A DNA stretch of 64,000 nt from Styela clava. Taxonomy: Eukaryota. Positions within the stretch are counted from its first letter, which is position 1, and every line of letters begins with the position of its first letter. The stretch lies in the NCBI RefSeq assembly GCF_964204865.1, contig NC_135259.1:6572001-6636000 (forward strand). Reading direction: 5' to 3'. The position numbers were made by a program, and so were the translations under genes. Below, one piece after another: positions 1 to 64,000 of this stretch. The notes under the pieces were generated by a model. It did not search any database, was not told the DNA's origin, and was given only the letters and a program-made list of their open reading frames with translations.

Positions 1-3000
1 CCTATATTAATTCTTCCACCATTCAATCCTTTCATTGCAATGTTGAATCCAAATCCTTCAGGTCCGATCCTGTTTTCTTCTGGTATTATACAGTCATCAA
101 ATGTAATTACACAGGTAGGTTGATTGTTCCAGCCAAGCTATGCATAAGAGGAACAGATAATATGATTAATGCATGCTCTAAAATTGTTCCATGTTGCTCT
201 TAGTTGCCACTCTGCCTACTTGCAGCTACACAGATATAAAATTAGCTACTCATCTCAAGAAAATCTATATACTGACTAACCAACTGTTCATAGGCCAATA
301 AATGTTGAGGGACCATCCTCTTGCATTTTAATGAAACATTCACTTATACATAGTATTGTAGTTGTACATTTTAAGAGGTAGCAAATAATGTGAGCTGCCT
401 TTTTACACCACTCCTCGCAATATTGTAGTCAAAGCTATCAAATTCGAGCAGCCTTGTCATATATTTAAATTAAAATTACCAACCTTTTTTTCAGGTTTTG
501 CAAATGAGAATCCTGGTGTTTCTTTTTCAACAATAAAACAAGATATTCCTTTTGGTCCCTTATCAGCAGTTCTGCACATTACTAGATAGAGATCGGTAGC
601 ACCTGCACCACTGATAAAAGCCTAAAAGATAAAAGTAATTTGTATTGTAACTTGTAAGTAAACATTACGTTAATTGACATAAACATAACATGCAGCTGAT
701 ATATTATACAAAAATTTGTATTCCCTCAATCACGCTTTGAAAAGTTACTGCTCTTCAATAGAAATCTTCTGTCTTGATTGATGATGAAAAGCAGTGCACG
801 TATTTACTTTAAGACAACATATAGTATTTTTATTTATTATTTAAATTATTGCATTAATACACAATCAATGAAAATAATTTCATAGAAAGGAGGTGGTAAA
901 AAGATAATCCAATAAGGAAATAATGAGTAAAATCACTATTATTTAATTTGTTTCTATACCAGGATTTCCGTAACAGGGTTTGGACAAGCAAGCATAAAGC
1001 ATATTGGTTCAAAAGCATAGTTATCTTTTCAGTCCCACTAGCTTACACTGGTATGAATAGCTTCTTAGGATGTAGTCAGACAAAATGGGACAACCTTATT
1101 TGAATGGTAGAAGCAAGAACTTACTTTGGATCCAGATACCCTGTAATGATCTCCATCCTTTTTAGCCACTGTGATGAGAGCAGCTGCATCACTACCAGAT
1201 CCTGAAAAATAGGCCAGAATATTTTACCATTTTTTTACTCAAGAATTTCTATCAGATAATTTATAATTTGTATATATCAAAAACAGGAACAAATGTTGAC
1301 AACTAATGCTGTTTGAATCCATTTTACAATTTTGAGAAGACAATTAAACAATTCTTTACTTCTTGGGTACATGTGCTGTGTCCCATTAGAACTGGCCCCG
1401 AAAAAAGTTTGACTATTTTGCCATAAATACCACTTTTATTCTTCTTACAAAACCTACTAAATTAATTATTCACATTGATTGTGATTTGTGATCAACAAAA
1501 AACATCTCTTTTTATTTTAGCCATCTTACCTGGTTCAGTAAGACAATATGATGAGAGAATTTTCATGGAAGTTAGAGGTGGAATAAACTTTTCTCGTTGT
1601 TCTTTATTACCAAATGTGTCAATCATCCAAGTTACCATGCTGAGAATAAATAAAAACAAATTGTCATTCACACATTATATCTTTTAGAAAAAACAAAAGT
1701 GACCAGTGAAAACATGGAACTAAATCGAGGAAATAGTATCTTTTGTAATAAGATACATATCACAGTATCAGGACATCAAATCTTTTATTTTTATACTATA
1801 GGAGCTGAATGGAAGCGAGATATTTCACTTGAGCTCAGCTAGTGTTGCAGTGTTATTTAGCAGGAAGTATAAATCATGATTTGTTTCTGTATTAATCAAA
1901 TGTTGAAGAAAAAAATAGGACTGCTTTTTCTTCTAAGAATTGCAGTTTTTATTTTGAATCAAATTTAATGTTTAGTCAGCTTGATTACAATTTCAAAGCA
2001 TTGAGCAAAATTCATATTAAAAAGATATTCATCTAATTTACAGATGTCCAAAAAATGAGTTTGTACAGCATTTGAAATTTGCCATATAAAGTTATTCGTT
2101 TACTGCAACTATTTATTCACTTAATAAAAATAAGAATCATTTGAAAACCAGATTTTACAAAATCATGCAAAATTTGTCATCCAAATTAAAATCAACTTGA
2201 CTCATATAAAGACTAACTTATGAATAGTGATATAAGCAGTTGTTGAGACACATCCTGATGATAGTGCTTCAAAAATCACAGATGTATCTAATCGTGATAA
2301 ACCTAATCCACCATATTCCGTGCTTGTATATAAACCACCGAATCCCAGTTCAGCAGTACGTTTGATCACATCAACAGGAAAATGATTCTAAAGTAGATCA
2401 ACATGAATAAAAATCAAAGTCACAAATAAAGTACAAAAAATTGACTTTACTTCAAACTTTTCTATAACCAAGACTCATAATATTGGTATGTTGGAGAAGA
2501 CCAATCATCAGGAATATTAAAATATGTCATATATTGGATTCGAACCAGCTAATAGTCAAGTTTTTAGTGTTATTTGAAATAGCAATTATAACTTTAAAAG
2601 TATCTGATGCCTAATTCTTATGTCCCTGCGACACACAGCATACATGTGTAATTTTTTTAATGGCATTTTACAAATCACAAAGACACTATTATTTAATATT
2701 GTTAAAAAAAACTATCTAGAATACCCTTAAATAAAATATTCCAGTTTCCTTTTTCTATTTTTAAATCGCGTATCAGGACAAGATTATTACAGTATTATCA
2801 TAATAAAAATTTTGTGAAACCTCTTCATCCCACTTTTGCATATTAGGCGCTAATTCATTTTGGGCAAAGTCATAGGCGAGTTTTTGGTATTCCTTCTGTT
2901 CATCACTGAGCCCAATCGTAGCTGGAAATGCAAAAAAAATAAATTAAGAATTGATGGATCAACCAAAAGTGAGACAAACAACAATTTGAAAGTGACATGC

Positions 3001-3365
3001 CCCAGAGTCCTGAAGTCACAATACTATGGTATGAGAACGGTAGAATATTGACAGGGGTTAGTAAGTGTAAGTCAGTAAGTGTTTATTCCGATTTTCCGTT
3101 ACAACACAACAATACATGGCAAAACAAACAAATATAGGAAAATCAGGACAGTGGTGTCCGAAGATTATATTATTCTGATAGTTGGAATGAGTGATATCTA
3201 CTCGTGTATCGGTATTCTACTGTCAGACTGTGGACATAACTCACGGTCAATGCAAGATGTTGTGTAGTTTGCTGCAGAACATAACTTGATTTGCTTCAAA
3301 CTAGCTTCTTTCAGTGCGATCGCTCTATGAGCCACACGCAGCGAAGTACTGATCAAAGACAACAT
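1..3365 (-). CDS. ACAD8: Isobutyryl-CoA dehydrogenase, mitochondrial; 5' seven coding exons, gene continues past the left edge
   Basis: Minus-strand exons with GT-AG borders and consistent phases: 3245-3365, 2821-2921, 2218-2387, 1530-1639, 1125-1201, 484-621, <1-137. Translation [81 protein letters not shown]...[38 protein letters not shown]...[16 protein letters not shown]...GSKAFISGAG...GPKGISCF...LGWNNQPT...[11 protein letters not shown] matches ACAD8 motifs. The N-terminus resembles a mitochondrial transit peptide. Confidence 0.95.
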
Positions 3366-3399
3366 TATATAAATTCTGGAATTCTAAACGATCAACGAA

Positions 3400-3770
3400 G
3401 ACACGTGTACACGTTACATGCCTTTCAGCGCTATCGTACCCCAGACCTATCTGCCTGCTGTAGACTGTCAGAGGGATTTGTGTGGAGCAACGCACGATGC
3501 CGTATTTTAATCATATATTTTGATACATTTTGACAATTTACGTGAATAATTTTTTCACGAAGTTGACCCGTAAATATATGGTTGACCTATAGACACGGCT
3601 GCTGTAACGTCCTTATTTCTGAGAAATGCCCTCATATTGACATGTGTCCTTATTTTGGTTTTATTGCAGGAGGTTCATATACCGGGCACTTAGATTGGTC
3701 AATTCGAATGATTGATTTGCTAGAAAGATACCTCATCGATTGCTACACGCATTCATGACGCACTGACGTA
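3400..3770 (-). promoter_or_regulatory. Probable ACAD8 proximal promoter
   Basis: Directly upstream of the ATG at 3365: CACGTG E-box (~3402), CCAAT on the minus strand (ATTGG 3694-3698), CRE-like TGACG half-sites (3756, 3764). Motif inspection only. Confidence 0.35.
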
Positions 3771-3801
3771 ATAACAGCAAATTAATTGCAATAGCCTACC
3801 C

Positions 3802-4462
3802 TAGTGCTCTTCAACAGGGGTTCCACGGAACCTTAGGGTTCCGCAACACATGCAGTGGGGTTCCATGAGTTTATAGGGTTCCTTGGGGGTTCCGCGTAAA
3901 GGAAAAAATGACTGCGGGCCAGTAAAGTTGAAAAAATGATTATTCTTCTTTTCCATTTTTGGATGAATTTCTAAGTGCGCAACAGCAAGAAGGACTCCAA
4001 GATATCCGTGATGATATTAATTCTGAGGAAACCTTCGAAAAAAATGGGAAGGCATATTTTTGGATTTCTCTTCACAAAGAGGGTACAGCAATTGCAAAAA
4101 TGCATTAAAAATTCTGTGTCAATTTTCCAATACCTATTTGTGTGAATCAGCATTTTCTGCTTTAACAACTATTAATACCAATAAAAGAAGTTGTTTAAAG
4201 AGTGTAGACAAGAGTATGAAAAATGCTTTGAGCGCCGTGGAGCCACGATTCAAGAAGAATGCAAAGAAAATGCAAGAACAACCTAGTCATTGAATTTCAC
4301 GCTTGTTACCTTCTTTCTGTTTCGTTGATGAGGTGGAAATATTTGAATCACAAATATTCCGTGTTACGAGTATTTCGTGTTTTATTTTTGTTATTTGGGG
4401 TTCCATAAAACACGAAAAATGATATCAGGGGTTCGCAATAACAAAAAGGTTGAAGAGCACTG
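3802..4462 (+). mobile_element. Non-autonomous hAT (Buster/Charlie-type) element with transposase C-terminal remnant
   Basis: TIRs TAGTGCTCTTCAAC / GTTGAAGAGCACTG, GGGGTTCC subterminal repeats, degenerate 8-bp TSD gcctaccc/gtctagcc. ORF 4060-4293 (ALKILCQFSNTYLCESAFSAL...EPRF...QPSH) is the typical Buster/Charlie hATC terminus. Confidence 0.88.
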
Positions 4463-5993
4463 GTCTAGCCTACCGGTAAAGATTAGTTCGTGTAACCTAC
4501 CTATCGATATCGCTGGAACAAACTATAGGAGAAGAACCATTCCAGTACAAAGTAAGATTAGACATTGGTCACCCGGCATGAATACATTTTGTTTATTACA
4601 TTGCGTTCTTTTTTATCTTATTATTACGTTTACCTAATTTCCTTATTTTTGGGTTAATATAGATGGCAACAGAGACAGTAAAATCTATGATAGAGAGAGA
4701 GAGTTAGATATTTATTTCCACAAACAATGAAAAACAGCCTTTGCCCGACAACAGGGGTGGTATCTTTTTTGTGGCTTCGGAACCAGGCCACACAAAAGGG
4801 GCCAGGCCACGGACAAATTGGGGCCAGGCCTCAGAATACTTGGGGCCAGGCCAACGCAATGGTAATGTTAGGACATCCGTATTTGTTTAGTTATATTTTT
4901 GTTTATAAGTAATGTGGAAACTGGTAATGTTAAGACATGTACGGTACCTGTACAATTGAACCGTACCGTATGTTACAACCAATGACGTTACAACTCGGGA
5001 AAATGCTGTATTCGAACACTTACTCATTACAAATGTAGAGGTATAAGTTTATTTCGACTCCATAATCAGCAATAGACGATAAAATAAAAGTAACTGATTA
5101 TAGAATCGGGAAAGCAAACAAAACCTCAGGTAAAGTTTGAAGCGTACATATTTTAGATGGAAAGGTATTGATAAAAGTAGTACGTGTTCGCTCACCCAAT
5201 GTATTACTTATGTGAGGGGGTTACATTATTGTAGTGTTTCTACTGGTCATCATATCCAGATATTTATATTCCTCACCGCATTCATTGTCTGTTTACTGTA
5301 GCGTGAACTGGTGCCTATATGTTAAAAAAAACCTCAGTGAAATAAGTTATTACTTATCGATTTTAATCGGTAAGTATGTTGATGGGTATTTGTCTATCTG
5401 TCTGTTAGATGCACACGATATCTCACGATTGAATCTACTCCAGGTTTTGCACGTGCATTCATCATATGTCGTACCAGAAGCCTATCGATTTTTGAAGAAT
5501 TATGTCGTATAATTAGCGAGTTATTAATTAATTAGTGATGGGACACAAGGTGTCACTATGGAGTAAGAGCGCTGTTTTGGGGGATCCCCTAACTTTCGAT
5601 CGATAAGTCTTCGGTCTCTAACCGATGTTCTCGTATTTATTGCTTGTTGCATACCTTTTTGTAATTGTTAATTTGTTTAGCGAATATGTGTTGTTATATA
5701 ATTAATTTCAAATAACTGAAAAGTAACCATTTATACAATAAATGGTTAATATATCAAAGAATAATTCCACCAGTGACTCAAATGCTATTATTAAATGAAG
5801 TCCGTACTGATAAATTGTGTAGTTCTATCTGTATTGCATAGGCAATTGACAGGGGTTTACACACTAAGATGTTTTAGATTTGTAATACAAATTGCAGGCA
5901 CAACATATCGGTAGCTGATATATTCTATTACAACCACTGGTATCCCAATATTCAGCATACAAAAAAAACTACTCTTCTCCCGGTTATACATTA

Positions 5994-6097
5994 ACATTAT
6001 CCCTAACAGAAAACAAGATCCATGCATACCAGTCGATTAACTGTGTTATACATTATCCCTAACAGAAAACAAGATTCATGCATACCAGTTGATTAAC
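5994..6097. repeat. Two-copy direct tandem duplication, period 56 bp
   Basis: acattatccctaacagaaaacaagatYcatgcataccagtYgattaac at 5994 and 6050. Confidence 0.85.
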
Positions 6098-8690
6098 GGT
6101 TTCATTTATTGAAAAATATGCAAACACCAGATTGGCAGGATCCATACATACTCTTTTTGGAAATAAGAATCATCTCCAAGGGAGTCCTTTTTGTTAGCAT
6201 CTTGAGACCTACCTATTATCGATAATTACTTTAATTATATTCAGTGTGATGAATATCAAGGATAAATGTTCAATCATAAGACTGTTTTTTCAATATAAGT
6301 CATCATAGGTATATCAGAAAAGTAACTGTAGTACAAACGCATATTAGATAATCATAAGCAAGGAAAATGTAAGACTCTTGACTGGAACTGATTTAGAGGT
6401 TCAAGGGGAAATTCGCAAAATTCAATTTGGTATTTTTTCAAATTTGTTTTTAGCAACTACATCGGTAAGGTTGAGTATCTCCTACTACACAATATAAAAC
6501 CAAAATTATATAGAGTCCGTTTTGTTGTCATCATAGCAGACACCATGATTTAATTTCTTCTTCTCTCCAAGCTATAAAACAAAAAAAATTATGTTAAAAT
6601 TCTGAATAATGTTAATTCACGCTGTATTTGGAAATTTCAGTTTTCCTGCAAAGCCGTGAATTTCACATTGTTACGTCACAATCACAACAACGCAAGATCA
6701 GGGAAAATCTATGTTTCAATTGGCATCCAGTTTCAAACGGTACGCATTTTCCTCTGGTAGTAATAAAGGATATTAAAAAACAGCAACACACAAAAACTCG
6801 ACTGCCATCCAAGTACCCCCTGAAATCTTCTTGTGAACCCCCGGGGGTTCGCGAACTCCTGGACTAGATCCTGCTTGGTCCATCCCTGATTTGTATACAT
6901 CGCAGATCACTTCATTATCAAAAACTTATTAGGTTAGAAACAAATGGGATGGGCCAATTTTTATATTCTATTTTGTTTTTACTTATCGTTGCCTATGTCC
7001 TGCTATAAAGCTCAGTAGAAACAATACGTCAAACTCACATTGAAGTACGTAGAATCTGAATAAATCTTCCATTAATAATCATAATACATCATAGTTTTAT
7101 GTACGCGATGTTTTGGAGAAGCAAAATCAATAACATGGATACTACGACAATTGTTTGCATGTTGTTACGACGTGAGCACCTGAGATGTCACAAAAATTAT
7201 GTTATTTGTTAAAGCCATACTGAACAATTTTTTATCATGTGATACAATTAATACATATTAGGCATTACATGTATTTCTTTACAATGATTAGTGATTGAGG
7301 CAATATTTAAAAATAAAACCGATAGTGGCAAAAAATTCACATCTTACACTCGTATAAAAAAAAGAGTGCTTAATAGGGAACACCATTTGCAAAAAACATC
7401 TTGCGAGAAACATCTCTTGAAAATGGAATTTTTCCAAATACAGTATAAAAATAGCAAATAATCAAAAAAATTGTGAAAGAACTTGCAAATGTTATTTTAG
7501 GAAAACAAATGTACAAAATTCAGACTTGACTATTAGACACAATCTTGACTGGAACAAAAAAATTTAACCATGGAGATTGTATTCAGGTCTCATCTGTACA
7601 GTTATTGTTACAATAATGTGATCGAGGCAAATAATACCAAATCTTACCATTATACTATACCATCTATTTTAGTATTTAATCTTTGTAATGGAATCTCGTT
7701 CGGAATATATTTTTATGTCTTCTCGGAAAAACTTTTTCGCTTGATTCCTGGTTTCATTATCAATTTAATCCCTGAAATCAGATCCAATTATGTATGTAGT
7801 AGTAAACATCACAAGGATATAATACAAATATGTTATGCATGCTTCAGGTGGATATAAAAATATAAGGAATATTAATAAGTATTTTTAACTTTGTCTCAGC
7901 CGTAAAACATTTCAGAACAATCTCAAAAACAAATATATACTGAAATCTCTACTCTAATCATTTGAATGACGAACGAATATAAAAGTGTGAATCAAAGCTT
8001 TCCCCAAAACCCGTCTTAAAATGAAAAGACCAGTGCGCCAGCTAATGTTATCTAATATGAATGCTCTGAATAAATAATATACATTGTAATATTAGGCTTA
8101 AATGTATACAGTCTGATATGAGTATTACTTATAAATAGTTTGAGTAAGATAAGCTTGAAATATTTTTCCCAACCTGGTAAATGTAAACTACAAATTCTCT
8201 TTCTTATTCATAATCTATGATCAAATTGATATGATACCAGCTTCTTACATCCTAATTCTTGTATACATTCCTCAGTTATCGAGTAGTATCTGTTTCACTG
8301 CAATCATGAATCATATCAGCATATATACTGAACAAAAAACATTAATTCCCCAAAAAGGCACAAGGTGTCGATAAGTTTGAAACAAATCTTATGGTACTAT
8401 TGTTGTAAAGTAACTTAACCGTCATTACAAACCTGTTATATACAATAAAACTATGACTAATCCACTTCCAACAACATTCAGACATTGCGTCCCCGAATCA
8501 CCTCGCTATATGAATCCACTTTTTAAACTGCACTTCCAGGCAACAAATTTCAAAGTATTTACTTTTCAGACAGTCAAACATGATTTCATACTATTAGGGT
8601 TTCCTGTAACTCGAAGATCTTTACTAACCTGTTGAAAACCATGAAAAAAAAAATAATACAAAATCAAGTATGGCTCCATATACAGATATA

Positions 8691-8962
8691 CCATGTTCCC
8701 CCAAAAATAGGACTGGGTCTTAAAAAGTAGAGAATTACGAGATTTTCAAATATACAAACTATGAAAACCTATATCCATTTACTTATGAATAACACGTTCT
8801 TATTCAAAACAACTGCAAAACATAGATTATTATCAATCATTTAAAACGTGTAAGAGGGATAAAAAAATCTCGCGGTATTGACTTGGTCTTATTTTAAGGG
8901 GAGGGCTTATATTAAAATTATTTTTAAAATTCGTGCTAGGTCTTTTTTTCGGGTAAACACAG
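8691..8962. mobile_element. Tc1/mariner-superfamily (Tc2/pogo-like) MITE
   Basis: Imperfect TIRs, left CCATGTTCCC...AAAAATAGGAC and right GTCTTTTTTTCGGGTAAACACAG, flanked by TA on both sides. Confidence 0.7.
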
Positions 8963-9260
8963 TAGCACTATGGCTAATGTCTCGTGTTTTTTATGCAGTA
9001 CTTCCAAGCAATATTTTTTCGCTTAAATATATATTATATAAATATATTTCGATTCTTTATACTATTAAGGTTTGCTTGTACCTTTTCTCCGACAGAGACC
9101 TTACCGAGATCTTTTCTAACCTGTTGGACACACAAAAGATAGGACTAATACACTTTTCATAACAGAAATTGAATGTGGCTCCATTTTCTATCCTGTACTT
9201 CCAGGTAAGAAATTCCCAGTTAAATGCTATTCAAACATACTCTTTTCACAAATGAGGTTC

Positions 9261-9604
9261 AACAATCTCGAAACTTAGCAAAAAACGTATAAAAGGGCAT
9301 TTCGACGATATTCATCTGCGATTCTCTAAAATATCCCACATTAGGTGTAGGAATATTTTTATTGTAGATTAAAGTAAATTAAATTGACTTGTTTTTAGAA
9401 TGTAGAAAACCAGGCGCATCCATATTAGTTCAAAAGATATAAAGCAAACAATCTCGATACTTTGCGAAAAACTTATAAAAAGGCGTTTCGACGTATTCAT
9501 CTGCGATTCTCTAAAATATCCCACATTAGGAGTAGAAATATTTTCATTGTAGATTAAAGTAAATTAAATTGACTTGTTTTTAGAATGTAGAAAACAATGT
9601 GCAT
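9261..9604. repeat. ~186-bp tandem repeat, left part (continues at 16815-16957 after the retrotransposon)
   Basis: The landmark aacaatctcga recurs at 9261, 9447 and, as aacaatgtcga, at 16847; the units share tattcatctgcgattctctaaaat. Confidence 0.85.
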
Positions 9605-10211
9605 TGTCGGCAGTCCGTGTGGTCCTAAAGTTTAGTTTAGTTAGGATTCCTTCAGTTGTACATCGTCATCGTGATGATTATCGCTATCTCGTCGTCGTCA
9701 TCATTACTGTGTTGTTTTCTCGTATTCGACGTGTCGCATTTTTCTTTTTCACGTGTTATCGTGTTACGTATTTATTTTATTATCGTCCCCTAAGCTCAGC
9801 AAGATGTTTAAGATTGCATTTCTGGTGGTAGCAGTTTAGGATTTCATTTCTTGTTATGGCAGTTTAAGATTACATCGCCTTTATAACGTTGAAGTTTGAA
9901 TTCATTCAATAGTCTTCTTTTATACTGTATTTCGAATCGTTCGATATAACATTATGATATTTGCATGTCTACAGCTCGTATGGTATTGCATTTATAGTTA
10001 CTGTTTTACCTTGGTTGTATATCTGTCGTTTTGGGACTATGCTGTTATATGGAGTTGTTTTGTGTAAGTATTAGTTTAATATTCTGTATCATTTGTCTTT
10101 GATTTATTTGGTGCTAATTATTTCATTTGTATTTTAGTCAACCGTTTTGAATACTTTCAATAAAACGAGTCTGGCAAATCGACTTATCATTTCCGGGTCC
10201 CAAAAGTGACA
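9605..10211 (+). repeat. 5' LTR
   Basis: Starts TGTCGG, ends GTGACA; AATAAA at 10159; no difference from the 3' LTR found by eye. Confidence 0.95.
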
Positions 10212-10239
10212 AAGTTGAACAAATCTCCTTGCGACGACG

Positions 10240-13200
10240 ATGAACGAAGCAGATGAATCAATTACACAAGATTTGAATAGACGAGAAGCTTCTTCTTCGC
10301 CTGCAGTTCCTCTCGCGGAAACAGACGGCGGTAACTCTGAAACTATTGGACGCAATGTATTATGCCACGAAAGAGTCCGACTACAAAATGAACTAAATGG
10401 TTTGTGCGACAGAATTTCAAAATCGATTACTGAAAATGCTCAAAATTCTATCGTTACTGATCTTAAAATTAAACTTCATGTTAAACGATTTGCTTATGAC
10501 CAAGTGATGGATAAACTCATTCCGACTACCCGTAATCCAAATGTTTTGAAGAAATATGAAACTGGAAGGCAAATGATGTTATCGAAAATCGATCAAATTG
10601 AAAGCAGAATTAATTCTTACCTTGACGAGGAGATCGTTTCTGATCACGGGTCTGTCGAATCCAATACAAGCAAATGCAGTGTTGAATCACTGAAGCGATT
10701 GCAACTTGAGCAAGAACGAGAGGTAGAAAGAGCCGATTCTCTTGTACGTATGGCTAAACGAGACTTTCTCACAGAAGAAGATACCATTCGCAATAAAATA
10801 TCAGCACTAGAGCGTCGCCTTGATACCAAACGTCGAGACATAAACGAAAAAGAACGAATGGCAGATCTAACACGTCGCCAAGCTGACGAACTTATGCGTG
10901 AAATTGAACAAGAAAAGACTGAATTGGCTACCAAAAAGATGCCTAAAGATAACTTCCGTGGCGTCAATATTGAATATCCGTTAGAGTCAACACGCAGACG
11001 AAGTGCAGCGAACTTTTTTGTTCCGACGAAGAGTCGAGTGGCAACAAATTCAGAAAAGACCAAAGAATTGCATTTCCCGACAGCACGAACTTACAAACGC
11101 CCGTCTCCTGCAAACAGAATGCTCATACCACAAGAAGCAGTCGACGCGTGGATTGACCACTTGGAACCTAACCAGTCTGGTAAATTTTCTGTTAATTCTT
11201 TTAATATGTCAGTAGAGGAACAAACTATGTTATCATTACAGTTGAATTCTAGAATATTGTCCCAGCACCATTTATCGCCGATTACGATTCCTAGTTTTAG
11301 CGGAACGCCCCTAGAATGGCCAAACTTTATTGAGTTATTTTTTGATAATGTACACAGTTCTCTTGACGACGACGGTTCGCGTATGGTTCGCTTAGTCGCG
11401 TCTTTGACGGGGGTGGCTAAACGACATGTCGATGGCTTAGGCACGGTGGGAAGTAATTATATTGTCGCGTTGAGTGAATTGAAACATATATTCGGCCAAC
11501 GGGTGACGATTGCTCGGGCCTTTCTCGAGAAGGTTGTAGATGGTAGACGAGTAACAGAATTCAGTATCCGAAAAATATCCGATTTTCATTCTGAAGTTCG
11601 CGACATTGTGATAAATTTGAAGAAAATGCGATTGCTTGCAGATTTGTATAGTATTGAAAATGTTAGAAAGACAGCAATGCGAATTCCGGCAGAACTGACC
11701 TCGAGTTGGAATAAGTTTGTGACTGATATGATTCGTGCCGACGAAATGCCGAGTTTACTGGACTTCGAGCAGTGGTTGTGGGAACGATGCGAGGAATTAG
11801 GAAATCCTTTTTCACCAAATCTTTTCAGTACTAAAATAGATCGTGACGATCGCAGACAGGCATTTCCTAAGAAGAATGTGGTATACCCTTTATCGGGTCA
11901 TTCAAATCAGCCGCTCGAACAACCGCGAATGCAATGTTTCTATTGCAATGGTTTTCATTCTTTAAGTAACTGCGATAGCTTCAGGTTTAGTGCCAATGAC
12001 ACGAAAAGAAGATTTCTACTAAATTCACGCCTGTGCTTTAACTGTCTCGAACCTGGACATTTAGCTATTTCGTGCCGGTTCCGCAATATGTGTCGTGTTT
12101 GTCCCGGTAAGCATCATTCAGCCATCCATGGTTTGAGAGTCGTTCCTAATAGATTGAGTGATAACAATCAGCCTGATCTCCCTCCTCATATGAGCGGCGT
12201 TGCCAATTCTCATGTTTCAGGCGTTAATGGTGTTCAGTTTCAGCTTTTGCCAGTCGTAGTAAAAGGCCCATTGGGATCCTCTGAATATGCTATCGCTGTT
12301 CTAGATTCTGCCAGTCAAATCTCAATAATACATCCCAAATTAAAACAAAAACTTGGTTTGAAAGGAAGTCCTAGGTGTCTAACCATTAACACCTTATGCA
12401 ATAAGGGCGTTTCGCAAAATACGGAGGTGGTGAAATTGTCGGTGCGATCTGCTCACGACGAGAGTGGTCAAATTCTGATGTTAAGCAACGTGTTTGTGGT
12501 CGAGTCACGCATACCACATCCAGCTAGAATCCTTAAGAACGATCACAATATGACTCACCTGCAGGATATTCCGTTAACCGACATTGAAGCGAATAAAGCC
12601 ATGATTTTAATCGGAGCCGATAATCCCTTGGCGCATTTCCAGCTTGAACGTAGAGTCGGCCAGCAACATGAACCAGTGGGTATTAAAACTCCTCTCGGTT
12701 GGACTTTGATCGGGTCTTCAGGCCCGACTAATGAAGATGAAACTGTTTCAAATATGCTGTGTTGTGATTTGCGTGACCAGTATAACATGCTGCAAGAACA
12801 AGTTGAGCGATTTTGGTCCACTGAAGCTGTAGGCACGGCGTACAATTTGACCCGTAGCGAGTCGATTGAAGATAGACAAACTGATAATTTGATGGAAAGA
12901 AAAATTAGATTTATCGACGGTCATTACGAGGTTGGGTTTATGTGGAGAAATGAAAATTGCGAAATGCCGCCAAACGAACACGTAGCGCTTAACAGGTTCG
13001 AAAATCTCAGAAAACGACTCCAAGGAAACGAACGTTTGCGAAACTTATATTGTAAAGAAATGGCAAAGAATATTGAAAGGGGTTGGGTGCGTAAGCTAAC
13101 TTCAGATGAAAAGGCGTTTCGCGGTCCTCGAACTTGGTTTCTGCCTCATCATGGCGTTGAAAATCCCAACAAGCCAAATAAACTAAGAATTGTTTTTGAC

Positions 13201-16179
13201 GCGGCATCTACTTGCTGCGGCGTCAGTCTGAACAGTCGATTGATGTCCGGGCGCGATTTGATCAATAATCTAGTCGGGGTGCTTTTACGTTTTCGGGAAA
13301 GACCAATCGCTATAAGCGCCGATATAGAAGCCATGTTTCATATGATTCGATTGCCGGAAGATGATACGGATTCTGCACGTTTTCTCTGGTCGGAAGACCT
13401 TTTTTCAACCAAACGGCCAGATGTGTATAAATTCTTAGTTCGTATTTTTGGAGCTGTGGATTCACCTTATGTCGCAAACTTTTGTTTGAAGAGAGCTGCG
13501 TACGATAGTAGAAACAAGTTTCCTAGAGACGTAATATTAACTACCGATAGAGACTTTTATGTCGATGATTTACTTACTTCGAAATGGAATGTTGATTCCG
13601 CGGTATCGACAGCTAAAGATATGATTAAGATGTTACACGATAAAGGATTCAACTTGACCAAGTGGGTTTCGAATTCTAAATCGGTTTTACGTGAAATATC
13701 CAGTGGACGTGTCGTCACTAATGTTGACTTAGATCTGGACAGATTACCTGTTAGAAAAGCTCTGGGCTTGCATTGGGACATCGAGAAGGATTGCTTTATA
13801 TTCGACCACCAGAAATTTACTGAATTTACCACGAAAAGAAAGGCCCTTAGTGTAACCAGTTCAATATTCGATCCATTAGGATTTGTAGCACCAATCATTT
13901 TGTATGCCAAATTATTACTGCGGGAATGTTGGCGTGACAACTTAGCTTGGGACGAAGTATTTGATAATAAGAGATTGAAGTGTTGGGAAAATTGGATAAA
14001 TTCGCTGAAATGTTTAAAGAGTTTTTCGATTCCACGTCAATTTAAAGGTGTTAAATGTGAAAGTTCCTCGTATGAAATTCATATATTCTGTGATGCATCA
14101 GAAGTGGCATATGGTGCGGTAGCATACATAATATCGAAGCATTCCCGGGAGAATTTTCAGTGTAGTCTTATCGCGGCTAAAGCAAGAGTCGCACCTATGA
14201 AAGGTATGACCGTGCCTCGTTTAGAATTGCAAGGTGCTCTCTTGGCCGTGCGATTGTTAAATTTTCTCCGAAAAGAACTATCCCTTCCACTAGGCGACGT
14301 ACATATGTGGTCCGACTCGACTTGTGTATTGAGATATTTAAAAAATAAAACTCGAAGATTTAAAACATTTGTAGCCAATCGCGTTCGCGAAATACTCGAT
14401 CACACTCGGTCACACCAATGGAAGTACGTCGACTCAGCACAGAATCCCGCTGATTACTGCACTAGGGGAATGACGGTTTCCAAATTTCTAGAAAATTCTG
14501 ATCGATGGCTACATGGACCAGAGTTTTTGCTCATGCCTGAAAGTGATTGGCCAAGCCAGATAGCGTTACGTGCAGTTGACGACCACGACCAAGAGATTAA
14601 ATATCAAACATGCATACTAGCAGATTGTTTTATAACTACGGATAACAGCGATGGAGTACTTGATTCGGAAATCGAAAAGGTCGTCGATGTCGAACGTTTT
14701 GATTCGTGGTTTTCCTTATGCAAACGAACTGCCGTGGTTTTGTTGGCAGCTCGTTATTTTAAGAATCTTTCTGTGAAATGTCCGACGTATAGCCCGCTGC
14801 CAGCTCAACTTGTGACTCCTAAACAGTTGGAACTCGCGGGCCGGTATTGGATAGTTTCTGCTCAAAACAAGCATTTCCGCGTGGAGCGCAAATGCATAAC
14901 TAACGGAGAAGATTTATCATCAAAATCAACGTTACTTAATCTGACGCCATTTTTCGATGGACAAGTGATCCGCGTCGGGGGCCGTCTTGAAAATGCCAAT
15001 ATCCCACTGCGTTCGAAACATCCTATTATACTGCCGTATTCAAGTTTGAAATGTGATTCGAACTGCCCATGTCGAATTTCATGGTTGATAATGAAAGCTG
15101 CTCATATTCGACTCGCACATGCCGGTCCAGAGGCCACGCTTAGCGCATTAAGACAGCGCTACTGGCATATAAAAGGGAGAAAACTTGTCAAACGAATAAT
15201 TGATAATTGTTGGGAATGTAAAAGACGTCGAGCAAGTTGCAGAACCCCACTGATGTCGAATCTGCCCAAAGTTCGTGTTACTGAAGCAAGACCGTTCGAA
15301 AATGTCGGGCTGGATTTCTTCGGCCCGATCCAAACAAAGAGAGGCAGGGTCTTAGAGAAACGATGGGGGTGTTTGTTTTGTTGTCTTTCAATGAGAGCTG
15401 TACACATTGAGATGGCATGGACTATGGATACTGATTCCTTCATATGTGTACTTTTGTCTTTCATTGCGATACGAGGACCTGTATCCCAAATATGGTCGGA
15501 CAACGGATCAAATATAGTTGGTGGTTCCCGAGAGCTGAAAACCGTCCTTAACTCGATAGATGAATCTCGCGTGGCAGAACTGTGCTTAAAACACAATATT
15601 GAATGGCATTTCACTCCACCTTACGCTCCCCATTTTGGTGGCGTTTGGGAAAGATTAGTAAAGTCCGCAAAGCGTGCTTTGAAAGCAGTTCTGGGGAATG
15701 TGCGTGTAACCGACGAAGTCTTGAAGACCGCGTTTGCGAGGGTTACCGACATCATGAATAGTAGACCCATTACAACAGTGAGCGACGAACCAACCGACTT
15801 TAGTGCCATTACACCAAATTGTTTGTTGAAAGGGCATTCGGCCGAAGTGTTTCCACTGGATTCAGACGTGATGAAATTATGCTACAGAAAACGATGGAGG
15901 CAAACCGAAGCTATTTGTAATCAGTTTTGGAGAAGATGGCGAAAAGATTACCTACCGAATTTGATGACACGATGTAAGTGGCGGAAGGAACAACAAAACT
16001 TACAAGAAGGAAATCTGGTGCTCGTTTCTGACCCCGTTGCACCGAGAGGACGTTGGCAACTTGGTCGTGTTATTCAAATTTACCCTGGTTCTGACGGACG
16101 AGTCCGAACTGTCGCGGTTAAAACTATAAATGGCATACATATTCGACCCGCATCGAAAATCTGCCTCCTAGAAGAATGA
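10240..16179 (+). CDS. BEL/Pao gag-pol polyprotein (1979 aa)
   Basis: Coiled-coil N-terminus; gag (IPSFSGTPLEWPNF); three Cys/His knuckles (CFYCNGFHSLSNC, CFNCLEPGHLAISC, CRVCPGKHHSAIH); aspartic protease LDSAS; RT with KLRIVFDA, ADIEAMF and YVDD; RNase H HIFCDASEVAYG; integrase H-H-CxxC, DFFGP, SDNG, PHFGGVWE. The order PR-RT-RH-IN and these motifs fit BEL/Pao. Confidence 0.97.
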   Translation: MNEADESITQDLNRREASSSPAVPLAETDGGNSETIGRNVLCHERVRLQNELNGLCDRISKSITENAQNSIVTDLKIKLHVKRFAYDQVMDKLIPTTRNPNVLKKYETGRQMMLSKIDQIESRINSYLDEEIVSDHGSVESNTSKCSVESLKRLQLEQEREVERADSLVRMAKRDFLTEEDTIRNKISALERRLDTKRRDINEKERMADLTRRQADELMREIEQEKTELATKKMPKDNFRGVNIEYPLESTRRRSAANFFVPTKSRVATNSEKTKELHFPTARTYKRPSPANRMLIPQEAVDAWIDHLEPNQSGKFSVNSFNMSVEEQTMLSLQLNSRILSQHHLSPITIPSFSGTPLEWPNFIELFFDNVHSSLDDDGSRMVRLVASLTGVAKRHVDGLGTVGSNYIVALSELKHIFGQRVTIARAFLEKVVDGRRVTEFSIRKISDFHSEVRDIVINLKKMRLLADLYSIENVRKTAMRIPAELTSSWNKFVTDMIRADEMPSLLDFEQWLWERCEELGNPFSPNLFSTKIDRDDRRQAFPKKNVVYPLSGHSNQPLEQPRMQCFYCNGFHSLSNCDSFRFSANDTKRRFLLNSRLCFNCLEPGHLAISCRFRNMCRVCPGKHHSAIHGLRVVPNRLSDNNQPDLPPHMSGVANSHVSGVNGVQFQLLPVVVKGPLGSSEYAIAVLDSASQISIIHPKLKQKLGLKGSPRCLTINTLCNKGVSQNTEVVKLSVRSAHDESGQILMLSNVFVVESRIPHPARILKNDHNMTHLQDIPLTDIEANKAMILIGADNPLAHFQLERRVGQQHEPVGIKTPLGWTLIGSSGPTNEDETVSNMLCCDLRDQYNMLQEQVERFWSTEAVGTAYNLTRSESIEDRQTDNLMERKIRFIDGHYEVGFMWRNENCEMPPNEHVALNRFENLRKRLQGNERLRNLYCKEMAKNIERGWVRKLTSDEKAFRGPRTWFLPHHGVENPNKPNKLRIVFDAASTCCGVSLNSRLMSGRDLINNLVGVLLRFRERPIAISADIEAMFHMIRLPEDDTDSARFLWSEDLFSTKRPDVYKFLVRIFGAVDSPYVANFCLKRAAYDSRNKFPRDVILTTDRDFYVDDLLTSKWNVDSAVSTAKDMIKMLHDKGFNLTKWVSNSKSVLREISSGRVVTNVDLDLDRLPVRKALGLHWDIEKDCFIFDHQKFTEFTTKRKALSVTSSIFDPLGFVAPIILYAKLLLRECWRDNLAWDEVFDNKRLKCWENWINSLKCLKSFSIPRQFKGVKCESSSYEIHIFCDASEVAYGAVAYIISKHSRENFQCSLIAAKARVAPMKGMTVPRLELQGALLAVRLLNFLRKELSLPLGDVHMWSDSTCVLRYLKNKTRRFKTFVANRVREILDHTRSHQWKYVDSAQNPADYCTRGMTVSKFLENSDRWLHGPEFLLMPESDWPSQIALRAVDDHDQEIKYQTCILADCFITTDNSDGVLDSEIEKVVDVERFDSWFSLCKRTAVVLLAARYFKNLSVKCPTYSPLPAQLVTPKQLELAGRYWIVSAQNKHFRVERKCITNGEDLSSKSTLLNLTPFFDGQVIRVGGRLENANIPLRSKHPIILPYSSLKCDSNCPCRISWLIMKAAHIRLAHAGPEATLSALRQRYWHIKGRKLVKRIIDNCWECKRRRASCRTPLMSNLPKVRVTEARPFENVGLDFFGPIQTKRGRVLEKRWGCLFCCLSMRAVHIEMAWTMDTDSFICVLLSFIAIRGPVSQIWSDNGSNIVGGSRELKTVLNSIDESRVAELCLKHNIEWHFTPPYAPHFGGVWERLVKSAKRALKAVLGNVRVTDEVLKTAFARVTDIMNSRPITTVSDEPTDFSAITPNCLLKGHSAEVFPLDSDVMKLCYRKRWRQTEAICNQFWRRWRKDYLPNLMTRCKWRKEQQNLQEGNLVLVSDPVAPRGRWQLGRVIQIYPGSDGRVRTVAVKTINGIHIRPASKICLLEE

Positions 16180-16207
16180 CTTCCTGCGGATAGTCATGGG
16201 GTGGCTT

Positions 16208-16814
16208 TGTCGGCAGTCCGTGTGGTCCTAAAGTTTAGTTTAGTTAGGATTCCTTCAGTTGTACATCGTCATCGTGATGATTATCGCTATCTCGTCGTCG
16301 TCATCATTACTGTGTTGTTTTCTCGTATTCGACGTGTCGCATTTTTCTTTTTCACGTGTTATCGTGTTACGTATTTATTTTATTATCGTCCCCTAAGCTC
16401 AGCAAGATGTTTAAGATTGCATTTCTGGTGGTAGCAGTTTAGGATTTCATTTCTTGTTATGGCAGTTTAAGATTACATCGCCTTTATAACGTTGAAGTTT
16501 GAATTCATTCAATAGTCTTCTTTTATACTGTATTTCGAATCGTTCGATATAACATTATGATATTTGCATGTCTACAGCTCGTATGGTATTGCATTTATAG
16601 TTACTGTTTTACCTTGGTTGTATATCTGTCGTTTTGGGACTATGCTGTTATATGGAGTTGTTTTGTGTAAGTATTAGTTTAATATTCTGTATCATTTGTC
16701 TTTGATTTATTTGGTGCTAATTATTTCATTTGTATTTTAGTCAACCGTTTTGAATACTTTCAATAAAACGAGTCTGGCAAATCGACTTATCATTTCCGGG
16801 TCCCAAAAGTGACA
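16208..16814 (+). repeat. 3' LTR
   Basis: Same length and sequence as the 5' LTR; followed by TSD TGCAT. Confidence 0.95.
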
Positions 16815-17223
16815 TGCATTCATATTAGTTCGAAAGATATAAAGCAAACAATGTCGATAATTAGCAAAAAATGTATAAAACGGCGTTTCGGCGTATTCAT
16901 ATGCGATTCTCTGAAATGTAAAATAAAAATATTTCCACTTCTAATGTGGGATATATCATAATATCGCATTTAATTTTCTTGGATAAAATCTGATTCCCAG
17001 CAATGTACATTTTTATATGTCGCGGTAATGGTCCTTCAATGTACGATTTTGAAAGGGAACATTGCTTGGAATTGTGGGTAAAAAATTTCGCCAGAATTTC
17101 GCTAACTTCACACGGGTCCTAAAATAGCCCCGAAAATTTTGCAATGATACGGTATGTGAAGAGTTTTCCGGGGGTCAAAGGTCGGGGAAAGGTCCATTAA
17201 ACTAGGTTTGCCAAAAGCGTTAA

Positions 17224-18428
17224 TAGGGTTGCCATACCGTCCGGAAAATTCCGGAATTCAGGGTTAAATTTTGCCTCCGGGAAGAATTTAAAAAAATGCT
17301 CAAATGTCCGGAATTTTACTGCATCCCCATCGTAATGTGCACAATGCTAATATTACGAGGTTGTGTGGAATTATGATGTAACAGCACGTTTTCATTATCA
17401 ATGATGTTTACCACTTAGAAATTTCTGATTATTATTCGCTGACTGTTTTACCCGTTTCGTCGAGCAGCTGCAAGTGTATTTGATAGCAGCTAGTTCCTTG
17501 TTAAGTTAGCTGAATACAGAAGTTTTATACCACTGAGCTTTACTTGTGGATTTTTCTATTTGAATAAGAAGCTAGTCAAGAATTCGGGATCGAAAGTGCT
17601 AGTCTCTGAAGCCTTTTAGTTCAGCTAGTCTGGTGGTAAATTACCTTGTTTTTTAGAGTATGCATTTTTAGTTGGGTTGTATTTATTGTTAATATAAAAA
17701 GATAGTATTTCAAATGGCTATTTCTAAACAAAAGTACACATTCACGAGATGCAAGAAAAACATCCATGTTTCAGAAAAGGCTGGAATGGTTATGAAGCAG
17801 AATGCTTGGTTTGTAAATCAAGAACCTTTATATCTGTCGTGCACAATGGTAATGGTGATTTAAACACACATCTGCAATCGGAAAAACATCGCAAAGCAGT
17901 AAAAGGGGCTGTTGCATGACCGAAAATGACAAATTATTGTGTGCAGCAGGAAGCAAATGCGAAAATAAAATCATTGCCGCAGAAGGCACTCTTGCATTTC
18001 ACGCTGTTAAGTATCATCATAGCTTTTTGTCCATGGACTGTACATCTGTTTCACCCAAAAAGATTTTCCCTGATTCTAATGTAGCGAAGAAGTTAAGTAG
18101 TGGCCGCACAAAGACAGAAAAAGTGGTTTCTAGCGTACTTGCGCTATATTCTATTGATGCTGTTCTGAAAAGTTTTGAAGACAAAGATATTGCGTATTTT
18201 GTCGTTGCAACAGATGGCAGCAATCACAATGAACTGAAATTATTTCCTACAATTATTCAATATTTTGACCTGAGGAAAGGTGGTTTGCAATCAAAATTGA
18301 TTGAGTTTACAAACAAGGCAAACGACACTGCCGACACAATTGCCACTTATATGAAAGACATCTTAGAAAAAATGATGCTTTTGAAAAAAAAAGGGTGGCA
18401 TTTACAGGAGACAACTGTAAAACAATGA
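17224..18428 (+). mobile_element. 3'-truncated hAT (Blackjack-like) transposon with frameshifted transposase
   Basis: Left TIR TAGGGTTGCCATA with TCCGGA subterminal repeats. From ATG 17714 a zinc-finger-like ECLVC...HLQSEKH, then in shifted frames HHSFLSMDC...IFPDSNVAKKLSSGRTKT and the first catalytic Asp in ATDGSNH. No right end found. Confidence 0.8.
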
Positions 18429-19939
18429 AACAATGATTTCTAATAAACTTGAAGATGGAAAACATTCGCTACAATTCTTCCACCACCAAATGACCTTTGG
18501 CGATCGTTTGGGAGTTCTCCGACCATATTCGACATTTCAATTTTTTACATTTCATGGTTTCTTTCTTTTTATTATTGCGAGTCTCGGTAAATCTCCTGTT
18601 TCGTCTTAGGTTCTGCATTAGATACCACAAAGCAATGTGTTCTACGTAACTCGCCGTATATACATGGGTGGGAGCGAACACTAATGGAATGCATTACATA
18701 TTCAAAATTTATTATGGGTTGAAAATCACAGATTGAAGTTTTCTTAGGTTCAATGCTTTTAACAACCAACAGTCAAGTGTGTTTTGCTTGATATATTAAA
18801 ATACGTTGTGCACGCATTATCCTCAAGAATAAACCAAATATATACGTAAAATTAATGCAAATATCGTACGTTTTTGTAACAGAGTAATCTTAAAAACAAA
18901 ATTCAAAATTAATTTATGTTTAGTCTCATTCTACGTAAATAGATGATACAGATACATTGTTAAAACAATGAAATATTCCAAAATTCAAATTTAATCATTA
19001 CGGACTGTATCAAAAAAAAATTCCTTCAAAAAATTGTTTTGATATGCCATTGTTATCAAGAATGAAACAATGCATGCTTTTGATAAATCATTGTTTGAAA
19101 TTCAAATGATAGTTTCGCGTATGGAGGAAATTGATTGAATTGGGAACTATCACTACAGAACAGTGGTTCTCAACGTGTGGTACGCGGGAGCTTTTCAAGT
19201 GGTACGCGAGCAGATTTTAATTATTGCAACAATTAACCTTTCAGTTGGATAAAATATGCCGACGACGCTTTATCTTCCTTACTGTATGTATTTGCGGAAC
19301 AGCGTTTATGAAGGTTTCCCCAAGCATCAGTTTCCTTGTTTTTTAGTAACTATAACCAATCAGCAAAAAGTCAATAATGACGCAACTCGTAACAATCGCA
19401 ATTTCTGCACCCAGCCCATCAGACACTTTTGTCGCTCAAACAGATATTCAAGCATGGTTGCAAACAATGCCTCGTTTTTGTAGTTTTGAGTGATATTTTT
19501 TAGTTGTATTTCAAGAAAATAATTGTGAATTAATTAACTTAATTGTCATTATGACTTCCGCGGACCTTTACTTTAGTTGCAGTAATCGAAATTGAATCTC
19601 ACAAATGCTGTGATGGACAAAGCTAAACTTAGCTATATTCAGGGCTGCCATCGACATGAACCCAAAAATAAGGACATCAGGAAAACATAATATTAGAATA
19701 ACAAAGAACGAAATGTAATAAATAAAATGTATTCCTGCCAGTACAGTACTGGAGCGCCGTTAGTGTTGTACGAACAGCTCAGATTTGTTGAATTTACAAA
19801 AATACGAATCAAAACAAAATACAATCCTGCACTTCACCACGCATTTTTGTGTCCACGGATTGTCATATTTCCTGAGTAGTATTGCTTTTATTTCGTCAAC
19901 ATAGCCGCAGATTAAAATGATCACAATTAAATTAATATT

Positions 19940-20517
19940 AAAGCAAGGCGATGAATAATTTTTTTTTGATTTACTAATATATATACTTTGATTATATTTT
20001 AAAAAAAATACTAAATCAAGTTGTACTTTCTGGGAATTCATAGCAGGTAGTAGAAATTTTGTAACGGCGATAACAAATTCGCAAGATGTATCAAAACTAA
20101 ATATAAAAAATATGTATCAAAACGAAATATAATCCGGCAATATATTCTCATATTATTATGTTCGCAAAGAGACGTGGCATTTTAAAGAAGTAATGCTCTC
20201 ATCTTGTCATGAGTCGACGCGACCGCGAGTGAGCATGAACACAATTAAAATAAAATAGAAAGAAATTTTAAATTCTCGTCGTTGTCATGGATTGAATATT
20301 GTGCGACAGAAAAGGCCATTTATACACTAAAAATTCGACTCTTTTAACAAACGCGCAATTGCGGCGAATTTCCAATTTTGGAAATCGTTAAAATTCTGTT
20401 GTGTTTAGTTTTATTACTTTTTCACACCGAGTACATTTGCAATAAACGCACGTTGAGTCCGCAAAGGTTTTCGCCGATGAGAAAATAGTCCGCGACCAAA
20501 AAAGGTTGGGAAACGCT
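19940..20517 (-). mobile_element. Inverted, diverged copy of the hAT MITE at 56058-56726
   Basis: 20340-20517 is the reverse complement of 56058-56235 (ends GGTTGGGAAACGCT); 19940-20060 matches 56240-56335. Confidence 0.8.
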
Positions 20518-20915
20518 CTTAGAGTGTTTTATGGCAAGGTTATATATTAAAATTGCAAAAGAAAATTTGTCATGTAAATTTTTATCGCTATTTTACGATA
20601 GTGGAAATTCTAGCGATAGATGAAATGTTGTATGCTGTGTTTAACTCTCATCTGTGCTGAATATATATGATATTTGAATATATGTAAACTAGAATATAGT
20701 TTATGTATTGAATCACGCACGGAAAGTTTCAGTCTTGACAGCATTGTATTATTACCATAATAAAAGCAACTGTATGCGAATTATTTATACAAAGCTATAA
20801 ACATATTGTACATATTCGTTTCATTCTTTTAGATTCACTATTGCGTTTTAATCTATATGAAATTTTTTTCGCATTCAATTACAAAATTTGCTTATGCGCA
20901 AATGCGGATTTTCAT

Positions 20916-21260
20916 ATTATGCAATAAATTGGAAATTTCCACGTCCACAATCACTATATTTACCTATAATTTTGCACATATGGAAGATTGATTGAATTGC
21001 AAAGAATGAAAAATTTGTCTAATTTTCATTTAATATCCACAGGAAATTCCCGGAAATAGTTTGTCCTCGTTTCAAGCATGAAGTACGTATAAAACTAACC
21101 CGATTGATTTCGTTGATACGTTTCTCCTATATTTCCCACGGAGAAAATTTCGGAAGCAGTGAATGGTCAATCCGTTGTTTTTTCCGACCATATGTGTAGA
21201 TGGTTATATAAGTCACCATAGCGTGTCAATTTCATGTACTGAAAGCTATCTTTTTAAAAG
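20916..21260 (+). promoter_or_regulatory. Promoter and non-coding first exon of the peptide gene
   Basis: ATTATGCAAT (20916-20925, C/EBP-like); GGAAATTTCC (20931-20940); GGAAATTCCC (21042-21051, reverse complement GGGAATTTCC fits the kappaB consensus); TATATAA 21205-21211; donor GTGAGT at 21261 pairing with the acceptor at 21607-21608. Confidence 0.6.
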
Positions 21261-21620
21261 GTGAGTGAGTATTGGTAAGGTGCGACCTATAACATGTCGT
21301 GATAATACCGTACCTACATATTGTGTACCATTATCTGATCACGATGATTGCCCATAATTTCCATCTCTAATACCCAAATATATCGGCCCGACGGGACAAC
21401 AAGATTTGCCCCAAATAACAGATTTTACTGAACGATCCATATGCATAATTTGTGACTAACAATCACAAATATATTGAATAATATCATGAACTGTGTAAAA
21501 TATGTATGTACAATGTAGGAAAAATATATTTGGGTTTCGTGCAAGTTCATAATATGTTGATTTTTTTTATTTATAAATATATGAAACGCTTCAATATATT
21601 TTTATTAGGTAGTTGTCGAG

Positions 21621-22883
21621 ATGGGAACGAAAACTTTTCTTCTGATTGCATTGTTGTCAGTCCTAGTTTTCAACGAATCTGAAGCATGGAGATTTGGGAG
21701 AATATTTAGAAGTATCAAGAGGACTGTGTCACCAATGTTGAGGGGCAATGGAATGCAAAATGGCCCAAACGAGTGTGGTGGAGGTGGAGGCGAAGAATAT
21801 CAGCAACGCTCCTATAACAGAGGGTATAATATGTTGAAACCTCAAACTCATTTAATTGAAGGTTGATGATATCACGACTATATAATAGGGTCAATTTTGT
21901 ACTAAAATCGGTAACTGTGACGTAGAACCAATCCAAACATGAAATGTAAAGACAGCTGAGACCCAACTTTTCAAAGGATCTATTACTGAGAAAAACAGTC
22001 GAACAAACTGTACAATTTTCATGGATTTGATGAAAAATCAAATGCAATTTTATCAAAACATAAATCGACCAAAAAAAAGTAAAGCATAAAATGTCATTTG
22101 TTCTTGTAAGGCGACAAAGGTTACACTTTACACAAATGTATTTAAAATTCATATATATTCTTTCTGCAACATTACAGCCGTCGTCGACGTCGTGCATACC
22201 AGGGCAGAAGACGACGTAGAAGAAGATCCAGAGGAGACAATGAAATTAGCGAACAGGCAAGAAATCTTTTCACGCAAATTAAGTATATAAAACTAGATTA
22301 AACATTTGATATGATTGGCTTGAGTAGAAGAAAATGAATAAATATTGAAAGCCTTGTAACGAAACAAAAAATTCACGTTCCTAGTGAAATTTATTCATCG
22401 AATTTTTCATACTCATTATATTCAATGAGAGTTGTGTACGTGACCGTTCCTTCACTCCTCGTAAATTTTTCAGAAAGTTTCAGCCTTGACATGTTTCAAA
22501 TTTTTTTGCATGTTAACCTCACGTATTGTTTACTGTATAAATATGAATATAATATAAACTTATTCAGGAACTCGAGGACGCCAGTGATTTTATGGACATG
22601 CTTGCTGATGAGTATGGCGAAATTCAAGCCCAGAAAATGTTTACAGACTTCTTAGCACAATACAAGGCAAAAGAAGGTATGAGTTGTATATTGACTATTT
22701 TAATTGGAATAGCGTAAGCTGTGTTCTTGCATCACAACTGCTGCCTTAGCACTATATTTTATACTATGAATAACTAGCCTTGCAAAAGTGACACATATTT
22801 TCTGCTTATTTACAGAAGATGTTGATGATCCTGCGAAACATCTATTTGATGACGATAAGGAAGACATCGCTAGCTTTGAATAA
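21621..22883 (+). CDS. Secreted cationic (antimicrobial-like) peptide precursor, 152 aa, styelin/Ci-MAM-like architecture
   Basis: join(21621-21823, 22178-22256, 22568-22676, 22816-22883), phases 2/0/1, second intron GC-AG (CAG|GCAAG). Protein: MGTKTFLLIALLSVLVFNESEA-WRFGRIFRSIKRTVSPMLRGNGMQNGPNECGGGGGEEYQQRSYNRGRRRRRAYQGRRRRRRRSRG-DNEISEQELEDASDFMDMLADEYGEIQAQKMFTDFLAQYKAKEEDVDDPAKHLFDDDKEDIASFE*. AATAAA at ~22974. Confidence 0.85.
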
Positions 22884-23325
22884 TCTAATCTAGATTCTCC
22901 AAGATGTTTGACTGTCGGACCGAACATGACATCATGAAATTATATTTTTACTTTGTTGTTTTTATGGGCATAAAATAAAACGGATGCTAATTATGGCAAT
23001 TTGATGTGTGTTGATCTGATACAGACTACATTTGTTTTCATTCTTAGTATTTAGCGCATGTTCTCGGATTTGTTTGGCATTTTTTGCTAGACATGTAATG
23101 GAAATGTCGGTACCTACCTTTTCATACAGTGCTCTTACATATATTATTTTGTGATCGGATAGATGGTTCAAATCCCAAACAATATGGACTTGAAGACGAC
23201 TTTAGATCCTGTTGGATACTTTTTTTGACAAAATTTGTAGTACTCTATCTTTGTAGACGCGTAGTTAAATCTCACTTGTTGTCGGTTGGAGAGGTCGCAT
23301 CCATTTGTCCCAGTAGTTCCTAGAT

Positions 23326-23400
23326 CAGGGGTGGGCAACTTCTCTAGTCGGCGGGCCAGATGTGGGAAAATGAAGTACTCGGCGGGCCGGATGATTACAA
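23326..23400 (+). mobile_element. hAT MITE left-end remnant
   Basis: CAGGGGTGGGCAAC after tcctagat, with GCGGGCC subterminal motifs; right end not found. Confidence 0.55.
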
Positions 23401-24721
23401 AAAATTCTTCGGTATCCAATCTTTATTATATGCTCATGGTAATGCTCTGGAATATTATACTGTCTATCTTGATACATTCTGGTTTAAACAAAGAAATATT
23501 CATAACCTTTTATTTGGATGGATTTGGATTAATCAAAAAAAGCATGCAGAGCGGAAAAGGCACGCATGCTGATTCCCAGGTTTCTGAATCTTGCGAGATT
23601 TGACGGAGCGCTTTCACGATGAATCGGAACCGAAAAAGAAAAAAGTGATTACTCAGGGCCAAGACGTCCCCTGGCCATTAATACCGCACTTATCAAACAC
23701 CAATATGACGGTGGAGGAGAAATTGCGTAATAAACCAACATAACTTTGACCTATTAATCAAGTTAGACTTAACAGCAATTTCACCCTTTGATATCATTGG
23801 TTTTGTAAATCTAATAAGGTATAAGTTTTTCTGCTTAAACTTCATGAGTGACGCAGCCTTCTTGAGCCGCAGCCGCAGATTCTTGAGTCAAAATATATAT
23901 TCGTGCGCCTTGTTTAAAGTCAAAACGTTTGAAAGAGAGCGCAGTAGGTAACTAAAATGACAGGATGAAAATGTTTTTTGGAAAAGGGATATTATTTAAA
24001 ATGAATTCACCATGTCAAACACTTTGGTTTCAAAATTAACTTTGTAATCAGTATCGGAGATTGAAATAAATATCGATTATCGAGTGCAGTTGGGACTGCT
24101 TGCTATTTATTGACTAAATGAGAAATAAAATCGGAATCTATAAAATAAATCATTTTTGATAATAATAAAATTTACAAAGCCTTATTTATTTAGTCATTGT
24201 ATTCTTGCATCGGCTTTTTCAACAAAGATTTTACGATCTCAAAGTAATAAATATTCAGTTTCAATGAAACTCTAACACTATGGATAACTTTTTGCCACTA
24301 CCAAAATGAAAAATTACTATCTAATGCAATGGTTGGTTCCCAAGCTGGGGTTCGTGAAGCACCTTTGGAGGGTCTGCCAAAAGAATCTGTTATAAGACTC
24401 ATAGTTTGATGATACAAAAAGTAGGTTCTTGAATTTGTGAATACACATTTGTCGTCTTTTTCTGTTTTACAATCACTGCTGGGAACACTGATTCTTTACT
24501 TTTTGTTTCGATCAAGCAGCCCAATTGTGATGTCTCAGAGCTGTGGGCACAGAGAAAGTTCAATCGATGCCATTACAAGTCAACTGACTGCAGAGGTGTA
24601 GCTGACGCTGCTTTTTTGCACACTTGTTGGTATGGAGGGAGTCACAGCAAGCAGTTTATAAAGTATGTCAGTTCGCTTCTAAATACTGTTTTACGTTTTT
24701 ATATTGAAAGATAGATTGCGT

Positions 24722-25173
24722 GGGTCTAGTATAGTTCAGTACCACAAGTACTTCCAGTCGGGGTAGCATAACGAATTTTGCATATGGTATTCCTAACCAT
24801 CACCTGACTATGCCATCCAAAAATTACGTCACTACGACGTCACCAACACGTCATAGGACTTGCCGAATTATATTTTACGATCGCCCGAATTGGCATCTGC
24901 GCCGCCGATAACGAACTCGCTAAAGCCGGCGATCCCTCTCCTATCGTGATCGTTGTGACAAGAAAACGAGAGAAATACCTTGATCGATTTCGGATGATCG
25001 TCTGCGCGTTTTGGACGACTATCCCAATACTTTGGTAGGCCTTATTTCGCAACTGTGGCGTCAAAATGACGTAATTTTACGGTGGCGTAGTCAGGTGGGG
25101 GTTAGGATTGACATATGCAAAAATTGAGCCAGGCCAACTAGAAGTGCATGTGGTACTTAACTATACCAGATCC
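24722..25173. mobile_element. Unclassified MITE with long (~120 bp) imperfect TIRs
   Basis: GGGTCTAGTATAGTTCAGTACCACA...TTTTGCATATG...CCTAACC...CCTGACTA...AAAATTACGTCA is mirrored by TGACGTAATTTT...TAGTCAGG...GGTTAGG...CATATGCAAAA...TGTGGTACTTAACTATACCAGATCC. Confidence 0.75.
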
Positions 25174-25251
25174 GATAGCGGTAATTAGAGCGTAGCCAGA
25201 GAGGCACTAAGTTTTAGTTTTTAGCTGTCAAAATTAGCTTTTGACATACAG

Positions 25252-25400
25252 CAGGGGTGGCCAACGTGCTTTGGACGCCGATCGACTAAAATAGCACGCG
25301 ATCGACTTATCGGCAATAAAGTCCTATACTGCACAAAAGCAAATGGATACTGAATATGTGCAGATAACTATACACACGCTTACAAAAAATTCTACCGCTG
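25252..25400 (+). mobile_element. hAT MITE left end, same family as 58511-58670
   Basis: CAGGGGTGGCCAAC followed by the shared tract aaaatagc..cgatcga..atcggc..aataaagtc..tactgaatat. Confidence 0.65.
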
Positions 25401-25631
25401 TCAAAAAGGTCTGCTCGTTGGGCTCATTAGGCTACTGATAAAATTGCCACAAAAATTTGTATTGTTTTATGTTTCATTTAGTTCGTTAATTTGAAAATGT
25501 AATTGTACCCGGAGTAAATGTTTCATCATTTATTTGAAACTTTTTCAAATCATATAATTCAATTAGGCCTGCCAAATTTTTGATCGTAAGTGTTGAAAAT
25601 TCTTCATAAAGTATACATGTACTATCTAAAC

Positions 25632-27157
25632 CAGTGGTTCCCAACCTTTCTACCCTGGCGGATGGTAAAATTAAATTTAATGTACTTGCGGACCGGCAAA
25701 AAATTGAAACCAGAAAAGAATAACATATACAGGGAGTCCTCGTGTTACGAAGGTCGCGACTTGCCTGTTTCGAGGTTACGAACGCACTCCATAAAAATAT
25801 AAAAGATAGTACTGTGCTGTAATATCTAAGCCCTTAAACTGGATCATTGCGATCAAGAAAATCAGTGATTTGGGCTCATTGGTTTTTGTCATTTACATCA
25901 TAAATGACGTGGACAATTGCGAACTATTACGATTATGAACAAATAATCACTAAGCTTGAGTCACATGGTACACAGTTTCAGTGATACTGTACGCCATTTT
26001 GATTGTTCCGACTTACACTGAAATTCGGGTTACACCGCGTGTCAAGAACGGAACAACGTCGTAAGTCGAGGACTTCCTGTATTTGCGCAATATAATGCAA
26101 TGTCAGGCACTCTAGACTCTATATGCTTCTAGACAAGAAAGGCACACTTAAAAACATTTCACACGAATGAAAACTATCAAATAATGTGCCGGCCAAAAAT
26201 TGGAACGGGTGACACATAAAATAATACCATATATTTGCGTAATGAAATGCAGTGCTGGGCGCTCATTGTGCGTAGAAAAAAACACATAAAACATTCCACA
26301 TAAAAAAATTTACATGCCAAATCATTTACAAACACAATTAACTCTAGTGAGAATTTTGCTGCTGTTTCGTTTCCAATATAGGACTGCAAACGAGACCTCG
26401 AAGAAGTTTATGCAACACGTAGATCTGCAGTGGCGTGCAGCCGATTTCTTTGGATCGTTTCAATTAAAGCAAGTGATGAAAATGATTTTTTCGCATAATG
26501 CATAAGTAACTGGTTAAAAATACGGACAACAGTTTGATTGCTCGGTTACTTAGCAATGGGTATTCGTTATCAAGAGATATCCAAAAAATTGTGTCAGTGA
26601 TTCTATTTTAAATCTGGACTTTAAACTTGAATCACAATTTTAATCAATGATGTAAAAGAAGAAGCTTGATTAAAATTGTGATTCTACTTTACATGACCAG
26701 ATTTAAAAAAGAATCACAGTTACAATTTTGGATATCTCCTAATAACGAATACCCATCGCTAAGTAATCGGGCAATCAAACTGTTGTCCGTATTTTCAGCC
26801 AGTTATTGCGTTATGCGAAAAAACATTCTCATCACTAGCTTTAGTTTTTTATGTATATAAGATGTTTTATGCGTGGTTTTCTCATGCATAATGGGTGCAT
26901 ATATTGTTAAGTTTTCAGCTCTGTAATATTAATTTCATGATGTCTTCTAAAATTCAATGTGATGCGACGAATCGTATGTAAAGTTAGGGTTCATCGTGAT
27001 AAACGTAGGTGGAGATATGTTTTCACTATGCCGTATGGCGCATTTATTTTTTTTTGTGACATTTTAATATTTTATTTTAGTGCACAAGGCCGCGAATCAT
27101 TAGAAAAATTGAAAGGGGTCCGTCATGGAATCTTTTTAAAAAGTTTTGGAACCACTG
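25632..27157 (+). mobile_element. hAT (Buster-type) derivative(s) with transposase remnant
   Basis: Left end CAGTGGTTCCCAAC at 25632; right end TTTTGGAACCACTG at 27157; remnant QFWISPNNEYPSLSNRAIKLLSVFSASY in ORF 26666-26860. TSDs match poorly, so the two ends may belong to different insertions. Confidence 0.55.
25730..26079. mobile_element. pogo/Tigger-like MITE nested in hAT sequence
   Basis: TIRs CAGGGAGTCCTCG / CGAGGACTTCCTG with TA on both sides. Confidence 0.8.
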
Positions 27158-29196
27158 AACTAATGAAAGCGTTAGAAAGTGAATGACGAAACAGGAAACT
27201 CAGACCACGGTCGAATGAAAGCTCATAACATACTCATTATTTCATGTTTGGAGATCATGCTGCTTATATGTTTACACACATCGATAAGGTAATGTGACAT
27301 GATTTTTAATGCGTATTTAAAAATAATAAATAAACATAATCATGCAATAAAAATAGCACGGATTGTTGAGATGTCTTCACACCGATCATACGCTTGCACA
27401 TTAGTGTTACCTGATTAGGGTTTAGTTATCTGTAGCAATAATCGGAACAGATTTGAATTAATTTAAATAAGTAAACAACCTGAAACAATTCTGGAATGGT
27501 TGCTTGGCGAGGTAGTTAACCTCAACACGTTGGTTACACTCGATTTGCCATACTGGCGTTGATTTCACTTACTAAGAGCTTTCAGCTATGTCAGGCTAGT
27601 GCAGACCGTCCTTCAGAATCCATAAATTGCTTAATTGGTAATGTGCTGTTGAAAATGCGTTTCTTGCCGCTTTGGATTGAGGTAATATTCGAGATTACTA
27701 AATAGTGTTTGCATTTGTTTTTGAGTGTGAACTCACGGAATACGTCAAAATTAGAGAAATCATGCATTGGAATTGGTTTCACTCAAAAAATTTAGGTCGA
27801 TCAGGCGAGTTCTATAAAATTGGGATTACTAGAGTTCACACCAATTCAAACCACAATCAATTCAATAAGTAATGGAAAATTAAATTATAATAAAACTAAT
27901 AAAACATGAACTAAGGGAAATGGTTCGCATTTTCACTCGCCAATGAGTTTACCGAATGGACGCAACAACAGGAAACGAGTTCTCAATTCTATCACTCATT
28001 GCTTTCTATAATACTAGCCCTCAGAAAATCCTTCAGAAACAAACGACCTACATTTACTTCCTGGCGAATTTCATAAAACGACCGCCGTGTAGCATCAGTT
28101 CAAACGTGATTTTATTTGCATTTGGAAAGGCTTCTGTTTTATATTCGAAATTTCGGGGTAGTTTTTCCATTTTATCGTTAGCTTCTTAGTCAATTACAGG
28201 CGCAGATTCCGATTTAATAGGCTGAAATATATAGAAATTCTATACAACTTTTTCAATAATACTTGCATTATAATTTGTTCGTAATTTGCGGACTTATATT
28301 CGAGGATTCATATTAAAGAAGCATCGTAAGTTTCAGATAATAATTTATATTTGGTTTCTTGGAAATGACATATAACATATTCAAAGAGGCGATAAAGAAA
28401 TTTGTTAAAACAGACTATATATTTTTTGCCATCGTTTTCTCTACTATTAACGAGTCCGGATCACTCGTTAAATATAGGTTAATATTAAATAAAATAGGTC
28501 TTAAAGAAATATTTTCCTATGGGTTATAATTTTACCACTCGTAATAATAACTTGATAACTTATACTCTTGATAAAAAGGTCATAAGAGCTAAAAATTCAT
28601 CAATTCTATTTGCAGACAACGAGTCTAACTTGAAACATCTTAACCGGATTTCACGGAGTCCACGCCGTCTTGTTTCCCACCAACGCGACGCTACCTCAGC
28701 GCTTGACGCTAAGCGTGCAAGCGGTGTTACGTGCGACACGTCCGGGCATTGTTTACCCTTCCAGTTTATCAAATCCAAGTGTTCCGCCTTGAAACATCCG
28801 ACGTCTAAAATATAAGCAGCAGACCAACGCTGTTGAAATCAGTTACTCCGACTGACTTGTTCTGAAATTTTTGTGGATGCTTCATTCGTTATTCCAAAAG
28901 AATTGGTTAAACTTGTCCGGATAGAATATATTTATTTATCCACGACTAACCACTGATTGACATAAGGCGTTATTTTAATTCATTTTATCGATTATGCAAA
29001 CTACTAGTTGGGATATCGTGGGGCGTTCATTTAATATGCATTTAAATATTCATAATCTAAATCTTATATATGTTGTGAATCTTTCGGCACTGTAAAAATA
29101 ATTATATTTTGATAAAATTTGCACGTGTAACTTTCAATTTCCTTCTCATTCTTGACAGTTTTGAGCGAAGTTAAAAGTAACAATTATCCTGGTAAA

Positions 29197-30541
29197 ATGT
29201 CTATAATTATAACAATAGTTCTTCTTATGGTCAGCGTGGAAATGGGCAGCAGTTTATCCGAAGGATGTACTTCCAGTAAGTTACTTTTTCCCTCATTTAG
29301 TTATACATTTATATAACACTCTTCGATTCGAAGTGTCCTTTTTTAAATTCAACGTTTAAAAGTGGCTCTAATCAAATTTTTGAAATATAATTTTCTCATA
29401 GTTGTAATAAATAACACATTTGAAATTTAATATTTTCTGTATATTCTTCACACATATTTTTTATCCCATAATTTGTATCAACAGAATTTTACCCTACTAA
29501 TTGCCCGTTGCAATTCGGAAATGTCGGACGTAAAAGATGCATTAAGATGAAAACTGCAGACTTCGGTTCGGCTTTCACAAGGCTGGAAGGAGACAGGTAT
29601 TGCAAAGAAACATACGGCGATGGTGCTCATCTGGCTGATATTCACAATAAACAAGAATTTCTTGATACCAGATGTTACATGATCGAAACAAGCACAGTTA
29701 CCAAAGCAAGAGACCCCAAAGTACTTTTGGGGATGACTTATAATAAAAAGGTATGTACATAATTTATTTTTAGTGAATGTCCCATGTAGGTTTTCGTCAC
29801 GTCTTTTTCTTTGCATATTAATAGTTAGAAATGTGCGGTCTTACATACCATGAGAATTTTTCCACGATTTTGCAAAAGCTATAGGTATTATATGCATTTT
29901 TCAGATTAAAATGTGATATTAACCAGTTTCAGAATCATGGAATGTGAATTCTATCAGAGCCTCATGTTTTCTTATCAAGTTTTCATTATAGTATCCCTAA
30001 CATTTGGCATAAAAAAAAACTAGGCTCAAATGAAAAAATTGTTGTTTGTCGAGATTTTTGCAAAAAAACACATCAGTTCAATACTTTAATTTTAACTTTC
30101 ATACAAGTTTATACGAATGCATGACCCTACTGAATTTAGTTTAAAATATACCTTCACATTGCTTTATCACTTCGGTCGATGTACAGTTTAAATGAACAGA
30201 GTTTGTAACTTGGGATTGAATTTTCAAATTGTGTCATAGATTCTACTTTTCTTGAACAGTCTGTGGCACAGCTAAAGTACTATCTGTGTTGAGTTTTATC
30301 AGAAATTATGGTACTAATTGATAAATTTCAATTTTCCTCCAAACAGACCAAAACAACATACGGCTATGATGGAACCGAGCTATCAGATTCCTACTGGGGC
30401 AAAGAGCCATCAGAGCTCACGTTGGGAGATAACATGATTATAAGAGCTCATGAAACTGTGAAAAGAAGTTTTCTGTCGAATTTCGGATACAGGGAAACAA
30501 GATATGAACGTATTCTCTGTTCATGGCCATTCAAGAAATAG
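29197..30541 (+). CDS. Secreted single-domain C-type lectin-like protein, 179 aa (divergent)
   Basis: join(29197-29275, 29485-29750, 30347-30541), GT-AG, phases 1/0. Signal peptide MSIIITIVLLMVSVEMGSS. CTLD hallmarks: YCKETYGDGAHLADIHNKQEF, VLLGM (WIGL equivalent), YDGT, YWGKEPS, terminal ILC. Confidence 0.8.
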
Positions 30542-32206
30542 ATATATTCTACTACTAAAAGAAGAAACCCCAGTCTACAAGTTTTTGCGAATTTTTTATA
30601 CGGAAAAAAAACTCTTAAATTAATATATTTAAATTGTGGTCAATTGAAAATACTTTCTTAAAATTGGTTAGTCGTTTTGACACCGCCCTTTTCGATAAGC
30701 ACATTGCGTTCTTGATATTTGCGCATATTGCTCTTTTGATTAGAAAACTGTATGCACGATAAAATACCAGATATATAGAATACAAAGTAATTGGAGCTTA
30801 TACTTTAGTGTTACCTCCGTATGACAATTTCTCAGAATAAATACGACTGGGTGTAGGACCATTGGACTCGGAATTACGTTCATGAATTTTGACGTATACA
30901 TTTTGCGTTTTTAATTTTTCTGCTGATAAAAACTCAATAAAAAATACGAAAAATGAATAAATTGTGTGTTACGTTGAAGTTTCAACGTGAACTGGCCATT
31001 GAGTGGAAATATTCCAATTAAGTATATAGAATACTCAAGCTTCGGTGATGTTCATTAATTAAAAAGATTTTATCTTAGGTTACCGCTACTCCAAATAAAA
31101 TATGAAAATGGGCTAGTTGACGAGACAGATGGAATTTGCATATAATTGTTGACAATGAATTTAAACTATATAACACTAAAGAAATGAGTGAAGACAGCGA
31201 TAGTCAATGAGATGTATCTCTAGTAGTAGCTTTTCAAATTGCATCTTAACATCTTACAAGAGACCTGCGCTGTTTTGTGTATCTACAGTGTTATTCTGAA
31301 ATCATCATACATATCGATTGCAATGTTTCAGAGGAAATCACGAGGTACGCAGAAACAGACGCAAATTCCTGCGTCATATTGTTTTGTTTAGCACGGGGAA
31401 ATAAACGTATCACGCTTAAGGGCGTAACGCTTAATCGGCATGCGTGCGTATATTGAACTGTTATTTGTAAATTAGCGAACTTAATTGCCTACCTTTTAAT
31501 TTCCTAATGAAAATCCCATTGATCCCACTGCACATGATTCAAACTTCAAATTTCAGGGTTGACCGGAGCATAGTACTAGTTTTTTCGAAATGTGTAGAGA
31601 TAACTTGGATAGAACATAACAGTCCAAACGTAATAAAAAATTCGACGAGTCTTGCACGTTGATAATACAATCCAGAGTTCTGCCATATCCGATTATAACC
31701 ATAGTATAATTACTCGGTATTAATTTGCAGTAAACAATAAAAAACTGATCAAATTATAAAAATTTTGTTAGAATACAATTGTAAATTTATTCGCATACTT
31801 AAATAACTTGAAACGTATATTCTTAGGGTAACGAATGCAAGCCACAACTTGCCCGCATCTGGGGCAAGCCTGTCCGCCCGGCAAAGACTACAAAATGAAA
31901 ATAAATAACGGACACAACGGTTTAACACAAATGGGAAAATATCGATTCATAAATTGCAATTCCTGATTGTTCACCTCGTATCCCAAGTGTATTTTTTCAC
32001 AGAACAATTGTTTTTCTTTTGCATTATTCCAATGGTTTCCATCTGTTCATCGCTCAGCCGTTGATAACTGAGCTTGATGTGGCTCATTGTCGCTTGGTAT
32101 TTCTCTGCCTATTATAGGCTGCAAACACATTTTCGTATTTATTCGTAGTCAAAAAAACAAATTTAGCAAGTTAGGTTTGATATGTACATATTGGAAATAT
32201 GTAAAC

Positions 32207-32620
32207 CAGGGGTCGGCAACCTACGACCCGCGGGCCGGAGCAATATAATCCGGCCCGCGACGCTTCGCTGAGTTATAGTAACAAAACAGCTGTTTTTACG
32301 ATTATAGTCTTTACGTAACAGAATTTATTGTGAGACACGTGTATAGACTAATTTATCTAACAAGTAAATAATTCACAATTACTCGTTTAATGATCCTATA
32401 ATTTAATTATAATTAGACAAATGGCAATAAAACGCAGAAAAGCTGATGTTACGTGCAAATGGTTTAATGGCGCAGAAAATATTCAATCTTCGCACGCTGC
32501 TTAAAATTTAACTTCTGGCCTGTGTGGAAACATGTGATTCATCGGCGATCCGTTCGGTTTTTAACTTTCTATAAATACGTGCGGCCCGCCAATGATTCGC
32601 AACCTTTAATTTTGGCCCAT
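32207..32620 (+). mobile_element. hAT MITE in intron 9 of VMAT copy A, right TIR lost
   Basis: CAGGGGTCGGCAAC with GCGGGCC/GGCCCGC subterminal motifs at both ends of the tract. Confidence 0.65.
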
Positions 32621-32634
32621 AATTATGGCGCATG

Positions 32635-32799
32635 ACATATATTTGGCTTAAAGTTTGAGCTATATTAGGCGATATTCGGAATATAGAGTATGACATTTAA
32701 AAAATAACCTGGTGAGAGTACATATATTTGGCTTAAAGTTTGAGCTATATTAGGCGATATTCGGAATATAGAGTATGACATTCAAAATCGAACCTGGTG
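32635..32799. repeat. 85-bp direct duplication including the exon 9 splice donor of VMAT copy A
   Basis: acatatatttggcttaaagtttgagctatattaggcgatattcggaatatagagtatgacatt...aacctggtg at 32635 and 32720. Confidence 0.9.
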
Positions 32800-35760
32800 C
32801 TCCTCTTCCAATTGCGAGGGCTTTCGCAGTAAACATACAAAAGGAGCAAATGCGATATTTAATATTGCAACAATATACATTAACCAAGTAAACCCAATAA
32901 GGCGTATTACTGTGCCAGCTACAACGGGACCTGTAAAACGAGATAGTTATCAGTTTCTCTGGTTTGCTTTGCCTATGATTCAAATAATTAGATTGCTAAG
33001 CAAAGGAACACAAATCAAGATACACGTGATTTTATACAAAAATATCTTATACCTATGATAAATGCCATACAAAAACCAGTTTATCAATGGAATAAACGAC
33101 TCCGTAGGTTGACGCGTGTCTCATGTCGGCTAAAGTTCCCATTATTGGCAATATGGTTACATCCACCATTCCAACTGAAGTTCCGATTAAAGTTGCTGGT
33201 CCAAATAAGTGGAAAAACCTGAAACATTTACAACAAGAAGCTAGGATTACCGGTACGTTAAAGAACGGTCTTTTTATGATTAATCGATGAATAACTATGT
33301 AGCTTTGCATGCCGTAAACGTATGTAGACTCAATATATACATAATTTGAGCGTTTTGATTAAATTGTTGTTAAAATGAATGCTGTTTTTGGGAGAATTCG
33401 CATTTCTTAGCAACTATAAACAACCGATTTCAAAATTTAATATTTGAAAATGGGATACATTGCTTGAAGACTATTACTTTTATTCGTTTTCCAAACTTAC
33501 TCTCACTTTTATTGAATCGGTTATGCCACCTAAAACTGTGGTATTTTGTTTTAGTTCACGAAAACACTTACGCAATCACAAAAATCGTATGCGAGTCATT
33601 TTTGGAAACGAAAATTTGGTTTAAAAATTTCAAAATGCTAGCATTTTATGCACACACTAATATCTGGTAATAATCTGTAACTTTTTTTCGTTCTTTCAGT
33701 AGGTGATTAACTATCTCGACCTAGCTTCTATTGATAATCTGCATAAAATTTTGGCAATTTCGTAGCTTTCTTCAGAAAAATTTCGTACAATAAATTTATG
33801 ATTGTTCATACGTCTTAGATTGCGGATATAATACAGATCCAAGCGCTGCTAAAAAATAACCAACAAAACAAATAAGCCATCTTTTATCAACACCGAAGAC
33901 TCTCGGAACAATTGTAGTTGTTAATAAATACGAAATGCTTGATGGAAGAGCGGCCACGCCTGAAATGCAAACAAACTATTTAATTCTATATGAATAAAGA
34001 AAATAGAACAAATGATGGTGGGACAATAACAAACGTTTTATTTTTCGGCTTCAGAAAAGATAGAGGAAGGATAGGGGAGTTTGTCTCGCGCAACCCAACT
34101 TAAAGAAACGTATAGAAAATGATAAACAAAATAAACAGATTATACGAGGAAATATGAAAAAGAAATATCAGATAACCCAACTACTACTAATTTTAATTTT
34201 AGGTAATGAATGCCGACTTGATACATGAAACATACCAAGCATCCACTTTTTAGCACACATAGTCGTCATCATCCAAGTAGGTAGCCCAGTTTCTATAACA
34301 GCAATTGATAAGTTTCCAAACACGATTGCTGATGCAGCCAACAAGATATATGGATCTTTCAGTGTTTTTGAATTACACAAATCTAGTGCTTTATGCTGTA
34401 ATAGGAAAAGTTAATTGACCTGCTGCATAATTAATAAAAATATTTAATAGTTTAAAATATCGCTCCAAAAGTGTATGTATCAATATGGAGGTAACTAATT
34501 TTGTTTGCTTGAATTGCATCAAGTTGTATAAAGAGACAGAAACCTATGGACAGGCGGTATATTCACAGACAGCTAACACAGACAGTCCCCGAACCCGTAA
34601 TAGAACTATAAGATTCTCAATTCAACCGGAAGGCTCGAGAAAATTGGAATACAATTATGGCCTAACCCTAATCCGAAGTTATATTATGCCACATATACTA
34701 ATGTACGAGTACCTAAAATATTGCGCAATAAAAGAAAAATATATGAAACTGATTGTGGTTATACTCGTGGATAACAACTCTTTTCATACATCTCTCTTAC
34801 GAATATTGAATATTATTTGATAATCGATTTTTTATTATATTAAAATTCATTTGCTTCATTTGGGGAATAGCCATCGGAAAATTCTAATCCTTTATTAGAA
34901 GTGCATGACAATAAAATTTTCTAATTCTGATAAAAACATTAAAACGCCTCGGTGTTTTCTCACTACTCTTCAAATAATCTGGCACCAGAATTATTCTACA
35001 CAATGTACAACAACGAGTGAATGGCAAAAAACGAAACGAGAAATGGTGGAAAAAGTATCATGGTTGAGATTTTAAAAGATTACAATATTCCCACTTTCCC
35101 TCCTCATTTAATTATTTCGAATTATCATTAGAATGGTTGAAACCTCCAATACTTTGATTAGTTACCTGAGTCGCATTTTGAATCTGCAACTGGCGAGAAC
35201 ATAATTGAAGAAAATCTATCAAGAATGATGCTGCAGCAAGAACAAGAAATGGCGTGGATTTTCCTGCCATTTCATAGGTTAGGCTACCAAAACTTGGACC
35301 AACTGAAACAAAAATTTCTCATTTAAAAGCAAATGGATATTCATGCTAAGACATCAAAAAGCAAATTGTAAATTGCAATGTTCACAATAATTTACTTGAA
35401 GAAAAACAATTTTTGGTAATGAATAATCAAACAAACTTACTCAAAACGCCCAATGCCAACCCTCCCAAAGCAATTCCAATCATTTTGCCTCTTTCTTCAT
35501 CATTCGGAAATCTGCTTGCAAGCATTGCCAGTCCTGATGTTGTCGCCAACGCAGACCCAACTCCTTGCAAAGCACGGGCAAAGAATAAAACAGCGTACGT
35601 CGTCCCAAAAGCGAAAGCTGTTGAAAGTACAAATTCAGATACGCAAAAGAAAGTTCAGACTGGTCTAGCACTTGGATGAGAAAAAATAAATGAAAAACTA
35701 GATAAGTTTATAAACAAAGCAAAATGAAATCTGATCAATATACAATAATCATGTATTTTT

Positions 35761-37060
35761 ATGGTCCACTTCATTGATAATAGACTAGAAACGGAACTCT
35801 ACTCCAAACCAACGGACACCCACCAATATCTTTTACCGTTATCCTGCCACCCAAGATATGTACACCGGAACATACCCCATGGACTAGCAATAAGAATTAG
35901 AAGAATATGCTCAACCACCGAATTTTTTAACAAACACAGTGACATCCTCAAGCAGCATCTTAAAAAGAGGAATTACCCCGAGCACCTGTTAAACAAAGCC
36001 ATAGAGCGAGCAAGAAATACGGATAGAACCACGATACTGACACCAAAAAAGCCGACAAAACGAAAAGCCGACACACCTCTGGTCACGACGTACCACCTAC
36101 TCCTCCCACCAATAAGAAAAATATATCAAAAGTACCAATAAATCCTACACCGCGACGCCCTGCAGAAAATATTCCCAAACCCCCCATTATAGGCTACAGA
36201 AAATGTCCAACACTGAGGGCTTTATTAGTGCGAGCAAAATTAAAAGTGAACACACAAAAAAGCCGACCAAAAGGAATTTGAAAAATGCAACAGAAAAGGG
36301 TGCACGACCTGCCAACATTTATCTGAAATCTCAACATTCAGAAGCACATCGACCGGCAAACAGTTCCAAATCTTCAAACAAATCAGCTGCAACACGAGAA
36401 ATGTAATATAGCTAATAACCTTTAAAAAATGCCAGGCACAGTACATTGGAGAAACCGGAAGAAAATTAAAGTCTCGTACGGCAGACCACCTTAGGGACAT
36501 TCGAAAAAGGACCCCAACACCAGTTGCCAACCATTTCAACAGGGAAGGGCACAATATAGACGATTTCAGTATCCTAGGAATTGACTCACTAACCCACGAC
36601 GAACTTTACAGGAAAAACGAAGAGCATTTCTGGATTAACTCGGCAACCACAGGGAATCAATAGAAATGATTAAAACTCAAACGGAGAAGTGGTCTTAACG
36701 CAAATATAAAACCAAAAGTCAAACAGTACTATCAAAACAACAACAACAATACAAACAAATAAGGTTCAAAAACAAACAAAGGAAACTACACAAATAGACG
36801 AACGCCAACCCAACCACATCAGTTAGACCGGCTATCCTAAGATGATACGATAGCATCCATATCCAGTTATAGGAAACTCAATAATAGACTAAATTTATAT
36901 GATCTTTTATATTTACAGTTATATCTTGTATTGTTTGAAGAAGTTAGACCATGGTCTAACGAAAGCTCACAAATATACTTACTATTTCGTTGAAAGAGAT
37001 CATGTTATTTTTACTTTAATACTATCTCGTTCAAGCATCCTTGTGGTGAGTGCCACATAC
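35761..37060 (+). mobile_element. 5'-truncated, decayed Penelope-like retroelement, antisense in intron 3 of VMAT copy A
   Basis: RT thumb LYSKPTDTHQYL..SCHP..IP.G.AIRIRRICS; Cys linker KCNRKGCTTCQH; GIY-YIG endonuclease NVI*LI..CQAQYIGETGR..R..DH..VANHFN. Several stops and frameshifts. Confidence 0.9.
36929..36975 (+). ncRNA. Minimal type I hammerhead ribozyme-like motif in the Penelope 3' region
   Basis: TTGAAGA (CUGANGA with C3 to U), stem II GTTAGAC-CATG-GTCTAAC, GAAA, palindromic AGCT stem III, flanks tattgt/acaaata as stem I. Confidence 0.6.
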
Positions 37061-38294
37061 GGATCCGAAGTAGAAAGTAATCAAGGAGAAAGGGCCTGCA
37101 GTTCAATACACAATATCCAAGTTCTTTTTTTTTTCAATGTTACAAGAATGAATTTTAATCTCAGGCAACCTCAACCCTGTGGTTGTCATGAAAAAATGTC
37201 ACAAAAGCTGTATGCAAATATAAAAGAATTTAAACAGGGGTATAAAACATTTGAAAATATACTAACTTATTGATGAGAAAATATAAATGATGTATCCTGC
37301 AAACATCGGAACGTCATATCCGATTCTATCAGTTAGAGGACCCACAGCAACATTTGCGATCGCTTCAGTGAAAGGTTTCGACGCCAGGAGAAATCCAAGA
37401 AAGAGATTTTCCTTTACTAAAATATCTTTACTACGACTCTCTCGACATCCAAGCGTTTTAGTATAGTTTCCAAAATCTGAAAATCAGTAATATCGAATAT
37501 GCTCACTTAATAAAAGCGGGTTATTGATTTGCGTGTTGGAAATTTGAACAAAACTCTGAATATAAGGTTATTAATCTTCCTTTTTTTATTTATCCCCACA
37601 CTGAAATTATAATTCTTAGACACGAAGTGGAGATATGTATTGTTTTGTTAAATTGTTGTTGTTAGTATTCTTGTTATTGTTGCGAAAAATGTGATACTAC
37701 CCCATTTCGGCCTTCTTGGCCATTTATTACCCTCTAGTTTTAAAACAATAAATATTTTTCATGAACTTTTCAAACCGTAATAGTTTAGATTGGAGCTTTA
37801 GATTGGAGCTTATTTTTGGGCACTGAAACCAGTCTTAATCACCATCAACAAACAATGTTAGCTTACGACTTCGGAATAGATCTAAAAGTGAAATACTTCA
37901 CAAATGAAAAGACATTGATCTTCTTCAGAAGCATATGTGGCATAATGAATTAAATTTATGCATAAAAATATTCTTTTGGTGGACAAAATGATAACTAAGA
38001 AAATAAATTTACGTAAATCCTTAGTTAAATCAGTCGTTTAAACTAATGTAAAAATTGGAGATAAATCATACTTAATGAAGTATATCATTACCAATTCTGG
38101 TTTGCGTTGAGTGAGATTCTGTTGGGCGTACATCATCTGGAGAAGTAGTTGAATCAATTTCACCATTCGGCAAATGTACGTCTGTATTTTCATGAAAGAG
38201 GTACTCCGGAAGTATGGGAACTGAATTGAATGATTATAATATAAATAATAAACATTAGATAATTTATGTAAGATTTCTGAATAGTTACACATGA

Positions 38295-38493
38295 CCGTAC
38301 ATTTGAACCCATGTACATTTGAACCCATGCGTATATCCACGGGTTCAATCTATATGCGGGTGCTAAAACCCATGGGTTAGGGTTAGTATGGGTTTAACTA
38401 TCCGTGAAACAAAAAAAATTCCATAGGTGCAATAGCATACAGGTGCAATTGTCATGGGTTCAAATGTACGTGGGTTCAAATGTAATGGAACCG
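38295..38493. mobile_element. Small fold-back MITE with 16-bp internal repeats
   Basis: (TACATTTGAACCCATG)2 at 38298 is inverted against 38453-38484; central GGGTTAGGGTTAG; lies in intron 1 of VMAT copy A. Confidence 0.75.
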
Positions 38494-40204
38494 AATCTTT
38501 CATATCTAGGAAACGTTTACTGATCACGAAAATTTTATTGGAGTTTAAACATAAACCGGAAAAGAATTCCCAAAAAAGATTTATTCCAATCTCTAAAATT
38601 CAACTTTGATTGAGGCCTGTTATTGACTATCGTGTAGTACAGATTGGCCACCTATAACTTAGATGAAAATCTTCTCACCTACACACGTCAACAGTATATA
38701 ATCTATCATCAATGTGGCATGCACTATAAAAACAGCAAGTCGATTGGAATGTCGAAACTTGTCAAATGATTCTTTCATTCTTGTTTTCAGTCCATGATGT
38801 TCCATGTTTTATACTTTCAAAATCTACACTTTTGACAAATAAAACTTGTAACTTTAGACTAGCAAGAATATCAACACAAAAGTTATTTTATAAAGTATAA
38901 GCGATAGTCTATAGATAAGTTCCTCAGACTACCTAAAAAGAAATTGTGGAAACAAATTACTTCGGTATAAATCAATACAGTTGCCGATAGCACCTTTAAT
39001 GCTAAACAGGTACGCCAGTCTTTTTATTTAATTCCTGTGTAATTGGTCTGTAGAGTAGAAGTGTGATAAGTTCCATAATTTGAGCTTCAATTTCATATAA
39101 AATAATTTGCTGTTAAGCCTAATTGACGATAACATATGATGCCGATATATTGTTAAGGAATTGACAAATTTCTATCAGTCCATGACCAAACATAAATATA
39201 TACCCGCGACAACTTACAATGTCTCTGATGAAAAATAATCACTATATCAAAACTGCAGTGATATACCAGCTCAACTCATCGGCCCACGATCTTGTGCTTC
39301 AGTAATTTCGTGGCCGAACGCGCATTTTAACATTATAAATAAATATGAACATATCAAAAGTTCTTCTTCGTAATCTCCTGTTTTGAATTACTTTTAGGAA
39401 TCAGACAATTTTCTCAAAAGACCTGTGTTGATAAAATTAACCAAATTACCTTTGGTTCTACAAAAGATCAAAACTAAATCATCAAAATGTGGTATCGGAC
39501 TAAACCAGCTCAACTATTCAACTTTGGGTTTGATATACACCTGTCATTAGTTACAGAAGCAACCGATGTTGAATGCTATCGCTGAAGGGTTCAAACCCAC
39601 ATTGCTATTAACTATTTCTATCCTTGTCGATACATAGGTTTGTTCCTCTACAGCTAACTTCGTCTAATCGTTTGAACCAATTATGCCGAATGTAATCGAA
39701 ATTTACGGCATCCATTCCGAACTCGATTGTAAAGTATATGTAAAAGTGTCAAGCTTCACTGAATGAATAACACGCTTGAAGATGCTTATTTTTTGTTTTG
39801 TTTAAAATGGGTGAAAATCGTATTATTTTATATGGTTGGATGATCCTCTCAAGTACACCGACTTAAAAACACATGACCTACTGTTCCGAAGCTTTATTGA
39901 TATTACCTTTCGCTCATTCATCTTATTTCTCCTCTAATAATAGATAAATATATAAATATCTTTATTTATATACCACTTTACCTTTCGAGGTGATAACCAG
40001 TACTCTAATATAATGAGGATGCATGTAATTTATTCATAAAATATAAAAATAATTTTAAAAATGATGCTGCAGAGATATTCGTGGAACGCATGGGGTATAT
40101 TCTTATGAATGGAATTCATAATGCAAATAGCGGACTCCACTATTTCCCTTCCAACTCCATCCCAAATTGGTACTTCCTTTTATAATAACGATACTATTAT
40201 AAGT

Positions 40205-40505
40205 CAGTGGTTCGCAAACGGTGGGGCGCTCCCCACAAGGGGACGTAGACACTTTTTCGACGGGACGTGAGTCTAATTGAAAATTTTTTTTAGATTTGAT
40301 CTCGCCCGCCTTACTTTGAACATGTACATTTCTTTATTATTTAGAGATTGAGATTTCATCCACGTGTTTTCAACGTGTAAATTAAACATACTTTCGCCTT
40401 ACTATCTGTTATTTGTAGCTTATTGTTAGCTGGGTTATTTTTCAGATGGGGCGCAAGACAAATTCTAAAAAAAGGGACGCGGCTTAAAAAGTTTGAGAAC
40501 CACTG
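40205..40505. mobile_element. hAT (Buster/Charlie-type) MITE, 301 bp
   Basis: TIRs CAGTGGTTCGCAAAC / GTTTGAGAACCACTG; degenerate TSD ttataagt/ttctaatt. Confidence 0.8.
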
Positions 40506-43500
40506 TTCTAATTATTAATACAAACGAACCCCAAACTTAAACACTATGGTCACACTGTCGCATTTAGAATAACTCACTAAAACTGAAAATTTTCTGCATA
40601 ATGAGTGCTGCTTCTGTTTTTTATTTGAATTTAAAATCACAAATGATGATTCATTAAAACGACATGCTGCACCTTTACATAAACATCACAATAACACAAA
40701 TTACGATGCAGAAGCACTTTCCCTTCCCTCAGGTCGCTCATGTTGTTTTTTTGCAATTTCAAATTGCAAATACCTTGATGACCGATTTGCATGTAACTAA
40801 GATAGAAAACATTTTTGACAGCAGAATTAATACTCAAATACCCTGAATGTTCCTTTTTGAAAAAATGAAATCAAAGATTTTTAATAAATATATCGACATC
40901 CGCAATATTGTTATAATTTCGTTATGAGAAAACACATTATTCATTGTATTCTTCAGCTTTCAGTTGCTCAGGAATAAATGCAATACATCATATTGCCCTT
41001 GTTTGGAATTTCTGGAACTTGATATTTCACTAGAATATACCTGATAAAGCTTATTTATGGACGTCACTGATGCAATACGACGCCATTCTATACTGCAATG
41101 CCGTGCAAACTAGGCAAACAATTTAATATTCAAAATTTAGTTAAATTGAGAAAAATACTGTTTTGAAAATTACACCAGGCTCATTCATTTTGTACTATCC
41201 TCTCGCAAAACTTCTCCGTAGTATAAATCAGACCTAAAACAGCTAGATTGAGAGTTATTTTCGGTTCACTCTTTTGAACTTGTGAAAACTTAAACAACCG
41301 ATGCCACTACGAGTATGGCGTCTACCTCGAATTCATTGACTAAATACAATTTTCTGCTTTCATGCTTTTGAAAATTAATGTCTCCGACATCCAACGTTCA
41401 CAAGCGTAAATTTATTGAGATGTTCATGATATTGAGCAATAATACAGCAATATTGGCTTATAAATTTTAAAAACCTTTAACTGTTGAGATGAGTCATACA
41501 TATGTGATATCGTGCAACGTGAAATGTCAAAAACAAACGACATTGACTACGATATACGAGGAAAGGCTAAAAAGAAACGGGACTGACGTCACAGATTGCG
41601 CAACATGATTTACCACCGGTAATCAGCACTTTTACAGTGTGGCGTAGTATGTGTTCTTTGTTTAACAGCTGTTTTGACACAATATCGCAATTATTTTAGC
41701 CGCACTTCGTACATGAGAATTGGACCTGAAAGGAACGGATTGTTCGGCCTTTTCAATGATCTTGGATAATAAAAGGATGGATAATGATTGAGCAAACTGA
41801 ATTGCAAAACAGGAATTTTCTTTCTTTAAAATATTTTGAAGTTTTCACACCAAACAAAAAAGCTAAGCAAAATGAAGCATTCGATATTGAGTGAACGCTT
41901 CCATACGTTGATGCATGTCTTGTGTCAGCAAGTGTCGCCATTATAGGTAGAAATGTTACGCCAACTATACCTATTATGCCATTATACTATGCCAATTAAA
42001 ATTCCTGGTCCAAATAAATGAAGGAACCTGGAAAACATATTGAAGTATCGCAGAATATTAAATTATTTATCATTGTTAATGACTTTTTTTTACATCTACA
42101 CAGTAAATTTGTATAAAATAGAGAGTGGTTAAAAAAAATTTAATTGGAGGGAATATAAATGATAAATGTTTAAACTGATATTTGAGATACTGTATGTTCA
42201 ATAGCATATCAACTAATTGTGCTAAACTGTGCTACGTTTTGCATTACGGATATAGAACATGAACCCAGCGCTGCCAGAAAGTACGTAACAAAACGAATGA
42301 GCCATCTTTTATTAACACCACCGATCCTTGGGACAATTACAGTCGTTAAAACATACGAAATACTTTGAGGAAGAGCTACGACCACTAAAATGAAAGCAAC
42401 ACTGATGGTACTTGACAATATTTATAATTGGATATAAAGACACAATGTATATTCTGAGTTATCCTTTAATTAGGATCTTATTGTGGGAAAATTTTGCTTG
42501 AACTTTAAAAACTTCATTTTCTAGTTTACATTCCACTTTCTGAGTTGCAGCATTTGCTTTTTGTCATGTGTATTACAAAACTCAAAAGAGTTATATCTAC
42601 TGAAATCACTTCGAACTTTCAGTGTATTAGTTAATATAGAGGATAGATTGGCCCTATCTGCGTGTCCACAGTCTCGTGGTATTGAATTGAACACACGTTA
42701 ACAGAGTGTAACCCCGATCTGAATTCCTGAATTCAATAAGCACACCATGTATGTATAAGTTGCAAAAACAAATCGAATCCAAATAACAGATCTATTGAAA
42801 TCTACACCAAAACCTTTAATACAGTTATACGGTTGAAAGCAAAATCAGTAATTCTCACAAAACATGAAAAATCCTATAATATTTTAACCCTTGGACGAAA
42901 GCCGGAAACATGTTACAAATCGATCGATAACAAAGAAGCATTGCTAAGATTTGTCGCTTGTCGCGATAAATCATAACTAGAAATAGGGCACTGAACTATT
43001 CATTGAATTTACATACGATTATTACAAAGGGGTAAAATGACATTAAAGTCCATAGTTGCAATCCACATTTGCTACAAAAATATACATTGCTACAAATTTA
43101 ATCCGATGGCTTGGCATTATCATTTTTAACCCTTGAGCTTAGATTTCCAAAATTCAAAAAATTAACAAGCCAATTTATTTTCATTTTCCATGCATCCAAA
43201 AACTGCGTCTGGAAAATATGATAGTACAGAAGGATAAGACGGCCACCTCCCACAATTTTACAATATTATTGAAAATCTTGAAGAAATGTTTTGGCAGATA
43301 AATCGATAACAAAATATTAGAAAAGACTTTCCGGTATACTATTCACGAAAGACCGGCTTGAATGGTCAGAGCGTGTGCGAAGCAGAAAAACGCACGAAAT
43401 TTACGACTCCCTTGCAGAATTCTATTGTGAGCTGTTGGCTGGGCCAGTCTCACAGATAGATCATGCTAAATCATAGTGCATAAGAAGGCCCTACAAGCTT

Positions 43501-43817
43501 ACCAGCGAACGCGCGATTCCGAGTTTCTCCATTGAAAATGGAAGTAGACGGTATCATCAAGAAAAACGCTTTCTTACTAAATGCAGTGTTATTTTTCTAC
43601 TCTTCAAAAATAACAAGCGACGAAGAATACATCACAATTGACGAACGTGGCCAAGCATCTCGACGAATTGGCTAAAGCGAATTCTCTCCTCAGCAACGTG
43701 ATCACCAACGGCATTTGCGGAATCCTGCACCGAATGGTGTCGCAAACCGGCGGCTTCAAAAAAAGTGTTTATCTTCTCCCGTATGTCCAGCTTCCCCACC
43801 CTACTATATCTATACTG

Positions 43818-43837
43818 TATATATATATATATATATA
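43818..43837. repeat. (TA)n microsatellite
   Basis: About ten TA units. Confidence 0.9.
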
Positions 43838-45419
43838 GAATTCTCCAATTTTTCCATACTTACAGTTCAATGTTTTCACTGAGAATCATTCCAAGTAAAT
43901 TGCACATGAAGTTTCAAGTATCCGTTTGCTCATATGAATATTGTGTTGGACAGTTTTTAGGGTTTCAGTGAGTGAGACAAACATTTCCCTAATAAATCAC
44001 ATACCATGAAATATTAGACCACGACCCAGAAATTAAAAAGGACTCGCAGTATGATGGGTATGGCCGTAAAAAGGTGACTTCATTCGAAAATATTGCGAAT
44101 CAGCGAAAGACCATTTGTTCACACAAACACACATCCCCCGCTCAGTCTTCTCGTGCAAACGTCACATTCCTTTCAAATTTTAGAATATTCAGTATATATT
44201 ATATGCGCGAAAAGAAACATCGCCAAGAAAAAAGAACAAGAAAAAGAAACATTTCTCAAAATTTTTATCAAATATGTCAGCTAAAATAGAACATATTTCG
44301 GAGTTAATACGGTAACATATTTTGCTATAAAGCTATGCATCTTAAAACTTGTCGCAAGCGTGAAATATGACTTCATTTTATACCTAGTTGTGGACTTAGA
44401 AGTCGAGTTTGAGTTCACAATTTGGGTACTTCAAACTGTGTTTCTCTAACTCGGGCTTACACTCAATAACCTTTCTATTATCTTTGATCTGCAGCTGACG
44501 AGGGAATAACTGAAGAGTACCTATCAAAAAATATGCACAAGCCAAAACAATAAATGAAGTCGATTTTCCAGCAAATTCATACGTTATGCTGCCAAAGCTT
44601 GGACCAACTAAAAAATAAACAAAGCGATTTTTAGGTTCGCGTTGTAAGATATTCTGAAATATTCTGAAATATGATAGTTGAGCAATTTGACAATACGAAC
44701 ATAAGCAATAACTAATATAGCCTTACCCAAGATACCCATAGCCAATCCACCCAAAGCAGTTCCAAGATTTTTTCCTCTTTCTTCCTCATCTGGAAATTTA
44801 CTTGCAAGCAACGCCAGTCCTGCCGTTGAAGTACATGCAAACCCAACGCCTTGTAATGCAGGAGCAAAGAACAAAACACATTACGTATTTCCAAATGCAA
44901 AAGCTAATAAAAATGGTTGAGTAATTTAATCTACCTGATATATTCATCTCAGATACGTTAATAATTGTTTGTATGCCAATAATGTTTATTGAAATACCGG
45001 AAGGACATTCGCATATTGTGGGAGTTGTGTTGGTTCAGAACTGAACACTGGTGAAATATGTTCATGGAGTAACAATGCTTTCCGCAATTAACTACAATAC
45101 ATAAAATATGAAGGAACTCTCAATTCTAAAATTTTATTTATATACACTTATACTTTTTTAATATAACTTGATTGGACATCTATTGAACTGAATTGGGACC
45201 TTTGCAACGGAAGAGACTAGGTATTCTTTCTCACGCAATACCATTAAACAAACAACTGTACTGCATAATAAATTATTAAAACAAAATTTAATGACGATTC
45301 GACTTACCCCAGCACTTGCAATCTTCTTGCACCCCAGCACTTGCAATCTTCATGCAATCTTATTCGAACTCTTGGCAAACATTTATAACTATGATTACGC
45401 CGTGTTATCGGCATAATAT

Positions 45420-45835
45420 CCCTACCGGGATATATTTAAAATCTGTTTAAATAACTATCAATTCCATAACGCTGAGATATCAGTTCGGTATCCTGTCATC
45501 GCACTGTACATTCCTGCTGCCGTTCCCATAGTTACTCGCACATATGTGCTTGGAGTCGTTTTTCGTTTTACTTTTCTGTGTTTCGAGCGTCTCTTGGATT
45601 CAGGTCGTCTCGATTTTTCACTTCTTTATATTCTTTTATTCATTGTTTGATTTTTTTCATTGTTTTATGATTCATTTATTAGACTTTAGCTCAGGTGTCG
45701 CCGCTCGATAACCAATTTTGGTTTTGGCGACTCCTTTCACCTCGAATTATCCGTTTTTGCTTCCTTTTACATTCTGTATGCATTTAGTGTATTTCATGTG
45801 TGGTGAAAAATAAACTACTGATTACTACTGATTAG
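45420..45835 (+). mobile_element. Possible 3' end of a CR1/L2-type LINE or SINE
   Basis: T-rich tract, stem-loop GTCGCC...GGCGAC, then AATAAA and a tandem (ACTACTGATT)2 tail. Confidence 0.4.
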
Positions 45836-47220
45836 GGATTACTGAAGAACTTTTTGAAAACAAAACACGAGTTTTTACACTGTTTTACCTACACAAGTGA
45901 CAAGTGTATTATCCACTACCAATGTTGCGTACACAATGAAGACGGCAAGTCCATTGGAGTTTCGAAATCTGTCATTAATTAATTAAGAAAACAACGAGCT
46001 AGAAAAATATGAAATCACAAAGTATTTGACATTTATCGAAATCCCTGCATCAAACCCCCCTCCCCCCCCCAAAAAAAAATATATATTAGAAAAGTATTGC
46101 TCTAGACTAGCTCATTCATTTCCAGAAACGTTCTGTGTCTCGTGATCCCACTTAAACTGGAGTTCATAATCTACGAAAATGAACACCTAAGTGGTGTCAG
46201 TTTCTGGTTACAGCGGATGTATGTATGCTCATCCATAAGCATAAGAATTAACGTAATTGAATCTTAATCTGTGCTTGAATACCGTCTTAATCCCCAATGG
46301 TTCTCCCGCCATATACGCAAGCATTTCGCAGCAATACCTCATGTGACTCTTCAAAATATGCACCGAGAAGCAATAAATTTATATTCGTTCTCAGAACAGC
46401 GCTTTAGTTGATTTCAAATTAGTACTAATGTTTATTCGTCTAAAACCTAAAGTTCTTGTGTATTTGTTTGTATTAGTTACTTTTTGATCTTTCGTGATGA
46501 ATAATTACGGGAGAATTACGGCTCAACGACGACTGTTTTTGCCAAAAGAAAGTTCTATTGTATTGGAACGGCGAGACAAAACCGGTTACTTGGCTGCTAA
46601 TCTGAAAAGAATTTGGAAAGCTAAGACTTTGAAAGAGAGTGACAACTTTCACTTTAGAAGCACGCTCATTCACACATGAATGTTGCTGATTTAGTATACT
46701 TTTCAATCCTCTTTATATCTTTTCGCTTTTTATTGATATTTTTACCATTCCCTTCTACAAATAAATTAGTTATAGGTTATAGACAAAATTGAAGTATACT
46801 ACCATACTGAACTACCAAAATGCACATGCATATTCACAAATAAGCCATAATTAAATCTAATTTATGAAAACCTGAACTTTACATTATCAACATCTAACGC
46901 AATATTTTACATGATCTACAAGAAAGCATATTTATAACTTTATCAAACATTTTTTCTCAGAAATTTAAACGTAGTAAGCACTCCCAACGGTTTCCCTTTC
47001 ATTCGGGATAATATTTTCTACAGTTTGAGCAGTATTTCTTTGAACTCCCTTCAACCAATACTGAATCCTATTACTCTGGTAACTTTGAACTATGAACCGA
47101 AGACATGGAATTCTTAACTGGAGCAGAAAACAGAATCTAATACAATTCCTGGGAAACCATCTGTCTTGCACCAAATACGAAATTTGTGCATCGATAATTT
47201 ATGAAATAATGTTATATAGA

Positions 47221-47550
47221 AACAAGAGAGCTATACTCAAATATATGGCCCCGAAGACCAAAACGAAACAGTACGGGTATGTAATCTGTCACAGTAGACT
47301 AACGGTATCGCAGTCTTCATAACTCCGCCTGACCACCAATATTGATGACGTCATCGCAAGAAAAAATAACGAATCCAATAGACCCCACAGAAATCTTGGA
47401 AATGATTAAAAGTAATAGCCTCCTATCTAAAAATACATTTTTAACCGCCTAAATTTCAAAGCAATTGGTCCAGGAGTTGATAAAAAAAAGCCAAAAATGA
47501 AAAAAGAATTCTAGTAACAACATAATAACAGAACAATCCATATGTACACT
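47221..47550. mobile_element. Possible Helentron-associated (HINE-like) non-autonomous element
   Basis: AACAAG start, short subterminal inverted match ATATGG/CCATAT, AAATTTCAAAGCAATTGG core. Pattern recognition only. Confidence 0.35.
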
Positions 47551-48601
47551 TTGCCCAATACCACGAAATGACAGTATATATAGTTCTAAGCGTCAATGGG
47601 AACAAGATAATATAACGATGGGCGATGACTCCTGAAACCGGTCTAGAATACAAAAAAAAATTAGCGACGACAAATTCCCTTGCCTAATATGAGATGCTGT
47701 CATCAAGATTCTTGAAATTAGGGTCGAATTGTGCGAATTTTTCAGACAGTTTTGAAGCATGTCTGTTTACGTTGAACTCATTAAAAGCTGAATGCAATTA
47801 TATGCAATAATATATGCAATGCAATAAGAACGTTTTTTGCTTAAATATATCATGTGTGTCTGAATTATTTTTTATGCTACATGTTTGTCTGCATACAGGC
47901 ATATATATCTTGTCTGAATGGTAGGTGCAACATGCTAAGATCTAGCAGTACGCATATCATCTCATTGTTAATTAGCCTGCGACCTCGCTTTACACTGATT
48001 TGAATATTGAAGTAACGATTATAATGCATAAATAGTTTTTATATGATGTGCTTTGCAAAACAAAAATGACAAAAGTATGAGATTCACGAAAACAAACAAG
48101 GATCATCAGAAAGGGTAACTAAAAAGAGCGAGCATGCACTACATATGCAATAATCCTAGAGTAAAACTTGAATCTGATCCAAAACTCCTAATCAACATAC
48201 GGAATATCCATTTATTAATTCCTCTTATTCATTCGAGCAAATGCATACATATTAATAACAATATAATGCAAAGAATAGTATCAAACTTTTCCGCCTTCGC
48301 GTGTTATAAATAGAATTATAGCACTGGTAAAATAATCAATCACCAACACATAGAAGGAGAACACTTGTGATTGTGAAATAACTGAGTCTAGTATTATAAC
48401 GAGCTCGTACCGATATAATTAGATCAGCTGTCGCAAAAAAAAAAGATTGAAATCAAATTTTACCAGCTAACATATTAGAAATTCTATTTGATGCTGCATA
48501 ATTGGATATTTATTTGAAATACTTCATTTTAAGCTTCTTAACTCGATTTTATCAATTTTCAGATTTTCAATTTTCAGATTTTTTTTTCATTTCAAAAATT
48601 C

Positions 48602-51600
48602 TTATTTTTCCATATCCATAACTCTTCCAACTGAAGATAGTTGGGGGTCGTATGAAACAGTATCATCTCCATTTTCACTGTTTATTATAGCCTGCAAAAA
48701 TATTTAATATATTTATATTTAATATATTTAATATTTATTAGTATTTTGGTATTTGGAAATAAATAATTTCAAGATTGGTTGCTGTTGCTGTAATTGAACC
48801 ATTTCAAATCATGCTGTTTCAATATCGATAACGTCAAATTTCTTGCAGCAAATATAATAACAAGAAATATTAGAATTTTAAATTATCATAACAAAAATTA
48901 CAAATCCTGTTGATAGTAGTGAATCGATGTTAAATTCAAACAATACAAAGAAAAAACCATTTTACTGTAACTTACCTGTTTCTCATCATCAAGTGAAGGT
49001 GGATTTCGCAGAAAAATGACGAAAGGTGCAAATATGACATTCAGTATAGCGACCAAATACATTAGCCAAGCAAAACCAATGAACCGAATTACTGAACCAG
49101 CTAGTAGAGGACCTGAAATAAGTATATTTTGTTGTATACCATAGTGATAGGTCCAATGAAACTGGTGAAAGGAAAATTGGGGTACAGTATAAATTTTATT
49201 ATAATATATTGTCGTTCTGAAAAAGTAAAATTCGATTTAGCAGTAACCAATTGGTAATAGACGGCTTTTAATATCATTTTGTGTACAAATAAATCTATTT
49301 TTTATAATCAAATGAGTTCCACACACACTGTAATTTTATTACCTATTATAAATGCAAAACAAAAAGAAGCGTCTGCAATTGCGTAAACGCTTCCGTAAAT
49401 AGACGCGTGTCTGATATCTGCCAAATTTCCCATTATAGGAAGTATAGTTGCATCAACCATTCCCACAGCAATTCCGAGTAATATGCCGGGCCCGAATAAT
49501 TGAAAAAATCTGCAAAATGAACGGTGTTTTCTATAACAGCAAATTTCGTAAGAATTACATAGTTAATCAATGAATCGGAAGATATACTGGAGTCCTTCGA
49601 GATATACAGTAGCCAAAACCAAAAGGTGAAAACTCACACCAAAAATAAAAACATTTTTCGAGCTACCAGATGTTAAGTAGATCCGGAAGAACGTCCTGCA
49701 GTATTTATGTTGATTTCAAACGAAAGATTCGTAAAATTGAAGGTGCTGTATGTCTAATAAAGGTTGTGTGGTACTATCGCACCACACAACCTTTATTAGA
49801 CATACAGCGCCTTCAATTTTACGTTAGCTTCGCTAACCAATAAAATTTATTAGTGCGGCATTGATCATAAGATCTTTTTACTCGAACTGAATAGTGGTTT
49901 TATATATGTGTTTTGACTTTGGAGATGTTAAGTTGATATAAAAAATAAGATTGACTCGTATGAATATCCATAAAATACACCAGATAAATGTTTGTATTCT
50001 GGTTATGTTTTTGTAAATGAGCAAGATTTTTATATCCTCTTTTTACTTTGCTAATTTGTTAACTATAGATTCTGGGGTATGATAATGCAACGGTACAGCA
50101 CATGCCATCGTAACGAGTGGATAGAGTTTTGAAGTTACATCTCTTTTTCTAACCCTATAACGATAATCGTATCTACAGTAACATATCAAGAAATATGACG
50201 ATTTTGTCGTCCTAACTGTATTTGCGATTAACGAACAATCTATTGTAAAAACGTCAAACTATTCGGTACTTACGTTTTCGATTGCGGAAAAGTCACACAC
50301 CCAACGGCTGCGACGAAATAAGAAATAAGACAAATAATCCATCTATGTCTAACACTACCTATTCTTGGTGTAACGACTGTCATTATCAGGTATGAAATGC
50401 TCACAGGAAGAGTGGCAACTCCTGAAATGAAAACATTTTGGGGTTTTAAATATTCTGTATCCGATAAAATAATTATTCTGATTATTCTGGCATATAGTAA
50501 AATCAATAATTCAGAAAAAAATTGATTTATCGAGTTCGACACTGTCATGCTAAATTTTGGAACTTAAATACTGGTTTCAAGTTCTAATATTCAAGCCAAA
50601 AACTAAAATTCCGGTGAGTAGTTTTGTACTATTTTCAAATTTTCAGATCTGTTTGATGACCAACCATGTGCAAGTTTACAGACCAATAATGTTCCATGAT
50701 TGGATGTGTCGTTCGCCAAATTTCTATTTGTCATTCAAATGATAATGCCTTATTAGTTTGCTTAAAGCTGCTCTGACACCTAGTGTTTTTACCGAGCATC
50801 CACTTCTCAGCGCACATAGTCGTCATCATCCAGATTGGAAGACCCGTTTCCATGCAACCAATTCCTAAATTTCCCAACATCAGGGCCGATGCTCCCAGTA
50901 AAATGAACGGGTCTTTAAGCATTTTAAATATAGAAAACGACAACGGGCCTTGCTGAAATATAAACAAACGTATTGAGAAAATGTAGTATCATGTGCTCTT
51001 ATAAAATATATGCACTTTTGAAATGTAAGCTATTTGTAAGCTAACGAAAGTAGGGTTGGACAAGATTCTGTAGAGTTTAATTCCAACATTTGTATACTTT
51101 AGTTGAATACAGCGTTAAATCTTATTGTAAAAATTTTCCGAAATAATTTTGAAAAAAGTGTTTAAATCAAAGCACAGCTTGAAAAAGGGCAAATTAGTCT
51201 TTAGTTGTTCAGCATGTTCATCTCCAGAAAGATACTACATCCAATTACATTAACCGAATTCTTATTTCTGAGCATCTTTCTGGTATTGAATGATAATTTC
51301 AACAAAACACATATCGTGTTGATTTCCTATTGTTTGCTTCGTACAATTCGTAATAGCGATAAAACATTCAAAACGAAAAAAAAAATCAATACATCAAACA
51401 CCGAGGCAAATATATCTAGTAATAATGTCGCGGTGCTCCTGAAGTATGCGCACCAAGATGTCGCAATAGAATTAAATTTTTTTTATGAACGTCAATTGTA
51501 GATTCAATTTTCAAGCATTTTTTAGAAAGCATAAAATTACATAAACCGCACAACAGACGTAATTTCTGGACTTCATAACAAACAAGACTGGGAAATTTAA

Positions 51601-53536
51601 CTGTATTCGGTAGCATGTGAAAAATTATTGTATTCGTTAGAATAGTGGTATCATTTTTTATTTGATGACTTCAACGCCTAAATCTACAAGAGTCGCACTG
51701 ATTATCATTTCGGTTATTTGTTTAGTTGGGGTACTCGTTTATTTAGTGGAATTGGATGAATGAATTTGTGTGAAATTTCACTTAGTCCTTCAATTCGGGA
51801 AATCCATAGGTCTAATTTTGTTATAATTGTACACAAGCCAAAGTCAATATGTGTAATGCGTTAAATAAATTAACACGTGGCAATAATCAGCTATTACCTG
51901 ACCAGAATTCGAAAGCTGTAATTGCCTTGAACTTAACTGAAGTGATCCTATGATAAATGAAGCAGCAGCGAGCACCAGAAATGGTGTTTCTTTTCCTGCC
52001 AGTTCGTAAGTGACGCTACCGAAACTTGGGCCGACTGAAAAAATAAAGTAATTCAATATCACATATGCGTGCTACAGTTGGGTAAACATTACACAAATAA
52101 GTTCGTTTATTTTTTTGCAAAAAATACGTTTATCCTATTTTCATACTACAAATAAATACGAAATTACTTAGAACCCCCATTGCCAGGCCTCCTAGTGCGA
52201 TTCCCATCATTTTTCCTCTTTCTTCGTCATCTGGAAATCTGCTTGCAAGCATTGCCAGTCCAGCTGTTGAGGCACACGCTGATCCAATGCCTTGTAATGC
52301 ACGAGCAAAAAATAGAACGGGATACGTCTTTCCGAAAGCAAAAACTATAGAATGAAATTTTTCACAGTTATTCATTTAAAATTGAACAAATAGTCTGCAA
52401 ACTCTTTTAACTAGAATGTGACTTACTTAGCGAAGATACTACCAAAACTATGTATCCTGAGAACATCGGTACGTCGTAACCAAATCGGTCAGTCAGAGGG
52501 CCAACCGCAATATTTGCTATTGCTTGAATAAACGGTTTCGAGGCAAGAAGGAATGCGAGAAATAGATTTTCGGCTGCTAAGAACTGCTTGTTACGACTTT
52601 CCAGACATTCGCTTCCTGTACCGTTTCTAGAAACTGCAAATACATAAGTTGTGTGAATAGTCATAGTCACAGCTTCCATGAACAATGTACAGGGTTATAA
52701 TTGAATAGATTGTTAAATAATTCGAGTGGATCTTGGCATGGTGCCACTAGCGTCCAAGCCAACTTAAGATAATGATCAATTCGACAACAAATCAGATTAT
52801 GTTTGCTAGTGGATTTAAATCGTAGGATTTTAAAGGTCTTTTTGTGCAAGTACTGATTTGAGATGAGAATGTAACTAACAAATAATAAAATAATAAATAA
52901 AATGTTCTTTAAGCAATTTACAAATATAGGGCCCATTTACCATGAGTTGTCTCTGTTGTTTGTCCCTCCGTGGTTTGTTTTTCTAAAGAACGAGTACTTA
53001 CTTCATGTATACCGGTTAAGGAGGAGAATTCTTTAGCTTCCTCATGGAAGAAATATTCGGGCAATATTGGAACTGAAAAATAATATTTAATAATAATGAA
53101 AAATATTCAGCAAAATGACTCAATGACTTCAATGACTGTAGGAAATTGTAATTCCCAGTGGCATCAGATTATACATTATGTAGAATGAAATATACAATAA
53201 TACACGGCATTGTCAATGTTGGAACTTTACACAATTATACCCGACGAGGCGTAATATTTTTCACCGTAGTGCTAAAAGACTTTATATTGCTTAACAACGA
53301 AATCTAATTGCAATATAGAGAAAAGAAAACTTATTAAATGCCATTAAATCGGGAGTTAGACGGCTAAATTTGAATTCACTTGATTCCAAATATGTAGTTT
53401 AAATTTAATACTCACCTACACAAGTCAGAAGCATGTTATCCACCATCAAAGTCGCGTAAACTATAAATACTGCCAGGCGATTGGAGTGTCGAAATTTGTC
53501 AAATCCTGCCTTAAATCGTGATTCACTCGCTTCCAT
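48602..53536 (-). CDS. Vesicular monoamine transporter-like MFS antiporter (SLC18A1/2 family), copy C, intact, 491 aa
   Basis: Ten GT-AG exons totalling 1476 nt: 53416-53536, 52941-53072, 52427-52633, 52168-52344, 51898-52034, 50793-50952, 50274-50421, 49343-49509, 48976-49112, 48602-48691. Motifs [84 protein letters not shown] are VMAT-like rather than VAChT-like. Confidence 0.93.
49730..49823. repeat. 43-bp near-perfect inverted repeat with 8-nt spacer (intron 7 of VMAT copy C)
   Basis: Arms 49730-49772 and 49781-49823, one mismatch; immediately followed by the GTTAGC-TTC-GCTAAC mini-hairpin. Confidence 0.92.
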
Positions 53537-56057
53537 ATTTTAGTTTAAATGGTAAAAGCTTCATATCTAAAATGTAAATATTGTGACAGCTATTACATGT
53601 ATACATAATTTGTGTTGGTAAAAATATATTTTATACTAACTATACACTAAACCACAAATAGACCAAGCGACATGAAGGCAATTTTAAATAGCATTTCTAA
53701 ATGGAGCTATAGTAAAGTTATGCATATACAGAGTTTTAAAATCTATTGTCTCGCATATTCTTTATTTTTCGGAGGGCACCTTACTCTCCTACTAAAGAAT
53801 GCCTAAAAATGAAAGGTAATTTCAAACGATTAGACATCACTTATTGATTTATTACACTTCTGTAGATTGAAACCTTGCACTTGTCTGAATAGGCCCTGCA
53901 CTGACGTTTAATCACACTAACTTGCATTAGTTACATAATTGTTAAGCGAAATAATTGCAGCTTTAAACACAATGTTAATATGAATTCTGAATTGAAGTTC
54001 AAGTATATCTTGTGAGCGACAAAACTTCACAAGCCACTATATTCAAATTTTTTTGTGCGTTACACGTTTTAGATATAATAGCAGTGACTATTTAGTCTAC
54101 ATAAAAGTCAAGTGAGATTATTTCAATCTTTTGTGCCTCTAATTTGATAGACTGGGCTATTAGTGCTGTCTAATTTCTTGCTTTCTAACTTTTTTGTAAA
54201 TAAATTTTTAATTGAAGATATCTAAGAACAGCACTAGACAGTGGCAGAGAAGATTCATTTCGCAGCTTCCTTGTTTTAAAATATTGGATCCTGCAAACTC
54301 GACAGCAACCGCACTGTACCAATCAATCATCATTGAAAATTCCCGCAATTCTGAGACTTTCAAACGACCGGATTAACCGTGACAAAATAGGTGCAACCTT
54401 TCATGACGTTTAAGTAATTAAGTATATTGTCAAGCTCATATCCTGCCGTCTCGCCTATGCCTAACGACATATAAAAATAAAAACAATATTGATATATGAG
54501 TGGGATATGACGAATTCAAAAGGACTTCTTCGGAAGAAAAGCATGTAACTTTATATAACTTTAGCACAAATTAATTAAAATAATGGGACGCTGGCAAAAA
54601 GTTTATTCACACATTCCGAATCATATATCTGATGTCTGTAGAACGCAAAAAAAAATTAATTTTGCAAAAAAAAAAAATTTAGTGGTGAGAATGGTCGTTG
54701 GTTGTATAAAGATCAAAAATTAATATCAAATAAGATTGGCTCATAGTTTTCCTGAATTTTCAGTATTCGATCCTGCAAAAAAGTTTATCAATAGCACATA
54801 CTTAGATATGATCCCTTATTCGTATACTGTTATTGTGGCTTACAGACAAAGAAATTTCACTCCTAAACGTATTTTTCACGAAGTTCAGTTGCGTGGAATT
54901 CATTACCATATAGCATTTTTTCTGATCGTATTGCCTTGAATTGCATTAAGTCTTGAATCAACTACCGTTTGCTGGCATGCAACGCATCGTTATAAATCTA
55001 CATAAATGCAGTATCCCTTGACATTTCAGTAGCAGATGCCCATAGTTTGCTCATATATGAGTCTGCTTGCTTCTGAGTCCGTACAAGTGACCTTCATCTG
55101 TGCAAATTCTGGACACAAAGTGGACCTGTGTATCGTTTTGTCATTTAGTTGTTGTTGATATTGAAAGTATTTTTATTCAGGTTGTTATGAATATCTCATT
55201 TACTAGTGGCCCAATTGCTTTGGAATTTTCAGCGGTGAAAGATTGTATCTATTACTTAGTTCATTTCTGAATTTTCTAGGAATCCTATGAAATCTGAAAT
55301 TTCTTTCAAAATTTTGCCATTTCGGTGTTTACGTTTCGCTAGCCTGACGTTAATGACAAACAACAGTAAGTTAAGTATTACAAAGTCTAGGATCGAAATA
55401 CTATGCATAATTTCTACAGCCCCAACAAATCTTTTCGACGTATCGATTTAAACTATATTGAGCATTGAAAACACTAACTCAATCCTGGAACAATATTTTT
55501 TTCTTGCTGGCCAATATACTATGCAAGAAATATTCTAAATCCATCAAAAGGAAGCATCATGTACCAGCATCGTGTTCTTTTGTAACTGACAGTCTTCTAG
55601 GCGCAAACGAGATTTAAATAATTGAAATTTGATGACTCGCAGTAACGAAACAACCTACTAAATACAGATTCAATACTCAGCAATGCTTGTCATCTCTTCG
55701 CATTGGCGTACCAAGAAGTTTCCAGCATGTTCCATATATCATACCATAAATTTTAAAATAAATCTAATAAGAGGCATTTATCAAGTTTGTTTCATATAAA
55801 GCGGACGACCTTATCTACAACTTTATTTTAATTTTGTAGAATTTTTATATATGAAATGCTTGGTAAATTTATGAAAATATATGTAATAAATATGCAAACC
55901 AGAACAGAGCCCAAACCTTAAATCTTCTGAAACTGGAAGATCTATAAGTATGATTTATGACCGATCCAGCTTACTTTATTTCGACTTCCTAGACGAAATT
56001 GTGGACATGAGCCGAACTTAAAAGTGCACTAATACAAGACATACTAACAGCCTAAAC

Positions 56058-56726
56058 CAGCGTTTCCCAACGTTTTCTGGTCGCGGACTATTTTCTCCTT
56101 GGCGAAAACCTTTGCGGACTCAAGGTGCGTTTATTGCAAACGGACTCTGTGTGAAGAAGCAATAAAACCAAACACAACAGAATTTTAACGAATTTTTAAA
56201 ATTGCAACTCCGCCGCAATTACGTGTTCGTTAAAAATCTTACTATCTGCTATAAATTTCCAGAAAGTACAACTTGATTTATTACTTGAAAATATATATAA
56301 AGTATATTAGTAAATCAAAAATACATACTCGCCTTGAAACGTCACTCGTTAAAAGAGCCGACTTTTCAAGGATTTTTTTCTGTGGTATAAAATATTCAAT
56401 CCATGGCCGATATGCGCATTTTTGAAATGGGTTGCTTCAACTTTATCAATTGAAAAAATTAGAGTGGCCACCATTGACATCTACCAGGAAAAAATTTATT
56501 CCTCGTTGTTCAAACTCGCGAGAAACCACCAAGAATTATTGACTCTTGATTAATGTTATGCGAATAAACTTGCCTTTATGTAATTTCTAACATAAATCGT
56601 CACTTGGCCGATAGTTAAGATTCGCTAAAACGTTTGCGACCCGCAGTGAATTTCTGGCTCGTCGCGAACTCATTCAAACGCTCCGCGGACTCATTTGAGA
56701 CCGCGGACTCGGGTTGGGAAACACTG
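56058..56726 (+). mobile_element. Complete hAT MITE, 669 bp
   Basis: TIRs CAGCGTTTCCCAAC / GTTGGGAAACACTG, GCGGAC subterminal repeats, perfect 8-bp TSD GCCTAAAC. Confidence 0.92.
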
Positions 56727-58510
56727 GCCTAAACACTAAACTAAAATACCTATCTATCTCAATAACAACTAAGCGGCACATTTCTACTTGCGTTCTATTA
56801 TTTTGAGCTTGCGCTAATTCACTCGGATCTAGTATCATATTGTCCCATTTTTCAATTTTTCACGCCGTGTTAATTTTTACCTTCTAATATAATAGTGCAC
56901 TATTCATATCATGCCCCGAGGAAGTTTTTCTGAATAGAAATTTGAAACGTCGTCAAGTTAAATCGTTTTGCTATACATCGGTTGTGCTTTACGTATCTTC
57001 GACATTTCTAATTTGATAACTAGATACAACCTGTACATAGTAGTTAAACTAATATAAAAACTGAATTATAATTTGAAGAATATGTATTACTGTGTCAATG
57101 ATTCGTTTTCTTATGAGGATGTTAATTTTTATGACCTTTTCAATGGTTAATATTCGATCAATATTCACGCTATCGGCAGCATACAATAATATTACGTGCG
57201 GTACAGCTATCGAGCGTCATATGTGTATGACAGGTGGTATCCGTAGCAGACAGTATATTCAATACACTCATTGCTCACGAATTCCAATTCCACATGAAAA
57301 TAGGTAAAAACCTCGACACAAATAAACCATACACTTTCCTTGCGACACACTGTTTAAAGACTGTTAAAATCACGCATGTGTACAATGACTCACGGCATGT
57401 TTAGGCTAATCAAAATATTCATAATTTTGGTAACACCGTCATTACTGGAATATATATGGAAATGCATAAATAATAAACTGTGATCATCTAAAATTACTGC
57501 CTGCACTATGATCAACCAAAAGATTAATTTCATGAACGACAACAAAACCTATACTTGTTACCACAATATACTAGAAAATGGATTTTAGTCCTAACCTATG
57601 AAAACCAATAGCAGTAGATCAATAATTCGGCCAATAGGAAATTATAACACTATCAACGAGTCCTGCGACAATGTCTAGCTACTTCATATCCCCATTGTTG
57701 TCCTTATTAGCTGAATTTAATATAAATGTTATACACCAAAAAGCGCATTGATTAACATTGTTCGCCGAAATGTTCCACCATTTTCAGAATGCGTACGAGA
57801 ATACTCGTATATCCGATGAAATAGTATTTCATTAACCAGGTCAATGCAACCAATGTACATTGTTTATACAAATTGGAATACGACGCCTTAGACACTGGGC
57901 AAAATGCTTTGTAAATACGTTTTATACGGTCGGTAAATAAAGTCTGCGATGCCGGTAAATTGTTCATAAGCCGCCTTCATAGCCCTACTTTTAATTTTAT
58001 TCAGCAATTATTCGGCGTAATTTCAGTAGTCAATAAATATTATATTAAAAGGTTTGTTGAGTAATATATTGAAAGTTCAGCAATAAGCATCGCAGTTTGC
58101 CCGTTGGGCTTAACTTTTTTGGCGTTACTTATAGCCACCTCTAATGTGTGATAAATCGTGTACGCTGTGCCGAAACAAAGTGAGTTTGATAATTTCAAAA
58201 TATCTATAATCATAAAATGTTAGTTTATTTTCTTATATCGCATTGCACAGGTGTAGTATGTCATGTGGAATGGCGATTCCTATAATACAATTACGAAGTC
58301 TTGAAAGTGTACAAGTATAATGGCTGGAAAACCTTTATTCACTCAGAGGCATCAAATTTTTACCTTCATTATTGAAGATCCGTATCCGTCCTCATTCAGA
58401 CGGGAAGGTAATCGGTAATGATTTTAAAAAAATTAATTCCAAAAAAGCCTTTCAGCATGTACAATATTTATACCATTATTATCATACAAGCACGACTAAA
58501 TTGCTTAGCA

Positions 58511-58670
58511 CAGGGGTGGCCAACCTGCTTTCAACCGCGGTTTACTGAAATCTTCAAAATAGCTCACGATCGATTGATCGGCGGTAATAAAGTCATACAC
58601 AAAAACGAACTAGTACTGAATATGCAGATATCTATTTGCACACACGAATACACAAAATTCCATCGCCTAA
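58511..58670 (+). mobile_element. hAT MITE left end, same family as 25252
   Basis: CAGGGGTGGCCAAC plus the shared internal tract. Confidence 0.6.
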
Positions 58671-59697
58671 GAAATGTCTTCAATCTAAAAAATTCTATTG
58701 TATCTGTCTTAGAATAAAGTATTGTAACTCTTTTGTAACTTCTCAATGTTCGTCCAAATTTGAATATGTGACCCTTTTCTGATGTATTTTGAATAGATCA
58801 CAATTTTTCGTCAGCGTGCTAATCCTACCATTGTTTACTGCAGACAATCGTCAGTATGATCTTTTAGTTAAAGATATGCCAACCAGGGCTGACTAAATTG
58901 TTATATTTTGCGAGATAGCATGATTTATAATTTTTAATAGTGAGTGAGCTATATGATAAACTAACGAAGCCTGAAACACTTTTTTCACCGAGCTTCGTTT
59001 AGGTAACATTTTCAAAATTACATAAAAAACATTTTCAATGGATATACATTGGACTGGAACTCTATAAATATTGTCATTGTTCTCTTTTCCAAAAGGAAGA
59101 AATTTGGAAACGTAAGATGAATTATCTCAAATTTTAAATTATAGTATCACGAACATTTATGTCAATTGTTATCTTATCCATAAGTCCATAATATTATAGA
59201 AGTTCTCGGTGAAAAACAAGCGAAAATTTCATGCTGCACATTTTGTAATAACTTTGTCAGTTAAGGTATCTGCTTACATTTTGAAAAATTGGAAAAATTG
59301 AAATTGACATTCGGCAGTTAGTACAATTTAGTTTAGGTTGCAGTTGCAATATCCAAATGGAAAATGTATCAGAGTGAAGGCTGCTCATGCCAAATTCTCA
59401 TTTTTCAAAATAAAAAATTAGTCTGTGCCCAAGATGAAAGTGGGGATGTGTCTGGAAAACCAGTATTCTTTCTTGCATCAAATGTCAGAGTCCATTACAA
59501 CTTGGTAAATTAATACTTTTATATTCCGTGGAAATTTACCAAGAATTGTGTTATGCATCTTTGACTTTGACTGGCTTCTGTGTTTTTATTTTAGTTGCTT
59601 TTTTCCGTATTTTTTATACGATTGATCTTCAGAAGCATAAGCAATGTAGCGCTCACTGCCATGTCGTGTCGGATAATGTACGTTTGTAACTGTGGTG

Positions 59698-60604
59698 TAG
59701 AGCTAAGATCTGAAGACCGAGCCCGACCCGAACCGAAATTCGGGCCGAGTCGGGCCTGAAATGTCGATTATTACGTTCGGGTCGGGTCGGGCCAGGCTTT
59801 TTTATCGCTGACTTTTTTTAAATAAATATATGTTTATAAAAAATATATACTAAAACTATGTATGTGTGGATAATAAACTAAGTAATACTTGTTATAAAAT
59901 AAATTCTATTTTATGCTTAGTGGGCCGCAGCATTTCTCCCGTAATCAAGAAAATTCGCATATGAGTGCGTGATGCCCTGTCAGAGTCAGAGCTAGTAGCG
60001 TGGCCCATGATGCGCCAGAAACACTGTGATTGAATCAGATCATCAGGGATGTTAAAAATAGTCTCTTTAGAACAAAAATCACTCATACGGACTACAGTTC
60101 CGTCCGTTCTCTTTTTCTGGCCGTTATTAATATTGCTTGATTAAGATTATGATATGGGCTTCACCAAAAAGTAAACACCTGCAACATAATTATGGTGTTA
60201 TGCATGGTTCACAGTTGGCTGTCACCGTGGCGATAGCCTGTGAGCGAAATTGTCACCTCATAATTCAAATAATCCAGCAGTGTAGTGCCCGCTGCTTGCT
60301 TGCGCGCTCTCTCTCTCTTCCTCCCATCACAGTGCGCTGAGGCGTTTCGGCCGTGTTTTCGTCACCAGAGACCGTGGCCTGCGGAAAAAAAAAAACAGGA
60401 GTTGCCTCATCAACACGACACATACTGTACTAAACTCTTGCAATGACAAATCAAAGAACTCCTAAAAAAATATGAAATTTCGGGTTTGCTTCGGGCACGG
60501 GCCCTCAAATCCAGTTAATTAGTCGGGCTCGGGCTGGGTCGGGTTTATTATCCACGGGCTTGGGTTGGGCCAAGCTGAAATTTTTGGGCCCGATCTTACC
60601 TCTA
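59698..60604 (-). mobile_element. hAT (Ac-type) deletion derivative
   Basis: TIRs TAGAGCTAAGATC / GATCTTACCTCTA, many CCCGA/TCGGG subterminal repeats, TSD ctgtggtg/ccgtggtg. Minus ORF 59892-60086 retains the hATC-like ATSSDSDRAS...LRP...IEFIL. Confidence 0.88.
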
Positions 60605-61031
60605 CCGTGGTGTCAGGCGAGCATGATACCGTTCTGCAAAATTATACGAGGTGCACCATGACTTCATTTGTTTTTCTAAACAATTCCACGTCCAAGACAA
60701 ATAATGTAAATTTGAAAATTATCATAGTATATATAGGTCGAGAACACCTTAACAAGTTATTTTGAATAACTCTTGACATAATACCGCAGGTGAATTCGTT
60801 TTACGTGTGATTTGTGCACTCACACCTCAGCTATCCTGCCACATTTGCACTTCGTTGCTATGACAACGAATAGAAAGTAGAGCGCGGTTTTCATCTAAAA
60901 TGATTTGGGGTAAGTTCGACATTTTGTGGGAAAGATGGATACAGCAAAGTAAACCTAATGTTGTCTCAACAGATTTTTATCAACGCTTAGACGTATTAGG
61001 ATTAGGCCCTTTACAATTCAATTGAAACGGA

Positions 61032-61619
61032 CAGTAGCGTGCCTAGATGGGGGCAAATGGGGCGGCCGTCCCGGGCAGCCCGTTGTAGGGGGCAGCAGAA
61101 ACAAGCTGGGAAAATTTGGGAATTTTATATTGATCGCCGCGTTTTTTAATTGATGCCATGGAAACGAAATTTCAATCCGGACTTTCTTTGATTACTAGGG
61201 TGACAGGACAATCCAAGTGGAAATATTTCATACAGCCGTTTAGACGCTACATCTATTCTAAACAGACAGACAGAACGACTGATAAAAAGAGTCTTCTAGA
61301 GCTGAGTATTCCAACAAATAGTAGGCCTGCTCGTAAACGAGGTAATGTTTACAATCATGCCAAAAAATCTGTCACTTTTGCACTGCATATTGTTTATTAC
61401 TCAAAATTAGATACTCAATTGTTAGTTGCGAATAATCTTTCTCAAATTTGAAACATATTTGAGGTCTTCGATGTCAAATTTATCTTTGATCAGCATCACA
61501 TCGAATAGAACGAGCTGCTGACGATCGCGTTGGAGGATACTGTCATTCAGGCATTTGGAATAAGATGCATCATCATCAGAAACTCGCCCCGGGCAGCAGG
61601 AAAGTTTGGCACGCCCCTG
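61032..61619. mobile_element. hAT (Tip100-like) MITE
   Basis: TIRs CAGTAGCGTGCC / GGCACGCCCCTG, CCCGGGCAGC subterminal motifs, TSD gaaacgga/caaacgga. Confidence 0.85.
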
Positions 61620-62549
61620 CAAACGGAACACTTTTTCTGCATATTGAATAGTATGTTCGTCTTAACCCGTGAATGCCATAACAGGGCAATTTTCAAAAGA
61701 GCGTGAACAAACTTTTGCATTGGTAAAATTTGGGATTTAAGATAATGAGGTGTGTAGCTGACATAAAAGTGTAAATTTATCTTTTTTCATTCTAAAGCTT
61801 GGCAAATGTAAAATTGATCCCCATGCAGAAGCATAAACGATTACTCCTCGGCCGAAGTCATATAATCTATGAAATTGTTGTAAGATTTGCGTTTGTTTTT
61901 AATTACGATGCCAGACGATCACGATATCGTTCTGCAAAATATTACAATGAGCAATGGGATGCTCACTCCTTTCTTCACGTGTAAGGGTCGGGCTTGCATA
62001 TAAGCGATATATTGTCACAGAGAACATCTTGTCAAGGTTGTGAGATCTGCTTAAAAATGTTCGTGTTTTAAAAGGAATGAGTACACAGGGATGAATAAAT
62101 ATCACATTTCTTGATGAAATTGGGAACTTCGTTTAATTTAGGAAATGATAGATTTGTAAAAAGAGAATATTATTTCTTATGCTTATTCCATGCCTAGCCC
62201 AACATATTTTGAGATAGTTTCGGACTTCCAAGCCATGTAGCCACGGCAGCTGAATGAGAATGCTCGCAAATAATAAAGGCAATACCAACGATCAATAGTG
62301 CAGTTATACCGAGAGAAGTCATAATTCCTACACAATTACCCCGCCAACTTCAAAGGTTTGCCTATTTTTTGAAGTTAATTGATACAAGAACATTAGCGTT
62401 GTTTCATTTCTTTGATTATTTAAAATAAATTAAATATTATCTAACATGATATTATTTTTGTTAGCGCATATGATTAAAGCTCACTAAATTCAATGATCTT
62501 AAATCTATAGCAAATAGCAGAATAAACCATTGGTTGCGTAATTGTCAAA

Positions 62550-63342
62550 ATGTTAAGCCCAATAAAAATTAATCAACTATCACTTGTGAGTCTGCTTTGT
62601 TCAGTTGCCCTGACAAAAGCAAGTTGTACATCACGTTCTATTTCCTCTGGAATTCATGATATAGACTGGAAAAAGGTAAAACTTGAAATTCAGATGAAAA
62701 CTACTAGTTAATGTATCACATTGTTTTCAATTGACATAGCGTTTATATTAGGGTTATCAGTAATTAAAACATTACAAAAATTTTTTTTTAATAAATTTCA
62801 GATTATACTATTGCTAATTTTTCTAAATACTGCTTATTGCTTAACAATATTTCAATGACAATGTTAATTTTATCCCTTCTGTATACCTCATAATTTTTTA
62901 AGGCTTGTCAGATGTTCAACGACAATAATAGTTCGATTGGTTCTAATTTTGTTGTACACTGTTTAATTTTTTCGAAACTTAGTATTTCATAAAATGCTTA
63001 ATTGAAAAAAACGAATGGTCTTTTTTACAATATTAAACATTTTGGGTATATTCTTGTTTGTGGCCAAGGATATTTTTAACCCTTTTATTTAAAATACAGC
63101 ATATTGTATATATGTAAATAGGCAATTATGAATTATTGTTATGAGTTGTATACTTTACAAATCATGTGTTGTAGTGTTTATACAGTTCATAAATGTTTGT
63201 CACAGGTTCAATCGAAAACTCCATGGTATGATGTTATCGACATTCCACGCCCTCAGGAACCTGTTGGATGTTGGAAGTTTAATAATTTCACGGATGAAGG
63301 AGACGTTGTCGTTATGACCACAGAAAACTTCAGTTACGGGAG
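62550..63342 (+). CDS. Secreted protein, possibly lipocalin-like; 5' two exons, 3' end unresolved
   Basis: join(62550-62675, 63206-~63342): MLSPIKINQLSLVSLLCSVALTKA-SCTSRSISSGIHDIDWKK|VQSKTPWYDVIDIPRPQEPVGCWKFNNFTDEGDVVVMTTENFSYGR. Clean signal peptide and a phase-0 GT-AG intron. Confidence 0.6.
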
Positions 63343-64000
63343 GCAAGTAAAGATTAAACATCAAGAAAAGGGTTCAATGAAACGAAACTCACAAACTTCA
63401 TAATTACTTCTATAAAAATGAAAAAAAAACATATTAATTTTGTTTGCGCTTCAACTTCTGTTTTTGTATGAATATACCACAGACGTTTTAGAAATTTAAG
63501 ACGATTTTATGTTTTACTTACAATATGTTTGAATTGTGTTTTTGGAATTAGAGACAGGCTCGCATCCGTTGCGCAAAATTGTTTATCACTCACTTGATGG
63601 TGCCGAGGAAGAGTTTAATACTTTTGCGCAAAACGTTTGAGATTTCTGGAAATTCGATGTGTAATCATGAACAAACAGAAATTCGAGTGTATAAAATATT
63701 GAATAAATTACTCCATTAGTAGTAATTAATAAATTAAAGGTTTCGTTATATTTTGTGTTACTCCGTACATCTAATAGGATATATATGTTAGACTTAGATT
63801 ATCACGCAACGCATCACGCAAAGACCGTAGAAAAGCAAATTGAAGGTATTCTGCAACTCGATAATATCACTGAAATTTTTCAGGGTTTTTAATTGAATTT
63901 GCAATAACAATTACCAACTCCATATCAAGTCATAAATATTAGGGGATTTCAGTCATCGCTTGGTAGGATCAGTGTTTGGGCCCAAGTTTTACATTTATAA

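Follow-up and report, generated by a model that had tools for sequence, protein, structure and literature searches.

The classic antimicrobial peptides of tunicates, the styelins and clavanins, come from Styela clava. One short locus of its genome, at 21621-22883 of the 64,000-nucleotide window (the whole stretch of DNA that was analysed), raises the question of whether four small exons together form a real gene, and whether its product could be a defence-peptide precursor in which an arginine-rich cationic half is held in check by an acidic tail of opposite charge, as the original prediction proposed.

The first part of this question is settled by transcript evidence. In the six-frame list the only open reading frame shown for the gene is an 81-residue one (21621..21866), consisting of exon 1 running on into the following intron, so that the gene appears there, as had been pointed out, by its first coding exon alone. 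Logan contigs from four public runs (X1, X5, X6 and X10) were aligned to positions 21400-23100, where two contigs (X5, 593 nt; X6, 618 nt) span the locus in four blocks and the pieces from X1 and X10 are concordant. Spliced contigs originate from three studies and join exactly the four exons that had been modelled, including the unusual GC-AG junction (Table 1). The runs were merely guessed to be RNA, and it is the spliced form of the contigs that identifies them as such. Read depth in X1 was about 1,400-5,800 over the exons vs about 5-7 over the introns, a difference of hundreds-fold, and across all RNA runs the stretches coding for the two arginine runs contain zero indels. LOC120337346, as the gene is named in RefSeq, is a real and strongly transcribed four-exon gene.

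Some details of the splicing pattern bear mention. The joint between exons 2 and 3 was given as 22253|22565 with four ambiguous letters, and moving the cut by +3 yields a GC..AG intron with CAG|GCAAGA, a typical donor of this kind. An alternative joint between the same exons, starting from the sole GT donor (at 22283) and using the acceptor at 22568, would shift the frame and run into a stop at 22655, and is contradicted by the RNA joint, which also rules out an in-frame acceptor for exon 3 at 22585. A 160-residue antisense frame (21715..22197, minus strand) is spurious, since all three introns read GT/GC..AG on the plus strand only. In the X6 contig the 13 letters 5' of 21595 (about 21582-21595) mismatch the genome and may stem from a further exon upstream, from another allele or from noise in the assembly. 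Elsewhere in the window, an uninterrupted 1979-residue frame (10240-16179, plus strand) belongs to a BEL/Pao LTR retrotransposon and encodes a Pao peptidase A17, a reverse transcriptase, the zinc finger and core of an integrase, and DUF5641.

Table 1. Features of the LOC120337346 locus, in coordinates of the window; contig labels refer to the public runs.
Feature	Position	Strand	Description	Evidence
TATA-like box TATAAATA	21573..21580	+	about 15-27 nt upstream of the contig starts; putative promoter element	
Exon 1	21595..21823	+	short 5' UTR, ATG 21621, signal, amphipathic peptide, Gly/Asn/Gln linker with Cys52, to Arg67 and 2 nt of Gly68	contigs (5' starts 21595 in X6, 21607 in X5), joint, translation
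Signal peptide	21621..21686	+	22 aa ending ESEA (Ser -3, Ala -1), putative cleavage site; kept in paralogs	AlphaFold2 helix 3-17
Cationic amphipathic N-terminal peptide, W23-V36	21687..21728	+	K33-R34 dibasic pair; Trp23 invariant	AlphaFold2 helix 26-36
Intron 1	21824..22177	+	GT-AG, phase 2; joint 21823|22178	RNA joint (X1, X5, X6, X10)
Exon 2	22178..22256	+	R5 run 22179-22193, AYQG, R7 run 22206-22226, SRG|D, NEISEQ	contigs, translation
Gly87|Asp88 junction in exon 2	Gly87 22233-35, Asp88 22236-38	+		
Intron 2	22257..22567	+	GC-AG (CAG|GCAAGA ... TTCAG), phase 0; joint 22256|22568	RNA joint (X1, X5, X6), sequence
Exon 3	22568..22676	+	part of acidic tail, predicted helical	contigs; AlphaFold2 at low confidence
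Intron 3	22677..22815	+	GT-AG, phase 1; joint 22676|22816	RNA joint (X1, X5, X6)
Exon 4	22816..22999	+	end of acidic tail, stop TAA 22881-22883, 3' UTR, AATAAA 22974-22979	contig ends (about 22999, 20 nt past AATAAA), sequence

The gene had been described as hidden, a description that does not hold for the public record. The spliced 152-residue model matches, residue for residue, the RefSeq protein XP_039261049.2 ("uncharacterized protein LOC120337346 [Styela clava]"), whose title bears out the ascidian origin that had been surmised. An earlier record of the same title, XP_039261049.1, differs in carrying the substitution R41G. Database searches were conducted exon by exon, with full-length work relying on the public record, and a profile search with exon 1 through 1.84 billion representatives led back to this public 152-residue protein. 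In the literature collection searched, the LOC and XP identifiers were not mentioned, and a 16-residue string of styelin C entered in the same kind of search gave no match. The gene is annotated in RefSeq, yet uncharacterised.

Translation of the spliced exons yields the division that had been anticipated, a 22-residue signal followed by a basic and an acidic half of 65 residues each. In the window allele the basic half carries 20 Arg and one Lys against three Glu, for a charge of +18, and the acidic half 13 Asp and ten Glu against five Lys, for -18. The mature N-terminus WRFGRIFRSIKRTV is strongly amphipathic, with an Eisenberg helical moment of 0.81-0.84 over its first 14 residues, and is followed by a linker containing a run of five Gly and a single Cys, and then by runs of five and seven Arg, all of which are present in the product as predicted. 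Charge is separated between the two halves far more sharply than expected by chance: the excursion of the cumulative charge is 18, compared with 8.1 +/- 1.95 in shuffled sequences, of which 6 in 100,000 reached it, and a kappa-like segregation ratio of 0.45 exceeds that of all 5,000 shuffles. AlphaFold2, given a four-sequence family alignment, found no fold (mean pLDDT 52.5, pTM 0.19), placing helices at residues 3-17, 26-36, 93-110 and 112-130, the last two at low confidence, and leaving residues 37-92 as coil. The product is most likely a secreted and largely disordered pre-pro-peptide. It possesses all elements of the general kind of precursor in question, namely a signal, a cationic amphipathic region and an anionic propiece of comparable and opposite charge.

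How exact the balance between the halves is depends on the allele. Relative to the window, the transcript contigs of all four runs encode I28M, L40F, R41G and N43H, arising from differences at 21704, 21740, 21741 and 21747, all four in exon 1 and all protein-changing, so that allelic changes seen in RNA (4/4) are confined to residues 28-43. One of these four runs, X10, is labelled as another organism and shows the changes at low depth. Alleles with R41G, namely the transcript allele and XP_039261049.1, carry charges of +17 and -18, and across the family the net charge of the pro-form takes values of 0, -1, -4 and -11, those of the paralogs being -4 and -11. The proposed charge balance survives as a rough neutralisation, which is exact in the window allele, and not as exactness by design: approximate neutralisation is a family trait, and the exact zero is the coincidence of one allele.

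This family occupies three loci in S. clava, termed here C13 (LOC120337346), C8 (LOC120328378/LOC120328379) and C17 (LOC120333014). The four-exon plan is common to C13 and C17, with all four exons in order at the latter, and at C8 the exons were matched one at a time, exon 2 showing a frame problem. Relatives outside S. clava were not found in profile and protein searches that included the 1.84 billion representatives; a protein search with XP_039261049.1 returned only the query itself, and one with the family alignment only S. clava proteins. Features kept in the family alignment include the signal peptide and the Ala22|Trp23 boundary with its invariant Trp, the cores of the two arginine runs (R4-R5 in the first, R4 in the second) together with their Tyr/Ser flanks, the Gly87|Asp88 junction (invariant at all three loci), the EQE with which the tail begins, an HL motif and a near-terminal Ala. 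The acidic tail, predicted to be helical, is likewise a family feature. Residues 24-60, which diverge strongly, and the G5 run are variable, the single Cys and the Gly preceding each arginine run are absent from the paralogs, and the peptides between runs differ from one paralog to the next (AYQG, SRSSYS or SSYSTS). This is the pattern sought in defence precursors, a conserved signal and propiece around a mature peptide that varies among paralogs, with the arginine runs also kept. An RGD motif spanning the junction is unconserved, the C17 paralog having SGD in its place.

The paralogs show peculiarities of their own. LOC120333014 (C17:6565028-6567290, plus strand) encodes 211 residues with a net charge of -11 and 13 His, and contains a His-rich insert of HSGEHH-type repeats and four SYSTS-RRRR units, followed by the G|D junction and an acidic tail. 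At C8 (about 11802127-11802242, on the minus strand of the local stretch) the entry frame of exon 2 hits a stop, while the conserved SKIAEQ end and a GT donor lie in another frame, with a run of nine A between; this discrepancy may reflect variation between haplotypes, an error in the homopolymer or decay of the copy. In RefSeq, LOC120328379 reads through and acquires an odd N-terminus lacking the family signal, for which the assembly has a proper exon.

A parallel with the styelins had been drawn from a shared signal/cationic/Gly/acidic layout, and here membership and resemblance must be distinguished. Membership in the Pfam family Styelin (PF17562) is defined by a 27-bit cut-off, and neither the four exon translations nor full-length XP_039261049.2 matched this family even at E<=10. 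As a positive control, exon 1 of styelin C scored 26.9 bits on 16 residues, and a genome-wide scan with PF17562 found a three-gene cluster (C10:16.31-16.34 Mb) only, leaving the C13 locus untouched. Against Pfam at large the exons gave nothing, and the full-length protein noise only (LemA at 0.11, TT_ORF1 at 8.6). The LOC120337346 product is not a member of Pfam Styelin.

Resemblance is another matter. Using hhalign, exon 1 of the C13 gene and its C8 paralog was compared with the first exons of five styelin-like genes that the genome also contains: styelin C, the C4 tandem set and two C10 genes. The probability was 96% and the E-value 5.7e-9 over 36 columns, a short region dominated by the signal. 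The score of 41.9 fell to 30.4 +/- 2.8 when the mature columns were shuffled and to 15.4 when the signal was shuffled. The mature part alone scored 12.8 vs 5.7 +/- 1.5, above all 60 column shuffles (maximum 9.8), with local pairs FGRIFRSI/FGKAFRSV and SIKRTVSP/AIKKTVTSP, the styelin-like partner given second; W23-V36 is thereby aligned to FGK.FRSV, with which the styelin C peptide starts. Most of the score derives from the signal peptide, which may be alike by composition, and this counts against the link. Even so, the alignment suggests that the signal and the first ~14 mature residues are akin to styelin-like exon 1s. In the ESM Atlas the nearest neighbour of exon 1 was the pleurocidin family (0.85, 172 shared features), to be taken as a lead only, and exon 3 gave low recognition with uninformative DUF3502 fragments; styelins have themselves been described as pleurocidin/cecropin-like (PMC10608444). 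The same genome also encodes clavanin-A-like peptides with 83-87% identity to the query clavanin A (PMC4904370). Three tandem copies of a styelin-like exon 1, spaced by 5.5 kb, lie at C4:4959047, 4964548 and 4970050 (plus strand), with a signal ending in NSDA followed by GFFGK..KAIKKTVTSP, and further single styelin-like exon 1s are found on C10 (two) and on C3 (one, very Arg-rich).

Beyond these scores, the architecture of LOC120337346 parallels that of styelins C, D and E of the same species in several respects. Both have a signal ending in Ser-Glu-Ala and a Trp/Phe-Gly-basic amphipathic start, and the MLG|DM sequence and acidic tail of styelin C in this genome correspond to SRG|DNEI and the acidic, predicted helical tail of LOC120337346, with the same Gly|Asp junction. 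The proposed parallel in layout is supported by this shared junction, its invariance at three loci and the exon 1 alignment. In contrast, the cationic part of LOC120337346 is 65 residues long, contains two Phe and no KHK motif, whereas the mature styelin peptide is a Phe-rich one of 31-32 residues bearing that motif (PMC10608444, PMC9966394). The Gly/Asn/Gln linker and two arginine runs are missing from styelins, and the gene itself has four coding exons with intron phases unlike theirs and resides on a different chromosome.

Taken together, spliced RNA, segregated charge blocks, the amphipathic start, conservation among paralogs and the styelin-like exon 1 with its G|D junction argue for LOC120337346 as a putative charge-neutralised host-defence peptide precursor distantly tied to styelins, to which we assign a probability of roughly 0.55. 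Host defence is the most likely function from what the sequence offers. Removal of the signal after ESEA would expose the invariant Trp23, and the pro-form would be kept in secretory granules, probably of haemocytes, where the 65-residue acidic helical tail would offset the +17/+18 half, a mode of storage for which alpha-defensin and styelin/botryllin precursors offer precedent. The cationic half would then be freed by a cut at the invariant Gly|Asp junction, which styelin C also uses, and be amidated, and furin-type convertases could cut further at K33-R34 and within the arginine runs. Of the amidation and cleavage sites that had been put forward, SRG|D is backed by its invariance, and NRG|RR and YQG|RR are not, their Gly being unconserved. 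The W/R/F-rich amphipathic N-terminus may serve as the membrane-active unit, and the Tyr/Ser-flanked arginine runs may additionally let the peptide bind polyanions (membranes, nucleic acids or sulfated glycans, for example). Several considerations weigh against a defence role: arginine runs are ideal convertase sites, so that a long poly-Arg peptide might not come through secretion intact; the cationic half has twice the length of a styelin and is mostly non-helical in the AlphaFold2 model; there is no significant match to any Pfam family, Styelin included; and the searches described above brought up relatives in S. clava alone.

The same segregation of charge admits a reading in which the protein does no killing itself. 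As a block polyampholyte it could self-condense, or its Arg/Tyr/Ser modules could bind sulfated glycans or DNA, and it would then serve as a granule-packing or polyanion-binding matrix protein that builds granule cores or extracellular nets. Blood cells of styelids contain heparin-like glycans, potential partners for such a role. Extreme charge segregation, predicted disorder and high transcript depth all fit, as does the presence of botryllin and granule material in extracellular traps of a related ascidian (PMC9966394). However, release of a peptide is suggested by the amphipathic N-terminus, conserved and styelin-like, and by the invariant G|D junction, and the pro-forms of the paralogs are unbalanced (-4 and -11), leaving a purely structural role rather unlikely.

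Alternatively, the arginine runs could be mere convertase sites within a precursor of several bioactive peptides, a prohormone whose products signal rather than act as antibiotics. Carboxypeptidase trimming and amidation would in that case yield a 45-residue N-terminal amide (or a 10-mer after cleavage at K33-R34), AYQ-NH2 and an acidic C-terminal peptide. Polybasic sites directly after Gly (NRG|R5 and YQG|R7) and the K33-R34 dibasic pair are what such processing calls for, and the C17 paralog, with four Tyr/Ser peptides each followed by an arginine run, has the look of a multi-copy precursor. Yet the Gly before each run and the peptides between runs are not conserved between paralogs, at odds with the pattern of a neuropeptide precursor; 5-7 Arg are far beyond the needs of cleavage, yet the first run keeps an invariant core of R4-R5; and the signal and N-terminus resemble those of defence-peptide genes. 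We consider a signalling role improbable on this account.

A more ambitious version of the defence hypothesis has the cationic half released whole, as a ~64-residue amidated peptide beginning with a (possibly brominated) Trp and combining a styelin-type helix with a poly-Arg module. Its poly-Arg units, possibly DOPA- or hydroxy-Arg-modified by analogy with styelin D, would bring the peptide into cells or anchor it on nucleic acids or extracellular nets, and the pro-form, a +/- diblock, would condense on itself and so be stored safely in granules. To our knowledge, such a two-module weapon of membrane helix and poly-Arg has not yet been described in any animal, and from the sequence at hand release in this intact form seems doubtful. 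The earlier statements on the modified residues of styelin D and the Cys-linked dimers halocidin and dicynthaurin agree with reviews; the suggestion that the present peptide dimerises through its own Cys is not supported, as the residue is missing in the paralogs. Finally, a protamine-like nuclear basic protein or a non-functional frame in a transcribed region is very improbable, for although the Ser/Tyr-flanked arginine runs are reminiscent of protamines, the protein clearly has a signal peptide, which is conserved, and its net charge is about 0, whereas proteins of the protamine kind lack a signal and are nuclear and strongly basic overall. In addition, its frame is conserved over four exons at C13 and C17, and the mRNA is abundant, properly spliced and equipped with a polyadenylation signal.

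Returning to the preferred reading of a charge-neutralised defence precursor, LOC120337346, together with two or three paralogs, would constitute an unstudied family with a styelin-like head, conserved poly-Arg modules and a matching acidic tail. If active, the peptide would represent a natural antimicrobial helix fused to an Arg tract of the cell-penetrating type and supplied with a built-in inhibitor, of interest both for peptide design and for understanding how blood cells store toxic cargo. The value of the gene lies in being a concrete and testable candidate rather than a new concept.

Among known systems outside the styelins proper, one close in kind is botryllin of Botryllus schlosseri, a styelin-like pro-peptide located in morula-cell granules that also contain furin (PMC9966394). 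Its precursor, like that of LOC120337346, comes from a styelid, is of similar size (158 residues) and is divided into a signal of 23 residues, a cationic peptide and an extended acidic propiece (PMC9966394). The three printed 12-residue botryllin epitopes showed no similarity to the LOC120337346 product. Among molluscs, the myticalins of mussels share with LOC120337346 a conserved signal, a hypervariable Arg/Tyr-rich cationic core and an amidation Gly, and have an anionic C-terminal extension of 35-75 residues, and are lineage-restricted and highly variable between individuals (PMC5577615). Unlike the present product, they are unrelated in sequence, with cores of 23-42 residues built of Pro-Arg-Tyr repeats rather than Arg homopolymers, and core and tail are split by a Lys-Arg site rather than by Gly|Asp (PMC5577615).

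Other systems share either the charge-neutralising principle or the arginine runs. The eosinophil pro-major-basic-protein is charge-neutralised by an anionic propiece, and protamines such as salmine, in which runs of 4-7 Arg are split by Ser, Tyr or Gly, bind polyanions and are antimicrobial in vitro. The latter, unlike LOC120337346, are nuclear and sperm-specific and have neither signal peptide nor acidic tail. In alpha-defensins, according to PMC3308943 (citing Michaelson 1992 and Valore 1996), an anionic propiece of similar size and opposite charge keeps the cationic granule peptide inactive until processing; this propiece is N-terminal, the mature domain is disulfide-folded, and there is no sequence relation to LOC120337346. 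The charge-neutralised precursor is an old principle, seen in styelins, myticalins and alpha-defensins.
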